This document shows positions 1 to 7,501 of a stretch of 7,501 bases of DNA, one piece after another; positions within the stretch are counted from its first letter, which is position 1, and every line of letters starts with the position of its first letter. This DNA is from a virus (lineage: Duplodnaviria > Heunggongvirae > Uroviricota > Caudoviricetes). The stretch is taken from the IMG/VR virus record IMGVR_UViG_2609460344_000017. The stretch is one strand, 5' to 3'. The notes beneath the pieces are model-generated. The model had not been told where the DNA came from. It did no database searches and worked only from the letters and a program-made list of their open reading frames with translations. A program made the position numbers and the translations under genes.

Positions 1-396
1 GCTCCCTTTCCGGCACGTCTCATTGCCGTATCACTTCCTCCCGAAAAAGCATTAATCAGTAAAACCCGACTGCTCAGCGAGAATCGTCGAAAAGGACGAG
101 TAGTTCAGGCGGAAACGCTGGAAGCAGCGGGCCATGTGCTATTGCTAACATCATTACCGGAAGATGAATATTCAGCAGAGCAAGTGGCTGATTGTTACCG
201 TCTGCGATGGCAAATTGAACTGGCTTTTAAGCGGCTCAAAAGTTTGCTGCACCTGGATGCTTTGCGTGCAAAGGAACCTGAACTCGCGAAAGCGTGGATA
301 TTTGCTAATCTACTCGCCGCATTTTTAATTGACGACATAATCCAGCCATCGCTGGATTCCCCCCCCAGAAGTGCCGGATCCGAAAAGAAGAACTAA
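1..396 (+). CDS. insL: IS4-family DDE transposase (IS186 InsL-like), C-terminal ~131 codons; 5' end cut by the window edge
   Basis: Frame 1 has no stop from base 1 to TAA at 394-396. The translation carries the IS4-family YREK signature Y-x2-R-x3-E-x6-K (YRLRWQIELAFKRLK). The C-terminus ...PRSAGSEKKN matches what I recall of InsL. Confidence 0.85.
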   Translation, partial: APFPARLIAVSLPPEKALISKTRLLSENRRKGRVVQAETLEAAGHVLLLTSLPEDEYSAEQVADCYRLRWQIELAFKRLKSLLHLDALRAKEPELAKAWIFANLLAAFLIDDIIQPSLDSPPRSAGSEKKN

Positions 397-544
397 CTCG
401 TTGTGGAGAATAACAAAAATGGTCATCTGGAGCTTACAGGTGGCCATTCGTGGGACAGTATCCCTGACAGCCTACAAAACGCAATTGAAGAACGCGAGGC
501 ATCGTCTTAACGAGGCACCGAGGCGTCGCATTCTTCAGATGGTT

Positions 545-567
545 CAACCCTTAAGTTAGCGCTTATG
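545..567. repeat. Terminal inverted repeat of IS186 (right end)
   Basis: Exact 23-mer CAACCCTTAAGTTAGCGCTTATG, 149 bp downstream of the transposase stop. The partner copy would lie outside the window. Confidence 0.7.
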
Positions 568-589
568 GGATTCTCCCCCGCCTGGTCTC

Positions 590-745
590 TTACTCCTCAG
601 GTTCGTAAGCTGTGAAGACAGCGACCTCCGTCTGGCCGGTTCGGATTCGTACCTCGCAGAGGTCTTTCCTCGTTACCAGTGCCGTCACTATGACGGTTAA
701 ACAGATGACGATCAGGGCGATTAACATCGCCTTTTGCTGCTTCAT
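590..745 (-). CDS. hokD: Hok/Gef family type I toxin (51 aa), HokD/HokC-like
   Basis: ATG at 745-743, stop at 592-590. Translation MKQQKAMLIALIVICLTVIVTALVTRKDLCEVRIRTGQTEVAVFTAYEPEE has a single transmembrane helix and the conserved RKDLCEV...TGQTEVAVF core of Hok/Gef proteins. An AAGGAGAAG ribosome-binding site lies upstream. The paralog assignment is from memory and uncertain; the family call is firm. Confidence 0.88.
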   Translation of the reverse strand: MKQQKAMLIALIVICLTVIVTALVTRKDLCEVRIRTGQTEVAVFTAYEPEE

Positions 746-802
746 AGCCTGCTTCTCCTTGCCTTTCGGCACGTAAGAGGCTAACCTACATGTGCAAAGC
801 AT
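590..802 (-). CDS. mok-like leader reading frame (70 aa) in frame with and ending at the hok stop
   Basis: In-frame ATG at 802-800, 19 codons upstream of the hok start. This matches the way chromosomal mok frames are annotated in E. coli hok loci (recalled, not searched). In this family mok translation is required for hok translation and is the target of sok. Confidence 0.55.
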   Translation of the reverse strand: MLCTCRLASYVPKGKEKQAMKQQKAMLIALIVICLTVIVTALVTRKDLCEVRIRTGQTEVAVFTAYEPEE

Positions 803-848
803 GAAATTGGCCTCAGATTAATGTTAAGCGTCTTGCCGGACGCGTAAT
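794..848 (+). ncRNA. Putative Sok antisense RNA
   Basis: On the strand opposite hok, overlapping the mok start. Candidate sigma70 promoter TTGCCT (759-764), 17-bp spacer, TAACCT (782-787), placing the start near 794. A GC hairpin GCGTC-ttgccg-GACGC lies at 828-843. Position and length are by analogy to sok genes; the 3' end is not well defined. Confidence 0.4.
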
Positions 849-921
849 GTTAACTGGGGCTTTTCTCTATCTGCCTTTTGGTGTTCATGCCTGAGGCAGA
901 TAGCCTCAAGCACCCGCAGTA

Positions 922-950
922 ATTCTAACTATCCAATAGATCAATGCCAA
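922..950 (-). promoter_or_regulatory. Candidate promoter for the hok/mok mRNA
   Basis: On the minus strand: -35 TTGGCA (reverse complement of 945-950), 17-bp spacer, -10 TAGAAT (reverse complement of 922-927). This gives a leader of about 110 nt before the mok start, typical for hok mRNAs. Confidence 0.3.
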
Positions 951-1302
951 CTTCTTTTCCTGCAACATCTCTCATCAGAAGTGACCCAAATTCATCCAAT
1001 CAGCACAAAAGAAACATTTAAAGCGTGAATGCTACCGAACGTTCATTTCAATTACATCGTTTTGATTTTTAACAGTTTTCACCTCAACAAATCAAATGGC
1101 ATTAGCATTCATCATGGAAGAAAGACTGATAAAAATGATCATTTTCAATGACTTATGATCACACCGGGTATTGCCAAGTCATTCCTTTTACGCCAGGATA
1201 CCCACAAGTGAGTAGTCGAGGAGAGTTTGCCAATTTTTGCGATATAAATTTCAATGTCCGAAGAACCATTAATTGTTAATTGATTCTGTATAAGGTATTA
1301 AC

Positions 1303-2400
1303 ATGACAATTTCATATATTCCTATTCTGAAAGCGAAACGTTCTGAGTTATCAGCTTTATCGCAGCTATCCATTGAAAAGAAATCAAAAATTTTGCCATT
1401 ACTCGAAATTGAACCAGTGCCAATTGACCCTGATTCAGGTATTGCCTTAAAGAGTTATAACGAGACTCTTATAGAGTTCGGAAAGAAAGTCTCAAAATCT
1501 TGCTCAGATATGCAAGGTGTTTATATTGATGGATTATTAATTGAAGAGCATTTTATTTCTCCTGAAGATCATTACCCTATAATAAATGCGGTTAATCAAG
1601 TTAGAGATATGGGGATAAGAGTTATTCCTGTCAGTTCACCAACTCGCCCATCTAACTATAAAAGAGCGATTGATGAATTAATGCAGAATGAAATATGCTT
1701 GAGATTAACCACGTTAGATCTGGTTAACCCACAATTAATAACGCATTACATTAATCATCTGGGAATTCCTTTATCAAATATTGATATAATTATTGACTTA
1801 AGAGATGAGTTAACCGAGGATAAAATTAATTCCGGCGAACTATATACTTTGGCAATGGGATTGATAAACAATCTGGCGCACCTCAATGAATACAGAAAAG
1901 TGATTCTTTCTGGGGGTTCATTTCCTACAGATCTCAGTGATATTTCTGTTGGTCTATATTCTCAACCTCGAATCGAGTGGATTTTATGGCAGAGTTTAAT
2001 GAATAGAAAAGAACTTGCCAGAAATGTGATTTATAGTGATTATGGAGTACAGCACCCCGACTTTAATAGGCTTTCGACGCGATTCCCTAGCGTATCTGCC
2101 AGCGTCAGATACTCTGGAGATAATGACTTTTGGGTATTTCGAGGAAGAGTAGCTAATCGCTTTGGTTATGAACAATATGGTAAACATAGTGAGGATATTC
2201 TTGCTCATCGAGAATATTCAGGGCCTACATTCTGTGCGGGAGATAGAGACATAGAATATTATGCAAACGAGTATCAAGCCTACAAAGCCAATCCCTCTGG
2301 TAACTATAAATTTGGTAGCCCAGAGGTATGGCGTAGGATTGGGCAAAACCATCACATAACTAAGGTTGTTGAGCAACTCGCCACTCTTTACGGGCTTTAA
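1303..2400 (+). CDS. Hypothetical 365-aa protein in an AT-rich island; possibly Beta-protein (PF14350) / sce7725-like, unverified
   Basis: ATG at 1303 with AAGG ribosome-binding site 7 nt upstream; uninterrupted 1098-nt ORF. AT-rich codon usage distinct from the flanks. No Walker, HxH, HEPN or other catalytic motif recognised. The N-terminus MTISYIPILKAKRSELSAL reminds me of Beta-family proteins (recollection only). Confidence 0.8.
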   Translation: MTISYIPILKAKRSELSALSQLSIEKKSKILPLLEIEPVPIDPDSGIALKSYNETLIEFGKKVSKSCSDMQGVYIDGLLIEEHFISPEDHYPIINAVNQVRDMGIRVIPVSSPTRPSNYKRAIDELMQNEICLRLTTLDLVNPQLITHYINHLGIPLSNIDIIIDLRDELTEDKINSGELYTLAMGLINNLAHLNEYRKVILSGGSFPTDLSDISVGLYSQPRIEWILWQSLMNRKELARNVIYSDYGVQHPDFNRLSTRFPSVSASVRYSGDNDFWVFRGRVANRFGYEQYGKHSEDILAHREYSGPTFCAGDRDIEYYANEYQAYKANPSGNYKFGSPEVWRRIGQNHHITKVVEQLATLYGL

Positions 2401-2938
2401 GTTTAACTCGAACAGCTTCACGAAGCTCGCCAACATCCATACTATTGGCGAGTTTTGACCATAAGACGCGTTTAGGTTTATTTTTCAAATTCTGTAGCTC
2501 CCCTACATCACTTAATAGGGAAAGCAATTCATCTTTCCAAAGAAGCATTGTTAAGGAAAGTTTGTCCACTTGTGGATTCAACTTGCTAGTTCGAATTGTT
2601 TTTAAATGGATACCTTGCCGTGCACCTTGCGTAACTTGCTTTATCCCCCACCATGATGGAACTATGCTTAAAGCATCATAAAGATGGCAATCAGAGACAA
2701 CCAAAGTTACTTTATCCATCACTGATGAGTAATGTTGCACCTGCGCTGGTAATCTGAGCAAGTTATCACTCTTGCTCTTCAACTCATAACCATGTATAAG
2801 CCCATTGATCACTGCTATATCAGCTCTGCTAGCCCCTAGATTCATCGTAAACTCATCAATGATTAGGGTGTCAGGATCTTTATGATGATCTCTCAGAATC
2901 TTGGCATGCACAGCCTTTCTTACATCAATGTCTCTCAT
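2360..2938 (-). CDS. 192-aa PD-(D/E)xK-type (RecB/restriction-like) nuclease-fold protein; possibly sce7726-like, unverified
   Basis: ATG at 2938-2936, stop at 2362-2360. Translation contains IIDEF ... SRADIAVINGLIHGYELKS, i.e. acidic residue, then hydrophobic-strand Asp, then E-x-K about 12 residues later, the classic PD-(D/E)xK arrangement. The ribosome-binding site is weak. Its 3' end overlaps the 3' end of the 365-aa gene by 41 bp. Confidence 0.75.
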   Translation of the reverse strand: MRDIDVRKAVHAKILRDHHKDPDTLIIDEFTMNLGASRADIAVINGLIHGYELKSKSDNLLRLPAQVQHYSSVMDKVTLVVSDCHLYDALSIVPSWWGIKQVTQGARQGIHLKTIRTSKLNPQVDKLSLTMLLWKDELLSLLSDVGELQNLKNKPKRVLWSKLANSMDVGELREAVRVKLKARKEWRVAQQP

Positions 2939-2970
2939 ACCATAGTTGCGCTTTCATCGACTCTCTCAAG

Positions 2971-2989
2971 CCATGATTCTATATCATGG
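2971..2989. promoter_or_regulatory. Perfect 7-bp inverted repeat CCATGAT-N5-ATCATGG upstream of the 192-aa gene (candidate operator)
   Basis: Exact palindromic arms at 2971-2977 and 2983-2989, 33-51 bp upstream of the start codon at 2938. Confidence 0.3.
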
Positions 2990-3243
2990 TTCGCATGAAT
3001 GCCATTTGATATGACCAGTGGTTAAACATTGCACAGAAAAGTGGATGTGTATTTTAACAAAAGCAATGACGGCTAACCATGTTGGTATGTCGATAAAATG
3101 TTTCAACGTAAGCATTATCTGTTCCGCCCTTTCAGACGGCCTCCTGATGTTCTGAGGGTGCAGAATCCCTCCGGTTAAGGATTTAATAAAAATCGTTTCT
3201 GATTTAAATCTTCAGTATTTAGTTGTTAGTCGGTTTATAGCCT

Positions 3244-3555
3244 TTATGCTTCGGCCTTATTTCTCAGCCATACACAAACCGGGCCATCTTCGGTGTCATG
3301 TATTGAACCAATAAACCATCCATTGCCCTCTGGTCGTTCCGGTTCCCATGCAGAAATATCAGCATCACACGCATCAAGGTCAGCACATCCTTCATCTCTG
3401 AAGCAGAGGACGTATTGAAGATTATTTTCCTCCATCCAGGCGTTAAACTCTTCCGTTGAAATATATTCCCGACCGTCACAGAATTTTTCATATTCAGGAT
3501 GCGTCCAGCAGCCATATTCATCACGTACTACTGGTATTTCTTTAATTTCATTCAT
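3244..3555 (-). CDS. Hypothetical prophage protein (103 aa, acidic, Trp/Cys-containing)
   Basis: ATG at 3555-3553 with GGGAGA ribosome-binding site 7 nt upstream. Overlaps the stop of the upstream gene by 8 bp, suggesting translational coupling. Last gene of the minus-strand early operon. Confidence 0.7.
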   Translation of the reverse strand: MNEIKEIPVVRDEYGCWTHPEYEKFCDGREYISTEEFNAWMEENNLQYVLCFRDEGCADLDACDADISAWEPERPEGNGWFIGSIHDTEDGPVCVWLRNKAEA

Positions 3556-3802
3556 TTCTGTTCTCCCACGTTTTCAGACTTTCACCACAGAACGGACAAA
3601 ATGAAACCCGAACTGGTAATTTAGAAAATTCACCGGAACGCAACATCACAAAATCAGGACCGCGAGTTAAACTCTCATTCCAGATTTTGTATATCAGCAG
3701 ACCTTTTCGCATCGTGTATTCAGCATCATGCTCAAGGGACTTTGCCAGTGCTGCACATGGTTCTATCTTGTTGCCATTAACCTGGCATTTTGATTCACTC
3801 AC
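3548..3802 (-). CDS. Hypothetical prophage protein (84 aa) with one CPFC motif
   Basis: GTG start at 3802-3800 preceded by a strong GAGGAGG ribosome-binding site at 7 nt. The start overlaps the TGA stop of the upstream gene (GTGA). Confidence 0.65.
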   Translation of the reverse strand: MSESKCQVNGNKIEPCAALAKSLEHDAEYTMRKGLLIYKIWNESLTRGPDFVMLRSGEFSKLPVRVSFCPFCGESLKTWENRNE

Positions 3803-4221
3803 CGCACCACCTCCTCAAAATTCCCCTGATAAAACGCCAGTACGCGCTGCATAACTTCGCTCTTCCGGCACTCGAGACAGATTATGTTCAGACGCCTGTC
3901 GTAGCGGCGTATTTCGCCATCTGGTAATGACCAGATAAGGTCCGGATCAACCGCAGATGGTTTCTTCAGCTTTGCCCTTGAGAGTTTTTTGCGGGCATTT
4001 TGCCAGTCTTTACGAGCCTGTTCAGACGGGAATAACCCGTAGCCAGAATTGTATACATCGCCACTGGCAACCAGCTCTCTGGCCAGAACGCTCATCAGAT
4101 ATCTTGTTGCCCCAGTTTTAGTTTCCAGTTGTCGTAACGTCTCGCGCCCACTCTGGCGTACGAGTTCAACAACCTGCCCTTTAATTTTTTCCCGCTCTTC
4201 TTGTGTAAAAACTTTTGCCAC
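3799..4221 (-). CDS. Hypothetical prophage protein (140 aa, basic)
   Basis: GTG start at 4221-4219 preceded by AGGAGG at 4 nt. Lies 37 bp downstream of the replication gene stop; in an operon with the two following genes. Confidence 0.65.
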   Translation of the reverse strand: MAKVFTQEEREKIKGQVVELVRQSGRETLRQLETKTGATRYLMSVLARELVASGDVYNSGYGLFPSEQARKDWQNARKKLSRAKLKKPSAVDPDLIWSLPDGEIRRYDRRLNIICLECRKSEVMQRVLAFYQGNFEEVVR

Positions 4222-4258
4222 AAGCCCTCCTGAAAATTACCCCATGACCTGAAATCTG

Positions 4259-5329
4259 TTACCCTCTGAATCCCGGCGGAATTTCGGTGTCCGGTTCAGA
4301 AATATGATTAACACAACGCTGGTTGTTCGTGCCGCTTACCGGGAGCAACCAGGGGTTTTCAAAATTCCGGTCCGGTCCAAAAAACGTCGTCGCTCGCTGA
4401 ACAAATTCCGTTCCCGTTTTCCCGGTAGCCGCCAAGTATCTTGCGTAACGCCTCACGCCATCCAGCATGGCCTCTGGTGGCACCCCCTCGCGTAATCTGG
4501 CCTTCCAGGCACTGAAAGCGGATTTCTTCGGGTTTGCCCCAGCACGCAACGGGTACTCCCGCCAGACCTGTTCGAACACATCCGGATAATCCACTCGTCC
4601 CACAGACTGCCCGGTGTTTTCCGGGACTACCCGATCGGCTTCCCGCTGAATGGCGGAATCGGCTTCGGGCTGCTGCAGTTGGTGTGATTGCTCCGGCCTT
4701 GCGGTCATCACCTGCTGCACAGCGCCCGAATCGGCTTTCAGCGCATACGCTGAATCGGCTTCCGGTGTCGTGCCTGCTGGCTGACCAAGATTGACGGTCT
4801 GAACATCCCCTGCCTGGTTCGTGGCGTTTTTTACGCCATGGACCATAGTGTTTTGATCTTCTTGATCTGTATCTTTATCTGTATCTTTATCTGTCGTGAC
4901 TCGTCGTGACATGTGCGTGACATTTCGTGACGCGCCGTGACAATCGCCATTTTGTTCCCGCTTTCTTTCCCTCTCTCGCTGCGCCCTCTTGCGCTCTGCA
5001 GGAGATTTTGCGGTTTGCGAAATATTGCCGTTGTCCTCTTTAAGCACCTGGCGTTTTTCCCATCCAGTGATTAAATCACCATCAAGTACCCGCCCCTGCA
5101 TCGTCTGCAAAATTGAATCAATTACCTCTTCTGTCACGTCGAGCGCACTTGCCAAATCTTCTGTCGTGACATCAATGTGACCTCGCGTGACATTTCGTGA
5201 CGCGCTCACCAGGAGGTGGATATACACTGCCATCACTGTTGCAATTGGCTGCCCTGACACCCTGGCAATTGTTCGCCACTTAGGGTCATTTGGCATGTCA
5301 TGCCATAATCTGAGCCAGGCGTTAGCCAT
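4259..5329 (-). CDS. Phage replication initiation / replisome-organizer protein (lambda O-like architecture), 356 aa
   Basis: ATG at 5329-5327 preceded by AGAGGTGA; an alternative in-frame GTG is at 5335. N-terminal domain, a charged low-complexity linker (TDKDTDKDTDQED, ERKRAQRERERKRE) and a C-terminal domain ending ...FEQVWREYP...KKSAFSAWKARL, which resembles conserved phage replication-protein C-termini. Iteron arrays sit inside the gene. Confidence 0.8.
   Translation of the reverse strand: MANAWLRLWHDMPNDPKWRTIARVSGQPIATVMAVYIHLLVSASRNVTRGHIDVTTEDLASALDVTEEVIDSILQTMQGRVLDGDLITGWEKRQVLKEDNGNISQTAKSPAERKRAQRERERKREQNGDCHGASRNVTHMSRRVTTDKDTDKDTDQEDQNTMVHGVKNATNQAGDVQTVNLGQPAGTTPEADSAYALKADSGAVQQVMTARPEQSHQLQQPEADSAIQREADRVVPENTGQSVGRVDYPDVFEQVWREYPLRAGANPKKSAFSAWKARLREGVPPEAMLDGVRRYARYLAATGKTGTEFVQRATTFFGPDRNFENPWLLPVSGTNNQRCVNHISEPDTEIPPGFRG
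4864..4894. repeat. AT-rich tandem repeat (GTATCTTTATCT x2 plus partial copies) adjacent to the iterons
   Basis: Exact 12-mer at 4869-4880 and 4881-4892. Encodes the TDKDTDKD linker on the minus strand. Candidate DNA-unwinding element. Confidence 0.5.
4891..4941. repeat. Iteron array 1: five tandem 10/11-bp repeats with core CGTGAC (candidate ori)
   Basis: CGTGAC at 4895, 4905, 4916, 4926 and 4936, giving a helical-turn spacing of 10-11 bp, inside the replication gene. Confidence 0.6.
5161..5201. repeat. Iteron array 2: four 10/11-bp repeats with core (C/T)GTGAC
   Basis: Cores at 5165, 5176, 5186 and 5196, plus an inverted copy GTCACG at 5133-5138. Shares exact segments CTGTCGTGAC and CATTTCGTGACGCGC with array 1. 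Confidence 0.5.
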
Positions 5330-5400
5330 ACTCACCTCTTTTGATACCGAATCTTTTTACTCACAAATTGCCGGAAGTGATCCGGTATGAATATTGCGAG

Positions 5401-5826
5401 TCAATGCACAGCCACAATATTTCCTGCAGGGCCACCACGATTCATCTGGTTGAAACCAGCGATCGCCACTGCGACAAAATCATCAGCGTCTCTCACCAGT
5501 CGTTCCCGCGTCTCCACCAGCTCCCGAAAATAAGCTGAACTGTGGCTGCGCATTCTGGCCACCAGCAAAGGTGGCATTGCCTTTTCGATCGCTGGTAACA
5601 ACGCCTGAATTTTTTCAACTGCATCAGGGGTGTCTTTCTCTACCCAGCGGAAAATTTTCTGGGTATTGCGAGCCAGGGCTTCCGGATGGCTGTCGTCATA
5701 CAGTTCTGGGAACGTCATACCCAACTCAAAATAAGCCTGGGTTATTCCAGCTGCTGGAACTTTCTCACCATCAGGATATGCCCAGGCATTCATCGCCATG
5801 CGGATGTGCTCATGTTTGATTTTCAT
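5401..5826 (-). CDS. ydaT: YdaT-like protein (Rac prophage ydaT homolog), 141 aa
   Basis: ATG at 5826-5824 with AAGAGG ribosome-binding site. Size, sequence (MKIKHEHIRMAMNAWAYPDGEK...) and position immediately downstream of a ydaS-like gene match Rac prophage YdaT as I recall it. Confidence 0.8.
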   Translation of the reverse strand: MKIKHEHIRMAMNAWAYPDGEKVPAAGITQAYFELGMTFPELYDDSHPEALARNTQKIFRWVEKDTPDAVEKIQALLPAIEKAMPPLLVARMRSHSSAYFRELVETRERLVRDADDFVAVAIAGFNQMNRGGPAGNIVAVH

Positions 5827-6133
5827 GAATCATTTGCCTCTTGATGCTTCGGGTATGATCGTTTTCGTCATTTGGTTGCTTCATCGACATATTCTGCGAA
5901 TAACATGACGAGCGTCGTAAGTATGTCCAATCAACATCAGGACGAAGTTCTTCACACAGGACACCACCTTTTGTTGCTCGTTCAATCGCAGGACATCTCT
6001 CAGCAGGCAACTGACGTACACCTTTGATCCATTGATTTACGCTTGGAGGAGATACACCTAAAAGCCTAGCCATTGCTGATTGCCCACCGACAACAGCACA
6101 AGCTCGTTTGAATGAATAGTTATCTTTTTTCAT
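5810..6133 (-). CDS. ydaS: YdaS-like Cro-type helix-turn-helix protein, 107 aa
   Basis: Preferred start is ATG at 6133-6131 with GGAG about 10 nt upstream; the ORF track's upstream start at 6154 lacks a ribosome-binding site. Helix-turn-helix region AMARLLGVSPPSVNQWIKG. Divergent from the repressor gene. Overlaps the ydaT-like start by 17 bp. Confidence 0.8.
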   Translation of the reverse strand: MKKDNYSFKRACAVVGGQSAMARLLGVSPPSVNQWIKGVRQLPAERCPAIERATKGGVLCEELRPDVDWTYLRRSSCYSQNMSMKQPNDENDHTRSIKRQMIHENQT

Positions 6134-6160
6134 CGAATGAACTCCAAAAAACACACAATA

Positions 6161-6228
6161 ATATTAGGCTTAGCCTAATGCGATTGTCAATAGGCTATGC
6201 CTAACGCTTCGAGAGTAGGGATTGCCTA
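6161..6228. promoter_or_regulatory. OR-like tripartite operator with a PR-like promoter for ydaS-ydaT, between the divergent racR-like and ydaS-like genes
   Basis: Three inverted repeats of the form TAGGC-N3-GCCTA: 6164-6178 (TTAGGC-TTA-GCCTAA, perfect), 6191-6203 (perfect 5-bp arms) and 6216-6228 (4 of 5). Centres are 25-26 bp apart. A minus-strand promoter, -35 TTGACA (reverse complement of 6185-6190) and -10 TAATAT (reverse complement of 6161-6166), overlaps site 1. Confidence 0.55.
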
Positions 6229-6257
6229 ACGCGATGCGCATAGGAGACTATTAAGCA

Positions 6258-6734
6258 ATGCTTAGTGGTAAAGACTTAGGCCGAGCGATAGAGCAGGCCA
6301 TCAACAAAAAAATTGCATCAGGAGCCGTCAAATCAAAGGCGGAAATCGCACGTCATTTCAAAGTCCAACCACCATCAATCCATGACTGGATTAAGAAAGG
6401 TTCGATAAGTAAAGACAAACTTCCAGAACTATGGCGTTTCTTTTCTGATGTGGTTGGTCCAGAGCATTGGGGGCTTAACGAATACCCCATACCAACCCCA
6501 TCCACTTCAGATACAAAAAGTGAACTTTTAGACATAAACAGCCTTTATCAAGCCGCCTCTGATGAAAAAAGAGCAATTGTGGCTTTCCTCTTATCTGGAA
6601 ATGCTACGGAGCCTAGTTGGGTTGATCATGACGTTCGCGCCTACATTGCCGCAATGGAAATGAAGGTAGCTAACTATCTGAAAAATCAAGAATCAAAACG
6701 GAAAAGCCAGAACATCACCAAGACAGGAACTTAA
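6258..6734 (+). CDS. racR: RacR-like prophage repressor (XRE-type helix-turn-helix), 158 aa
   Basis: ATG at 6258 with TAGGAGA ribosome-binding site 10 nt upstream. Helix-turn-helix region SKAEIARHFKVQPPSIHDWIKKG. Divergent from ydaS-ydaT, as in the Rac immunity region. Confidence 0.8.
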   Translation: MLSGKDLGRAIEQAINKKIASGAVKSKAEIARHFKVQPPSIHDWIKKGSISKDKLPELWRFFSDVVGPEHWGLNEYPIPTPSTSDTKSELLDINSLYQAASDEKRAIVAFLLSGNATEPSWVDHDVRAYIAAMEMKVANYLKNQESKRKSQNITKTGT

Positions 6735-6748
6735 ACTTATATGGTCCG

Positions 6749-6778
6749 ACGGGAAATTCCTAGTTCCCGTTAGTTAAC
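6749..6778 (+). terminator. Candidate intrinsic terminator after the racR-like gene
   Basis: Perfect 7-bp stem ACGGGAA / TTCCCGT (6749-6755 and 6764-6770) with an 8-nt loop, followed by TAGTTAACTC. The tail is only moderately U-rich. Confidence 0.35.
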
Positions 6779-6830
6779 TCCTACTACCTCTCCCACAAAC
6801 CATCACCTATTAGGTCGCACCCAAATCATT

Positions 6831-6871
6831 AGGCATAGCCTATTGACAAGCAATTAGGCATTTCCTATAGT
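6831..6871 (+). promoter_or_regulatory. OL/PL-like element: consensus sigma70 promoter overlapped by two operator repeats
   Basis: -35 TTGACA (6843-6848), 17-bp spacer, -10 TATAGT (6866-6871). Operator-type repeats TAGGC-ATA-GCCTA (6831-6843) and TAGGC-ATT-TCCTA (6855-6867) overlap the -35 and spacer/-10. Confidence 0.5.
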
Positions 6872-7052
6872 TTTCCCATACCAACCCATCCCGTCCCACA
6901 CAATACAGGGCAATACCTAGAGTTACCCGGCAGTGGTCAGGGATTAAGTAGCCAGCCCGAGGCGTATGAACATGACGGCGGGAACACTTTGTATAACAGC
7001 GCAGCAGGTTTTTAGTTCCGCTACCCCAGCGTTAAGGGGAAATGAGGTCAGC

Positions 7053-7205
7053 ATGGATACTATCGAGCTTGGCAACAACGAATCTCTGGTATGTGGCGTG
7101 TTTCCCAATCAGGACGGCACGTTTACCGCGATGACGTATACCAAAAGTAAAACGTTTAAAACCGAAGCTGCCGCGCATCGCTGGTTAGCCAGAAACGCTA
7201 ACTGA
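7053..7205 (+). CDS. Small prophage protein (50 aa), YdaF-like by position
   Basis: ATG at 7053 with GAGG ribosome-binding site 5 nt upstream; stop at 7203-7205. Lies downstream of the PL-like promoter on the same strand as racR. An in-frame ATG at 6966 would give 79 aa but has a poorly spaced ribosome-binding site. Confidence 0.5.
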   Translation: MDTIELGNNESLVCGVFPNQDGTFTAMTYTKSKTFKTEAAAHRWLARNAN

Positions 7206-7501
7206 TTAGCGCCAGTAAAAACAGGTTTCCACAGGTTAATTTACCCTGAAAAGTCAGGGCATAACACGAAAGCGCACGGCGAGATCCCTTTGCATATAAG
7301 TCTTGTCGTTAAATTTCTTCGACCGTGCGCTTCTGGTTGTGGCAATCCGCGAAATGGCGCGGCGGTAAGTATGGCGGGGGTATTTCTTCCCCCGTTGAGG
7401 ACACCGGGTTGTCAGGGTGACCATACGCTTAAGTGACAACCCCGCTGCAACGCCCTCTGTTATCAATTTTCTGGTGACGTTTGGCGGTATCAGTTTTACT
7501 C

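Follow-up and report, generated by a model that had tools for sequence, protein, structure and literature searches.

An IS186 insertion in the post-stop hairpin of a prophage hokD/sok locus separates the toxin gene from its predicted 3′ regulatory element

Introduction

Can a hok/sok locus still act as a killing module when its toxin frame and antisense gene are intact and an insertion sequence begins 22 bp after the toxin stop codon? The question is raised by the window, the whole stretch of 7,501 nucleotides that was analysed here, which belongs to a Caudoviricetes record (IMGVR_UViG_2609460344_000017). In the hok/sok system of plasmid R1, the full-length mRNA is locked by a tac/fbi stem in a stable and untranslatable form, and slow trimming of its 3′ end yields a truncated RNA that refolds and then either is translated or binds Sok and is cleaved by RNase III (PMC9841398). 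The sequence that follows the hok stop codon is the part of the locus to which the question is directed.

Toxin, antisense RNA and leader sequences

The hok gene (745..590, minus strand) was found in the list of open reading frames as an intact gene for a HokD/RelF-type toxin of 51 amino acids, and its product matched the whole Pfam profile HOK_GEF (PF01848) at 82.9 bits against a cut-off of 22. Its DNA was identical to the gene annotated as hokD (WP_000813254.1) in an IS-free allele from strain ST866 (L001). The mok frame (802..590, minus strand; 70 amino acids) overlaps hok, is intact and ends together with hok at the TAA stop codon (592-590, minus strand), a layout that is also found in mokC/hokC of K-12. 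The hok mRNA leader (915..740, minus strand) was found to contain the tac element (915-904) followed by the metastable hairpin, the ucb element and the mok Shine-Dalgarno sequence. It matched the Rfam model RF01794 at 119.8 bits (gathering score 59; E = 2.3e-28), and the 5′ end of the mRNA was placed at 915 because the match covers the full model (positions 1-157 of 157). A promoter-like site, TTGGCA-17-TAGAAT (950..922, minus strand; 10/12 in the consensus scan), ends 7 nt upstream of this 5′ end.

A putative gene for the Sok antisense RNA of about 77 nt (794-870, plus strand) was located by alignment to the annotated sokC of K-12. It was preceded by a presumed promoter with a -35 hexamer TTGCCT (759-764) and a -10 hexamer TAACCT (782-787) on the plus strand, which was recognised from the hexamers and was not listed in the promoter scan. 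The Sok region was identical between the window and the IS-free allele in the sequence alignment. The intact state of the coding and antisense parts suggests that the insertion beside them is recent.

Relative to K-12 hokC/sokC, the leader/Sok region contained an insert of 18 nt (827-844; ACGCGTCCGGCAAGACGC on the hok-sense strand), by which the predicted Sok RNA is lengthened to about 77 nt.

The IS186 end and its target

The first 567 bp of the window (1..567, plus strand) were found to be the right-hand end of IS186, with the transposase C-terminus reading towards hok and its open reading frame ending at 396. The IS186 assignment (IS4 family) was based on the presence of the terminal repeat, identity to the reference and a DDE transposase. 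The terminal inverted repeat of 23 bp, CATAAGCGCTAACTTAAGGGTTG, lies at 545-567 (minus strand) with 0 mismatches, and 200 shuffles with up to 3 mismatches allowed gave 0 matches, 0 being expected by chance. Bases 1-567 matched the end of K-12 IS186A at 566/567 positions, the C-terminal part of a DDE_Tnp_1 domain was found in their translation (56.7 bits), and an alignment with three other IS186-hok junctions agreed with the assignment. The spacer between the hok stop codon (590-592) and the repeat is exactly 22 bp (568-589). The first-pass annotation had reported this repeat, this spacing and intact hok and mok frames from the letters of the window, and all of its coordinates were found to be correct.

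The sole mismatch to IS186A is at position 359, in the C-terminal region of the transposase and immediately before a run of C nucleotides (361-366). The change is presumably Phe to Ser.

The spacer is a remnant of 22 nt of the hok 3′ UTR (568..589, minus strand). Compared with the hairpin GGCGGGGGAGAAUCCCUCGCC of the IS-free allele, it was found to have retained no more than the 5′ arm (582-575, GGCGGGGG) with the loop and the two nucleotides CC (569-568) with which the 3′ arm begins. Beyond these the 3′ arm gives way to the IS186 repeat, and the GC-rich terminal stem-loop is no longer whole. The preferred target of IS186 is GGGG(N6/N7)CCCC, a consensus available here as quoted in PMC6925257. 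The pre-insertion site, AGGGATTCTCCCCC, has one mismatch to GGGG-N6-CCCC, and 566-579 was the only match in the window with at most one mismatch to this pattern. Judged from the aligned sequences, IS186 interrupts the GC-rich hairpin downstream of the hok stop codon at its loop, and it lies at this exact position because the hairpin resembles the target of the element. A presumed copy of the target-site duplication of 10 bp, GGATTCTCCC (568..577, no strand assigned), was inferred from the junction of a prophage hokD locus (L002). There the junction is identical and GGATTCTCCC flanks a complete IS186 of 1337 bp on both sides.

A terminator-like hairpin, GCCGGAAAGGGAGCUCCGGC followed by U6, was also found inside IS186 on the hok-sense strand (1..16, minus strand), where it is cut by the window edge. 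It is complete in L002 (3616-3597, minus strand; consensus scan, with an offset of 3600 nt to the window), and transcripts that read through from hok may end at it.

Comparison with the uninterrupted allele

The IS-free allele L001 differs from positions 568-1000 of the window at 1 of 433 nt. It lies in the same Rac-like prophage context, with hokD, genes for a Beta-family protein, a sce7726-family protein and a replisome organiser, and YdaT. Its hok mRNA extends 94 nt past the stop codon. Read in the hok sense, this tail contains first the GC-rich hairpin GGCGGGGGAGAAUCCCUCGCC (9-29 nt from the stop codon), then the fbi element CCUCAACGCACCC at 49-61 nt (mRNA nt 375-387) and finally an intrinsic terminator that ends at +94. 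When the RNA of 420 nt was folded, nt 1-12 (GGGUGCUUGAGG) were found to pair with nt 375-387 at a probability of 0.97-1.0, which is the tac/fbi pairing. The fbi element is absent from the 22-nt remnant, and the window locus is therefore a disrupted member of the hok/sok kind. In folded window transcripts with 3′ ends at 348-915 nt, the 5′ end was found to pair with nt 19-29 (the metastable hairpin) or with nt 54-60 (the tac/ucb 'open' fold), and its predicted pairing probability downstream of the stop codon was mostly below 0.3.

Two further candidates were examined and rejected. For a substitute fbi element in IS186, folding with twelve 3′ ends gave no stable pairing of the 5′ end to the IS sequence (567 bp in the window). 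For an intrinsic terminator some 200 nt downstream of the stop codon, as described in the gef literature, the candidate at 400-470 folded no better than shuffles (z = -0.75). The consensus scan found no terminator on the hok-sense strand within the window.

The order of parts is shared with plasmid R1 hok/sok, in which the 5′ tac element is followed by ucb, mok/hok, a GC hairpin after the stop codon, fbi and the terminator, and 5′-3′ pairing was predicted in an R1-like locus as well as in the IS-free allele. The terminal stem of the R1-like locus is a GC hairpin 11 nt after the stop codon, the counterpart of the hairpin that is split in the window. With its sequence GGGC-GCAG-GCCC, the hairpin of R1 lies outside the target pattern of IS186. 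R1 is uninterrupted and mediates post-segregational killing, whereas the window has a split hairpin and a displaced fbi.

These comparisons bear out the earlier proposal that a 3′ regulatory element had been lost from hok. The fbi element of the IS-free allele, with which a comparison had been recommended, lies at 49-61 nt, beyond the insertion point, and hairpin, fbi and terminator are all severed from hok. The native 3′ end, which might have been within the remaining 22 bp, is instead at +94. The K-12 precedent that had been invoked also held, IS186A being found in hokC at the homologous nucleotide and published accounts treating the K-12 hok loci as put out of action by insertion sequences (PMC2654758, PMC3562002). 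The reading of the first-pass annotation, a locus that is likely inactive or deregulated, is thus supported, and 'silent' would be too strong a word because K-12 gef/hokC with the same insertion was reported to be transcribed and antisense-regulated (PMC3562002).

Other IS186 insertions at hok genes

Seven further hok loci were found to carry IS186 at the same point, in one or the other orientation and as a complete element of 1337-1339 bp. In K-12 hokC, the element lies in the orientation of the window with the duplication GGATCACTCC, whereas in K-12 hokE it lies in the opposite orientation, 21 nt after the stop codon, with the duplication GGAGTAATCC. The junction of L002, with the duplication GGATTCTCCC, is 100% identical to that of the window over 200 nt. 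The remaining loci are another prophage hok (L003, GGATTTCTCC), a hok gene between cysH and cas3 (L006, GGTTTTACCC), a hok gene of a P1-like plasmid (L007, GGATCTCTCC) and the same hokD allele as in the window, which contains IS186 in the opposite orientation (L009, GGGATTCTCCC). The duplication is 10 bp in six of these loci and 11 bp in L009. The target GGGG(N6/N7)CCCC was matched perfectly in K-12 hokC, K-12 hokE, L003, L006 and L007. An fbi element of 12-13 nt was found beyond the IS in 6/6 pre-insertion alleles that were rebuilt and folded (K-12 hokE being left out), and fbi and terminator are displaced by 1.34 kb in the sister loci and are not deleted.

Because the duplication sequences differ, both orientations occur and two duplication lengths are present, the junctions show the insertions to be independent events at a hot spot and not one inherited event. 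A single ancestral insertion spread by recombination was considered and rejected, since each locus has its own duplication and the same allele carries the element in both orientations, with duplications of 10 bp and 11 bp. Among 5,426 complete E. coli genomes, the junction was found in the orientation of the window in 820 and in the opposite orientation in 940, and an uninterrupted HokD-type tail was found in 4,558.

K-12 hokC (gef)/sokC with IS186A is closely similar to the window. The element has the same orientation and lies at exactly the homologous nucleotide, 22 nt beyond TAA; hok and mok are intact and fbi lies beyond the IS. The duplication of 10 bp in hokC is centred on the hairpin loop. 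The two loci differ in that hokC is chromosomal, between dnaJ and nhaA, whereas the window locus is in a Rac-like prophage, and in that the window has a HokD/RelF-type toxin and a leader 18 nt longer. The target hairpin of the window has one mismatch to GGGG-N6-CCCC, whereas that of hokC is perfect. K-12 hokE/sokE likewise carries its element, IS186B, in the loop of the post-stop hairpin, with a 10-bp duplication (GGAGTAATCC), but the orientation of the IS is opposite, the distance is 21 nt from a TAG stop codon and the Hok protein is a more distant paralogue. The event in the window is of the same kind as those already described for K-12 hokC and hokE, real but ordinary.

Outside hok genes, IS186 at lon also uses a site of the GGGG(N6/7)CCCC type, recurrently and in both orientations, with inactivation of the neighbouring function (PMC6925257, PMC11251521). 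The target at lon is in a promoter, whereas in the window the insertion went into a structural element of a toxin mRNA, at its 3′ end.

The hok stem-loop might not be just another of the many sites that fit the IS186 target by chance, and the recurrent fixation of IS186 there might reflect an advantage to the host from switching the toxin off, especially in incoming prophage or plasmid copies, an idea that is regarded as speculative and rather improbable. It is based on at least 8 independent events in which IS186 entered at the same nucleotide, in one orientation or the other, across hundreds of genomes. If true, IS186 would be a general and possibly reversible silencer of the hok toxin family.

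The transposase genes of IS186 beside hokD in L002 (2886-3997) and L009 (1934-3045) are annotated as frameshifted pseudogenes, and some of the hok-adjacent copies may be decaying or immobile. K-12 contains three copies of IS186 in total. In K-12 MG1655, two copies (IS186A and IS186B; L004 and L005) are in hok terminal hairpins, those of hokC and hokE.

Probable consequences for the hok mRNA

The favoured reading, given a probability of about 0.7, is that IS186 transposed into the hairpin of a complete HokD-type locus in a Rac-like lambdoid prophage and that the inert mRNA reservoir and delayed killing were lost. For its anatomy, insertion site, lost fbi pairing and recurrence, this reading draws on the observations given above; the fate of the RNA and the loss of killing are deduced as follows. 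A simple insertion would have left GGATTCTCCC on both sides of the IS, followed by ...CTCGCCACCTCTGATG...CCTCAACGCACCC and then the terminator. The insertion destroys the hairpin, whose R1 counterpart serves as the terminal stem by which the processed, active hok mRNA is protected. It would also have moved fbi, which normally pairs with the 5′ end to give a stable, closed and untranslatable message, 1.34 kb from the reading frames, and the native terminator would likewise have been moved away. Transcripts from the hok promoter would enter IS186 antisense to the transposase gene. With the closed 5′-3′ structure unavailable, their 5′ end would pair locally, in the metastable or the tac/ucb 'open' fold, and the open RNA would be bound promptly by Sok and degraded, or degraded from its unprotected 3′ end. 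No long-lived pool of inert mRNA would then be present, and delayed Sok-dependent killing would be lost. Such a loss is expected because two elements, each needed for normal function, and the terminator have been removed.

Published observations on related loci are available. In R1, the truncated mRNA is no longer toxic and vanishes when C-G pairs of its terminal stem are broken by 19 substitutions (PMC9841398). In K-12, IS186 is thought to disrupt the fbi element of hokC (PMC3562002), a view for which PMC2654758 cites Pedersen and Gerdes 1999. Transcription of K-12 gef with IS186 reportedly persists, the transcript ending within the IS and being under antisense control (PMC3562002). The IS-free chromosomal loci hokA, hokB and hokC did not give post-segregational killing (bioRxiv 10.1101/2025.08.07.668861), and the IS-free prophage allele may never have been a classical killer because these IS-free loci failed too.

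It is possible, though unlikely, that the locus is deregulated and not dead, with an open and translatable mRNA that is checked only by continuous Sok, so that loss of Sok would lead to immediate Hok and to killing or arrest without delay. The predicted fold of the IS-truncated RNA, in which the 5′ end is in the tac/ucb or metastable form and not closed, agrees with such a state, as do the hok, mok, promoter and sok regions, which are unchanged relative to the IS-free allele, and the report of a transcribed and Sof-regulated K-12 gef with IS186 (PMC3562002). However, destabilising the terminal stem is by itself enough in R1 to eliminate the active mRNA along with its toxicity, even when Sok is absent (PMC9841398), and this stem is split in the window. 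An RNA that is bound at once by Sok should also be cleared quickly, and the insertion is tolerated by about 15-17% of complete E. coli genomes per orientation, which fits a harmless state.

It is less probable still that the junction is not a simple insertion and was formed by recombination between IS186 copies (deletion or inversion) or by assembly of repeats, the hok tail being absent or elsewhere. The left IS end and the second duplication copy of this IS186 lie outside the window, which begins inside the element, and outside L008, a near-identical IMG/VR contig (99.97% over 290-7501) that likewise ends inside IS186. A pattern search for the left IS end of the locus in one genome per species gave no match, and the sole match among viral contigs was L008. 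Room for such an origin is left by the edges of the window and of L008 inside IS186 and by the result that no complete E. coli genome of the collection contained IS186 in the exact prophage context of the window. Against it, the 200 nt of the junction are 100% identical to L002, in which a complete IS186 and the 10-bp duplication are followed by the hok tail, and the same junction was obtained in two independent assemblies. The fbi element is no longer beside hok in either case.

That the locus works normally, by transcription that crosses all of IS186, reaches the fbi and terminator beyond it and yields a long RNA that closes as usual, is very improbable even though nt 1-12 pair with the displaced CCUCAACGCACCC in the minimum-energy fold of the 1767-nt RNA of L002 with its complete IS, since 1.34 kb of untranslated antisense RNA would be required, the terminator-like hairpin with its U6 tail lies on the same strand inside IS186, the K-12 gef mRNA was reported to end within the IS (PMC3562002), and the terminal stem of the processed form would stay split, with 3′ processing having to cross the IS.

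Under the favoured reading of lost reservoir and lost delayed killing, an intact hokD/mok/sok set with IS186 21-22 nt after the stop codon should not be counted in annotation as a working toxin-antitoxin or phage-defence module; such junctions are present in about 1 in 6 complete E. coli genomes per orientation. A mechanistic reason is also given for IS elements of K-12 that are 'close to but not in' hok genes. They would lie near and not in hok because IS186 has as a target site the very hairpin by which the active hok mRNA is protected. Beyond the annotation and this positional reason, no new biology is added.

Genes adjoining hok

Two convergent genes near hok, at 1303-2400 (plus strand) and 2360-2938 (minus strand), were found to overlap by 41 bp. 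One of them encodes a Beta_protein that matched PF14350 at 178 bits and the PADLOC model PD-Lambda-2_C at 140 bits, and the other a sce7726-family protein that matched the PADLOC model 'cll' at 97.7 bits. The Beta_protein and sce7726-family genes may be a prophage-borne anti-phage pair.

The slot upstream of hok, up to the replication genes, was found at 950-3240 in the window, 4692-6842 in L002, 3828-6138 in L003 and 3947-6201 in L009. It contained the Beta/sce7726 genes in the window, genes for three hypothetical proteins in L002, for a nucleoid-associated and a hypothetical protein in L003, and for SLATT and SMODS nucleotidyltransferase proteins in L009. The hok gene apparently lies at one border of a slot for variable cargo or defence genes.

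At 4860-4941 and 5163-5204, inside the gene for the replisome organiser (4259..5335, minus strand), CGTGAC-type repeats were found in clusters together with three 12-mers in tandem (TCTTGATCTGTA), and these repeats look like the origin iterons of a lambdoid O-type gene.

Follow-up and report, generated by a model that had tools for sequence, protein, structure and literature searches.

A variable cargo slot beside hok/sok in Rac/Qin-like prophages, occupied by a putative two-gene anti-phage module

The 7,501-nucleotide stretch of prophage DNA analysed here (the window) contains an AT-rich block, which raises the question of whether this block is separately acquired cargo, where it begins and ends, and what its genes do for the element that carries them. 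An initial annotation placed the block at 960-3243, bounded by hok/sok and an early operon, and read it as cargo in a defence hotspot. The explanation favoured by the present analysis, which we consider probable, is a variable slot of Rac/Qin-type prophages holding a two-gene, prophage-borne anti-phage module that resembles toxin-antitoxin or abortive-infection systems.

The AT-rich block is real. The GC content is 38.0% in 960-3243 compared to 49.3% in 1-959 and 48.4% in 3244-7501, and the best three-segment model has a log-likelihood ratio of 40.1, whereas shuffling gave at most 16.6 (mononucleotides, 200 replicates) and 21.0 (100-nt blocks, 200 replicates). The proposed GC discontinuity is therefore significant, but the model places its breaks at 920 and 3695 and the edges first assigned do not stand. 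On the left, GC content falls sharply from 50.2% to 34.7% (400-nt windows either side of 927). This edge is found at 920-927, immediately upstream of where the hok mRNA begins, so that 960 is about 35 bp too far in. On the right, the step across 3243 is only from 39.3% to 43.0% (400-nt windows), and GC content returns to around 50% near 3700-3800, first at a DUF977 gene (49.9%) that is the first backbone gene with host-like composition. The view that composition changes at gene boundaries thus holds for the hok promoter side and fails at 3243/3244, beyond which orf103 (43.3% GC, GC3 0.34) and orf84 (42.4% GC) are AT-rich as well. Position 3243 was rejected as either a compositional or a recombinational edge, as GC content recovers later and the homology junctions lie elsewhere. 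Within the block, the lowest GC content is found in the beta gene (37.2%, GC3 0.30), followed by the sce7726 gene (40.9%, GC3 0.36).

Alignment with related prophages, suggested earlier as a way of finding different cargo at the same junctions, revealed exactly this. Homology breaks at 927/928 in every relative, and on the right at 3113/3114 or, in other prophages, at around 3823 (in L102 and L106-L108 it restarts only at 3824). The DUF977-hok/sok slot thus extends over approximately 928-3823, with a beta/cII cassette of 2186 bp (37.9% GC) nested inside it. The features of the region are as follows.

1-566, plus strand: right end of an IS4-family insertion sequence, downstream of hok (NCBIfam transpos_IS4_1, 1.1e-22)
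590-915, minus strand: hok/mok/sok type I toxin-antitoxin locus, left flank (Pfam HOK_GEF, 2.7e-23; 51.6% GC)
922-950, minus strand: hok promoter-like site across the left junction (promoter scan, 10/12 matches)
928-3113, no strand: exchangeable beta/cII cassette (homology breakpoints against L008, L010, L011, L012 and L013)
1303-2400, plus strand: beta gene, 365-aa Beta_protein family, predicted TIM barrel (Pfam PF14350)
2360-2400, both strands: 3'-end overlap of the convergent beta and cII-like genes, 41 bp (ORF coordinates)
2360-2938, minus strand: sce7726/P4-cII-like gene, 192 aa, predicted PD-(D/E)xK nuclease fold (NCBIfam sce7726_fam)
2976-3005, minus strand: weak promoter-like site upstream of the cII-like gene (ATGGCA, 18-nt spacer, TAGAAT; 9/12 matches)
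3114-3243, minus strand: conserved intergenic linker downstream of orf103 (junction alignments)
3244-3555, minus strand: orf103, AT-rich early-operon gene
3548-3802, minus strand: orf84, AT-rich early-operon gene
3799-4221, minus strand: DUF977 gene, outer right flank of the whole slot (Pfam DUF977, 1.2e-29; homology in all relatives)

The insertion sequence, which includes an ORF for the C-terminus of an IS4-family transposase (136-396), belongs to the flank and lies outside the island. Homology to most relatives begins at 567, and one relative, L008, has the insertion sequence too, including a DDE_Tnp_1 transposase of 370 aa. The window has an intact hok/sok locus, in which hokD occupies 590-745, the mok frame extends to 802, and 740-915 holds the 5' part of the hok mRNA and the sok complement; the Rfam sok family (RF01794) was matched at 740-915 with 119.8 bits (E 1.2e-27). 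At the other end, orf103 and orf84 have no match in Pfam, PADLOC or NCBIfam; they form the backbone for the beta/cII cassette, yet are replaced in other relatives.

The left junction divides a hok promoter-like site, its -10 hexamer (TAGAAT, 927-922) lying in the conserved flank and its -35 hexamer (TTGGCA, 950-945) in the cargo. Junction alignments show that a hexamer (GCCAAC, GCAAAC or GCCAAT) is retained 18 nt inside each differing cargo. On the right, the linker extends as far as the ribosome-binding site and start codon (ATG, 3115-3113) of the first cargo gene, whichever that is, and it is the right recombination flank of the cassette. With 3114-3802 as the query, 2350 E. coli genomes were found, many of them matching its sub-segment 3124-3187, often with no other piece, and partial matches to this query show additional mosaic breaks. 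There are no terminal inverted or direct repeats at 927/928 and 3113/3114 and no recombinase gene in the cassette. Cargo is exchanged via recombination at the shared flanks, and no insertion signature was found. In the mechanism we propose, cargo would be swapped by homologous recombination between the last conserved gene of the replication module (DUF977) and hok/sok, using a left flank that ends inside the hok promoter and a right flank formed by either the start-codon linker or the 3' end of DUF977.

The predicted RNA fold of the linker (3110-3245, minus strand) is no better than those of shuffled sequences (z = -0.44), and promoter and terminator counts over the whole scan are not above those in shuffled sequence, so the promoter-like site at 2976-3005 is weak evidence. 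No DNA homology to 928-1299 or 2939-3113 was detected in cassettes of other Enterobacterales; there, homology is confined to 1300-2938, exactly the two genes.

At least eight different contents were found between the same flanks in related Rac/Qin-like prophages, all with the left junction at 927. Next to an identical orf103 lie the beta/cII genes, an antiterminator-Q-like gene with three uncharacterised opposite-strand genes, or sets with DUF7167 and DUF551. Next to an identical HokD are relBE-flxA, the PADLOC candidate systems PDC-S33 (RelA_SpoT, 1e-118) and PDC-S39 (8e-103), unannotated genes, or a gene for a 932-aa protein with a weak Cap4-nuclease/LmuA-like match (E 5.7e-07) and a weak AAA ATPase match. 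Several cargos have no match or are made of ordinary small phage genes (for example cargo C, 47% GC). The slot is thus better described as an accessory slot, apparently enriched in defence-like and toxin-antitoxin-like cargo, than as one devoted purely to defence, and position alone is no proof of defence. The suggestion of separately acquired cargo is supported, and part of what the slot holds in relatives is defence-like.

Among 5426 complete E. coli genomes, 240 cover at least 80% of the right flank, and the exact cassette (identity at least 97%) is present in 93 of these 5426, always on the chromosome; the 93 fall among the 240. It also occurs in phage Rac-SA53. This rarity, together with the unrelated sequences between identical flanks, supports the reading of the block as separately acquired cargo.

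The beta protein matches Pfam Beta_protein (PF14350) over its full length (3.8e-52), and its best PADLOC models are those for PD-Lambda-2_C (1.8e-41 and 1.7e-38). It is predicted to adopt the alternating strand and helix pattern of a TIM barrel, with its invariant K, E, D and R residues at the strand ends or just after when conservation is set against the predicted structure. Foldseek searches against the PDB returned nothing more specific than generic TIM barrels, and beta could not be assigned to an enzyme family. The cII-like protein matches sce7726_fam (1.7e-56) and the PADLOC model 'cll' (2.4e-28), and PF26915 is listed for an identical protein. It carries an invariant E29...D40...E52-x-K54 motif in agreement with a restriction-endonuclease-like fold. 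Profile searches of the Beta_protein and sce7726 families against PDB sequences gave no meaningful match, and no mechanism was found in the literature for Beta_protein, sce7726 or sce7725.

The two genes form a strikingly constant pair. A survey of 80 loci was assembled from cII homologues, and in 77 of the 78 loci with room for a partner, drawn from many phyla, beta lies immediately downstream on the opposite strand. As the loci were found via cII, this means that cII is nearly always accompanied by beta; the reverse does not follow. The arrangement is convergent in 79 of 79 pairs, and the 3' ends overlap in 76 of them (median 53 nt). In the window, the predicted RNA fold of the overlap region (2330-2430) is no better than shuffles (z = -0.91), no terminator is predicted between the genes, and 916-1302 and 2939-3243 contain no hidden gop or third gene, only unsupported ORFs of 20-43 aa. 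Elsewhere, the immediate neighbours of the pair include integrases, MzaA, KwaB, dCTPase, dGTPase, DrmD, BrxH, HmaA and a type III methyltransferase. Another lambdoid hotspot, located between Rz and Nu1, contains the pair as well, and so do temperate Gordonia phages, in which it adjoins an integrase and HicAB.

We infer from these observations that the inner cargo (928-3113) may act as a self-contained convergent module of a nuclease and a TIM-barrel protein. The nuclease would be the effector, and beta would be an enzyme or sensor restraining it until infection, with convergent transcription possibly coupling expression of the two genes. A wider version of this proposal, which is possible but which we hold only tentatively, is that the pair is an autonomous two-gene immune module across many phyla and the functional core of both gop-beta-cII and PD-lambda-2. 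Beta would then be a nucleotide or nucleic-acid enzyme gating the nuclease, Gop or the HigB-like and Xre-peptidase proteins would serve particular lineages as sensors or amplifiers, antisense coupling would arise from the overlap, and the Rac/Qin slot would be a previously undescribed defence hotspot. No paper describing the DUF977-hok slot was found in a limited literature search, and a 2026 paper on P2/P4 hotspots mentions neither gop nor this slot.

Other explanations of the cassette have to be weighed against an anti-phage role. The pair may instead be an addiction module that stabilises the prophage with no direct part in phage resistance, the nuclease being a toxin and beta its antidote, so that loss kills the cell as with hok/sok. 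The slot adjoins hok/sok, relBE occupies it in Qin-type relatives, the two genes are tightly linked across phyla, and P4 beta has been reported to neutralise a toxin (Ghisotti 1990, cited in PMC9122126). Nevertheless, we regard this as unlikely: both beta-containing systems studied experimentally give phage resistance and many defence genes lie beside the cassette elsewhere, while toxin-antitoxin and abortive-infection roles can in any case coexist.

The pair could also serve phage DNA metabolism, as an MmcB-like recombination or repair accessory of the lytic cycle. The cII-like gene directly follows the early operon on the same strand, which makes read-through from the early promoter possible. 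Of its homologues, one bears the name 'DNA repair protein MmcB-like' in its source and another, in a Gordonia phage, is annotated as an exonuclease. This role is improbable, as transcription of beta opposes that of the early operon, the pair is dispensable (it is present in 93 of the 240 right-flank genomes), the P4 pair is among the non-essential genes (PMC9122126), and many copies are found outside phages beside defence genes.

A function resembling restriction-modification, with beta modifying DNA in the manner of the transglycosylases TGT and DpdA and the cII-like nuclease cutting unmodified incoming DNA, would suit the restriction-endonuclease fold and intact catalytic motif of beta's partner and the conserved polar residues of beta, located at strand ends in the manner of an enzyme active site. 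Convergent gene pairs are also common in type II restriction-modification systems. We consider this quite improbable, since TGT and DpdA score no better than dozens of unrelated TIM barrels (identity 9-10%), beta is without an invariant cysteine for a TGT-type zinc site, and the studies published on gop-beta-cII and PD-lambda-2 favour abortive infection. Finally, that there is no acquired cargo and the low GC content is ordinary backbone variation is barely credible, because, although orf103, orf84 and the cro and repressor genes of the backbone (the latter two with 43% GC) are AT-rich too, homology breaks sharply to unrelated sequences between identical flanks, the cassette is rare, the GC step is significant, and in other taxa 60 of 73 loci show a cassette richer in AT than the flanking DNA.

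For annotation purposes, the block is an ordinary low-GC accessory island of the prophage. Its slot is precisely bounded, much reused and can be mined for new defence genes. Rac/Qin-type prophages are very common in E. coli, with part of the flank present in more than 2000 complete genomes. If the slot is indeed a defence hotspot, new systems may be sought there, one candidate being an operon of three genes in EPEC E2348/69. A convergent arrangement with overlapping 3' ends, conserved almost without exception across phyla, is unusual and offers a testable hypothesis for gene coupling.

The beta/cII pair is the common core of two validated anti-phage systems, P4 gop-beta-cII and PD-lambda-2, minus their extra toxin and regulator genes, and circulates here without the toxin genes that define both published systems. 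Gop is the sole toxin demonstrated in P4, and component B is the one demonstrated in PD-lambda-2; both are absent from the window. By our reading, no complete system would be called in the window under the PADLOC models, the matches being at component level only.

The P4 system (Rousset et al. 2022; 'gop_beta_cll' in PADLOC and DefenseFinder) has the same convergent order of beta and a gene of the sce7726/cII family. Its beta-cII pair has 35.6% GC compared to 53.3% in the flanks, and is likewise AT-rich, non-essential hotspot cargo of a temperate element. The proteins are distant, with 23% identity between the beta proteins (BLASTP, 1e-08; the PADLOC P4-type 'beta' model matches weakly, at 2e-4, over residues 4-40) and 28% between the cII proteins. 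In P4, gop lies immediately upstream of beta, whereas the window lacks it: tblastn with P4 Gop gave only a 10-residue match in the window (E 3.9) and none in 80 related loci, and no ORF of at least 50 aa lies upstream of beta on its strand in the window. The systems also differ in the length of the cII protein (192 aa here, 264 aa in P4), in gene spacing (an overlap of 41 bp here, a 27-bp gap with an annotated terminator in P4) and in the host element, which is a lambdoid prophage here and the P4 satellite there. The gop-beta-cII system protects against lambda and P1 (PMC9122126), and a phage protein triggers cell death through it (bioRxiv 10.1101/2023.04.06.535777); these phage-resistance and abortive-infection data come only from the three-gene P4 and ECOR59 versions (both sources).

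In PD-lambda-2 (Vassallo et al. 2022) the closest counterpart of the window's beta is component C, its best match (1.8e-41, against 2e-4 for the P4 'beta' model). This beta-like protein, PD-lambda-2C, is needed for defence (PMC9519451). As described there, the system has three components and no cII-like gene, leaving out the nuclease partner with which such loci naturally occur: a convergent gene of the same cII-like kind comes next in 8 of 10 A-B-C loci of the PD-lambda-2 type that were tested. The window, in turn, lacks the HigB-like component A and component B, the toxic fusion of an Xre helix-turn-helix and an M78 peptidase. PD-Lambda-2_A has no match among beta, the cII-like protein, orf103, orf84 and DUF977, and the window has no suitably placed ORF for it and no component B-type ORF upstream of beta. 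Component B is present in 12-13 of the related loci, and component A occurs in related loci too.

At the level of the slot, the locus resembles the accessory ('moron') and defence hotspots of temperate phages (P2, P4, lambda Rz-cos) in having conserved flanks and mutually exclusive low-GC cargos, partly on the opposite strand and with promoter-like sites of their own, that comprise defence, toxin-antitoxin and uncharacterised genes. Unlike those hotspots, it is situated in Rac/Qin-type prophages, where the replication module (DUF977) flanks it on one side and hok/sok on the other, and its left junction falls in the hok promoter. In the Qin prophage of E. coli K-12, relB, relE and flxA occupy the same position relative to hokD as the cargo here. 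The insertion point of the Qin type corresponds to window positions 744-759, in the hok leader, which places hokD about 3.3 kb from its sok and leader.

The window belongs to a lambdoid prophage and covers its early-right region, with the minus strand as the direction of reading. In that order, its features are:

6258-6734, plus strand: repressor
5810-6154: cro/YdaS-like gene
5401-5826: YdaT-like gene
4259-5335: replisome organizer
3799-4221: DUF977
3548-3802: orf84, a small gene without an assigned function
3244-3555: orf103, a small gene without an assigned function
between orf103 and hok/mok/sok: AT-rich block
590-915: hok/mok/sok locus, downstream of the AT-rich block
1-566: end only of an IS4-family element, last in order

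Related prophages in complete E. coli genomes have integration sites that adjoin potC, and they encode kil, dicB, ydfC and racR-type or LexA-type repressors. The same block is present in the inducible phage Rac-SA53. A 5' fragment of the small RNA DicF lies at 7469-7501 on the plus strand (Rfam RF00039, 42.6 bits, E 7e-07, under the gathering score because the window end truncates it), which fits a Qin/Rac-type immunity-region neighbourhood. The IS4-family element is inserted just downstream of hok, and the same insertion occurs in L008, a retrieved locus with other cargo; the IS insertion thus seems to have happened independently of the cargo exchange.

The initial annotation suggested that an AT-rich island at about 960-3243 is separately acquired cargo, consistent with a defence hotspot. 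The GC discontinuity is significant: GC is 38.0% in that interval, 49.3% to its left and 48.4% to its right, and the breaks fall at 920 and 3695 in a three-segment likelihood model, whose LLR of 40.1 exceeds every value from 200 mononucleotide shuffles (at most 16.6) and from 200 shuffles of 100-nt blocks (at most 21.0). The left step is as abrupt as described, falling at 927 from 50.2% to 34.7% (400-nt windows), with the proposed coordinate off by about 35 bp. The right edge was misplaced by about 450-550 bp, as orf103 (43.3% GC, GC3 0.34) and orf84 (42.4% GC, GC3 0.38) are also AT-rich and GC is back at about 50% only from DUF977.

To locate the junctions, contigs encoding an identical orf103 or an identical HokD were fetched and aligned to the window. 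On the left, homology breaks at 927/928 in every relative aligned, which puts the break 12 nt upstream of the 5' end that the Rfam sok model (740-915, 119.8 bits) gives for the hok mRNA. This junction falls within a promoter-like site on the minus strand, with its -10 (TAGAAT, 927-922) in the flank and its -35 (TTGGCA, 950-945) and spacer in the cargo. Each unrelated cargo keeps a GCCAAC, GCAAAC or GCCAAT hexamer 18 nt beyond the junction, and this retention suggests that the hok promoter is maintained across cargo exchanges. The right side has two nested junctions. In relatives with orf103, homology restarts at 3113/3114 (L008, L011, L012) or 3124 (L010, L013), the inner junction being the ATG (3115-3113, minus strand) of the first cargo gene, whichever that is; these relatives have in common the 130-bp linker that follows orf103 and the ribosome-binding site. 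In L102 and L106-L108, orf84 and orf103 are replaced as well and homology restarts only at 3824, the 3' end of DUF977. The entire variable slot therefore spans about 928-3823 (39.1% GC), in agreement with the compositional block at 920-3694, and the beta/cII cassette proper occupies 928-3113 (2186 bp, 37.9% GC). A search for repeats at the cassette edges found none. This pattern fits recombination between common flanks and not transposition.

Within the linker (3114-3243), a 64-bp intergenic segment (3124-3187, minus strand) is retained with about 92-95% identity. Of the 2350 E. coli genomes found with 3114-3802 as query, many match this segment, often with no other piece matching, and it lies there downstream of diverse orf103-like genes. 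A hairpin within the segment has a 6-bp stem and a GAAA tetraloop (CCGUCU-GAAA-GGGCGG), and its 5' arm in relatives is CCGCCC or CCGUCC, changing U-G pairs to C-G pairs; taken in full, the linker region shows no better folding than shuffled sequence. Possible roles of the segment are that of a recombination linker or of a regulatory hairpin preceding the ribosome-binding site of the next gene. An unannotated 43-aa ORF with a hydrophobic stretch (MLTLKHFIDIPTWLAVIAFVKIHIHF..., 2984-3115, minus strand) starts at exactly the conserved ribosome-binding site and ATG used by the first cargo gene elsewhere; it may encode a genuine small protein, or its start codon may simply be a remnant.

The prediction that related prophages hold different cargo between the same flanks was borne out. 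Alternative cargo comprises:

an antiterminator-Q-like gene (173 aa), then three opposite-strand genes of 363, 142 and 213 aa
small phage gene sets (DUF7167, DUF551, DUF4014), 41-47% GC
relB-relE-flxA, as in Qin
a 341-aa RelA_SpoT protein (PADLOC PDC-S33, 1e-118)
a 595-aa protein (PDC-S39, 8e-103)
a 932-aa protein with weak Cap4-nuclease/LmuA-like matches, AAA_22 and SEC-C
two opposite-strand genes of unknown function, 33% GC

The slot is thus a site of varied cargo, as expected of a hotspot, but is not solely for defence. The antiterminator-Q-like cargo (36.0% GC) is found in 14 complete genomes including EPEC E2348/69, where it occupies the same slot (NC_011601.1, 1436809-1439642); it is also present at 6445-9113 of L008 and in L011 and L012. 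Its 363-, 142- and 213-aa genes have no Pfam or PADLOC match, and this three-gene operon is a candidate new defence or toxin-antitoxin system. Pieces of the DUF7167/DUF551/DUF4014 cargo are present in thousands of genomes. Of 5426 complete genomes, 93 carry the beta/cII cassette, each time on the chromosome and at no less than 97% identity, and the right flank (3114-3802) is covered to at least 80% in 240. In the Qin-type loci L101 and L104 (relBE-hokD), about 3.3 kb (relE, relB, a 101-aa gene and flxA) parts the hok coding portion (567-759) from the leader/sok region (744-927), so the relBE block lies inside the hok leader; in the window, unlike these loci, hok/sok is unbroken.

The cassette in the window encodes two proteins:

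1303-2400, plus strand: beta, 365 aa (Beta_protein PF14350, full length, 3.8e-52; PADLOC PD-Lambda-2_C models, 1.8e-41)
2360-2938, minus strand: cII-like gene, 192 aa (sce7726 family, NCBIfam 1.7e-56; PADLOC 'cll' model, 2.4e-28)

The genes converge, with an overlap of 41 bp between their 3' ends. No credible ORF lies in the 375 bp that precede beta, and tblastn for gop was negative in the window and in 80 related loci. A 16-nt inverted repeat, 94% complementary, lies at 1088-1103 and 2998-3013 (CAAATCAAATGGCATT / AATGCCATTTGATATG), placing the motif ATCAAATGGCATT sense-oriented upstream of both genes; the second copy overlaps the -35 of a promoter-like site. About 0.2 such repeats are expected by chance in the region (a rough estimate), and the repeat may be an operator common to both genes.

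A cII-family profile scan of one genome per species gave 80 loci from Proteobacteria, Firmicutes, Acidobacteria, Chloroflexi, Actinobacteria, candidate phyla and others. Of the 78 loci with space for it, 77 have beta directly downstream on the other strand, and the 3' ends overlap in 76 of 79 pairs, window and P4 counted (median overlap 53 nt; extremes, a 167-nt overlap and a 39-nt gap). For the closest relatives, which are Enterobacterales with 60-81% protein identity, homology at the DNA level is confined to 1300-2938, exactly the two genes, with no third conserved gene. In 60 of 73 loci the pair has a lower GC content than the DNA around it (median difference 5.3 points), and the compositional contrast in the window is therefore a family trait. 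The bare pair also occurs in E. coli prophages of another type, where it lies between Rz and terminase Nu1, and other copies adjoin integrases and P4-type primases; recognised defence genes beside it include MzaA, KwaB, dCTPase, dGTPase, DrmD, BrxH, HmaA and a type III methyltransferase. The Rz/Nu1 loci (L098-L100), a lambdoid hotspot distinct from the DUF977-hok slot, carry a second two-gene beta/cII cassette, 54% identical, whose convergent genes (206 aa and 355 aa) overlap. In Gordonia temperate phages (Powerball genes 32 and 33, L097; also DumpsterDude), a Beta_protein gene and a convergent overlapping partner annotated as 'exonuclease' sit between integrase and a HicAB toxin-antitoxin pair.

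We propose that the cII-type nuclease would be the effector, and that beta may restrain it or activate it upon infection, either enzymatically or through binding; the expression levels of the two would be coupled by transcription that converges and overlaps. A pure addiction module is a plausible alternative because hok/sok and relBE occupy the same neighbourhood. A further rival is that the pair serves the phage's own DNA metabolism.

Low-GC accessory islands in lambdoid prophages are a classical finding. The genes themselves are not new, since the Rac-SA53 authors had labelled them 'beta' and 'CII phage-like protein'. Within the literature searched, the DUF977-hok slot, with its precise bounds and repeated use for cargo, the occurrence of the module as two genes on their own, and its near-universal convergent overlap and link to PD-lambda-2 appear to be new.

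That link comes from 12-13 loci with an Xre HTH-M78 peptidase fusion gene just upstream of beta, matching PD-Lambda-2_B (3e-84, up to 6e-159). PD-Lambda-2_A is also upstream in 8 of 10 such loci tested, which thus hold the full PD-lambda-2 set followed by a convergent cII-like nuclease gene. Full A, B and beta-like C sets occur in diverse phyla (L033, L055, L060, L070, L071, L086, L088, L092), each with a convergent, 3'-overlapping sce7726/cII-like nuclease gene after C. This gene is not one of the three components described in the PD-lambda-2 text consulted, where beta-like component C neutralises no toxin yet is needed for defence (PMC9519451).

In satellite phage P4, gop-beta-cII guards E. 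coli from lambda and P1, and Gop is toxic without beta (PMC9122126); with the ECOR59 version of gop-beta-cII, expression of the phage accessory protein orf184 leads to cell death (bioRxiv 10.1101/2023.04.06.535777). P4 has the order gop, beta, then cII on the opposite strand, the same as the window for the common genes, and the window proteins are 23% (beta) and 28% (cII) identical to those of P4. The window locus has no gop and so is not gop-beta-cII, and it has neither A nor B and so is not PD-lambda-2; it does have the two common components in their common arrangement. In the best-supported reading, beta and a cII-type nuclease form the common core of gop-beta-cII and PD-lambda-2, and the window has this core by itself, carried as cargo of the prophage.

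What the first reader, a model, noticed from the sequence alone, without database searches (positions are those of the whole stretch)
1303..2938. AT-rich convergent two-gene cassette: candidate undescribed defence or abortive-infection module
Two genes of foreign (AT-rich) composition sit between a hok/sok locus and a prophage replication module. One is a 365-aa protein with no recognisable enzymatic motif; the other is a 192-aa protein with a clear PD-(D/E)xK nuclease signature. A large sensor or scaffold protein paired with a small nuclease, carried inside a prophage, is the typical signature of anti-phage systems. I do not recognise this pair as a characterised system; it most resembles gene pairs annotated only as Beta-protein/sce7725 plus sce7726 families, which to my knowledge lack a demonstrated mechanism.
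Basis: partly seen in the sequence, partly recalled or inferred. Interest (0 to 1): 0.85.

Follow-up and report, generated by a model that had tools for sequence, protein, structure and literature searches.

The report
Minimal beta/cII phage-defence gene pair
This E. coli prophage carries a two-gene cassette, a TIM-barrel "beta" protein and a small DNA-cutting enzyme, that is the stripped-down core of two published anti-phage systems (phage P4 gop-beta-cII and PD-lambda-2), so it belongs to a known kind whose mechanism is still unsolved.

Summary
Two convergent ORFs (1303-2400 +, 365 aa; 2360-2938 -, 192 aa; 41-bp 3' overlap) lie in a 38% GC block between hok/sok and a lambdoid immunity/replication region.

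Protein 1 is Pfam Beta_protein and not NCBIfam sce7725. Protein 2 is sce7726 / Pfam Phage_P4_cII, an intact PD-(D/E)xK nuclease.

The pair is not uncharacterised. It is homologous to beta and cII of the P4 gop-beta-cII defence system, and beta also matches PD-lambda-2 component C. The window has no gop, HigB or Xre-peptidase gene.

- Beta and cII are almost always paired, convergent and 3'-overlapping (77/80 nuclease-anchored and about 54/59 beta-anchored loci, across many phyla).
- PD-lambda-2-type loci also carry the cII-like gene (12 + 4 loci).
- Most loci are bare two-gene modules in mobile-element or defence contexts.
- Beta models as a TIM barrel with a conserved acidic/basic catalytic face.
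- Beta evolves faster than the nuclease in 100/100 loci.
- Beta-null, nuclease-intact genotypes occur naturally (IS1 in E. coli, Tn125 in Acinetobacter). This argues against a simple toxin-antitoxin pair.

Best reading: a prophage-borne defence module with a latent DNA nuclease gated by a beta sensor. It is a new minimal variant of a known kind.

The parts
1303..2400 (+). beta-family gene (365 aa): a TIM-barrel protein with a C-terminal helical extension, proposed as the sensor/switch (or enzyme) of the module
2360..2938 (-). sce7726 / Phage_P4_cII-family gene (192 aa): a PD-(D/E)xK nuclease domain (about residues 1-120) plus a C-terminal helical, SAP-like domain; proposed DNA-nuclease effector
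2360..2400 (.). 41-bp convergent overlap of the two coding regions, encoding both C-termini
   Evidence: The same tail-to-tail overlap is present in 75 of 77 nuclease-anchored loci (median 53 bp, range -39 to 158) and in the beta-anchored viral loci (20-86 bp).
916..1302 (+). AT-rich (35% GC) non-coding leader upstream of beta. It contains no gop, HigB or Xre-peptidase gene. The promoter was not identified.
   Evidence: tblastn with P4 Gop gives a best E of 0.5 anywhere in the window. Only 40-43-aa ORFs are present. PGAP annotates no gene here. Promoter scan no better than shuffles.
2939..3243 (-). Upstream region of the nuclease gene, with a weak sigma-70-like site (ATGGCA-18-TAGAAT, 3005 to 2976)
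   Evidence: 9 of 12 matches; the number of sites in the region is no higher than in shuffles. Sequence.
960..3160 (.). Approximate extent of the replaceable cargo block (moron) that holds the cassette
   Evidence: Strain C8 shares both flanks at 98% identity but carries eight small nin-type genes in this slot. GC is 38.3% against 48-49% in the flanks.
2421..2460 (+). 13-bp hairpin followed by UUUU, 20-60 nt past the beta stop and inside the nuclease coding region. Possibly a beta terminator, but not conserved in other loci.
   Evidence: z -2.98 for 2330-2470. A cross-locus scan shows no enrichment of such hairpins.

Best explanation
The cassette is a minimal, two-gene member of the beta/cII module family. 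It pairs a Pfam Beta_protein with a Phage_P4_cII (= NCBIfam sce7726) protein, and it is carried as replaceable cargo in a lambdoid prophage of Shiga-toxin-type and other E. coli.

The same pair forms the invariant core of two experimentally validated anti-phage systems. In P4 gop-beta-cII the core is joined by the toxin Gop. In PD-lambda-2 it is joined by a HigB-like or DUF6932 protein and an Xre-peptidase.

Proposed mechanism:
1. The 192-aa protein is a metal-dependent PD-(D/E)xK DNA nuclease with a small C-terminal DNA-binding domain. It is the conserved effector and is latent in uninfected cells.
2. The 365-aa TIM-barrel beta protein is the fast-evolving sensor or switch. Through a conserved, charged pocket on the catalytic face of the barrel it binds or processes a phage-derived cue, and it then licenses the nuclease. 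In the three- and four-gene relatives it also acts on the extra toxin.
3. The result is superinfection exclusion or abortive infection, protecting the lysogen population.
4. Because the two genes converge, overlap at their 3' ends and lack an intrinsic terminator between them, their transcription is mutually antisense. This probably fixes their expression ratio.

What is shown: family membership, folds, intact catalytic residues, obligate pairing and architecture, mobile-element and defence context, and viability of beta-null genotypes.

What is inferred: that the two-gene form defends at all, which protein senses and which executes, the nature of the cue, and the antisense coupling.
For: Family and homology:
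- Family matches.
- P4 has the same beta-> <-cII layout, and PGAP names P4 cII 'sce7726 family'.
- Pairwise homology to the P4 proteins. P4 cII passes the sce7726_fam cutoff.

Validated defence by relatives:
- gop-beta-cII protects against lambda and P1 (PMC9122126).
- It is triggered to kill the cell by phage orf184 (bioRxiv 10.1101/2023.04.06.535777).
- PD-lambda-2 is abortive, and its beta-like component C is required for defence but not for toxin neutralisation (PMC9519451).

Invariant core:
- 77 of 80 nuclease-anchored loci from many phyla have beta convergent, with a median 53-bp overlap.
- About 54 of 59 beta-anchored viral loci have the nuclease.
- 12 loci carry PADLOC-confirmed PD-Lambda-2 A and B plus beta plus the nuclease.
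- 4 of 4 loci chosen only by Xre-peptidase similarity have beta-> <-Phage_P4_cII.

Nuclease competence: invariant E29, D40, E52, K54 and a restriction-endonuclease fold.

Beta pocket: TIM barrel with conserved E35, D76, D165, D246 and R115, R134, R223, R240, R269, R344, H351.

Beta as the sensor: it is less conserved than the nuclease in 100 of 100 loci (mean identity 36% against 48%), with a step where the nuclease stays at 58-60% and beta falls from 48% to 29%.

Nuclease latent without beta:
- IS1 splits beta in E. coli PEC240 next to an unchanged nuclease, WP_001204666.1.
- Tn125 splits beta in pAC1530.
- Orphan or beta-degraded loci L011 and L061 keep the catalytic residues.
- L126 has a rearranged beta and an intact nuclease.

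Mobile and defence context:
- The slot carries other cargo in strain C8.
- A second E. coli lineage sits between the lysis genes and Nu1.
- Neighbours elsewhere include BrxL, type I and III R-M, Kiwa, Mza, dCTPase/dGTPase and DRT, plus integrases and resolvases.
- The cassette is patchy: 93 of 5426 complete E. coli genomes.
Against: - No experiment exists on any two-gene beta/cII locus. The validated relatives each carry an additional toxic gene (Gop, or the Xre-peptidase) that this window lacks.
- PADLOC has no system definition that this pair would satisfy on its own knowledge of those rules (from memory).
- In P4, beta was described as the antidote of Gop (Ghisotti 1990, cited). That is a neutralising role, not an activating one.
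- The published PD-lambda-2 clone extends only 396 bp past gene C. If a cII-like gene lies there it was truncated, which would mean beta can mediate defence without the nuclease. I could not see the ECOR42 sequence to check.
- Viability of beta-null genotypes could instead reflect H-NS silencing of this AT-rich DNA, or undetected inactivating changes in expression.
- The divergence comparison uses phylogenetically non-independent loci.
- No promoter or terminator was identified with confidence.
Confidence: 0.5

Rival explanations
1. Classical type II toxin-antitoxin or addiction pair. The PD-(D/E)xK nuclease is a constitutively active toxin, and beta is its protein antitoxin. The module stabilises the prophage and may defend by abortive infection when beta is depleted.
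For: Relatives are described as TA-like: Gop is toxic without beta, and PD-lambda-2 is listed among TA-like Abi systems. The two-gene size, mobile-element location and adjacent hok/sok and RelBE/ParE-type TA loci fit this picture. Convergent, mutually antisense genes could set a toxin:antitoxin ratio.
Against: Genotypes with beta destroyed and the nuclease intact and unchanged exist in viable isolates: IS1 in PEC240, Tn125 in pAC1530 and related plasmids, L126, and orphans L011 and L061 with catalytic residues intact. PD-lambda-2C is not needed to neutralise toxicity. Antitoxins are normally small and labile, whereas beta is a 365-aa TIM barrel with a conserved catalytic face.
Confidence: 0.15
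2. Roles reversed, or an enzymatic beta effector. The TIM-barrel beta protein is the executing enzyme, for example a phosphoesterase or a nucleotide- or nucleic-acid-modifying enzyme. The cII-like protein is a DNA-sensing or regulatory partner that uses its nuclease fold to recognise phage DNA ends or intermediates.
For: Beta keeps invariant acidic and basic residues at the catalytic face even in P4. PD-lambda-2C is required for defence, and the clone may have lacked an intact cII-like gene. No locus was seen with intact beta and a broken nuclease, while beta is repeatedly found broken. TIM-barrel matches include DpdA, TGT and Cap10, which act on DNA, tRNA or proteins in other defence systems.
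Confidence: 0.15
3. Restriction-modification-like self/non-self system. Beta modifies host and prophage DNA by base exchange, in the manner of the TIM-barrel transglycosylase DpdA, and the nuclease cuts unmodified incoming DNA.
Against: Loss of the modifying gene with the endonuclease intact should be lethal, yet beta-null, nuclease-intact genotypes exist. There is no sequence-level relation to TGT/DpdA. Similarity is at the generic TIM-barrel level. The relatives behave as abortive-infection or cell-death systems, not as restriction systems.
Confidence: 0.05
4. Not defence. The pair serves the phage's own life cycle (a lysogeny or replication accessory, as the historical name cII suggests) or DNA repair (MmcB-like), or it is a selfish passenger with no host phenotype.
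For: The P4 genes were first described as non-essential genes with a plaque-morphology or temperature phenotype (Ghisotti 1990, from memory). One database source labels a homolog 'DNA repair protein MmcB-like'. The two-gene form has not been shown to defend.
Against: The pair occurs in very different mobile elements (lambdoid prophages at two different slots, P4 satellites, Tn7-like and conjugative elements, chromosomal islands) and in phyla without related phages. It often sits next to known defence genes. Two relatives have been shown to protect against phage.
Confidence: 0.15

Closest known systems
P4 gop-beta-cII (DefenseFinder/PADLOC 'Rst_gop_beta_cll'; Rousset et al. 2022, PMC9122126; Ghisotti et al. 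1990)
   Same: It has homologous beta (Pfam Beta_protein) and cII (sce7726 / Phage_P4_cII) genes in the same convergent beta-> <-cII order, on a mobile phage-type element. The PD-(D/E)xK catalytic residues are shared.
   Different: The window has no gop gene. Identity is only 23% for beta and 28% for cII. The P4 PADLOC 'beta' model barely matches (2e-4, N-terminus only). P4 cII has an extra C-terminal tail of about 80 aa. P4 has a 27-bp gap with a bidirectional terminator, where the window has a 41-bp coding overlap. The element is a lambdoid prophage, not a P4 satellite hotspot.
PD-lambda-2 (Vassallo et al. 2022, PMC9519451)
   Same: The window's beta matches the PD-Lambda-2_C models best (1.8e-41, full length). 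PD-lambda-2-type loci in nature also carry a convergent, overlapping cII-like nuclease.
   Different: The window lacks component A (HigB-like or DUF6932) and component B (Xre-peptidase, the toxic part). The published system was defined as three genes without the nuclease.
sce7725/sce7726 gene pairs (NCBIfam NF033831/NF033832)
   Same: The nuclease is a full-length sce7726_fam member (191 bits against a cutoff of 70).
   Different: The partner is not sce7725_fam (12.3 bits against 60, N-terminal 35 residues only). Other beta proteins, including one from Sorangium, give no hit. No function is published for sce7725/sce7726.
MmcB-like / SPO1766 (PDB 3dnx), Can2 and NucS-type PD-(D/E)xK nucleases
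   Different: No sequence-level relation to any solved chain. Different domain partners: there is no CARF domain and no PCNA-binding domain.

Membership tests
Pfam PF14350 Beta_protein (PGAP 'beta family protein') | Full-length match to the family HMM above the gathering score | tested here: met
   178.3 bits against a cutoff of 27, residues 5-356 on profile positions 1-341 of 342. PGAP annotates the identical gene as 'beta family protein'.
NCBIfam NF033832 sce7726_fam / Pfam PF26915 Phage_P4_cII | Full-length match above the curated cutoff | tested here: met
   191.1 bits against a cutoff of 70, residues 1-184 on profile positions 1-183 of 184. All 120 listed homologs carry PF26915, which is named Phage_P4_cII.
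NCBIfam NF033832 sce7726_fam / Pfam PF26915 Phage_P4_cII | Intact PD-(D/E)xK catalytic residues and fold | tested here: met
   E29, D40, E52 and K54 are invariant. Model pLDDT 94.5 with the restriction-endonuclease fold. Enzymatic activity itself was not testable.
NCBIfam NF033831 sce7725_fam | Match above the curated cutoff (60 bits) | tested here: not met
   12.3 bits, E 0.1, N-terminal 35 residues only.
P4-type gop-beta-cII system (Rst_gop_beta_cll) | Presence of a gop gene directly upstream of beta | tested here: not met
   tblastn of P4 Gop against the window gives a best E of 0.5. No ORF longer than 43 aa lies between sok and beta. Close enterobacterial relatives also lack a co-oriented upstream gene.
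P4-type gop-beta-cII system (Rst_gop_beta_cll) | beta and cII homologs in convergent order | tested here: met
   PADLOC 'cll' 2.4e-28, but PADLOC 'beta' only 2e-4.
P4-type gop-beta-cII system (Rst_gop_beta_cll) | Protection against phage (lambda, P1) and trigger-dependent cell death | not testable with these tools
   Shown only for the P4-type three-gene locus.
PD-lambda-2 | Component C (beta-like) | tested here: met
   PD-Lambda-2_C models at 1.8e-41 and 1.7e-38.
PD-lambda-2 | Components A (HigB-like) and B (Xre-peptidase) upstream in the same operon | tested here: not met
   No such ORFs in the window. No PADLOC A or B hits for the two window proteins. A and B are readily detected in true PD-lambda-2-type loci.
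Type II toxin-antitoxin pair | Toxin cannot be maintained without its antitoxin | tested here: not met
   Natural genotypes with beta disrupted and the nuclease intact: PEC240 IS1, pAC1530 Tn125, L126, L011 and L061. Caveat: expression levels are unknown.
tRNA/DNA-guanine transglycosylase (TGT/DpdA) TIM barrels | Specific structural or sequence similarity beyond the generic TIM-barrel level | tested here: not met

The most novel reading that the evidence does not exclude
The beta/cII pair is an ancient, autonomous two-gene immune module, with about 5,400 nuclease clusters at 50% identity spread from Enterobacteria to CPR bacteria. In this reading its TIM-barrel protein is a previously unrecognised class of phage sensor or signalling enzyme that licenses a dedicated PD-(D/E)xK DNA nuclease. 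The obligate convergent 3' overlap forms an RNA-level expression switch. P4 gop-beta-cII and PD-lambda-2 would then be derived forms that bolted extra toxins onto this core, and the published three-gene definition of PD-lambda-2 would have missed its conserved fourth gene.
Probability: 0.3. Interest if true: 0.7.

Novelty: new variant of a known kind. Interest (0 to 1): 0.55.

Why it matters
Two validated anti-phage systems, gop-beta-cII and PD-lambda-2, are currently treated as unrelated toxin-antitoxin-like curiosities with no known mechanism. This window shows the part they share in its simplest natural form.

The comparative data suggest that this pair, not the toxins, is the conserved unit. 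If the bare two-gene form defends, three things follow:
- It gives a minimal system for working out what the Beta_protein TIM barrel senses or catalyses, and how it controls a nuclease.
- It would add a widespread family to defence-system catalogues, which to my knowledge (from memory of their rules) call these systems only when gop or the PD-lambda-2 A and B genes are present.
- It would prompt re-examination of PD-lambda-2 with its neighbouring nuclease included.

The cassette also sits in prophages of O26, O111, O121 and O103-type pathogenic E. coli, where prophage-encoded exclusion shapes which Stx phages can be acquired.

Tried and rejected
1. A gop remnant upstream of beta: tblastn found only noise.

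2. A conserved third gene. All-against-all clustering of flanking ORFs in 80 loci found only PD-lambda-2 A and B in 12 loci, plus lineage-specific neighbours. A positional scan for small co-oriented ORFs found nothing consistent.

3. sce7725 membership of beta proteins: rejected.

4. Solved-structure relatives by sequence profile: none for either family.

5. A specific enzymatic assignment for beta from fold searches: only generic TIM barrels. The DpdA/TGT/Cap10 hits are not distinguishable from background.

6. Promoters and terminators. The consensus scan was no better than shuffles. The hairpin at 2421-2460 looks terminator-like, but such hairpins are not enriched after either stop codon across 92 non-redundant loci.

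7. Reaching the original PD-lambda-2 locus (ECOR42, QOYB01000002), to see whether a cII-like gene lies downstream. Homolog lists and a plasmid tblastn gave no E. coli copy, so only coordinates from the paper's supplement could be used.

8. Ghisotti 1990 full text: not held. Statements about it come from citing papers or from memory.

9. The truncated beta P0155 as a natural knockout. It coincides with contig ends, so an IS insertion is probable but not proven. L074's beta frameshift may be an assembly error and was not counted.

10. Knockout asymmetry (beta broken several times, the nuclease never). This is not statistically meaningful, given the 2:1 gene length ratio and about 4 unbiased events.
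Full report
OBSERVATION

One is 1303..2400 (+), 365 aa. The other is 2360..2938 (-), 192 aa. Their 3' ends overlap by 41 bp. Both are AT-rich (37.2% and 40.9% GC), and the surrounding block at about 960-3160 is 38.3% GC, against 48-49% in the flanks.

To the left are the hok CDS (590-745, -) and a full-length sok RNA (RF01794, 119.8 bits, 740-915, -). To the right lies a Rac/Qin-type lambdoid early region: two small hypothetical genes, DUF977, an HTH_36 replication-type protein, YdaT/YdaS-like proteins and a cI-like repressor.

The 2.4-kb core is 100% identical to prophages in STEC-type E. coli. The cassette occurs in 93 of 5426 complete E. coli genomes, always chromosomal. In strain C8 the same flanks enclose eight small nin-type genes in place of the cassette, so it is replaceable cargo in a variable slot.

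WHAT THE PROTEINS ARE

Protein 1 is a full-length Pfam Beta_protein (178 bits against a cutoff of 27). In PADLOC its best match is PD-Lambda-2_C (1.8e-41), with only a weak N-terminal match to the P4-derived 'beta' model. It fails NCBIfam sce7725_fam (12.3 bits against 60).

Protein 2 is a full-length NCBIfam sce7726_fam member (191 bits against 70). It matches the PADLOC 'cll' model (2.4e-28), and its homologs carry the newer Pfam family PF26915, 'Phage_P4_cII'.

Phage P4 itself has gop(+), beta(+) and cII(-) in the same tail-to-tail layout, and PGAP calls P4 cII 'sce7726 family'. The window proteins are 23% identical to P4 beta (E 1e-8) and 28% identical to P4 cII (E 2e-17). No Gop homolog exists anywhere in the window.

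STRUCTURES

With alignments of 44 and 34 homologs, both proteins model confidently.

- E35, D76, D165 and D246 at strand C-termini.
- R115, R134, R223, R240, R269, R344 and H351 nearby.

So the statement 'no enzymatic motif' should be softened. A charged, conserved pocket suggests that beta binds or processes an anionic ligand. Neither family has a solved relative detectable by sequence.

WHAT IS KNOWN ABOUT RELATIVES

- gop-beta-cII protects E. coli against lambda and P1. Gop is reported toxic without beta (PMC9122126, citing Ghisotti 1990).
- A phage accessory gene, orf184, triggers cell death through gop-beta-cII (bioRxiv 10.1101/2023.04.06.535777).
- PD-lambda-2 is an abortive system of three described genes. 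A is HigB-like. B is an Xre-peptidase that is toxic alone and is neutralised by A. C is 'related to a P4 phage antitoxin', and is dispensable for neutralisation but required for defence (PMC9519451).
- No paper gives a mechanism for Beta_protein or sce7726.

COMPARATIVE GENOMICS DONE HERE

Pairing, anchored on the nuclease. A scan of one genome per species found 450 species with a nuclease homolog. In the best 80 loci, 77 have a beta homolog immediately convergent, with a median 3' overlap of 53 bp. These loci span Proteobacteria, Myxococcota, Acidobacteriota, Firmicutes, Chloroflexota, Actinomycetota, Melainabacteria and CPR. At least two of the three exceptions are contig ends.

Pairing, anchored on beta. 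In viral contigs, about 54 of 59 loci have the convergent, overlapping nuclease. The pairing is therefore essentially obligate from both sides.

Extra genes. Twelve of the 80 loci carry PADLOC-confirmed PD-Lambda-2 A and B genes upstream of beta. All four loci chosen only by Xre-peptidase similarity show the order [DUF6932 in three of them, no first gene called in the fourth], Xre-peptidase, Beta_protein, then a convergent Phage_P4_cII gene. The other loci share no third gene.

A second, 53%-identical E. coli lineage of the bare pair sits between the lysis genes and terminase Nu1 of lambdoid prophages.

Conclusion from these scans: beta plus cII is the invariant core. Gop, HigB/DUF6932 and the Xre-peptidase are lineage-specific additions. 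The window is the commonest, minimal form.

PD-lambda-2 clone. It ends 396 bp beyond gene C. A convergent gene of about 580 bp there would have lost its promoter and catalytic N-terminus. I could not retrieve the ECOR42 sequence, so this remains an inference.

Family size. The nuclease family comprises 5,438 clusters at 50% identity with E <= 1e-3, and 1,274 with E <= 1e-30.

Neighbours. In about 42 diverse loci they are heterogeneous. They include integrases, resolvases and phage and conjugation genes, together with known defence genes: BrxL, type I and III R-M, KwaA/B, MzaA, dCTPase/dGTPase, DitA and a DRT reverse transcriptase.

CLUES TO MECHANISM

(a) Natural knockouts. In E. coli PEC240, IS1 splits beta while the nuclease protein is the same accession as in intact loci. 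In Acinetobacter plasmid pAC1530 and its relatives, the NDM-1 transposon Tn125 sits inside beta, leaving ImmA/IrrE on one side and an intact sce7726 gene on the other. L126 has a rearranged beta with an intact nuclease. L011 and L061 are orphan or beta-degraded loci that keep the catalytic tetrad. A second E. coli break at beta codon 151 is probable.

So the nuclease is tolerated without beta at native expression. This argues against both 'beta is the essential antitoxin of a constitutively active nuclease' and an R-M-type relationship. The caveat is that AT-rich cargo may be H-NS-silenced.

(b) Evolutionary rate. Beta is less conserved than the nuclease in 100 of 100 loci (mean identity 36% against 48%). 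There is a step where the nuclease stays at 58-60% while beta falls from 48% to 29%. This pattern is expected if beta carries specificity or sensing and the nuclease is a conserved effector. The loci are not phylogenetically independent, so the nominal p-value should not be over-read.

(c) Architecture. The tail-to-tail coding overlap is kept across phyla, and intrinsic terminators are not enriched after either stop codon. The two mRNAs must therefore be mutually antisense at their 3' ends.

In P4 the genes are separated by a terminator. From memory of Ghisotti 1990, a mutation in that terminator gave a temperature-sensitive phenotype attributed to reduced beta expression. That would be direct precedent for cII transcription interfering with beta. 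In the window, a 13-bp hairpin with a U-run at 2421-2460 (+) could end the beta transcript inside the nuclease gene, but it is not conserved elsewhere.

BEST EXPLANATION AND RIVALS

I assign near-certainty (about 0.95) to the family assignment and about 0.65 to an anti-phage role for the two-gene form. I assign roughly 0.5 to the combined statement that it is a defence module in which a latent DNA nuclease is gated by the beta sensor. The licensing step and the antisense coupling are the least secure parts of that statement.

Rivals:
- A classical TA pair (0.15; weakened by the knockouts).
- Beta as the enzymatic effector with the cII-like protein as DNA sensor or regulator (0.15; not excluded, and favoured if PD-lambda-2 really worked without its nuclease).
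- An R-M-like modification/restriction pair (0.05).
- A non-defence phage or repair function (0.15).

NOVELTY AND SCORE

The genes are already named by PGAP, and their relatives are catalogued defence systems.

It is, however, a variant that to my knowledge (from memory of the tools' rules) current defence finders do not call, because it lacks the toxin gene of both validated relatives. The analysis also yields testable and apparently unpublished points:
- Beta/cII is the conserved core.
- PD-lambda-2-type loci carry a fourth gene.
- The convergent overlap is conserved.
- Beta is a TIM barrel with a conserved pocket.
- Beta-null genotypes are viable.

I rate it 'new variant of a known kind', interest 0.55.

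Noticed in passing
L155/L156 (NZ_CP045561.1, pAC1530, 67500-83000): The NDM-1 composite transposon Tn125 (ISAba125-blaNDM-1-ble...ISAba125) is inserted inside a Beta_protein gene of a PD-lambda-2-type locus. It splits beta into 66-aa and 300-aa pieces. The ImmA/IrrE gene and the convergent sce7726 gene stay intact. The 2020 preprint on these plasmids drew the two flanking genes but did not recognise a disrupted defence locus.
   Followed up: partly
L020, L037, L041, L043, L047, L057, L058, L073, L075, L076, L079, L082 and L086-L089: PD-lambda-2-type loci (HigB-like or DUF6932, then Xre-peptidase, then beta) are consistently followed by a convergent, overlapping Phage_P4_cII/sce7726 nuclease gene. 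That gene is not part of the published three-gene definition. The published clone boundary (396 bp past gene C) would truncate such a gene.
   Followed up: partly
window 1-566 (ORF 136-396, +): This is the C-terminal part of an IS4-family (IS186/IS421-like) transposase, and it ends just left of hok. Homology to the reference prophage (NZ_CP027355) starts only at about 567. The window's strain therefore has an IS element abutting the hok/sok locus that the best-matching genomes lack at this position.
   Followed up: no
window 590-915 (-): A complete hokD-type hok/sok locus: 51-aa Hok (identical to WP_000813254.1, annotated hokD) and a full-length sok RNA (Rfam RF01794, 119.8 bits). Homologous hok segments occur in 4735 of 5426 E. 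coli genomes, including on plasmids.
   Followed up: partly
L083-L085 (E. coli contigs, e.g. GCA_023722765.1 JAKYQU010000047.1): A second E. coli lineage of the bare beta/cII pair (nuclease 206 aa, 53% identical; beta 355 aa; 59-bp overlap) occupies a different moron slot of lambdoid prophages, between the Rz lysis gene and terminase Nu1.
   Followed up: partly
L094 (NZ_CM168014.1, E. coli PEC240, 3326900-3329309); also L090-L093 and L132: IS1 is inserted in beta at about codon 204 in a swine isolate. Separately, many short-read assemblies break at beta codon 151 (contigs start or end there), which suggests a second recurrent IS insertion site inside beta.
   Followed up: partly
window 2421-2460 (+): A 13-bp perfect hairpin (AAGCTCGCCAA...TTGGCGAGTTT) followed by T residues lies inside the 3' coding region of the nuclease gene. 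The 141-nt segment folds with z = -2.98 against shuffles. It may terminate the beta transcript, but comparable hairpins are not conserved in other loci.
   Followed up: yes
L010 versus L012-L019: There is an abrupt change of beta subtype with little change in the nuclease: the nuclease stays at 53-60% identity to the window while beta drops from 48% to 24-32%, and the overlap shortens to 11 bp. This suggests modular exchange of beta variants against a stable nuclease partner.
   Followed up: no
L002 247-648 (P4 gop): P4 Gop gives a weak, sub-threshold match to NCBIfam TIGR04402 'mobilome CxxCx(11)CxxC protein' (E 7e-4, 19.8 bits against a cutoff of 70). This is probably not meaningful.
   Followed up: no

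Follow-up and report, generated by a model that had tools for sequence, protein, structure and literature searches.

The 365-residue open reading frame at positions 1303..2400 of the stretch of DNA analyzed here (7,501 nucleotides, called the window below) encodes a genuine Beta-family (PF14350) protein and is not a chance reading frame. Its 3' end overlaps that of a convergent gene for a homolog of P4 cII, which from its predicted structure is a putative PD-(D/E)xK nuclease. With a probability that we put at roughly 55%, the two genes represent the minimal two-gene core, without gop, of the family to which P4 gop-beta-cII and PD-λ-2 belong, carried as a prophage-borne anti-phage module.

Prophage setting and gene content

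The window comes from an E. coli prophage of the lambdoid, Rac-like kind. The features identified in it, in order of position, are listed below.

136-396, + strand, 3' part of an IS4-family transposase gene
590-802, - strand, hok/mok toxin gene
740-915, - strand, sok antisense RNA (Rfam RF01794)
916..1302, + strand, non-coding, from sok to the Beta start; presumed Beta promoter and leader, without a gop-like gene
950..3124, low-GC cargo cassette (approximate extent), between hok/sok and a rac22-like gene
1303..2400, + strand, Beta-family gene (PF14350), 365 aa; predicted divergent TIM barrel followed by C-terminal helices
2360..2400, both strands coding, 41-nt overlap of the 3' ends of Beta and cII
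2360..2938, - strand, P4-cII / sce7726-family gene, 192 aa; predicted PD-(D/E)xK domain (about residues 1-120) and C-terminal helical domain
2939..3243, - strand, non-coding stretch upstream of cII
3244-3555 and 3548-3802, both - strand, two small phage genes with no function assigned
3799-4221, - strand, DUF977 gene
4259-5335, - strand, ydaU-like, DnaT-like gene
5401-5826, - strand, ydaT
5810-6154, - strand, ydaS
6258-6734, + strand, racR (NCBIfam RacR equivalog, E 8.8e-74)

The cassette that contains the two genes has a GC content of 0.34-0.42, against about 0.50 in its flanks, and occupies the early, nin-like region of the prophage. Other lambdoid phages align only to positions 800-951 and 3124-3300 of the window and carry different small genes in between. 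Several human E. coli isolates have the 2.5 kb around Beta and cII at 100% identity, the inducible phage Rac-SA53 has it at 99.6%, and only 93 of 5426 complete E. coli genomes have the cassette region at nearly full length. It is cargo (a "moron") inserted in a variable region of a Rac-like lambdoid prophage. Insertion sequences occur in both elements, IS421 in the window and IS1 adjoining cII in Rac-SA53.

There is no third gene beside the pair, the open reading frames being at most 43 aa long in 803-1302 and at most 45 aa in 2939-3243. Neither strand of 916-1302 holds an open reading frame of more than 43 aa, so no gop is present upstream of Beta. The sok RNA was the sole match in an Rfam scan, and a scan of 780-3300 for promoters and terminators gave a number of sites no higher than in shuffled sequence. 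An AAGG motif is located about 10 nt ahead of the Beta ATG. Upstream of cII a promoter-like site (3005-2976, ATGGCA-18-TAGAAT) matches by consensus only and is within chance expectation. A 16-nt inverted repeat that flanks the pair (1088-1103 and 2998-3013) was considered as a shared operator or cassette end and was rejected: no equivalent was found in 15 related two-gene loci, where the scores equaled those of shuffled controls, and we treat the repeat as chance or lineage-specific.

Identity of the Beta protein

The Beta reading frame starts with ATG and its product has the N-terminus MTISYIPILKAKRSE. The original prediction had tentatively placed this protein in the family named after P4 Beta from its overall size and an N-terminal pattern, M-x3-YIPILKAK-x-SE, which MTISYIPILKAKRSE fits exactly. 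The family membership is borne out by the Pfam profile PF14350 (Beta_protein), which matches residues 5-356 over profile positions 1-341 of 342 with an E-value of 3.8e-52 and 178.3 bits (cutoff 27), and by an end-to-end alignment with P4 Beta. The identity in this alignment is 21%, and thirteen columns are invariant with P4 Beta included, namely Y5, P7, L9, E15, P32, D76, P109, D165, P208, D246, G338, W343, and H351. The protein also matches PHROG 9159 (E 5.5e-145). An identical protein is named 'beta family protein' in RefSeq (WP_000156213.1), and the Rac-SA53 record labels the two genes "beta" and "CII phage-like protein." We found 47 close homologs and 4332 cluster representatives at E<=1e-3.

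The sce7725 family, which had been named next to PF14350 as a possible match, did not hold up. Its model (NF033831) gave 12.3 bits and an E-value of 0.1, with the cutoff of 60 not reached, and the partial match extends over Beta residues 5-39 on profile positions 1-35 of 312. Compared with the known sce7725/sce7726 pair, the partner gene in the window is a full sce7726 member and there is a weak resemblance between the Y-x-P-x-L-K start of Beta and the beginning of the sce7725 model, but the 365-residue protein fails that model and belongs to the Beta (PF14350) branch.

Among defense-system models, the protein fits those for the third component of PD-λ-2 far better than the P4-type one. The two PADLOC PD-Lambda-2_C models match nearly the full length of the protein (PDLC03983, E 1.8e-41; PDLC03984, E 1.7e-38), whereas the P4-type 'beta' model (PDLC02985), which scores P4 Beta itself at 8.2e-188, reaches only 2e-4 over residues 4-40.

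Predicted fold and conserved residues of Beta

The AlphaFold2 model of Beta (pLDDT 92.6, pTM 0.92) shows an alternation of strands and helices followed by C-terminal helices. All 36 Foldseek matches in the PDB at E<=1e-3 are TIM barrels or enzymes that contain one, including triosephosphate isomerase, HisF, TrpA, class II aldolase, GDPD-type phospholipase D, and designed barrels. The TM-scores are just 0.3-0.5 at about 10% identity, and a profile search of the Beta family against PDB sequences detected no solved relative. Beta is predicted, from this model, to be a divergent TIM barrel.

Ten residues are invariant in 55 of 55 Beta homologs (Y5, E15, P32, D76, P109, D165, P208, G338, W343, and H351), six of them charged, polar, or aromatic, and five more are nearly so (R134, R223, D246, R269, and Y270). 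In the secondary structure of the model, D76, D165, and D246 close predicted strands. The active sites of TIM barrels are found at strand ends, and these three aspartates would be at typical active-site positions of the fold.

Identity and predicted fold of the partner

The partner gene (2360..2938) encodes 192 residues on the - strand and is convergent to Beta. Its product matches the NCBIfam model sce7726_fam (NF033832) with an E-value of 1.7e-56 and 191.1 bits (cutoff 70); P4 cII scores 151 bits on the same model. The PADLOC 'cll' model matches it with an E-value of 2.4e-28, and the Pfam family PF26915 (Phage_P4_cII) was found on all 120 homologs among the matches listed, of 302 found. From these sce7726, cll, and PF26915 matches the partner is itself a cII homolog and no substitute for cII.

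The original prediction had described the partner as a PD-(D/E)xK protein, and the predicted structure agrees with this. It has an alpha-beta-beta-beta-alpha-beta core with the acidic...D...(D/E)-x-K motif that identifies PD-(D/E)xK proteins, and 55 of 55 homologs keep the residues of the catalytic-type set (E29, D40, E52, and K54) unchanged. Structural comparison of the model gave matches that include a long list of restriction enzymes. Foldseek by itself returned no significant match for the model, and the family profile showed no detectable relation to any solved structure when compared with PDB sequences. We regard cII as a putative PD-(D/E)xK nuclease on the strength of the model and the conserved residues. 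The predicted core fold and the catalytic E...D...E-x-K arrangement are those of MmcB-like and other small PD-(D/E)xK nucleases (PDB 3dnx, NucS, SfsA, and the nuclease domain of Can2). What sets cII apart from these nucleases is an additional helical domain at the C-terminus and an obligate genomic partner with a predicted TIM barrel. Homologs of cII also occur without Beta in Myxococcus phage Mx4, where the solo gene is inside an early operon, and in Bacillus phages.

Convergent overlapping architecture

A scan of genomes with one genome per species yielded 59 loci, a sample biased to the NHHIT-motif branch of the Beta family, and in 58 of these 59 a cII homolog is found directly downstream of Beta, on the opposite strand and with overlapping 3' ends. 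The loci span Enterobacterales, Aeromonas, Alphaproteobacteria, Arenicellales, Paenibacillus, Bacteroidota, Acidobacteriota, Gemmatimonadota, Myxococcota, and Clostridiales. In the lone exception (locus L028) cII is deleted save for its last 15 codons, which are exactly the part that overlaps Beta. Viral contigs (n=44) have the overlapping convergent cII wherever the region is intact, and so do the Gordonia phages Powerball and DumpsterDude. A recurrent pairing of Beta homologs with a PD-(D/E)xK gene, which had been raised as a question together with its orientation, is borne out by these loci, and the orientation is convergent. In a second clade of E. coli, lambdoid prophages have the pair flanked by the lysis gene Rz on one side and the terminase gene Nu1 on the other.

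Across the 58 loci the length of the overlap ranges from 23 to 140 nt and is most commonly 44, 32, or 41 nt, and in all but one of the genome and intact viral loci its length is 2 mod 3. In the window it encodes Beta T353-L365 and the stop codon on the + strand, and cII L180-P192 and the stop codon on the - strand. The distance from the Beta H351 codon to the cII W186 codon is exactly 30 nt in 53 of 55 pairs. It follows from this fixed spacing that the conserved C-terminal Beta helix NHHIT.V..QL and the conserved cII motif LK.R..WR are encoded on opposite strands of the same stretch of about 45 nt, which has no insertion or deletion across phyla. Pairwise identities of Beta and of cII are correlated (r = 0.90, 55 pairs), which indicates that the two genes have been inherited as a unit.

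Two-gene relatives

Loci consisting of the two genes recur in Paenibacillus, Aeromonas, Chryseobacterium, and Clostridiales, and lambdoid prophages of pathogenic E. coli commonly have the two-gene form, as do P4-like elements in other Enterobacterales. Both reading frames are intact, with 60-80% protein identity across many Enterobacterales genera and the invariant residues kept. The neighbors of such relatives include P4-alpha-like primases (Toprim and DUF927), a BREX BrxL gene, an nSTAND NTPase, a serine recombinase, and phage terminase or tape-measure genes. PADLOC has no definition of a two-gene Beta-cII system and gave partial component matches only. The literature that we searched contained no study of a two-gene Beta-cII locus, of the overlap, or of cII in PD-λ-2 loci, and no mechanistic study of the PF14350, PF26915, or sce7725/7726 families or of gop-beta-cII under its various spellings (cII or cll).

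Variable upstream genes and relation to PD-λ-2

The genes upstream of Beta and co-directional with it vary from locus to locus. A protein combining an Xre-type HTH and an M78 peptidase, which matches PD-Lambda-2_B with E-values down to 6.7e-152, is encoded in 33 of the 59 loci; 29 of these 33 also have a DUF6932 protein and two have a HigB-like protein. An FRG-domain protein (PADLOC PDC-S15) takes this position in four loci, none of the Xre-M78, DUF6932, HigB, and FRG families is found there in 19, and three loci could not be assessed. When loci were sampled from the M78 side, HigB_toxin, M78, Beta, and convergent cII were present in three of four, the fourth being a contig that ends inside Beta. 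E. coli was absent among the 120 homologs listed of the 4258 matches to PD-λ-2 B.

PD-λ-2 was described as a system of three genes, encoding a HigB-like protein A, an Xre-M78 peptidase B, and a Beta-like protein C that is needed for defense and not for neutralizing the toxin (Vassallo et al. 2022, PMC9519451). The Beta protein of the window is of the C type, and natural loci of the PD-λ-2 type have beside C the same convergent, overlapping cII as in the window. The window differs from PD-λ-2 in that neither the A nor the B gene is present. Since the loci reached from the M78 side and those reached from the Beta side carry cII alike, cII is a fourth gene of natural PD-λ-2-type loci, one that the published definition of three genes leaves out. 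The flanks of the published PD-λ-2 clone reach just 396 and 387 bp past the three genes, and cII needs about 540 bp past the Beta stop codon plus a promoter. The flanks are too short for this, so no intact cII can have contributed to the defense observed there, however the native ECOR42 locus is built, and Beta-dependent defense under these conditions weakens the view that cII is the effector.

Comparison with P4 gop-beta-cII

The locus had originally been suggested to be a variant in which Beta is paired with a PD-(D/E)xK gene on the opposite strand, in place of a co-oriented gop-beta-cII operon as in P4. The P4 sequence does not agree with this picture. In NC_001609, the + strand encodes gop (247-648) and beta (651-1718), and cII (1746-2540) is read from the - strand, convergent to beta, with an annotated terminator between the two. 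Because beta and cII are equally convergent in P4, the window is no orientation variant, and the supposed alternative to cII is the cII homolog described above.

The window thus shares with P4 a PF14350 Beta, a cII/sce7726 protein, their convergent orientation, and a place in the variable cargo site of a mobile element. The differences are that gop, immediately upstream of beta in P4, is missing in the window; that cII has 192 residues in the window and 264 in P4; that the Beta/cII junction is a 41-nt overlap in the window and a 27-nt gap with a terminator in P4; that the two Beta proteins are distant, as seen in their identity and in the score of the PADLOC 'beta' model; and that the host element is a lambdoid Rac prophage here and a satellite there.

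The P4 locus confers protection from lambda and P1 (PMC9122126). In the absence of Beta, Gop is toxic, and the two behave like a toxin-antitoxin pair in P4 (PMC9122126); in the statement of that article that goes back to Ghisotti (1990), P4 Beta is described as counteracting the toxin and not as toxic itself. More than 300 interchangeable arrangements occur at the P4 hotspot, this locus among them (PMC9122126), and the P4 annotation gives the gop-beta-cII region as non-essential. Toxicity of gop-beta-cII was reported to be triggered by a phage accessory gene (bioRxiv 10.1101/2023.04.06.535777). The accessory gene orf184 activates the P4 system.

Proposed function and alternatives

Our preferred reading is that the Beta-cII pair would protect the lysogen against other phages. 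The modular architecture and three experimental precedents suggest Beta as the common sensor or regulator, which in P4 would restrain Gop. If Beta has that role, the cII nuclease is the only remaining candidate effector in the minimal form, and it may cut DNA once released or activated. We have less confidence in this specific assignment of roles than in the reading as a whole. The obligatory 3' overlap would couple the two genes, since losing or rearranging one damages the other, and could in this way serve as a genetic interlock, of which L028 may be a natural example. The complementary 3' ends of the convergent Beta and cII transcripts may in addition tune the ratio of the products. Counting against the preferred reading, the documented toxin of P4 is Gop, which is missing in the window, and the Mx4 and Bacillus phages have cII homologs without Beta.

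The main rival keeps the defense function and exchanges the roles: Beta would be a TIM-barrel enzyme acting as effector or signal generator, and cII would use its nuclease scaffold to bind DNA as a sensor or regulator. The ten invariant residues of Beta look like those of an enzyme active site and not of a simple antitoxin, so the roles could indeed be reversed, and the combination of invariant E15, D76, D165, and H351 with near-invariant R134, R223, D246, and R269 on a TIM-barrel scaffold is typical of enzymes. PD-λ-2 also works with Beta from a clone that has no intact cII, and some sources call cII homologs 'regulatory protein.' We nevertheless consider the exchange unlikely, given that purely regulatory nuclease folds usually lose such residues as the four of the catalytic-type set of cII, all of them kept throughout the homologs, and that P4 Beta is presented as counteracting a toxin in the statement cited above. 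Each of the explanations that dispense with defense is less likely than this one. That the pair is an addiction (toxin-antitoxin-like) module, stabilizing the prophage or satellite, appears improbable. The relation of Gop to Beta in P4 (PMC9122126), the other addiction locus (hok/sok) that the cassette adjoins, the genetic inseparability that the overlap imposes on Beta and cII, and the presence of the locus on mobile elements would all suit such a function. However, both characterized relatives in the family confer phage resistance (PMC9122126, PMC9519451), convergent transcription is atypical of type II toxin-antitoxin operons, and some relatives are in chromosomal defense islands near BrxL or nSTAND NTPases; addiction and defense are, besides, not mutually exclusive.

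No role in conflict with other phages would be involved if the pair served the life cycle of the prophage itself, through repair or recombination, control of lysogeny, or modification of DNA or nucleotides. The name cII, which stems from P4 genetics, the early, nin-like position of the cassette, and the solo cII within the early operon of Mx4 are in line with this explanation, which we find a shade more improbable than addiction. It is at odds with the non-essential nature of the P4 region and the interchangeable arrangements at its hotspot (PMC9122126), with the small share of complete E. coli genomes that have the cassette and the other genes that related phages have at the site, and with the many relatives that are chromosomal and joined to toxin-antitoxin-like modules. 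Finally, the absence of gop and the insertion sequences (IS421 in the window, IS1 beside cII in Rac-SA53) could be taken as signs of a decaying, non-functional remnant of a three-gene gop-beta-cII after the loss of gop. This is very improbable in view of the intact reading frames, their level of identity across Enterobacterales genera with the invariant residues retained, and the recurrence of two-gene loci in Paenibacillus, Aeromonas, Chryseobacterium, and Clostridiales. The Beta protein of the window, moreover, resembles PD-λ-2 C much more closely than it does P4 Beta and so does not derive from the P4 locus. On these grounds a degraded P4-type system was rejected.

Implications

The family membership of both genes is already known, as they are named in RefSeq, Pfam, NCBIfam, and PHROGs, and the assignment will not surprise a specialist. 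What the comparison changes is the picture of gop-beta-cII: in P4, too, the beta and cII genes converge. The constant element is Beta-cII with overlapping 3' ends, and the toxin-like additions vary (Gop, HigB or DUF6932 with Xre-M78, FRG). The predicted cII nuclease is the fourth gene of natural PD-λ-2-type loci, omitted by the three-gene definition. The view of a core module and of an omitted fourth gene is useful and directly testable.

A further-reaching proposal, which we put forward tentatively and think somewhat doubtful, is that the two genes are an ancient anti-phage module that works autonomously, composed of a TIM-barrel sensor or enzyme and a PD-(D/E)xK nuclease, and that they are what is truly conserved at the core of both gop-beta-cII and PD-λ-2, with the overlap acting as a functional interlock or antisense device. 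If this were true, the published definition of PD-λ-2 would be one gene short, and the fixed-frame overlap, seen from phages of Actinobacteria to Proteobacteria, would be no accident of gene packing. If the pair works alone, it would be the simplest system in which to learn what Beta proteins sense and what they do.

Overlap of the Beta and cII genes

The convergent Beta (PF14350) and cII (sce7726/P4-cII, with a predicted PD-(D/E)xK fold) genes of the window share their 3' ends, and this arrangement was compared with that of loci L006-L118, a series of Beta and/or cII loci from other bacteria and phages.

2360-2400, both strands: 3' overlap of Beta and cII, coding on both strands

Of more than 100 loci, all but one have an overlap length of 2 mod 3, and the codons for Beta H351 and cII W186 are spaced exactly 30 nt apart in 53 of 55 pairs drawn from many phyla. 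The satellite phage P4 departs from the overlap seen elsewhere, as its beta and cII are separated by a 27-nt gap. In one Arenicellales genome (L028), all that remains of cII is its last 15 codons (6040-6084), the part overlapping the end of Beta; the rest of the gene has been deleted.

Surroundings of the pair in the window

The following features flank the pair or lie to its left:

1-396: IS4-family (IS421-like) transposase gene, cut by the window start
590-915: complete hokD-like hok/mok/sok type I toxin-antitoxin locus (sok RF01794, 119.8 bits)
1088-1103 and 2998-3013: arms of a 16-nt inverted repeat, 15/16 complementary, on either side of Beta-cII

The right arm of the inverted repeat shares bases with the -35 element of a promoter-like site that precedes cII. 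No counterpart of the repeat was found in 15 related two-gene loci (Beta and cII alone), and it is therefore probably due to chance or lineage-specific. The hok/mok/sok locus directly adjoins the low-GC Beta-cII cassette on its left. Strain 2013C-4991 has DUF968, rusA and DUF1133 genes on the side where the window has the transposase, so the IS insertion is strain-specific. At 3799-5335, the DUF977 gene comes directly after the ydaU-like gene; Rac-SA53 and 2013C-4991 both have ydaV (replication protein P-like) and ydaW genes, which the window lacks.

Beta and cII in other phages, prophages and possible satellites

A second, divergent Beta-cII pair is present in E. coli (L065-L067); it is located in lambdoid prophages, with the Rz lysis gene on one side and the Nu1 terminase gene on the other. 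The cII of this pair shares 53% identity with that of the window and is the representative of a cluster with 203 members.

L065, 3134-3754 (+): cII of the second E. coli pair
L065, 3696-4763 (-): Beta of the second E. coli pair, 59-nt overlap with cII
L004, 3725-4317: Beta-cII pair of an actinophage, Gordonia phage Powerball
L005, 3992-4561: solo cII/sce7726 homologue of Myxococcus phage Mx4

The Powerball pair, flanked by a HicAB toxin-antitoxin pair on one side and the integrase/immunity region on the other, is in a cargo-gene setting analogous to that of the window. In Samsonia, Cedecea and Rahnella (L006, L007, L009), the two-gene form is adjoined by a P4-alpha-like primase (zinc ribbon, Toprim, DUF927), which suggests P4-like satellites carrying gop-less Beta-cII.

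Bacillus phages WH1 and Edson likewise have cII/sce7726 homologues and no Beta gene. These homologues and that of Mx4 are embedded in co-directional phage operons; thus, the predicted cII nuclease can exist without Beta.

Genes added upstream of Beta

A convergent, overlapping cII is present in PD-λ-2-type loci (HigB or DUF6932, Xre-M78 peptidase and Beta), namely L017, L018, L024, L029, L068-L071 and about 30 more. PD-λ-2 as published has three genes (PMC9519451), with the cII nuclease gene outside the definition. The flanks of the published clone are too short to hold an intact cII. In Acidobacteriota and Gemmatimonadota (L016, L023, L054, L059), an FRG-domain protein (PADLOC PDC-S15) is encoded immediately upstream of Beta-cII, which makes three types of addition to the Beta-cII core.

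Follow-up and report, generated by a model that had tools for sequence, protein, structure and literature searches.

Inside a gene encoding a replication initiator, the window (the whole 7,501-nt stretch of Caudoviricetes DNA analysed here, from the IMG/VR record IMGVR_UViG_2609460344_000017) carries short phased repeats next to an AT-rich stretch. Are these repeats the origin at which the phage starts its replication, or are they a regulatory site, a target of some other machinery, or a by-product of the protein encoded by the same DNA? The repeat pattern and its conservation among homologues suggest that the region is very probably the replication origin of a Rac-like lambdoid E. coli prophage, located inside the prophage's own initiator gene. 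An earlier note, made from the letters of the window, had proposed a lambdoid in-gene origin; the initiator gene (phrog_3729) and the order of iterons followed by AT-rich DNA support this proposal, but the protein is not a homologue of lambda O.

Iteron arrays and AT-rich DNA within the initiator gene

The window contains nine copies of CGTGAC, compared with 2.03 expected, a number reached by none of 200 dinucleotide-preserving shuffles. Five of these cores, on the + strand, start at 4895, 4905, 4916, 4926 and 4936 (spacing of 10, 11, 10 and 10 bp; 10-nt period, 4.9 copies at 4893-4942 in Tandem Repeats Finder), just as the earlier note had reported them, and constitute array B (Table 1). The extent given there for the whole feature (4864-4941) does hold array B, but the feature is larger: a second array, array A (+ strand: CGTGAC at 5165, 5186 and 5196; ATGTGAC at 5175-5181), and a single inverted copy had not been listed. 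The two arrays are approximately 230-260 bp apart, a distance that is uninformative for helical phasing because repeats are gained and lost at the array edges. They are linked by a 39-nt direct repeat (4903-4941 versus 5163-5201, 72% identity), and the 11-mer TCTGTCGTGAC is the terminal stretch of both. No further repeat cluster was found elsewhere in the window. GTGAC copies at 7417-7478 are unphased and unrelated to the arrays.

Table 1 Features of the initiator gene, in window coordinates.
Feature	Position	Strand	Description
Replication initiator gene	4259..5335	-	358 aa, holds the whole feature; ORF list; phrog_3729
Coding region of the winged-helix N-terminal domain (aa 6-95)	5051..5320	-	presumed iteron reader
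Iteron array A	5165..5201	-	GTCACG, GTCACG, GTCACA, GTCACG; spacing 10, 10, 11 bp
Single inverted iteron copy	5133..5138	+	between the arrays; encodes D66-V67-T68, in the turn of the helix-turn-helix
Coding region of the basic helix (aa 112-129)	4949..5002	-	the + strand polypyrimidine tract
Iteron array B	4895..4941	-	5 GTCACG copies on the gene strand, 10-11 bp apart
AT-rich strand-asymmetric stretch, proposed DNA unwinding element	4851..4894	.	TCTTTATCTGTA repeat; gene strand ACAGATAAAGATACAGATAAAGA
13-pair inverted repeat	4815..4845	.	gene-downstream side of the AT-rich stretch; DNA fold -10.9 kcal/mol, z -5.15
DnaT-like C-terminal 24 residues (..SEPDTEIPPGFRG)	4262..4333	-	PDB 6aep, 2ru8, 9zbt, E 0.018-0.067

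The AT-rich 12-nt tandem repeat described earlier beside the cores was recovered by Tandem Repeats Finder (TCTTTATCTGTA, 2.9 copies at 4860-4894, 95% matches). GC content falls to 0.35 at 4840-4899, the minimum of the 4000-5600 profile, and the lowest-GC 40 nt of the gene are 4851-4890 (GC 0.25); array A has no adjoining strongly AT-rich stretch. The polypyrimidine tract also claimed for this region is present on the + strand (around 4947-4998), but it corresponds to the antisense of the basic helix AERKRAQRERERKREQ, at whose Arg, Lys and Glu codons synonymous variation among homologues is saturated (entropies of 0.93-2.33 bits); it appears to be a coding by-product and not a conserved DNA element. 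It is uncertain whether the inverted repeat at the far side of the AT-rich stretch belongs to the origin; this palindrome is not conserved as such in the diverged homologues. DnaA boxes (23 in the window, 17 expected) are absent from the repeat arrays, the AT-rich stretch and the DNA beside them, and GATC sites do not cluster (the AT-rich stretch has just two, at 4855 and 4864, and they are depleted in the window overall).

The initiator protein and its gene context

The protein matches phrog_3729, 'replication initiation protein' (E 7e-258), and is 98-99% identical to the products of genes of phages Tritos, Evi and 204576; near-identical phages and prophages annotate it as replisome organiser, replication protein O or primosomal protein I. 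No Pfam family was matched at E <= 0.01, Phage_rep_O was absent even at E <= 1, and NCBIfam gave no significant family. Phage_rep_org_N (PF09681) spans positions 1-118 of its 121-position profile at E 0.13 (12.7 bits versus a cutoff of 23.3), and matches at E <= 1 in only 2 of 69 homologues. In the predicted structure, the N-terminal domain folds with confidence as a winged helix and is most similar to the N-terminal domain of DnaD, the fold of replisome organisers. Array A encodes A45-S-R-N-V-T-R-G-H-I-D-V-T57 in this domain (end of helix 31-47 and loop 48-57). Array B encodes C-H-G-A-S-R-N-V-T-H-M-S-R-R-V-T, and together with the AT-rich stretch it spans amino acids 132-165, a disordered linker (pLDDT around 50 in array B) separating the N-terminal domain (6-95, plus the helix 112-129) from the C-terminal domain (251-319).

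The PDB sequence search with the initiator matched only the DnaT-like tail of 24 residues. NCBIfam DnaT (NF002770) aligned to amino acids 335-358 only (E 0.0015, 18.1 bits versus a cutoff of 201), and the window protein matched neither the full-length DnaT equivalog nor a DnaT DNA-binding domain; the DnaT domain PF17948, absent from it, is present in 21 of 69 homologues. The tail may possibly provide a link to the helicase-loading machinery of the host.

The gene order of the window is racR (RacR equivalog, E 9e-74), ydaS (cro), ydaT (cII-like) and the initiator gene, followed by a DUF977/Ren-like gene. No phage helicase loader was found in the window and no P gene lies directly downstream of the initiator gene. 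In relatives, the next gene encodes Phage_lambda_P (PF06992; L105 and L084, E 3e-32 and 3e-10) or a DnaC/IstB-like AAA+ loader (L097, L104 and L114), and neighbours vary among P-like, DnaC-like, DUF4942 and DUF977. The gene context is that of an initiator-loader module.

Conservation of the repeats and constraint on their codons

Close relatives of the initiator are encoded in more than 580 IMG/VR stretches. A scan of IMG/VR with the N-terminal 162 amino acids as query returned 80 loci, all 99% identical and thus unusable for divergence tests; among near-identical loci the repeat pattern was the same in 67 of 71, indicating that it is stable. Comparison with related phages, called for by the earlier note, showed that the layout is kept in approximately 22 of 37 usable homologous loci from beta- and gamma-proteobacteria (E. 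coli to Bordetella, Pseudomonas, Acidovorax, Aquitalea and Chromobacterium; gene GC 0.41-0.69). The Rac prophage of K-12 has a different replication module. In these approximately 22 loci, array A consists of 3-4 or more GTCAC at gene nucleotides 117-166 (approximately) and array B of 3-5 GTCAC at approximately 377-436 (482-502 in locus L095); most GTCAC-type homologues also have the inverted GTGAC at approximately 181-199. The logo from 163 copies is (T)GTCACG, a core of 6 bp on a period of 10-11 bp.

Codon choice was compared inside and outside the repeats in 20 diverged homologous genes. The 9 conserved codons whose third base lies inside a repeat had a normalised entropy of 0.04 and a major codon at 98%, compared with 0.76 and 57% in the 64 other conserved codons (Mann-Whitney p = 3e-6); synonymous sites outside the repeats are near-saturated. 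The codons of array A were GCG (18/20), TCA (19/20), GTC (20/20), ACG (20/20), GGT (20/20), CAC (19/19) and GTC (20/20), those fixed in array B were TCA (20/20), GTC (20/20) and CAC (17/17), and the Val codon of the inverted copy was GTG (17/17). Outside the repeats, Val is encoded by GTC in 22% of cases, Ser by TCA in 14%, Gly by GGT in 19% and Thr by ACG in 23%. The repeats are under strong DNA-level selection, and the DNA signal, not the protein, fixes their codons, which agrees with the earlier suggestion that DNA-level selection dictates the peptide: the codons are frozen, and the peptide they specify consists of a loop and a disordered linker.

Conservation across homologues extends to the AT-rich element. 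The lowest-GC 40 nt start within approximately 10 nt of the last iteron of array B in nearly all GTCAC-type homologues (GC 0.15-0.38, even at gene GC of 0.60-0.69), lie at the corresponding position in most non-GTCAC sub-families too, and have a gene strand that is mostly 60-90% purine. Codons in the AT-rich stretch are GAT (18/18), AAA (16/17) and GAT (15/17), versus 54-55% elsewhere.

Copy number differs by 7 codons (21 nt, the length of two repeats): in array B the window has 5 copies and most relatives have 3-4, and in array A an E. albertii locus (L083) has 6 versus 4; P0020 likewise has 7 additional codons. A switch of repeat type affects both arrays at once: CGAACGC replaces the repeat in both arrays of L109, L111 and L113, GTAACG(C) in both arrays of L101, L104, L112 and L114, and CGTCACG in both arrays of L106. 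Three repeat types occur within Enterobacterales, and GTCACG spans beta- and gamma-proteobacteria; consequently, the reader of the repeats is expected to be encoded by the element and not to be a host factor. Because the repeats are part of the gene, the fact that they co-vary with the protein cannot serve as independent evidence of binding.

Proposed origin and alternative explanations

The region is best read as an origin of the iteron-plus-unwinding-element type, like ori-lambda or SPP1 oriL, here apparently two-part. We infer that the initiator is the repeat binder: its N-terminal winged-helix domain would bind the short GTCACG repeats, which lie on one face of the DNA because they are one helical turn apart, at the two arrays with the inverted copy between them. 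The resulting nucleoprotein complex would destabilise the AT-rich, purine/pyrimidine-asymmetric stretch beside array B, where unwinding presumably begins, and the C-terminal half of the initiator would then recruit the host helicase. The recruitment route would differ: in the window phage it would run through the C-terminal part ending in the DnaT-like tail, without a phage loader gene, and in relatives through the neighbouring lambda-P-like or DnaC-like loader.

Alternatively, the repeats might bind the initiator or another phage protein for regulation (autorepression, a transcriptional roadblock, or copy-number/incompatibility control by pairing of the arrays), the true origin being elsewhere. 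The arrays are separated with an AT-rich stretch beside only one of them, bipartite iteron sets with a control role exist in P1 (incC/incA) and P4 (ori/crr), and a weak promoter-like match (+ strand, 4917-4944) overlaps array B, all of which would suit regulation. This explanation is nevertheless improbable: the asymmetric AT-rich element accompanies array B in nearly all homologues, including those from hosts of 60-69% GC, the signature of an unwinding element and not of an operator, the window offers no other repeat cluster as an origin, and the promoter and terminator scan gave counts at chance level (2 promoter-like matches found versus 1.9 expected). A control role for array A would be compatible with the in-gene origin, and would not replace it.

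Recognition of the repeats by other machinery, whether for packaging (a pac site), for partition or in the form of a host DNA-binding protein, is more improbable still, even though a layout of short phased hexamers on either side of a central region recalls the P1 pac site and certain plasmid centromeres. In prophages of many genera, with differing neighbour genes, the arrays accompany the initiator N-terminal domain, and the motif switches between related initiators in one host order, observations that argue against a host factor and against linkage to packaging or partition; in the window, no terminase or Par genes are adjacent to the initiator gene. That the repeats are just the DNA shadow of a protein-selected peptide motif (S-R-x-V-T) or of a recent internal duplication can practically be dismissed, although ASRNVT..VTT occurs twice, the 39-nt direct repeat joins the arrays, and S46, V49, T50, R51, G52, H53, S136 and T147 are invariant across 69 homologues: it is contradicted by the codon test, with synonymous sites frozen in the motif and near-saturated elsewhere; translation passes through the hexamer in three frames (xxG TCA CGx, GTC ACG, xGT CAC), so that it is not a peptide repeat; the period of 10-11 nt is no multiple of 3; insertions are exactly two repeats long; other sub-families swap the DNA motif in both arrays while their peptides are quite different; and the stretches of protein concerned form a loop and a disordered linker.

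Comparison with known origins

The in-gene origin proposed here resembles ori-lambda, in which iterons and an AT-rich tract lie in the middle of gene O (PMC7466680, PMC3349717), in several respects. Both lie in the initiator gene between the coding regions of its N-terminal (DNA-binding) and C-terminal (partner-binding) halves. Direct repeats precede the AT-rich tract in the direction of transcription, an order shared with SPP1 oriL (PMC7466680, PMC3349717, PMC5737612). Extra iterons add in-frame residues to the protein, as in Stx phages, where two extra iterons correspond to 13 more residues in O (PMC7466680, PMC3349717). The gene follows cro/cII-like genes and, in relatives, precedes a lambda-P-like loader. 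However, the lambda iterons measure 18-19 bp and are spaced by about two helical turns (PMC3349717, PMC7466680), whereas the core here is much shorter (6 bp, period of 10-11 bp); the initiator is no homologue of Phage_rep_O; the repeats form two arrays and an inverted copy, one of the arrays within the coding sequence of the DNA-binding domain; and the window phage has a DnaT-like C-terminal tail and no P gene.

In SPP1, oriL consists of G38P-bound boxes and an unwinding element embedded in gene 38 (PMC5737612), and the likeness of boxes plus an unwinding element in the initiator's own gene holds at the sequence and comparative level only (PMC5737612). The two systems differ in that the match to Phage_rep_org_N, the family expected of a G38P/DnaD-like protein, is below threshold, the hosts are Proteobacteria and not Firmicutes, the repeat sequence and spacing are different, and the window encodes no phage helicase or loader. 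An in-gene origin is also a feature of RepA_N-type plasmids. These are plasmids of Gram-positive bacteria, and the similarity to their initiators (staphylococcal multiresistance plasmid, PDB 4pta) is at the fold level only, with no sequence relationship detected.

The K-12 Rac prophage, which carries oriJ, has the same immunity region as the window (RacR equivalog followed by ydaS and ydaT). Its ydaT is followed by ydaU (DUF1376) and ydaV (putative ATP-binding protein, DnaC-like), in contrast to phrog_3729 and DUF977 in the window. Since the replication genes differ, K-12 carrying the ydaU/ydaV module, oriJ was ruled out as the window origin.

Significance of the proposed in-gene origin

Literature searches on this origin, the GTCACG iteron, Rac oriJ and the Eru modules of Stx phages found no description of this family. 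The in-gene arrangement itself is already known, and the relatives show unusually clearly that a DNA signal fixes codons. It is conceivable, if rather unlikely, that the locus represents an undescribed, widespread family of bipartite phage origins in Proteobacteria, with initiator sites at two places of the gene, including the surface loop of the domain that reads them. Were this so, gain and loss of repeats (21 nt, 7 residues) and switches of repeat type would directly remodel the protein, and array A would be a required second anchor, looping or wrapping the approximately 230-260 bp to fire the unwinding element. Taken furthest, this reading would make the loop encoded by the repeats, or the basic helix beside it, part of the reading head, site and reader then being physically the same stretch of DNA.

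The candidate gives a concrete origin to a replication module that is common among the prophages of E. coli and Shigella, is carried by isolated phages such as Tritos and Evi, and also occurs in Pseudomonas, Bordetella, Aeromonas and other prophages, whose present annotation of it covers only the protein. It is also a clean natural example of dual coding: the DNA-binding signal freezes codons and sets the amino acids of a loop and a linker, and steps in copy number of two helical turns appear as insertions of seven residues. For those who annotate or engineer lambdoid and Stx-type prophages, it flags a region in which "synonymous" edits are not neutral.

Two phased repeat arrays lie within the initiator gene

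The whole feature lies inside one ORF encoding a 358-aa protein, which matched phrog_3729 ('replication initiation protein', E 7e-258) over its full length and gave no significant Pfam or NCBIfam family. Genes 98-99% identical in phages Tritos, Evi, 204576 and others are annotated as 'replisome organiser', 'DNA replication protein O' or 'primosomal protein I', and many E. coli prophages carry the same initiator gene. CGTGAC occurs nine times in the window compared to 2.03 expected, a count reached in 0 of 200 dinucleotide-preserving shuffles. The CGTGAC positions, Tandem Repeats Finder and the GC dip agree with the earlier note in its coordinates and description of array B (five CGTGAC copies) and of the AT-rich tandem repeat; its list did not include array A (four copies), the inverted copy, the 39-nt direct repeat joining both arrays and the 11-mer TCTGTCGTGAC with which each of them ends.

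Features of the initiator gene and other regions of the window
Feature	Position	Strand	Description
Initiator ORF	4259-5335	minus	358 aa
Array A	5165-5201		four copies, same sense
Inverted iteron copy	5133-5138		single copy
Basic helix	4949-5002		aa 112-129
Polypyrimidine tract	4947-4998
Array B, CGTGAC cores	4895, 4905, 4916, 4926, 4936	+	spacing 10, 11, 10, 10 bp
10-nt period	4893-4942		x4.9 (Tandem Repeats Finder)
AT-rich tandem repeat	4860-4894		TCTTTATCTGTA x2.9 (Tandem Repeats Finder)
AT-rich stretch	4851-4894
GC minimum	4840-4899		0.35
Inverted repeat	4815-4845		13 pairs, TGGTTCGTGGCGT-TTTTT-ACGCCATGGACCA
GA(A)TCGGCTT x4	4633, 4657, 4728, 4752		region 4633-4761; pairs spaced 24 nt
C-terminal 44% shared with Stx phages	4259-4737
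'Beta protein'/sce7726-family pair	1303-2938		convergent, overlapping
Hok/Gef-type small toxin ORF	590-802	minus	region 136-802
Apparent end of transposase ORF	136-396

The repeats are conserved at the DNA level

A search with the N-terminal 165 aa retrieved 1023 proteins, many of them 60-70% identical, from Enterobacterales, Pseudomonas, Achromobacter, Azotobacter, Chromobacterium and Neopusillimonas; the carriers of this domain include 25 phage-collection records in total, with no classical model phages among them. Scanning one genome per species yielded 38 loci (L numbers), 37 of them usable, and about 22 of the 37 keep the window's layout in gene coordinates at a gene GC of 0.41-0.69: usually four GTCAC at gene nt ~117-166 (array A), three to five at ~377-436 (array B; 482-502 in L095) and, in most of them, the inverted copy at ~181-199.

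With 20 of these genes aligned by codon, the nine codons whose third base falls in a repeat are frozen (normalised entropy 0.04, major codon 98%), compared to near-free synonymous use in the 64 codons of conserved amino acids outside the repeats (0.76 and 57%; Mann-Whitney p = 3e-6). The repeats use GTC at three Val positions (20/20 each; 22% of Val elsewhere in the same genes), ACG for Thr (20/20; 23%), GGT for Gly (20/20; 19%), CAC for His (19/19; 58%) and TCA at two Ser positions (19/20 and 20/20; 14%), and the inverted copy uses GTG for Val (17/17; 30%), bearing out the earlier proposal that DNA-level selection dictates the repeat-coded peptide. A peptide repeat as the cause of the array is excluded, since the genes use the hexamer in three different frames (gcG TCA CGa, GTC ACG and gGT CAC). 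Repeat-number differences amount to seven codons (21 nt, two repeats): the window has five copies in array B versus three or four in most relatives, and array A has six in L083 (E. albertii) versus four, with 7 extra codons in the homologous protein P0020 as well. There is a precedent in Stx phages, where O gains 13 residues from two additional ori iterons (PMC7466680). The case for the arrays being a functional DNA element is strong.

Both arrays switch repeat type together

More distant homologues without GTCAC carry another 6-7-mer, with the same 10-bp period, in both arrays: CGAACGC in L109, L111 and L113 (array A at nt 131/141/151, array B at nt 362/372), and GTAACG(C) in L101, L104, L112 and L114, the last with an ETTGNAGVTQG-coding block at both array places. 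L106 has CGTCACG, with additional copies in both arrays. Three repeat types occur within Enterobacterales and GTCACG is found across two proteobacterial classes, indicating that the repeat reader is encoded by the element. The sole gene always linked to the repeats is the initiator itself; because the linkage is total, it points only circumstantially to the initiator as the binder and does not test this independently. Two distant initiator homologues, L116 (Serratia) and L118 (Pantoea), have no repeat arrays; at the place of array B (gene nt ~300-420) they carry an insert resembling a GIY-YIG nuclease motif (YVYYV...GISxNPWAR).

By eye, the aligned basic helix reads RKRxQRxRE in GTCACG-type proteins and ERxRx[W/Y/F]RE in the CGAACGC and GTAACG types, some sub-families of which have a 9-residue deletion upstream of it. 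This helix, encoded before array B, could be a second specificity determinant.

An AT-rich element adjoins array B

In almost every GTCAC-type gene, the 40 nt of lowest GC begin no more than about 10 nt from the last array-B repeat, and in most other sub-families they lie at the corresponding position; their GC is 0.15-0.38 even in genes of 60-69% GC. The AT-rich stretch of the homologues has a recurrent (C/T)AGATAAAGATAAAGA motif and a gene strand mostly 60-90% purine, and its D-K-D codons are GAT in 18/18, AAA in 16/17 and GAT in 15/17, versus 54-55% elsewhere. It looks as would be expected of an unwinding element under DNA-level selection. The polypyrimidine tract that the earlier note placed after the iterons is present, but as the antisense of the basic helix, whose codons vary freely among homologues; the tract is a coding by-product rather than a conserved DNA element.

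Just past the AT-rich stretch in the gene direction, the inverted repeat has a DNA fold of -10.9 kcal/mol (z -5.15). Diverged homologues do not keep this repeat as such, and several have C5-6...G5 inverted repeats, coding PPxPPRG, 45-55 nt past the AT minimum instead. The GA(A)TCGGCTT copies code EADSA, KADSG, EADSA and EADR in a window-specific Gln/Ala/Glu-rich linker segment that most homologues lack.

Protein anatomy and a proposed mechanism

AlphaFold2, run with a 69-sequence alignment, predicted a confident N-terminal domain (pLDDT 90-98 over most of aa 6-95; helices 6-16, 18-27 and 31-47, loop 48-57, helices 58-65 and 69-79, hairpin 80-90), followed by the basic helix, a linker that is disordered up to about aa 250 and, at 251-319, a helical C-terminal domain. 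In the protein, array A corresponds to the end of helix 31-47 plus loop 48-57, which tolerates insertions, the inverted copy to the turn of the helix-turn-helix, and array B with the AT-rich stretch to disordered linker. Over its last 24 residues the protein is similar to the DnaT C-terminus (E 0.0015-0.07), and 21 of the 69 homologues contain the Pfam DnaT DNA-binding domain; at the site of helicase loading, the C-terminal domain of DnaT assembles into filaments on single-stranded DNA (PMC13377028).

The feature is a good candidate for a replication origin. We propose that N-terminal domains of the initiator would bind the phased hexamers of both arrays along a single face of the DNA, that the complex, possibly looping the 230-260 bp between arrays A and B, would strain the adjoining AT-rich, strand-asymmetric stretch, that this stretch would then open, and that the C-terminal part of the initiator would bring in DnaB. 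By analogy with lambda, transcription from the cro-side promoter would pass through the candidate origin.

This in-gene arrangement is already known from ori-lambda, which lies in gene O (PMC7466680, PMC3349717), and from SPP1 oriL in gene 38 (PMC5737612). However, the initiator falls outside the lambda O family (no Phage_rep_O match), its repeats are 6-bp units recurring every helical turn, versus the 18-19 bp iterons of lambda, and the window, unlike lambda, has no P gene. Against Pfam Phage_rep_org_N the initiator scored below threshold (E 0.13); the fold agrees. In the literature searched, we found no description of a bipartite layout in which one array falls within the part coding for the DNA-binding domain, of one-turn hexamer repeats in such an origin, or of its breadth of conservation.

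Module context and exchange

On the gene strand, the initiator is preceded by a RacR equivalog (E 9e-74), a ydaS/cro-like gene and a ydaT/cII-like gene, and followed by a DUF977/Ren-like gene. In E. coli K-12, Rac combines these immunity genes with a different replication pair, ydaU and ydaV, indicating that the window is a Rac-like prophage with another replication module; oriJ is thereby ruled out as its origin.

Across relatives, the gene after the initiator is lambda-P-like (PF06992; L105, 2286-3005, E 3e-32; L084, 2264-3082, E 3e-10), a DnaC/IstB-like AAA+ loader (L097, 2427-3254; L104, 2364-3113; L114, 2400-3140) or DUF4942 (L102, 2286-3761, was among the loci compared). Lambdoid replication modules have the same order, initiator then loader. 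In the window DUF977 follows the initiator and a loader gene is absent; the DnaT-like tail would be the only hint to host helicase recruitment in this phage. The varied next genes suggest one origin-binding module with several helicase-recruitment solutions. Stx phages 75/02 and POCJ13 share the C-terminal 44% of the gene at 82% identity, with an unrelated N-terminal part, and the Pseudomonas homologue P0058 stops immediately past the AT-rich stretch, indicating that the N-terminal domain plus origin behaves as an exchangeable unit. The recombination joint with the Stx phages lies in the linker, downstream of the putative origin.

Downstream of the replication region, the 'beta protein' (PF14350, E 4e-52) and sce7726-family (NF033832, E 2e-56) genes look like accessory, possibly defence, cargo. 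The toxin ORF lies next to the apparent transposase end, and phage Tritos has an annotated HokD toxin at the same relative position.

Follow-up and report, generated by a model that had tools for sequence, protein, structure and literature searches.

The gene for a predicted phage replication initiator carries the same short repeat at two separate places in its coding sequence, and this raises the question of what the second set of repeats is for. The gene lies in a 7,501-nt stretch of DNA, hereafter called the window, from a virus of the class Caudoviricetes (IMG/VR record IMGVR_UViG_2609460344_000017). A first-pass annotation, made from the letters of the window alone, had described the gene as an initiator with an intragenic iteron origin, had pointed out a second iteron cluster duplicating the first, and had offered two accounts of it: a second initiator-binding site (autoregulatory or handcuffing) or a recent rearrangement. 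We propose, with a probability of about 0.5, that the second cluster is a maintained second initiator-binding array which would form the accessory half of a bipartite origin within the initiator gene.

RESULTS

The initiator gene and its transcription

The gene product (Table 1) matches the PHROG family phrog_3729, ‘replication initiation protein’ (E = 6.8e-258), and its C-terminal half matches phrog_1701, ‘DnaD-like helicase loader’ (3e-63). An N-terminal DNA-binding domain (approximately aa 1–125) is followed by a disordered linker and then by a DnaT/DnaD-like C-terminal domain. YdaS/Cro-like and YdaT/CII-like genes directly precede the gene, which belongs to a Rac-like RacR/YdaS/YdaT module. 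The NCBI name for the protein is ‘phage replisome organizer’; in Tritos, Evi and other phages the gene carries the annotation replication protein O or replisome organiser, and its RefSeq label is often only ‘hypothetical protein’. The gene is common: 1647 of 5426 complete E. coli genomes have it at a coverage of at least 80 %, and sequenced phages, Tritos and Evi among them, have it too. The listed ORF (358 aa) begins at GTG 5335; the start codon is likely to be ATG 5329 instead, because a Shine–Dalgarno sequence, AAGAGGTGA, lies just upstream of it and homologs begin MANAW or MANSW.

Table 1. Features of the initiator gene, with positions in the window
Feature	Position	Strand	Basis
Replication initiator gene (‘phage replisome organizer’ type)	4259–5329	−	PHROG matches and gene neighbourhood
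Array 2 (N-terminal array), four cores	5165–5201	−	Hexamer count, exact matches, frozen codons in homologs
Single inverted core	5133–5138	+	Hexamer count; GTG fixed at V65; co-variation in other lineages
Spacer between inverted core and array 1, ~190 bp	4942–5132	−	Translation and AlphaFold2 helix/loop pattern
Array 1 (linker array), five perfect cores	4895–4941	−	Hexamer count, repeat search
AT-rich tract, three 12-nt repeats (GATAAAGATACA type, gene orientation)	4860–4895		Repeat family D3, GC profile
Palindrome, 13-bp stem and 5-nt loop	4815–4845		Inverted repeat I8, stem-loop listing

Pfam gave no match at default thresholds, the only ones being sub-threshold matches to Phage_rep_org_N and helix–turn–helix models. 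The scores against PF09681 (12.7 bits; cut-off 23.3) and TIGR01714 (15.4; cut-off 49.8) were below the curated thresholds, yet the sub-threshold replisome-organizer alignment still covered the whole model (7–124 against 1–118), and PHROG ‘replisome organizer’ families matched weakly (phrog_4880, 4e-6). These profile matches suggest at best a distant relatedness to the replisome organizers of the SPP1 G38P type (PF09681/TIGR01714). A Pfam search extended to an E value of 10 gave no match to the lambda O family, and a PDB sequence search with an N-domain profile gave nothing meaningful (top match CHRAC-14, E = 0.011). The AlphaFold2 model, built from a 16-sequence alignment, was of low confidence (mean pLDDT 47.7, pTM 0.28), and only its helix/loop pattern was used, cautiously.

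The sole good promoter-like site on the strand of the gene is at 6190–6161, upstream of the cro-like gene; transcription of the initiator gene starts at a distant early promoter and runs through the cro-like and cII-like genes before reaching it, and array 2 overlaps no promoter. In a scan of 4200–6300 for promoters and terminators, the counts equalled shuffle expectation. A weak plus-strand ‘promoter’ at 4917–4944 consists of the iterons themselves.

Two arrays of one core in a single gene

The hexamer CGTGAC occurs nine times in the window against 2.03 copies expected, a count reached in 0 of 200 shuffles, and all nine copies fall in two clusters within the initiator gene, so that the second cluster noticed by the first-pass annotation is real. 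In the 46-kb genome of the near-identical phage Tritos, these two are the only GTCACG clusters. As the gene runs on the minus strand, array 2 is the upstream, N-terminal array. It had been described as having four cores, of which three are perfect (5165, 5186 and 5196 on the plus strand, i.e. GTCACG in gene orientation) and the fourth (5176–5181, plus strand) is a degenerate TGTGAC with one mismatch. Array 2 encodes A43–T55, numbered from the ATG, within the codons of the N-terminal DNA-binding domain. The inverted core stands 26 nt from it, on the side toward array 1, and encodes D64-V65-T66, within a turn between two predicted helices. Array 1 has its cores at 4895, 4905, 4916, 4926 and 4936 (plus strand) and encodes C130–T145, in the linker between the N- and C-terminal domains. 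Core spacing is 10–11 nt in both arrays.

The segments previously quoted as common to the two arrays are exact and occur nowhere else, CTGTCGTGAC at 4891 and 5161 only and CATTTCGTGACGCGC at 4921 and 5191 only, and the full matches are longer, namely TCTGTCGTGAC (11 nt) and GCGTGACATTTCGTGACGCGC (21 nt). Both are offset by exactly 270 nt, which is 90 codons, in frame. The corresponding peptides are SRNVTRGHIDVTT (aa 46–58) and SRNVTHMSRRVTT (aa 134–146), in the numbering of the listed 358-aa ORF.

A candidate core origin beside array 1

The AT-rich tract sits directly downstream of array 1, and the lowest GC content of the gene (0.33–0.35) is found at 4840–4899. Every lineage compared has a tract rich in A or purines after the linker array, and codons within the tract are fixed in homologs (D147 as GAT in 23/23, K148 as AAA in 19/20). 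With direct repeats in linker codons and an adjoining AT-rich tract, the region has the composition of a lambda-type intragenic origin, and the tract is a candidate DNA-unwinding element. The palindrome adjoins it, and array 1, the AT-rich tract and the palindrome together form a candidate core origin, in support of the earlier description of the gene as an initiator with an intragenic iteron origin. A strongly AT-rich tract is absent beside array 2, where the local GC minimum is only 0.375 (5100–5139).

The spacer between the arrays encodes the remainder of the predicted winged-helix domain and a basic KRAQRERERKRE stretch. In homologs, the distance from the last core of the N-terminal array to the first linker core is 138–319 nt, with a mode of 227–229. 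Helical phasing between the arrays is not demonstrably conserved: with all loci included, a Rayleigh R of 0.43 is suggestive, but the signal is lost (R = 0.19) once each of the 21 unique spacings is counted a single time.

Both arrays are old and change together

Diversity among the homologs came from a GTDB genome scan; the 80 loci obtained by an IMG/VR scan were all 100 % identical in the N-domain and thus of no use for diversity. Of 75 homologous loci, nearly all from different species, 34 had one 6-mer in three or more copies in the N-terminal slot and again in the linker slot. Among control window pairs taken from other parts of these loci the pattern was seen in 1 of 2704, and among codon-shuffled genes in 0 of 1500. 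In a separate count based on five fixed 5-mer cores, three or more were present in each slot of 45 loci, 42 of them in species-representative genomes and three in phage genomes, with beta- and gammaproteobacterial hosts; the pattern is weaker in alphaproteobacterial hosts, and the cyanophage homologs Cy-LDV1, Mwe-JY25 and MACPNOA1 showed no clear two-array pattern. Two separate clusters of the same sequence are thus conserved together, and there are five co-varying core types (GTCACG, GTAACG, GTGACG, GCAACG and CGAACG), each in both arrays of its own lineage.

A closely related trio illustrates this. The core is GTCAC in an Erwinia locus (L111) and GTAAC in loci from Pantoea (L109) and Enterobacter (L112) whose N-domains are 74–78 % identical, and the change is found at matching gene positions in both arrays (160, 181 and 224; 412, 422 and 451). 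The inverted core co-varies with the array core, from GTGAC to GTTAC in the Enterobacter locus, and Ralstonia and Burkholderia lineages have GCAACGTTGC at its place. The trio appears to be a change of specificity caught in progress.

The N-terminal array ranges from three to about ten cores across lineages, more cores meaning a longer protein loop. Growth by 21 nt, i.e. two cores or seven codons, is seen in an E. albertii locus (L089) and in P0060, P0091 and P0110, and the region encoded by array 2 accepts insertions of 7 to about 30 aa. Head-to-head core pairs occur in the N-terminal array of several lineages (GTCACGTGAC in L002, GCAACGTTGC in L004 and L161, GTAACGTTAC in L109 and L112). The linker array is found in most homologs, including distant ones that have no array 2. 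Massilia, Variovorax, Acidovorax and further distant relatives have no N-terminal array, nor do a few close homologs (L113, L115 and L122), yet they keep the linker array or remnants of it. In such array-less relatives the segment is equal in length to that of array 2 (ASRNVTRGHIDVTTEDL in the array-bearing gene, ASISEERGEVTITKEDI in the array-less one).

The exact, in-frame matches within one gene are what would be expected of a recent, functionless internal duplication or gene conversion, and the first-pass annotation had suggested an internal duplication of the origin segment, with one array perhaps an insertion. We give this explanation next to no weight: both copies are widespread, being present in the 45 loci and, to a weaker degree, in loci from alphaproteobacterial hosts; compared with relatives that are without it, array 2 is no insertion; where a single base of the core has switched, the two arrays match each other site by site; and synonymous sites are under strong purifying selection, as described below.

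Selection acts on the DNA

Among 25 distinct homologous genes, the normalised codon entropy of array 2 was 0.15 compared with 0.83 elsewhere (p = 4e-7). V47 is GTC, T48 ACG and V54 GTC in 25/25 homologs, G50 is GGT and H51 CAC in 24/24, and V65 in the inverted core is GTG in 22/22, whereas invariant residues flanking array 2 use four to six codons. For array 1 together with the AT-rich tract the entropy was 0.18 (p = 3e-6). The first-pass annotation had allowed for the two segments being ordinary conserved coding sequence in homologs; instead, the repeats are kept in both places and their synonymous codons are frozen.

Alternatively, the repeat might be selected at the protein level, with a motif SRNVT...VTT needed twice and the DNA repeat a by-product. 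The two peptides are indeed similar, and A43, S44, R49 and G50 are invariant in homologs. We nevertheless judge this account very improbable, as the repeat unit of 10–11 nt is no multiple of three and one core is read as S-R, V-T and G-H, synonymous positions are frozen, and where a lineage has another core, the peptides at the two places are quite unlike these (NASANATER/QTNANER, TATQGNADATRGN/CNARQRNATLGN). The region is also predicted with a pLDDT below 50 at residues 47–52, encoded by array 2, and tolerates the insertions noted above. Because the cores are translated in all three frames, the peptide repeat is a by-product of the DNA repeat; both of the peptides reported earlier are present, but the view that they form a meaningful protein repeat is not supported.

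Because the arrays are old, being shared by 45 loci, and because their cores co-vary and their synonymous codons are frozen, both are selected cis-acting sites, and the factor for which they are selected is very probably the initiator. Of the earlier accounts of the second cluster, a pair of initiator-binding sites thus appears to be the best, on evidence that is indirect but strong, namely the concerted core change and the near-zero synonymous variation at array-2 codons in 25 genes.

Array 2 as a possible control site

The occurrence of homologs without an N-terminal array shows that this array is dispensable in evolution, and a modulatory role therefore fits it at least as well as a role in the origin core. 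One such role is autoregulation, in which initiator bound to the direct and inverted cores would block elongating RNA polymerase, or bridge to array 1, and so limit initiator synthesis. Array 2 lies within the first 170 nt of the gene, many lineages have the head-to-head core pairs typical of dimer operators, and an optional array is what would be expected of a modulator; moreover, iteron plasmids such as pSC101 and R6K often use extra or inverted iterons for Rep autoregulation. Classical autoregulatory operators, however, are associated with promoters, and array 2 is away from any, the only good site being that at 6190–6161. A roadblock inside coding sequence is uncommon, and as the linker array would roadblock equally, the need for a second array is not obvious. 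We consider autoregulation unlikely, although it deserves to be taken seriously.

A second such role is that of a negative-control or barrier site, which would titrate initiator, handcuff with array 1 or with sister copies, or stall a fork or helicase on its way back to the immunity region. Handcuffing models have been developed for P1 incA, F incC and the three-iteron cluster of RK2. Here too there are two arrays of the same specificity, of which only one is beside an unwinding element, and the variable copy number of the N-terminal array resembles that of plasmid control arrays. The SPP1 organizer G38P is reported to bind a second site (oriR), at which fork stalling has been proposed (PMC3485210). 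A lytic or induced phage, however, gains little by limiting its own copy number, and the distance between the arrays, which are on one molecule, is only some 230 bp. We regard a control or barrier function of this kind as quite improbable.

DISCUSSION

The two arrays are real and conserved, they share their changes of specificity, and selection acts on both at the DNA level. From these patterns in the sequence, it is highly probable that selection keeps both arrays as binding sites for a single factor, most likely the initiator. That the initiator is the binder, and that the arrays cooperate positively by looping, is what we infer. A positive, origin-assisting role for array 2 is somewhat less than an even chance, and our current working hypothesis is as follows. 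Array 2 and the inverted core, about 230 bp upstream of array 1, would be the accessory half of a bipartite intragenic origin. Initiator molecules would bind the 6-bp cores, and because the cores are one helical turn apart, the bound molecules would all be on the same side of the helix. The oligomers formed on either array would then interact, looping out the spacer between them, and the initiation complex stabilized in this way would open the AT-rich tract beyond array 1 and, by way of the DnaT/DnaD-like C-terminal domain, recruit a helicase of the host or of the phage. The DNA repeat carries the peptide repeat (SRNVT...VTT) along as a passenger.

If array 2 works as an origin half or as a regulator, the minimal origin in this widespread group of prophages, Rac-like and lambdoid, exceeds the size that the lambda paradigm suggests, and a stretch of the initiator DNA-binding domain is under a dual, protein and DNA, coding constraint. 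A change of replication specificity, and hence of the incompatibility of co-resident prophages, would then require about ten sites, spread over the two arrays, to change in concert. The layout also offers a simple in silico rule for finding the origins of such prophages, which is to look for one short core that recurs in two slots of the initiator gene. In the literature on replisome organizers, Stx-phage Eru types, oriJ/Rac and SPP1 G38P, and in a review of replication modules, we found no description of a second array or of the origin of this initiator gene, a result that is no proof of absence as subscription journals were thinly covered.

More tentatively, a large family of proteobacterial prophage initiators may have a bipartite origin lying wholly within its own coding sequence, with one half overlapping the codons of the DNA-binding domain. 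The initiator would then bind the very codons for its DNA-binding domain, and a surface loop in this domain would evolve as a passenger of iteron number (three to about ten) and of specificity switches. If this is true, the protein variants, each matched with the core of its two arrays (GTCACG, GTAACG, GTGACG, GCAACG and CGAACG), constitute a natural series for a winged-helix recognition code, and would allow one to test whether the initiator and its dual-coded sites shift specificity in step.

Comparison with known origins

The closest established layout is that of the lambda origin, in which iterons followed by an AT-rich tract lie inside the initiator gene, and in Stx-phage variants with six iterons the added iterons lengthen the protein (PMC7466680). 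As in lambda gene O, the candidate origin described here lies midway along the initiator gene, where the interdomain linker is encoded, with direct repeats (bound by the initiator in lambda, predicted to be so here) followed by an AT-rich tract and then by a palindrome, and the initiator gene is in the same place, after cro- and cII-type genes. The present initiator, however, is not detectably related to lambda O; it has 6-bp cores at a spacing of 10–11 nt where lambda has 18–19-bp iterons with internal dyad symmetry; the conserved second array in DNA-binding-domain codons has no counterpart in lambda; and the window has no P-type helicase loader gene after that for the initiator.

SPP1 G38P is a non-AAA+ replisome organizer that binds two discrete sites in the genome, with AB-box repeats beside an AT-rich unwinding element in its own gene 38 (PMC5737612). 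The present locus resembles this system in that the organizer gene itself contains the origin repeats, beside an AT-rich element as at oriL, and in having two discrete sites for one protein, which are bound in SPP1 and predicted here. It differs in that oriR is outside gene 38, approximately 30 kb from oriL, whereas the two arrays are in one gene, and in that the present protein is below threshold for the Phage_rep_org_N models.

Split sets of initiator sites are known from the oriC regions of Bacillus subtilis and Helicobacter pylori, which flank dnaA, from the phage P4 ori plus crr, from RK2 oriV (5 + 3 iterons) and P1 incC/incA, and from the SaPI ori with its two sets of hexamer iterons, and they are usually explained by cooperation through looping or by handcuffing control. 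The layout described here is compatible with that of the iteron control arrays (P1 incA, F incC and RK2), as array 2 is off the AT-rich tract and is optional. With bipartite origins it shares two clusters of sites for what is predicted to be one initiator, one cluster beside the unwinding element and the other distant. In the known cases, however, the clusters flank the initiator gene or lie outside it, whereas here both are inside coding sequence, and one is within the codons of the DNA-binding domain itself.

Results

The core CGTGAC (GTCACG in the orientation of the gene) occurs nine times in the window compared with 2.03 times expected from shuffles, none of 200 shuffles giving nine, and all nine copies are confined to two clusters. 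Read along the initiator gene, the order is array 2, an inverted core, about 190 bp of coding sequence, array 1, AT-rich repeats and a palindrome. The first-pass annotation credited array 2 with four cores, of which three are perfect and the one at 5176 has a mismatch; the two exact segments that it saw as common to the arrays were correct and occur at those places only, and both repeated peptides that it quoted are present in the initiator. These segments extend to exact matches of 11 nt (TCTGTCGTGAC) and of 21 nt (GCGTGACATTTCGTGACGCGC), each displaced between the arrays by exactly 270 nt (90 codons). The whole 46 kb genome of phage Tritos contains no core clusters besides these two and thus lacks a remote second site comparable to SPP1 oriR or P4 crr. 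The palindrome recalls the one to the right of lambda ori. The initiator gene also holds a third repeat, a 36-nt direct repeat (75% identical) by which the peptide EADSA recurs in the variable linker, with GAATCGGCTT at 4656, 4728 and 4752 and ATCGGCTT at 4634; its motif is marginally above chance (3 copies versus 0.57 expected; 4 of 200 shuffles gave 3).

Features of the initiator gene and its surroundings in the window
Feature	Position	Strand	Details
RacR-like repressor	6258-6734	+	Rac-type module
YdaS/Cro-like gene	5810-6133	-	Rac-type module
YdaT/CII-like gene	5401-5826	-	Rac-type module
Initiator ORF	4259-5335	-	358 aa; encloses both arrays
Array 2	5165, 5186, 5196 (perfect cores); 5176 (one-mismatch TGTGAC)	-	codons 43-55
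Inverted core	5133-5138	+	opposite orientation; single copy; codons 64-66
Coding sequence between inverted core and array 1			~190 bp
Array 1	4895-4941	-	five perfect cores, spacing 10, 11, 10, 10 nt; codons 130-145
AT-rich tract	4860-4895		three 12-nt repeats; GC minimum of gene, 0.33-0.35
Palindrome	4815-4845		13-bp stem; directly beyond AT-rich tract
36-nt direct repeat	4634-4669, 4730-4765		variable linker
DUF977/Ren-like gene	3799-4221	-	Rac-type module, after initiator
sce7726-family protein	2360-2938	-	NF033832, 1.7e-56; PADLOC model 'cll', 2.4e-28
'Beta protein'	1303-2400	+	PF14350, 3.8e-52; PADLOC model PD-Lambda-2_C, 1.8e-41
Hok/Gef-type small toxin ORF	590-802	-	MKQQKAMLIALIVICLTVIVTALVTRKDLCEV...
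ORF resembling IS transposase C-terminal fragment	136-396	+	…YRLRWQIELAFKRLKSLLHLD…

The initiator probably starts at the ATG at 5329, since a Shine-Dalgarno sequence (AAGAGGTGA) lies just upstream and homologs start with MANAW or MANSW. It is matched by PHROG 3729, 'replication initiation protein' (E = 6.8e-258), its C-terminal half by 'DnaD-like helicase loader' and primosomal-protein PHROGs and its N-terminal 125 residues weakly by 'replisome organizer' families; against Pfam and NCBIfam there were sub-threshold matches only (PF09681, 12.7 bits; TIGR01714, 15.4 bits). Within a Rac-type immunity/replication module the gene stands where lambda has O. It is 98-99% identical in phages Tritos, Evi and vB_EcoS-689R5, whose annotations call it replication protein O or replisome organiser, and 1647 of 5426 complete Escherichia coli genomes have it at ≥80% coverage. 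No helicase or helicase-loader gene follows it in the window (3244-4221, minus strand) or in Tritos, where the next gene (33216-33638) is likewise DUF977/Ren-like, whereas in Aeromonas, Pseudomonas and Ralstonia phages DnaC-like or DnaB-like genes come after the homologous initiator genes. This difference suggests an initiator-only module that would recruit host DnaB and DnaC via the DnaT/DnaD-like C-terminal domain.

Elsewhere in the window, the convergent 'Beta protein' and sce7726-family genes, which overlap by 41 nt, are probably prophage-borne anti-phage defence cargo. In Tritos, a gene annotated as HokD toxin lies downstream of the initiator gene at a distance of a few kb, and the resemblance of the 136-396 ORF to a transposase fragment points to a residual IS element bordering the prophage segment.

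Divergent homologs with DNA were collected by tblastn against phage records and by scanning a single genome for each GTDB species. N-domains about 70% identical to that of the window's initiator occur in Aeromonas phage pAEv1818 and Pseudomonas phage P7869, both of which carry GTCACG arrays in both places together with the inverted core; a Manatee Spring phage (48% identical) has CGAACGC in both places, and Ralstonia phage Hennie (38% identical) has GCAACG in both, with inverted copies after the N-terminal array. We then scored 75 loci by the best 6-mer common to the N-terminal and linker slots (the positions of array 2 and array 1), taking the smaller of the two counts. Scores of at least 3 were obtained in 34 loci and of at least 2 in 51, compared with 1 and 190 of 2704 control window pairs from elsewhere in the same loci and 0 and 37 of 1500 codon-shuffled genes. 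By count of 5-mer cores, the comparison with homologs that had been called for revealed repeat structure in both slots, with at least three cores in each array, in 45 loci from, among others, gammaproteobacterial (Escherichia/Shigella, Rahnella, Serratia, Pantoea, Erwinia, Enterobacter, Pseudomonas, Gilvimarinus and several Xanthomonadales) and betaproteobacterial hosts (Aquitalea, Chromobacterium, Bordetella, Acidovorax, Cupriavidus and Burkholderia). In Alphaproteobacteria (Sphingomonas L123 and Sphingobium L125) a common core was found in both slots by the 6-mer test only, with two copies in the N-terminal slot.

Five core types were found (GTCACG, GTAACG, GTGACG, GCAACG and CGAACG), each in both arrays of its own lineage. 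The clearest case is a trio of loci from Erwinia (L111), Pantoea (L109) and Enterobacter (L112) with N-domains 74-78% identical, in which L111 has GTCAC, and L109 and L112 have GTAAC, at identical positions of the gene (160, 181 and 224 in one array; 412, 422 and 451 in the other). A single-base switch of specificity was thus copied, site for site, into the two arrays. At the inverted cores (175 and 214), L111 and L109 have GTGAC and L112 has GTTAC.

Codons aligned across 25 distinct GTCACG-type genes show that the DNA itself is under selection. Invariant residues outside the arrays (R7, L8, P13, T20, V32, G79 and R93) use many codons, with an entropy of 1.6-2.5 bits, whereas codons of array 2 are nearly fixed (S44 TCA 23/24, V47 GTC 25/25, T48 ACG 25/25, G50 GGT 24/24, H51 CAC 24/24, V54 GTC 25/25, T55 ACG 24/25) and the inverted-core valine is GTG in 22/22. 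Normalised codon entropy was 0.15 in array 2 versus 0.83 outside (Mann-Whitney p = 4e-7), and 0.18 in array 1 with the AT-rich tract (p = 3e-6). Array 2 cores start at gene positions 129, 139, 149 and 160, in all three codon phases, and are therefore one DNA motif read as S-R, V-T, G-H and V-T. It is the DNA that forms the repeat unit, with the likeness of the peptides as a by-product. The AlphaFold model, poor overall (pLDDT 47.7), places residues 43-55 at a helix end and in a loop that precedes a helix-turn-helix and a hairpin; residues 47-52 have a pLDDT below 50. This is compatible with a tolerant loop, though as evidence it is weak.

The N-terminal array varies in size. Locus L089 of E. 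albertii has six cores, with 21 nt more than the window (two cores, seven codons, 'TCHGVSL'), the same insertion being present in proteins P0060, P0091 and P0110, and Pseudomonas loci L162 and L164 have eight to ten cores in a loop longer by about 30 residues. The segment of the four-core array 2 is equal in length to that of array-less relatives (ASRNVTRGHIDVTTEDL in the window versus ASISEERGEVTITKEDI in L113), which rules out array 2 as an insertion, and on either side of it the residues AS and RG do not vary within the family. A recent internal duplication or rearrangement of the ori segment, as first proposed, thus does not hold, homologs also carrying both arrays.

In the distant WFRWHHG clade (Massilia, Variovorax, Acidovorax and others) the N-terminal array is absent and a clear linker array precedes a purine-rich tract, and three low-GC members of the close clade retain remnants only; conservation is thus wider for the linker array. 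From this distribution, the N-terminal array is optional in evolution, an accessory found in many lineages. In Xanthomonadales prophages L133, L136, L137 and L139 a GTCACG array lies at gene nt 87-107, about 40-50 nt further upstream than in other lineages, and because of this shift the accessory array may have arisen or moved more than once. Prophages L124 (Serratia) and L129 (Pantoea) have a different C-terminal part, no N-terminal array and two CTACG/CGTAG clusters further downstream (gene nt 326-372 and 643-696).

Discussion

The two-array observation itself is solid, and sequence comparison establishes two cis-acting DNA elements of one common, co-evolving specificity inside the initiator gene. 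The factor reading both would most naturally be the initiator's own N-terminal domain, as no other DNA-binding module of the locus is obviously co-evolving. Our working model is that array 1, the AT-rich tract and the palindrome would form the core origin and array 2 with the inverted core an auxiliary loading site, an oligomer on array 2 touching one on array 1 and looping out about 190-230 bp. We favour this over promoter-type autoregulation at array 2, since no promoter lies near that array and the two arrays have stayed so strictly alike. Head-to-head core pairs in many lineages would suit an autoregulatory roadblock within the gene, a live alternative that we consider less likely, and a negative-control, handcuffing or fork-barrier site, also a live alternative, seems less likely still; being optional, the array could have any modulatory role. 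Helical phasing between the arrays (Rayleigh R = 0.43 over all loci, 0.19 over the 21 unique spacings) does not tell these roles apart.

As in SPP1 oriL, where repeats and an unwinding element lie within gene 38 (PMC5737612), the repeats and AT-rich tract are embedded in the initiator gene, and such origins, in which an AT-rich tract comes after the repeats, are classical for lambda and Stx phages (PMC7466680). No description of the two-array arrangement was found in the searchable literature, coverage of which was partial, notably for older work in subscription journals. Split sets of initiator sites occur at oriC flanking dnaA in Bacillus and Helicobacter, in P4 ori/crr, in the 5+3 iterons of RK2, in P1 incC/incA and in the two SaPI hexamer sets. 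Unlike in those bipartite systems, both halves here lie within coding sequence and one half is situated in the codons of the DNA-binding domain itself, where coding constraint is demonstrably dual and specificity switches in concert.

Follow-up and report, generated by a model that had tools for sequence, protein, structure and literature searches.

A predicted four-dyad RacR operator in the racR-ydaS gap of a Rac-like prophage, and a putative second operator downstream of racR

Introduction

The repressor-binding sites of phage lambda are 17 bp long and lie about 23-24 bp apart, and the left and right operators, OL and OR, are separated by about 2.3 kb. [quoted passage not shown] (2017) reported three variants of a GCCTAA/TTAGGC repeat within the 123-bp racR-ydaS intergenic region, likened them to lambda OR, and found that RacR forms three complexes with this DNA in electrophoretic mobility shift assays (EMSA) and is enriched there in ChIP-qPCR (PMC5700373). 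A subsequent study (NAR 2022, PMC9638921) describes a RacR DNase I footprint in which the ydaST promoter is protected first, together with in vitro transcription; it also gives the consensus (T/A)TAGGC-n3-GCCTA(T/A), names operators O1-O3, of which O3 lies across the racR ATG, and maps three racR promoters, one of them leaderless. Four inverted repeats, or operators, are given in later work (PMC11014345, PMC11879457), and RacR has been reported to be an octamer with a CI-like N-terminal fold (NAR 2023, PMC11014345). Depletion of RacR derepresses ydaS-ydaT (PMC5700377, PMC6765115) and also raises the expression of ydaG, ydaF, kilR, racC, xisR and intR 40- to 100-fold or more (PMC6765115, PMC11014345, bioRxiv 2026). 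YdaS is reported not to repress racR in K-12 (PMC9638921). The RacR regulon, including ydaFG, is stated not to be characterised in detail (PMC11014345), and the silencing of kil has been attributed in the Rho literature to a terminator inside racR (PMC4150792).

A second described system is the PaaR2/YdaS/YdaT switch of prophage CP-933P in E. coli O157:H7 (PMC8630535). It resembles the locus examined here in its YdaS and YdaT partners, its four equally spaced inverted repeats between the divergent genes, an octameric repressor and an identified PL/OL analogue. It differs in that the repressor is PaaR2, the palindromes are 18 bp long with the half-site consensus GTTTAGTAA, and the repressor gene is followed by a toxin-antitoxin pair.

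Here, we describe a computational analysis of a 7,501-nucleotide stretch of the IMG/VR virus record IMGVR_UViG_2609460344_000017 (Caudoviricetes), referred to below as the window. The window is the immunity region of a Rac-like lambdoid prophage, with replication genes on one side. Its operator arrangement is already known from the K-12 orthologue, at 87% DNA identity, and what is new in this respect is only that another allele is described. We present evidence that the racR-ydaS gap of this allele holds four dyads of the RacR type, and that a similar pair of dyads lies with a promoter downstream of racR.

Results

The repressor and its divergent neighbours

The features of the immunity region are collected in Table 1. 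Gene identity, the anatomy of the sequence and its recurrence in related loci were computed directly in this work. The 158-aa repressor belongs to the RacR equivalog NF049929 of NCBIfam (246.8 bits against a cutoff of 200) and is 92% identical to K-12 RacR. Its first 73 N-terminal residues are strongly conserved in all relatives. Residues 38-47, PPSIHDWIKK, make up the predicted recognition helix, which takes the form PPSI(H/Y)DWIKK among relatives and differs from that of K-12 at one residue, H42 here as against Y42 in K-12. At the usual thresholds no RacR family was found in Pfam or PHROGs, the helix-turn-helix region giving only sub-threshold Pfam matches (YdaS_toxin, E = 0.012; HTH_17, E = 0.068), and a PDB sequence search with RacR returned no meaningful relative. 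An AlphaFold2 single-sequence model (pLDDT 49.9, pTM 0.32) was too poor to show anything but an all-helical secondary structure. Peptidase_S24 gave no match to RacR even at E values up to 10. Judged by its domains, RacR would be lambda-CI-like at its DNA end yet outside the self-cleaving CI/LexA (S24) family, and because it has no S24 domain the analogy with lambda is functional only.

Proteins with a RacR-like N-terminal domain also occur in Pseudomonas phages. The repressor of vB_PaeS-D14H (2501-3349 of its locus) is about 53% identical to RacR in this domain and, unlike RacR, carries Peptidase_S24 (E = 2e-13). This combination of a RacR-like N-terminal domain with an S24 C-terminal domain suggests that the C-terminal domain was swapped during the history of the RacR family. 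Related half-sites are found in the vB_PaeS-D14H intergenic region, and the repressor at a second locus (L019) likewise combines a RacR-like N-terminal domain (about 53% identity) with related half-sites in its intergenic region.

The helix-turn-helix of the YdaS-like protein is 41% identical to that of RacR over 29 aa (E = 2e-6), including the shared PPS(I/V)xxWIK, a likeness that fits a repressor/Cro pair with common operators. The ydaS and ydaT genes overlap by 17 nt, the start of ydaT lying within the 3' end of ydaS. An earlier reading of this DNA, the original prediction, had a RacR-type repressor silencing ydaS and ydaT, and this is supported by the NF049929 match, by the operator consensus and, by analogy, by the K-12 data. 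It had further noted that ydaS-ydaT have been reported as toxic when derepressed; derepression does follow RacR depletion in K-12, but the toxin label is disputed, and YdaS and YdaT, which have been argued to be analogues of Cro and CII rather than toxins (Jobling, PMC5917428), are more likely to be such analogues.

Table 1. Genes, dyads and promoters of the immunity region, in coordinates of the window
Feature	Position	Strand	Sequence or elements	Remarks
ydaT, CII-like regulator	5401-5826	-		141 aa; Pfam YdaT_toxin; PHROG 163 (CII-like activator)
ydaS-like gene, Cro analogue	5810-6133	-		107 aa; Pfam YdaS_toxin (E = 4e-30), P22_Cro; PHROG 35
Putative YdaT-box	5816-5833	-	ATGATT-CATGAA-AATCAA	Exact match to ATGATT-n6-AATCAA; across ydaT ATG
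Predicted ydaS-ydaT promoter (PR-like)	6161-6190	-	-35 TTGACA 6190-6185; 18-nt spacer; -10 TAATAT 6166-6161	From consensus promoter scan
Dyad 1	6165-6177		TAGGCTTAGCCTA	Exact, 0 mismatches to TAGGC-N3-GCCTA; centre 6171, -87 from racR ATG
Dyad 2	6191-6203		TAGGCTATGCCTA	Exact, 0 mismatches; centre 6197, -61 from racR ATG
Dyad 3	6216-6228		TAGGGATTGCCTA	1 mismatch (TAGGG for TAGGC); centre 6222, -36 from racR ATG
Dyad 4	6252-6264		TAAGCAATGCTTA	2 mismatches, weaker; across racR ATG
racR	6258-6734	+		158 aa; predicted N-terminal helix-turn-helix; C-terminal part without S24
Single half-site	6276-6281	+	TTAGGC	Within racR
OL-like dyad A	6830-6842		TAGGCATAGCCTA	Exact; adjoins -35 of plus-strand promoter
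OL-like dyad B	6855-6867		TAGGCATTTCCTA	1 mismatch; in promoter spacer, 2 bp shared with -10
Predicted PL-like promoter	6843-6871	+	-35 TTGACA 6843-6848; 17-nt spacer; -10 TATAGT 6866-6871	11/12 consensus positions

Four dyads occupy the racR-ydaS gap

The gap between the start codons of the ydaS-like gene (6133, minus strand) and racR (6258, plus strand) measures 124 bp (6134-6257), as had been predicted. The three TAGGC-N3-GCCTA inverted repeats placed there by the original prediction are real, those beginning at 6165 and 6191 being exact and the one at 6216 having one mismatch, and their centres are 26 bp (dyads 1 and 2) and 25 bp (dyads 2 and 3) apart, in agreement with the predicted spacing of 25-26 bp. 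A fourth and weaker dyad at 6252-6264 had been missed; its 3-bp spacer holds bases 1 and 2 of the racR ATG. The description of the locus as a lambda OR-like tripartite operator therefore stands as to an operator between divergent repressor and Cro-like genes but not as to the number of sites, the E. coli-type operator reading as four dyads (-87, -61, -36 and 0) and not three.

Matches to TAGGC-N3-GCCTA with at most one mismatch number five in the window where 0.10 would be expected, and none of 200 shuffles reached five. All seven TTAGGC hexamers of the 7.5-kb window fall within 6164-6281 or 6829-6859, while matches with two mismatches at 2215 and 3841 are at chance level (about two expected). 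Dyads that are so far above chance and confined to both flanks of racR count in favour of their being RacR operators. Set against the published consensus (T/A)TAGGC-n3-GCCTA(T/A), the dyads at 6165 and 6191 match exactly, that at 6216 is one off and that at 6252 two off. Dyads 2, 3 and 4 most likely correspond to the published O1, O2 and O3, with dyad 1 as an additional site, because these positions are kept across genera and because of the descriptions in the text of PMC9638921. The same text notes for K-12 a half-site inside racR equivalent to that at 6276-6281.

A consensus promoter scan of 6050-7000 returned two promoter-like sites. One is the ydaS-ydaT promoter, whose hexamers, TTGACA and TAATAT, are identical to those mapped for K-12 PydaS by primer extension and -10 mutagenesis (PMC9638921; PMC11879457). 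Its -35 falls between the first two dyads and adjoins dyad 2, which is upstream; dyad 1 occupies the promoter spacer and shares 2 bp with the -10. The TTGACA predicted as the ydaS-ydaT -35 is thus present at 6190-6185, but it abuts a repeat where overlap had been claimed; the overlapping element is the -10. On the other strand, a predicted leaderless racR promoter comprises a -35, TTGCCT (6222-6227), overlapped by dyad 3, and a -10, GAGACT (6244-6249). By analogy with K-12 PracR3, it is plausible that this promoter would start transcription at the racR ATG. The corresponding -10 mapped in K-12 is GAGAAT, and the -10 of K-12 PracR2 (AGTAAG) is not conserved in this allele. Given these differences, autoregulation may differ in detail, and a comparison of these hexamers indicates that the strength of the racR promoter may vary among alleles. 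No regulatory features are annotated across the corresponding region in the MG1655 RefSeq record.

These observations make it very probable that the three repeats are RacR operator sites and belong to a four-dyad operator filling the racR-ydaS gap of a Rac-like lambdoid prophage. Studies by others in K-12 supplied the evidence for RacR binding, for the footprints, for the promoter positions and for derepression on loss of RacR; these results would carry over to this allele by analogy. We consider it unlikely that the dyads serve mainly as sites for the Cro-like YdaS or for YdaT, with RacR acting elsewhere. The helix-turn-helix of YdaS does resemble that of RacR, YdaS is reported to compete with RacR for operators in K-12 (PMC11014345), and protection of about 100 bp over PydaST by YdaT in K-12 (PMC11879457) argues against RacR acting alone at this promoter. 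However, the RacR footprint and EMSA of K-12 map to the dyads themselves, and YdaT has a different motif, ATGATT-n6-AATCAA, which in the window is found at 5816-5833 instead. The box there is identical to the K-12 box consensus (PMC11879457), and a YdaT-box over the ydaT start has been described for both K-12 and CP-933P. Because a lambda-type switch predicts that repressor and Cro share sites, binding of YdaS to the dyads would not conflict with their identity as RacR operators.

Half-sites are kept while spacers and linkers vary

Loci of RacR relatives were found by protein similarity and taken from species-representative genomes, phage records and E. coli genomes. The 1.1 kb between 5800 and 6900 is 99-99.9% identical to racR/YdaT-annotated regions of O103 and O157:H7 genomes, is 87% identical at the DNA level to K-12 Rac, and is present in 1093 of 5426 complete E. 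coli genomes. K-12 Rac shares with the window its gene order, the half-site (T/A)TAGGC, the 3-bp spacer length, the dyad offsets (-87/-61/-36/0) and the PydaS hexamers. It differs in the N3 spacers and linkers and in the length of YdaS, 98 aa in K-12 and 107 aa here. The genes downstream are of the O157/O103 type (DUF1391, ydfB, ydfC and dicB in a near-identical O103 locus), where K-12 has ydaG, ydaF, sieB and kilR.

Dyads at -87, -61 and -36, with a weak dyad over the racR ATG, are found in K-12, strain 317, E. ruysiae and phage vB_EcoS-683R6. Among E. coli-type alleles the half-sites are kept and the N3 spacers and linkers differ from those of the window; dyad 1 was found in every such allele fetched. 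More distant loci, from Mixta, Proteus, Klebsiella, two Achromobacter, Nitrosomonas, a metagenome-assembled genome (MAG) and Klebsiella phage KpF5, show three dyads (about -60, -35 and 0), and the promoter module of the ydaS-like gene is made up of those at -60 and -35. The dyad over the ATG (dyad 4) has just one mismatch in the non-E. coli relatives. The three dyads of distant loci, as against four in E. coli, indicate that E. coli has one extra operator unit, at -87, and that its ATG dyad has decayed. In all loci fetched, the -36 dyad departs from the consensus in its left half-site, with G, T or A in place of C, a pattern that suggests that a weaker site is maintained at this position.

Information content was compared per position over 12 distinct promoter modules with 25-bp spacing. 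It reached 1.87 bits in the half-sites and 1.83 bits in the -35, and was 0.79 bits in the N3 spacers, 0.65 in the linker and 0.38 in the downstream sequence; since the 12 modules were chosen by motif match, the conservation of the half-sites is partly circular, although the loci themselves came from protein similarity and the modules occupy fixed positions.

This pattern bears on the proposal that the inverted repeats act as RNA hairpins, that is, as a terminator, an attenuator or a leader structure, which we regard as less likely still than their being primarily sites for YdaS or YdaT. The minus-strand segment 6179-6163, flagged in a terminator scan, is simply dyad 1 beside a T-rich run, and the fold z-score of the 124-nt intergenic region is -2.4, a value accounted for by the repeated palindromes. 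The dyads, however, lie upstream of both the predicted ydaS start (the -10 ends at 6161) and the leaderless racR start, and would be mostly untranscribed. The hairpin stems are only 5-7 bp long, and Rfam returned nothing in the intergenic region. Across alleles the arms are constant and the loops change, with no compensatory changes, which argues for dyads that are bound by protein and not for an RNA helix. That the dyads are chance occurrences or leftovers of mobile elements with no regulatory role is effectively refuted, for although two-mismatch matches occur elsewhere (2215, 3841) at chance level, the five closer matches exceed the 0.10 expected, the dyads hold fixed positions relative to the promoter hexamers, and they recur upstream of racR-type genes from E. 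coli to Achromobacter and Nitrosomonas hosts.

A probable OL/PL counterpart lies downstream of racR

The other site returned by the promoter scan, the PL-like promoter of Table 1, points away from racR and toward a DUF1391 gene at 6966-7205. The geometry of the dyads around it is exactly that of the ydaS promoter module, of which it is a mirror copy: 6184-6209 and 6824-6849 are 92% complementary over 26 nt. Downstream of racR, 10 of the 13 distinct loci fetched besides the window likewise have a dyad pair with centres 25 bp apart, TTGACA adjoining the first dyad and a -10 overlapping the second. The carriers are E. coli alleles, Mixta, Proteus, a MAG, two Achromobacter and the free-living Klebsiella phage KpF5, and in some of these loci inserted genes part the module from racR. 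No such module was seen in the flanks fetched for the Klebsiella sp., Nitrosomonas and Aeromonas loci, nor in two scanned Pseudomonas phage loci. In K-12, the copy lies between racR and ydaG, about 100 bp after the stop codon of the former and about 170 bp ahead of the latter. We found no description of a RacR site downstream of racR in the literature on RacR, our coverage of which was incomplete.

Its recurrence and geometry indicate that the module at 6830-6871 is probably the counterpart of OL/PL. A module of this kind, combined with an octameric RacR, makes lambda-like looping between OL and OR over about 640 bp plausible. Our fuller proposal is a tentative one, to which we give somewhat less than even confidence: that RacR-type immunity regions have a second, two-dyad operator and promoter beyond racR, about 640 bp from the intergenic operator, that the RacR octamer would bridge both operators by looping out racR, as opposed to binding as four adjacent dimers, and that the downstream module would keep the leftward genes silent. 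The leftward genes meant are kil, the recombination genes, xis and int in K-12, and the dicB-type genes here.

Near this module, CACCTATTAGGT (6804-6815) is an everted arrangement of two adjoining RacR-like half-sites, with its centre about 25 bp upstream of dyad A. The everted half-sites are kept in E. coli alleles and, judged by this placement, may be a decayed third OL site.

Other features of the window

Two convergent genes lie away from the immunity genes. A 'Beta protein' gene (PF14350; 1303-2400, plus strand) matches PADLOC PD-Lambda-2_C with E = 2e-41, and its partner, encoding a sce7726-family protein (2360-2938, minus strand), matches PADLOC 'cll' with E = 2e-28. On these matches the pair at 1303-2938 is a candidate anti-phage defence cargo of the prophage. 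The region 590-915 holds a hokD-type toxin open reading frame within 590-802 on the minus strand and a sok antisense RNA (Rfam RF01794, 740-915, 119.8 bits). Bases 1 to about 566 are not collinear with the rest of the window among the best-matching complete E. coli genomes listed, in which matches start at 567. None of the 5426 genomes has one place covering 80% of the window, and most have several matching places. This lack of collinearity, taken with the several matching places per genome, suggests that 1-566 is the terminal part of an insertion sequence lying at the edge of the prophage.

Discussion

The arrangement described here can be set out as a working model in which each (T/A)TAGGC-N3-GCCTA(T/A) dyad would be read by one RacR dimer through its N-terminal helix-turn-helix. 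Dyads 1 and 2 flank the -35 of the near-consensus sigma-70 promoter PydaS and cover its spacer and the edge of its -10, and RacR bound to both would shut RNA polymerase out. RacR would in this way silence the genes for the Cro-like and CII-like proteins as well as the replication genes that follow. Dyads 3 and 4, which lie over the racR promoter region and its leaderless start, would provide autoregulation. The module at 6830-6871 would most likely be repressed by RacR in the same way, like OL/PL of lambda. In this model the occupancy of one dimer per dyad, the cooperativity between dimers and the OL/PL function are what we infer from the layout of the sites.

The likeness to lambda OR extends to several features. 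In both, repressor and Cro-like genes are divergent, with a CII-like gene next, and several imperfect dyads of one family, regularly spaced at about 2.4 helical turns, lie over the lytic and repressor promoters. A leaderless repressor transcript and a repressor octamer are also shared, both on the basis of K-12 RacR data. At the sequence level, a second operator and promoter across the repressor gene would match lambda OL/PL. The differences are as clear. The gap here has four dyads with 13-bp cores and centres 25-26 bp apart, RacR is without S24, YdaS is reported not to repress racR, and about 640 bp separates the OR-like operator from the OL-like site, in which two dyads are clear.

By its sequence the RacR-YdaS-YdaT switch of this prophage is intact, and the allele is common in O157 and O103 strains. 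Because the operators keep the half-sites studied in K-12, the biochemistry of that strain can probably be carried over to the prophages of pathogenic strains. The OL/PL-like module is the only part of this analysis able to add knowledge, and it is a modest lead. If it is a true counterpart of OL/PL, it would directly account for the 40- to 100-fold increase in expression of the leftward Rac genes on RacR depletion, and it would give a lambda-like looping explanation for the RacR octamer.

Follow-up and report, generated by a model that had tools for sequence, protein, structure and literature searches.

A probable early-left operator-promoter (OL/PL) downstream of the repressor gene racR in a Rac-like Escherichia coli prophage

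The stretch of DNA analyzed here (7,501 nt, hereafter the window) carries in its 3' third the immunity region of a Rac-like lambdoid E. coli prophage. Between positions 5800 and 7300, its identity is 99.9% with E. coli O103 RM8385 and about 87% with the Rac prophage of K-12. The features of the region are collected in Table 1. The product of the repressor gene racR returned no family in a Pfam search. On one side racR is flanked by a divergent ydaS-like gene and ydaT, and on the other side by a small gene of the DUF1391 family and, at the end of the window, by the start of the gene of the small RNA DicF. The Rfam match to DicF covers the first 33 nt (model positions 1-33 of 52), with the 3' end missing. 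In RM8385, the plus strand continues from dicF with dicB, ydfD, an exonuclease gene and the excisionase (xis) and integrase (int) genes, whereas the corresponding strand of K-12 Rac runs on through ydaG, ydaF, kilR, ydaE, racC, recE and recT. Because the start of DicF was found at 7469-7501, the leftward operon, presumably under RacR control, is one that carries dicF (and, in the 99.9% identical relative, dicB) instead of the kilR of K-12 Rac.

The left part of the window holds several other elements. A hok/sok type I toxin-antitoxin locus lies on the minus strand at 590-915, with the sok RNA (RF01794, 119.8 bits) at 740-915 and a Hok-family open reading frame (ORF) within 590-802. It is followed by a pair of convergent, overlapping ORFs at 1303-2400 (plus strand) and 2360-2938 (minus strand), which is missing from the otherwise similar RM8385 prophage. 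One ORF of this pair belongs to the Beta_protein family (PF14350, E = 4e-52; PADLOC model PD-Lambda-2_C, E = 2e-41), the other (192 aa) hits the PADLOC model 'cll' (E = 2e-28), and the pair may represent anti-phage defence cargo. A C-terminal fragment of a DDE transposase (PF01609) at 136-396 (plus strand) points to decay or rearrangement of the window's left end.

Table 1. Positions of the features in and around the racR immunity region (window coordinates)
Feature	Position	Strand	Description and evidence
ydaT	5401-5826	-	
ydaS-like gene	5810-6133	-	Cro analogue, divergent from racR; Pfam YdaS_toxin E = 4e-30, P22_Cro E = 1e-8
OR partner cluster	6161-6264	.	operators at 6165-6177, 6191-6203 and 6216-6228; weaker operator at 6252-6264 over the racR ATG
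ydaS promoter (PR/PydaS)	-35 6190-6185, -10 6166-6161	-	
racR	6258-6734	+	prophage repressor, 158 aa; ORF, RM8385 annotation 'DNA-binding transcriptional repressor RacR'
Hairpin 3' of racR	6749-6770	+	stem ACGGGAA/TTCCCGT, 8-nt loop; sequence
Conserved 16-bp block	6800-6815	.	CCATCACCTATTAGGT; holds the 11-bp perfect palindrome ACCTATTAGGT (6805-6815)
OL2, putative RacR operator, promoter-distal	6830-6842	.	TAGGCATAGCCTA, perfect; 26.7 bits, top site of the window
PL-like sigma-70 promoter	6843-6871	+	TTGACA (6843-6848), 17 nt, TATAGT (6866-6871); 11/12 match, predicted +1 at about 6878
OL1, putative RacR operator, promoter-proximal	6855-6867	.	TAGGCATTTCCTA, one mismatch; 20.2 bits
5' leader of the early-left transcript	6878-7052	+	85-93% identity in prophages with LexA-type and paaR2-type repressors
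DUF1391 gene (ydfA/ydaF-like)	7053-7205	+	50 aa, first gene of the operon; PF07151 E = 9e-29, RM8385 annotation
DicF sRNA gene, 5' part	7469-7501	+	truncated by the end of the window; Rfam RF00039, 42.6 bits, E = 7e-7

The published RacR consensus is (T/A)TAGGC-n3-GCCTA(T/A) (PMC9638921). Downstream of racR, OL2 (with flanks, tTAGGCATAGCCTAt) and OL1 (with flanks, tTAGGCATTTCCTAt) both fit this 13-bp inverted repeat with its T/A flanks; the single mismatch of OL1 is TCCTA in place of GCCTA. The original prediction had the motif occurring twice over a promoter, and both occurrences are present, each one base lower than first numbered. With at most one mismatch allowed, TAGGC-N3-GCCTA is found five times in the window (starting at 6165, 6191, 6216, 6830 and 6855) where 0.10 matches are expected, a count reached in none of 200 shuffled controls. 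All five fall within 703 bp and form two clusters flanking racR, one downstream of it and one in the racR-ydaS intergenic region. It had been set out beforehand that a similar frequency elsewhere in the genome would speak against the motif; 150 kb of RM8385 yielded four isolated one-mismatch sites, none of them perfect or paired, and the fifth match there was the first operator of the locus itself. The same picture was obtained with a weight matrix that was trained on other loci, with the window excluded from training. Six sites of the window scored at least 16.9 bits (6165, 6191, 6216, 6252, 6830 and 6855), and the 150-kb RM8385 background held no site at or above that score. A third operator near the promoter was not found: the next-best nearby site (6771-6783) scored 7.8 bits, a level also attained by five background sites per 150 kb. 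The downstream cluster thus consists of two operators only, versus three in lambda, Qin and CP-933P. The prediction that racR has arrays of the same operator on both sides therefore stands as regards the motif, while the downstream group is a pair and not an array of three. The separation of the two clusters, given as about 650 bp, agrees with centre-to-centre distances of 614-690 bp between the OR and OL sites.

The two downstream operators are built into a promoter. As had been proposed, TTGACA-17-TATAGT is a near-consensus promoter that reads away from racR on the plus strand. It is the sole match of at least 11/12 in the window, for which simulation gave an expectation of 0.17 per 7.5 kb; by itself such a match is modestly unlikely, and it is its placement between and over two operators that matters. 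OL2 directly adjoins the -35 element, with its centre at about -42 relative to the predicted +1, and OL1 fills the spacer between -35 and -10, with its final two bases serving as the first two of the -10 element and its centre at about -17. The small gene into which the promoter reads had been called ydaF-like; it is rather a ydfA-like DUF1391 gene, whose operon runs on into DicF. The promoter of ydaS, on the opposite side of racR, shares this architecture. Read towards ydaS, it is TAGGCATAGCCTA-TTGACA-N7-TAGGCTAAGCCTA-ATAT; the PL module opens with the same 20 nt (TAGGCATAGCCTATTGACAA). The spacing between neighbouring sites is 25 bp at OL and, at OR, 26 and 25 bp.

Between racR and OL2 lie two further elements. 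The hairpin 3' of racR differs from that of the K-12 lineage by one compensatory change (G-C to A-T). Its stem is not followed by a T-run and a terminator scan made no call; the hairpin is probably the end of the racR transcript or an insulator, analogous to timm of lambda. In LexA-type prophages (loci L015 and L016, about 1910-1935), a canonical terminator is present in its place. The second element, the 16-bp block, precedes the predicted +1 by about 63-78 bp. It is invariant in seven Escherichia racR loci from both lineages, with diverged flanks, and absent from the Mixta, Proteus, Pseudomonadota metagenome-assembled genome (MAG) and Achromobacter loci. Within its 11-bp palindrome it contains the CCTA-T-TAGG palindrome (CCTATTAGG, 6806-6814) that the original prediction had included in the operator cluster. 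The spacing of 26 bp between the centre of this palindrome (6810) and that of OL2 was initially suggestive of an operator. The palindrome is real, but it is not a RacR-type site: we rejected it as a third operator in view of a weight-matrix score of -28 in register, a score of 0.3 for the overlapping site at 6811 (TAGGTCGCACCCA) and its restriction to Escherichia.

Twelve RacR-like loci were drawn from a genome collection for comparison. A pair of sites 25 bp apart is present downstream of the RacR-type gene in E. coli K-12, E. ruysiae, Mixta, a Pseudomonadota MAG, Proteus mirabilis and two Achromobacter loci, with RacR aa identities of 64% (Mixta), 58% (Pseudomonadota MAG) and 61% (Proteus mirabilis). 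What is conserved is the module [operator]TTGACA-N6-[operator], in which the last TA of the second operator opens the -10 element (TAATAT, TAACAT, TACTAT or TATAGT), within unrelated flanking sequences. Proteus has an additional site 74 bp upstream, which the other genera do not have. The RacR-like loci of Klebsiella, Nitrosomonas and Aeromonas showed no site pair within 2.4-2.9 kb downstream. In the two Achromobacter loci (L011, 2501-3601, and L013), the repressor is a fusion that joins a RacR-like N-terminal DNA-binding domain (77-78% identity) with a Peptidase_S24 domain, and the site pair lies 1.9-2.6 kb from the start of the repressor gene. As these fusions keep the pair at such a distance, the operator follows the DNA-binding domain and the distance between OL and OR is not fixed. 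Peptidase_S24 is an autocleavage domain; the operators and the two-operator promoter module are unchanged next to it. Two small plus-strand ORFs and one minus-strand ORF separate the repressor gene from PL in L011. Among the seven Escherichia loci, the half-site bases are invariant, and changes occur in the N3 spacer, at the non-consensus base and in the stretch between the -35 element and OL1.

A 49-bp query comprising the module matched 1096 of 5426 complete E. coli genomes (about a fifth). Genomes with a match contained it at a median of two unmapped places, the number that PL and PR together would give. At least 80% of the module was present in 1095 genomes, and most queries from the racR region were present in 1084-1086. 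Several thousand E. coli genomes match only from position 6877 onwards, just past the -10 element and one base before the predicted +1 (6878). In the loci that were inspected among these, the upstream repressor differs: two classes are of the LexA type and one is of the paaR2-paaA2-parE2 type. When aligned, each of these other immunity types has its own TTGAC -35 element in the same column as that of the window. The LexA-type loci of O111 and AR_0104 carry a palindrome of their own at this place, GGTAAC-N4-GTTACC, which recurs in similar form in the intergenic region of these loci. An immunity module that ends at the start point of PL would place the start of homology next to the +1, as here. 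Because sequence is shared with prophages of other repressor types only from 6877 on and the module co-occurs with racR in approximately 1095 genomes, these comparisons indicate that OL/PL belongs to the immunity module and travels with the repressor rather than with the downstream genes.

The predicted leader of the transcript is homologous in prophages with three other repressor types. It folds worse than its shuffled versions (z = +1.68), is predicted to be unstructured and has no match in Rfam at E ≤ 1; a structured or antiterminator (put/nut-like) leader RNA was therefore rejected. The start of the leader is rich in C and poor in G (17 C and 4 G in the first 40 nt) and is a possible rut-like loading site for Rho. 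A C-rich, unstructured leader would fit the reported silencing of kilR by Rho/NusG in Rac (summarised in PMC12482147). A second lambdoid immunity region of RM8385, of the paaR2-paaA2-parE2 (CP-933P) type, is situated about 17 kb from the racR locus (L021, 2,322,347-2,323,685) and has the same leader and ydfA downstream as the window. The intergenic region between its repressor and cro genes contains a one-mismatch RacR-like site (TAAGCAAAGCCTA), which may be due to chance.

Based on the position of the module, its conservation and the sites within it, we consider it highly probable that 6830-6871 is the early-left operator-promoter (OL/PL) of a RacR-type lambdoid immunity region. The lambda-like layout originally proposed is borne out by the order of racR, its 3' hairpin, two operators in a near-consensus promoter and early-left genes, with the module kept in five genera. 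As a strong sigma-70 promoter, PL would start transcription at about 6878 and read into DUF1391/ydfA and DicF and then, as in the 99.9% identical relative, into dicB, ydfD, the exonuclease gene, xis and int. In a lysogen, RacR dimers would occupy OL1 and OL2, 25 bp apart as at OR, and block RNA polymerase by steric exclusion, as at PR, which would prevent expression of the division inhibitors and of the genes for recombination and excision. A drop in RacR would let PL fire; the Cro-like YdaS probably binds OL1 and OL2 at a later stage, by analogy with CP-933P.

Published data on RacR are in line with such a promoter. In the K-12 intergenic region, RacR footprints and promoters have been mapped (PMC9638921), and the footprints cover the racR-ydaS intergenic region only, from -186 to +85 relative to the racR start (PMC9638921; also PMC5700373). 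Depletion or silencing of RacR derepresses ydaF, ydaG, kilR, ydaE, racC, recET, xisR and intR (PMC6765115, PMC11014345, bioRxiv 10.64898/2026.09.06.749655); upon lowering of RacR, ydaC, kilR and ralA rise more than 70-fold and ydaF, ydaG, ydaE and racC about 40-fold (PMC6765115, PMC11014345). The leftward part of this response could also be partly indirect via YdaS/YdaT, or arise from read-through of racR; in a study of Rho, kil was considered to be expressed from transcripts that start at the racR promoter and run past a terminator within racR (PMC4150792). The RacR papers surveyed (PMC9638921, PMC5700373, PMC11014345, PMC6765115 and Jobling's letter) describe no operators or promoter downstream of racR; the older Rac literature may hold an earlier report of a Rac PL. 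Within the papers surveyed, OL/PL appears to be undescribed for Rac, though it is implied by the published expression data.

Three other readings of the module were weighed against OL/PL. The OL pair could be mainly auxiliary, bridging to OR via a RacR octamer and thereby tightening both the repression of the ydaS promoter and the autoregulation of racR, with the local promoter being secondary. Size-exclusion chromatography does show RacR as an octamer (PMC11014345), four dimers divided equally between OL and OR would add up to eight subunits as in lambda, and the sites in both clusters are spaced by 25-26 bp. Yet the sites are fused to a full -35/-10 pair in every genus, which makes promoter control the conserved feature; the distance between OL and OR varies from about 0.65 kb here to 1.9-2.6 kb in Achromobacter, and the octamer has been assigned by its authors to four intergenic sites (PMC11014345). 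We regard a mainly auxiliary role as unlikely, and note that it is compatible with OL/PL rather than exclusive of it. Less likely still is that the sites chiefly serve the Cro-like YdaS, or another factor, in closing early-left transcription during lytic growth. PaaR2 and YdaS both repress PL933P in CP-933P (PMC8630535), and competition between RacR and YdaS for shared operators has been reported in Rac (PMC11014345). Against this, the sites fit a consensus that was derived from RacR footprints (PMC9638921), they are constant wherever the RacR-like N-terminal domain is kept, even when the C-terminal domain is swapped, and lysogens keep the leftward genes silent until RacR is lowered (PMC6765115).

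The module could finally be a non-functional leftover, either a copy of the PR operator/promoter in decay or sites clustered by chance. The 20 nt that it shares with the PR module, the chance expectation of 0.17 promoters per window and the signs of prophage decay, such as the transposase fragment at 136-396, would be in keeping with this. However, the module is kept across genera with unrelated flanks, the half-sites of the Escherichia loci are invariant next to diverged sequence, comparable sites are absent from the 150-kb background, and the boundary of homology with other immunity types adjoins the predicted +1. A leftover is therefore strongly disfavoured and, in our estimation, hardly credible.

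OL/PL itself, as an operator-promoter of the RacR type, would be an expected and ordinary feature that requires no concept beyond the lambda paradigm. Rac lysogens cannot do without RacR, a requirement that recent work attributes solely to the ydaS-ydaT promoter. If true, a second strong promoter under direct repression would be a direct cause of the derepression of kilR (in K-12) or DicF-DicB (here), of recET and of xis-int, and would account for excision of the prophage when RacR falls. OL would likewise offer the RacR octamer a further target beyond the four intergenic sites. A more speculative extension, which we hold to be less likely than not, is that an octamer with one pair of dimers at OL and the other at the ydaS promoter closes a loop of approximately 0.65 kb around racR, and that the invariant palindromic block at 6800-6815, 20 bp upstream, may be bound by another factor, from host or phage, which adjusts the activity of the promoter. 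If true, the loop would constitute a compact, lambda-like long-range switch whose repressor oligomerises through an unrelated domain that is not cleavable, and OL would be the missing half of the octamer target. For synthetic use, the module would offer a clean, very strong and tightly repressed promoter/operator pair.

Among known systems, the layout PRM-cI-timm-OL/PL-N of lambda is mirrored by racR, the hairpin, OL/PL and the early-left genes. Both systems have a repressor gene, a terminator (here the putative one in the 3' hairpin) and operators over a strong promoter that reads in the same direction into kil-type, recombination, xis and int genes. In both, one operator sequence is used at the two clusters, neighbouring sites are approximately 25 bp apart and the repressor is reported to be octameric. 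Unlike lambda, the Rac-like locus has two OL operators instead of three. The RacR site is a 13-bp TAGGC-N3-GCCTA, whereas the lambda operator is a 17-bp site, and OL and OR are about 0.65 kb apart here versus 2.4 kb in lambda. The C-terminal domain of RacR is unrelated to the S24 domain of CI/LexA, so RecA-mediated cleavage of RacR is not expected. No N gene or nutL was recognised.

PL933P with OL1-3 of CP-933P represents a sister immunity type, with YdaS and YdaT partners, an octameric repressor and, as here, -35 and -10 elements that copy those of PR. PL933P is repressed about 100-fold by PaaR2 or YdaS (Jurenas et al. 2021, PMC8630535). The paaR2-type prophage of RM8385 has a promoter at the same aligned position, before the same conserved leader and ydfA, which is the place where PL933P has been described. 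CP-933P differs from the Rac-like locus by another repressor, repeat operators of the GTTTAGTAA type, three reported operators and a toxin-antitoxin pair between the repressor gene and PL. In Qin, dicBp drives the orthologous operon ydfA ... dicF, dicB, ydfD, likewise from a promoter between the repressor gene and ydfA. DicA is, similarly, a short non-cleavable repressor whose derepression is toxic via division inhibitors. Transcription from dicBp, which has three reported operators and drives ydfABC-dicF-dicB, rises 22-fold upon deletion of dicA (PMC10448788). It is distinguished by DicA operators, three in number, and by a much shorter leader, of which only about the last 50 nt before ydfA are in common with the window. 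The Qin leader is non-homologous at its 5' end, and the published 1,146-nt ydfABC-dicF transcript does not line up in length, so that it bears neither way on the +1 predicted here. The K-12 racR-ydaS operators O1-O3(4) have the same consensus and a TTGACA with an operator on each side (PMC9638921, PMC5700373), although these lie upstream of racR and have been footprinted (Wisniewska et al. 2022; Krishnamurthi et al. 2017). In its place within the immunity region, 6830-6871 would be the counterpart of PL of lambda, dicBp of Qin and PL933P of CP-933P.
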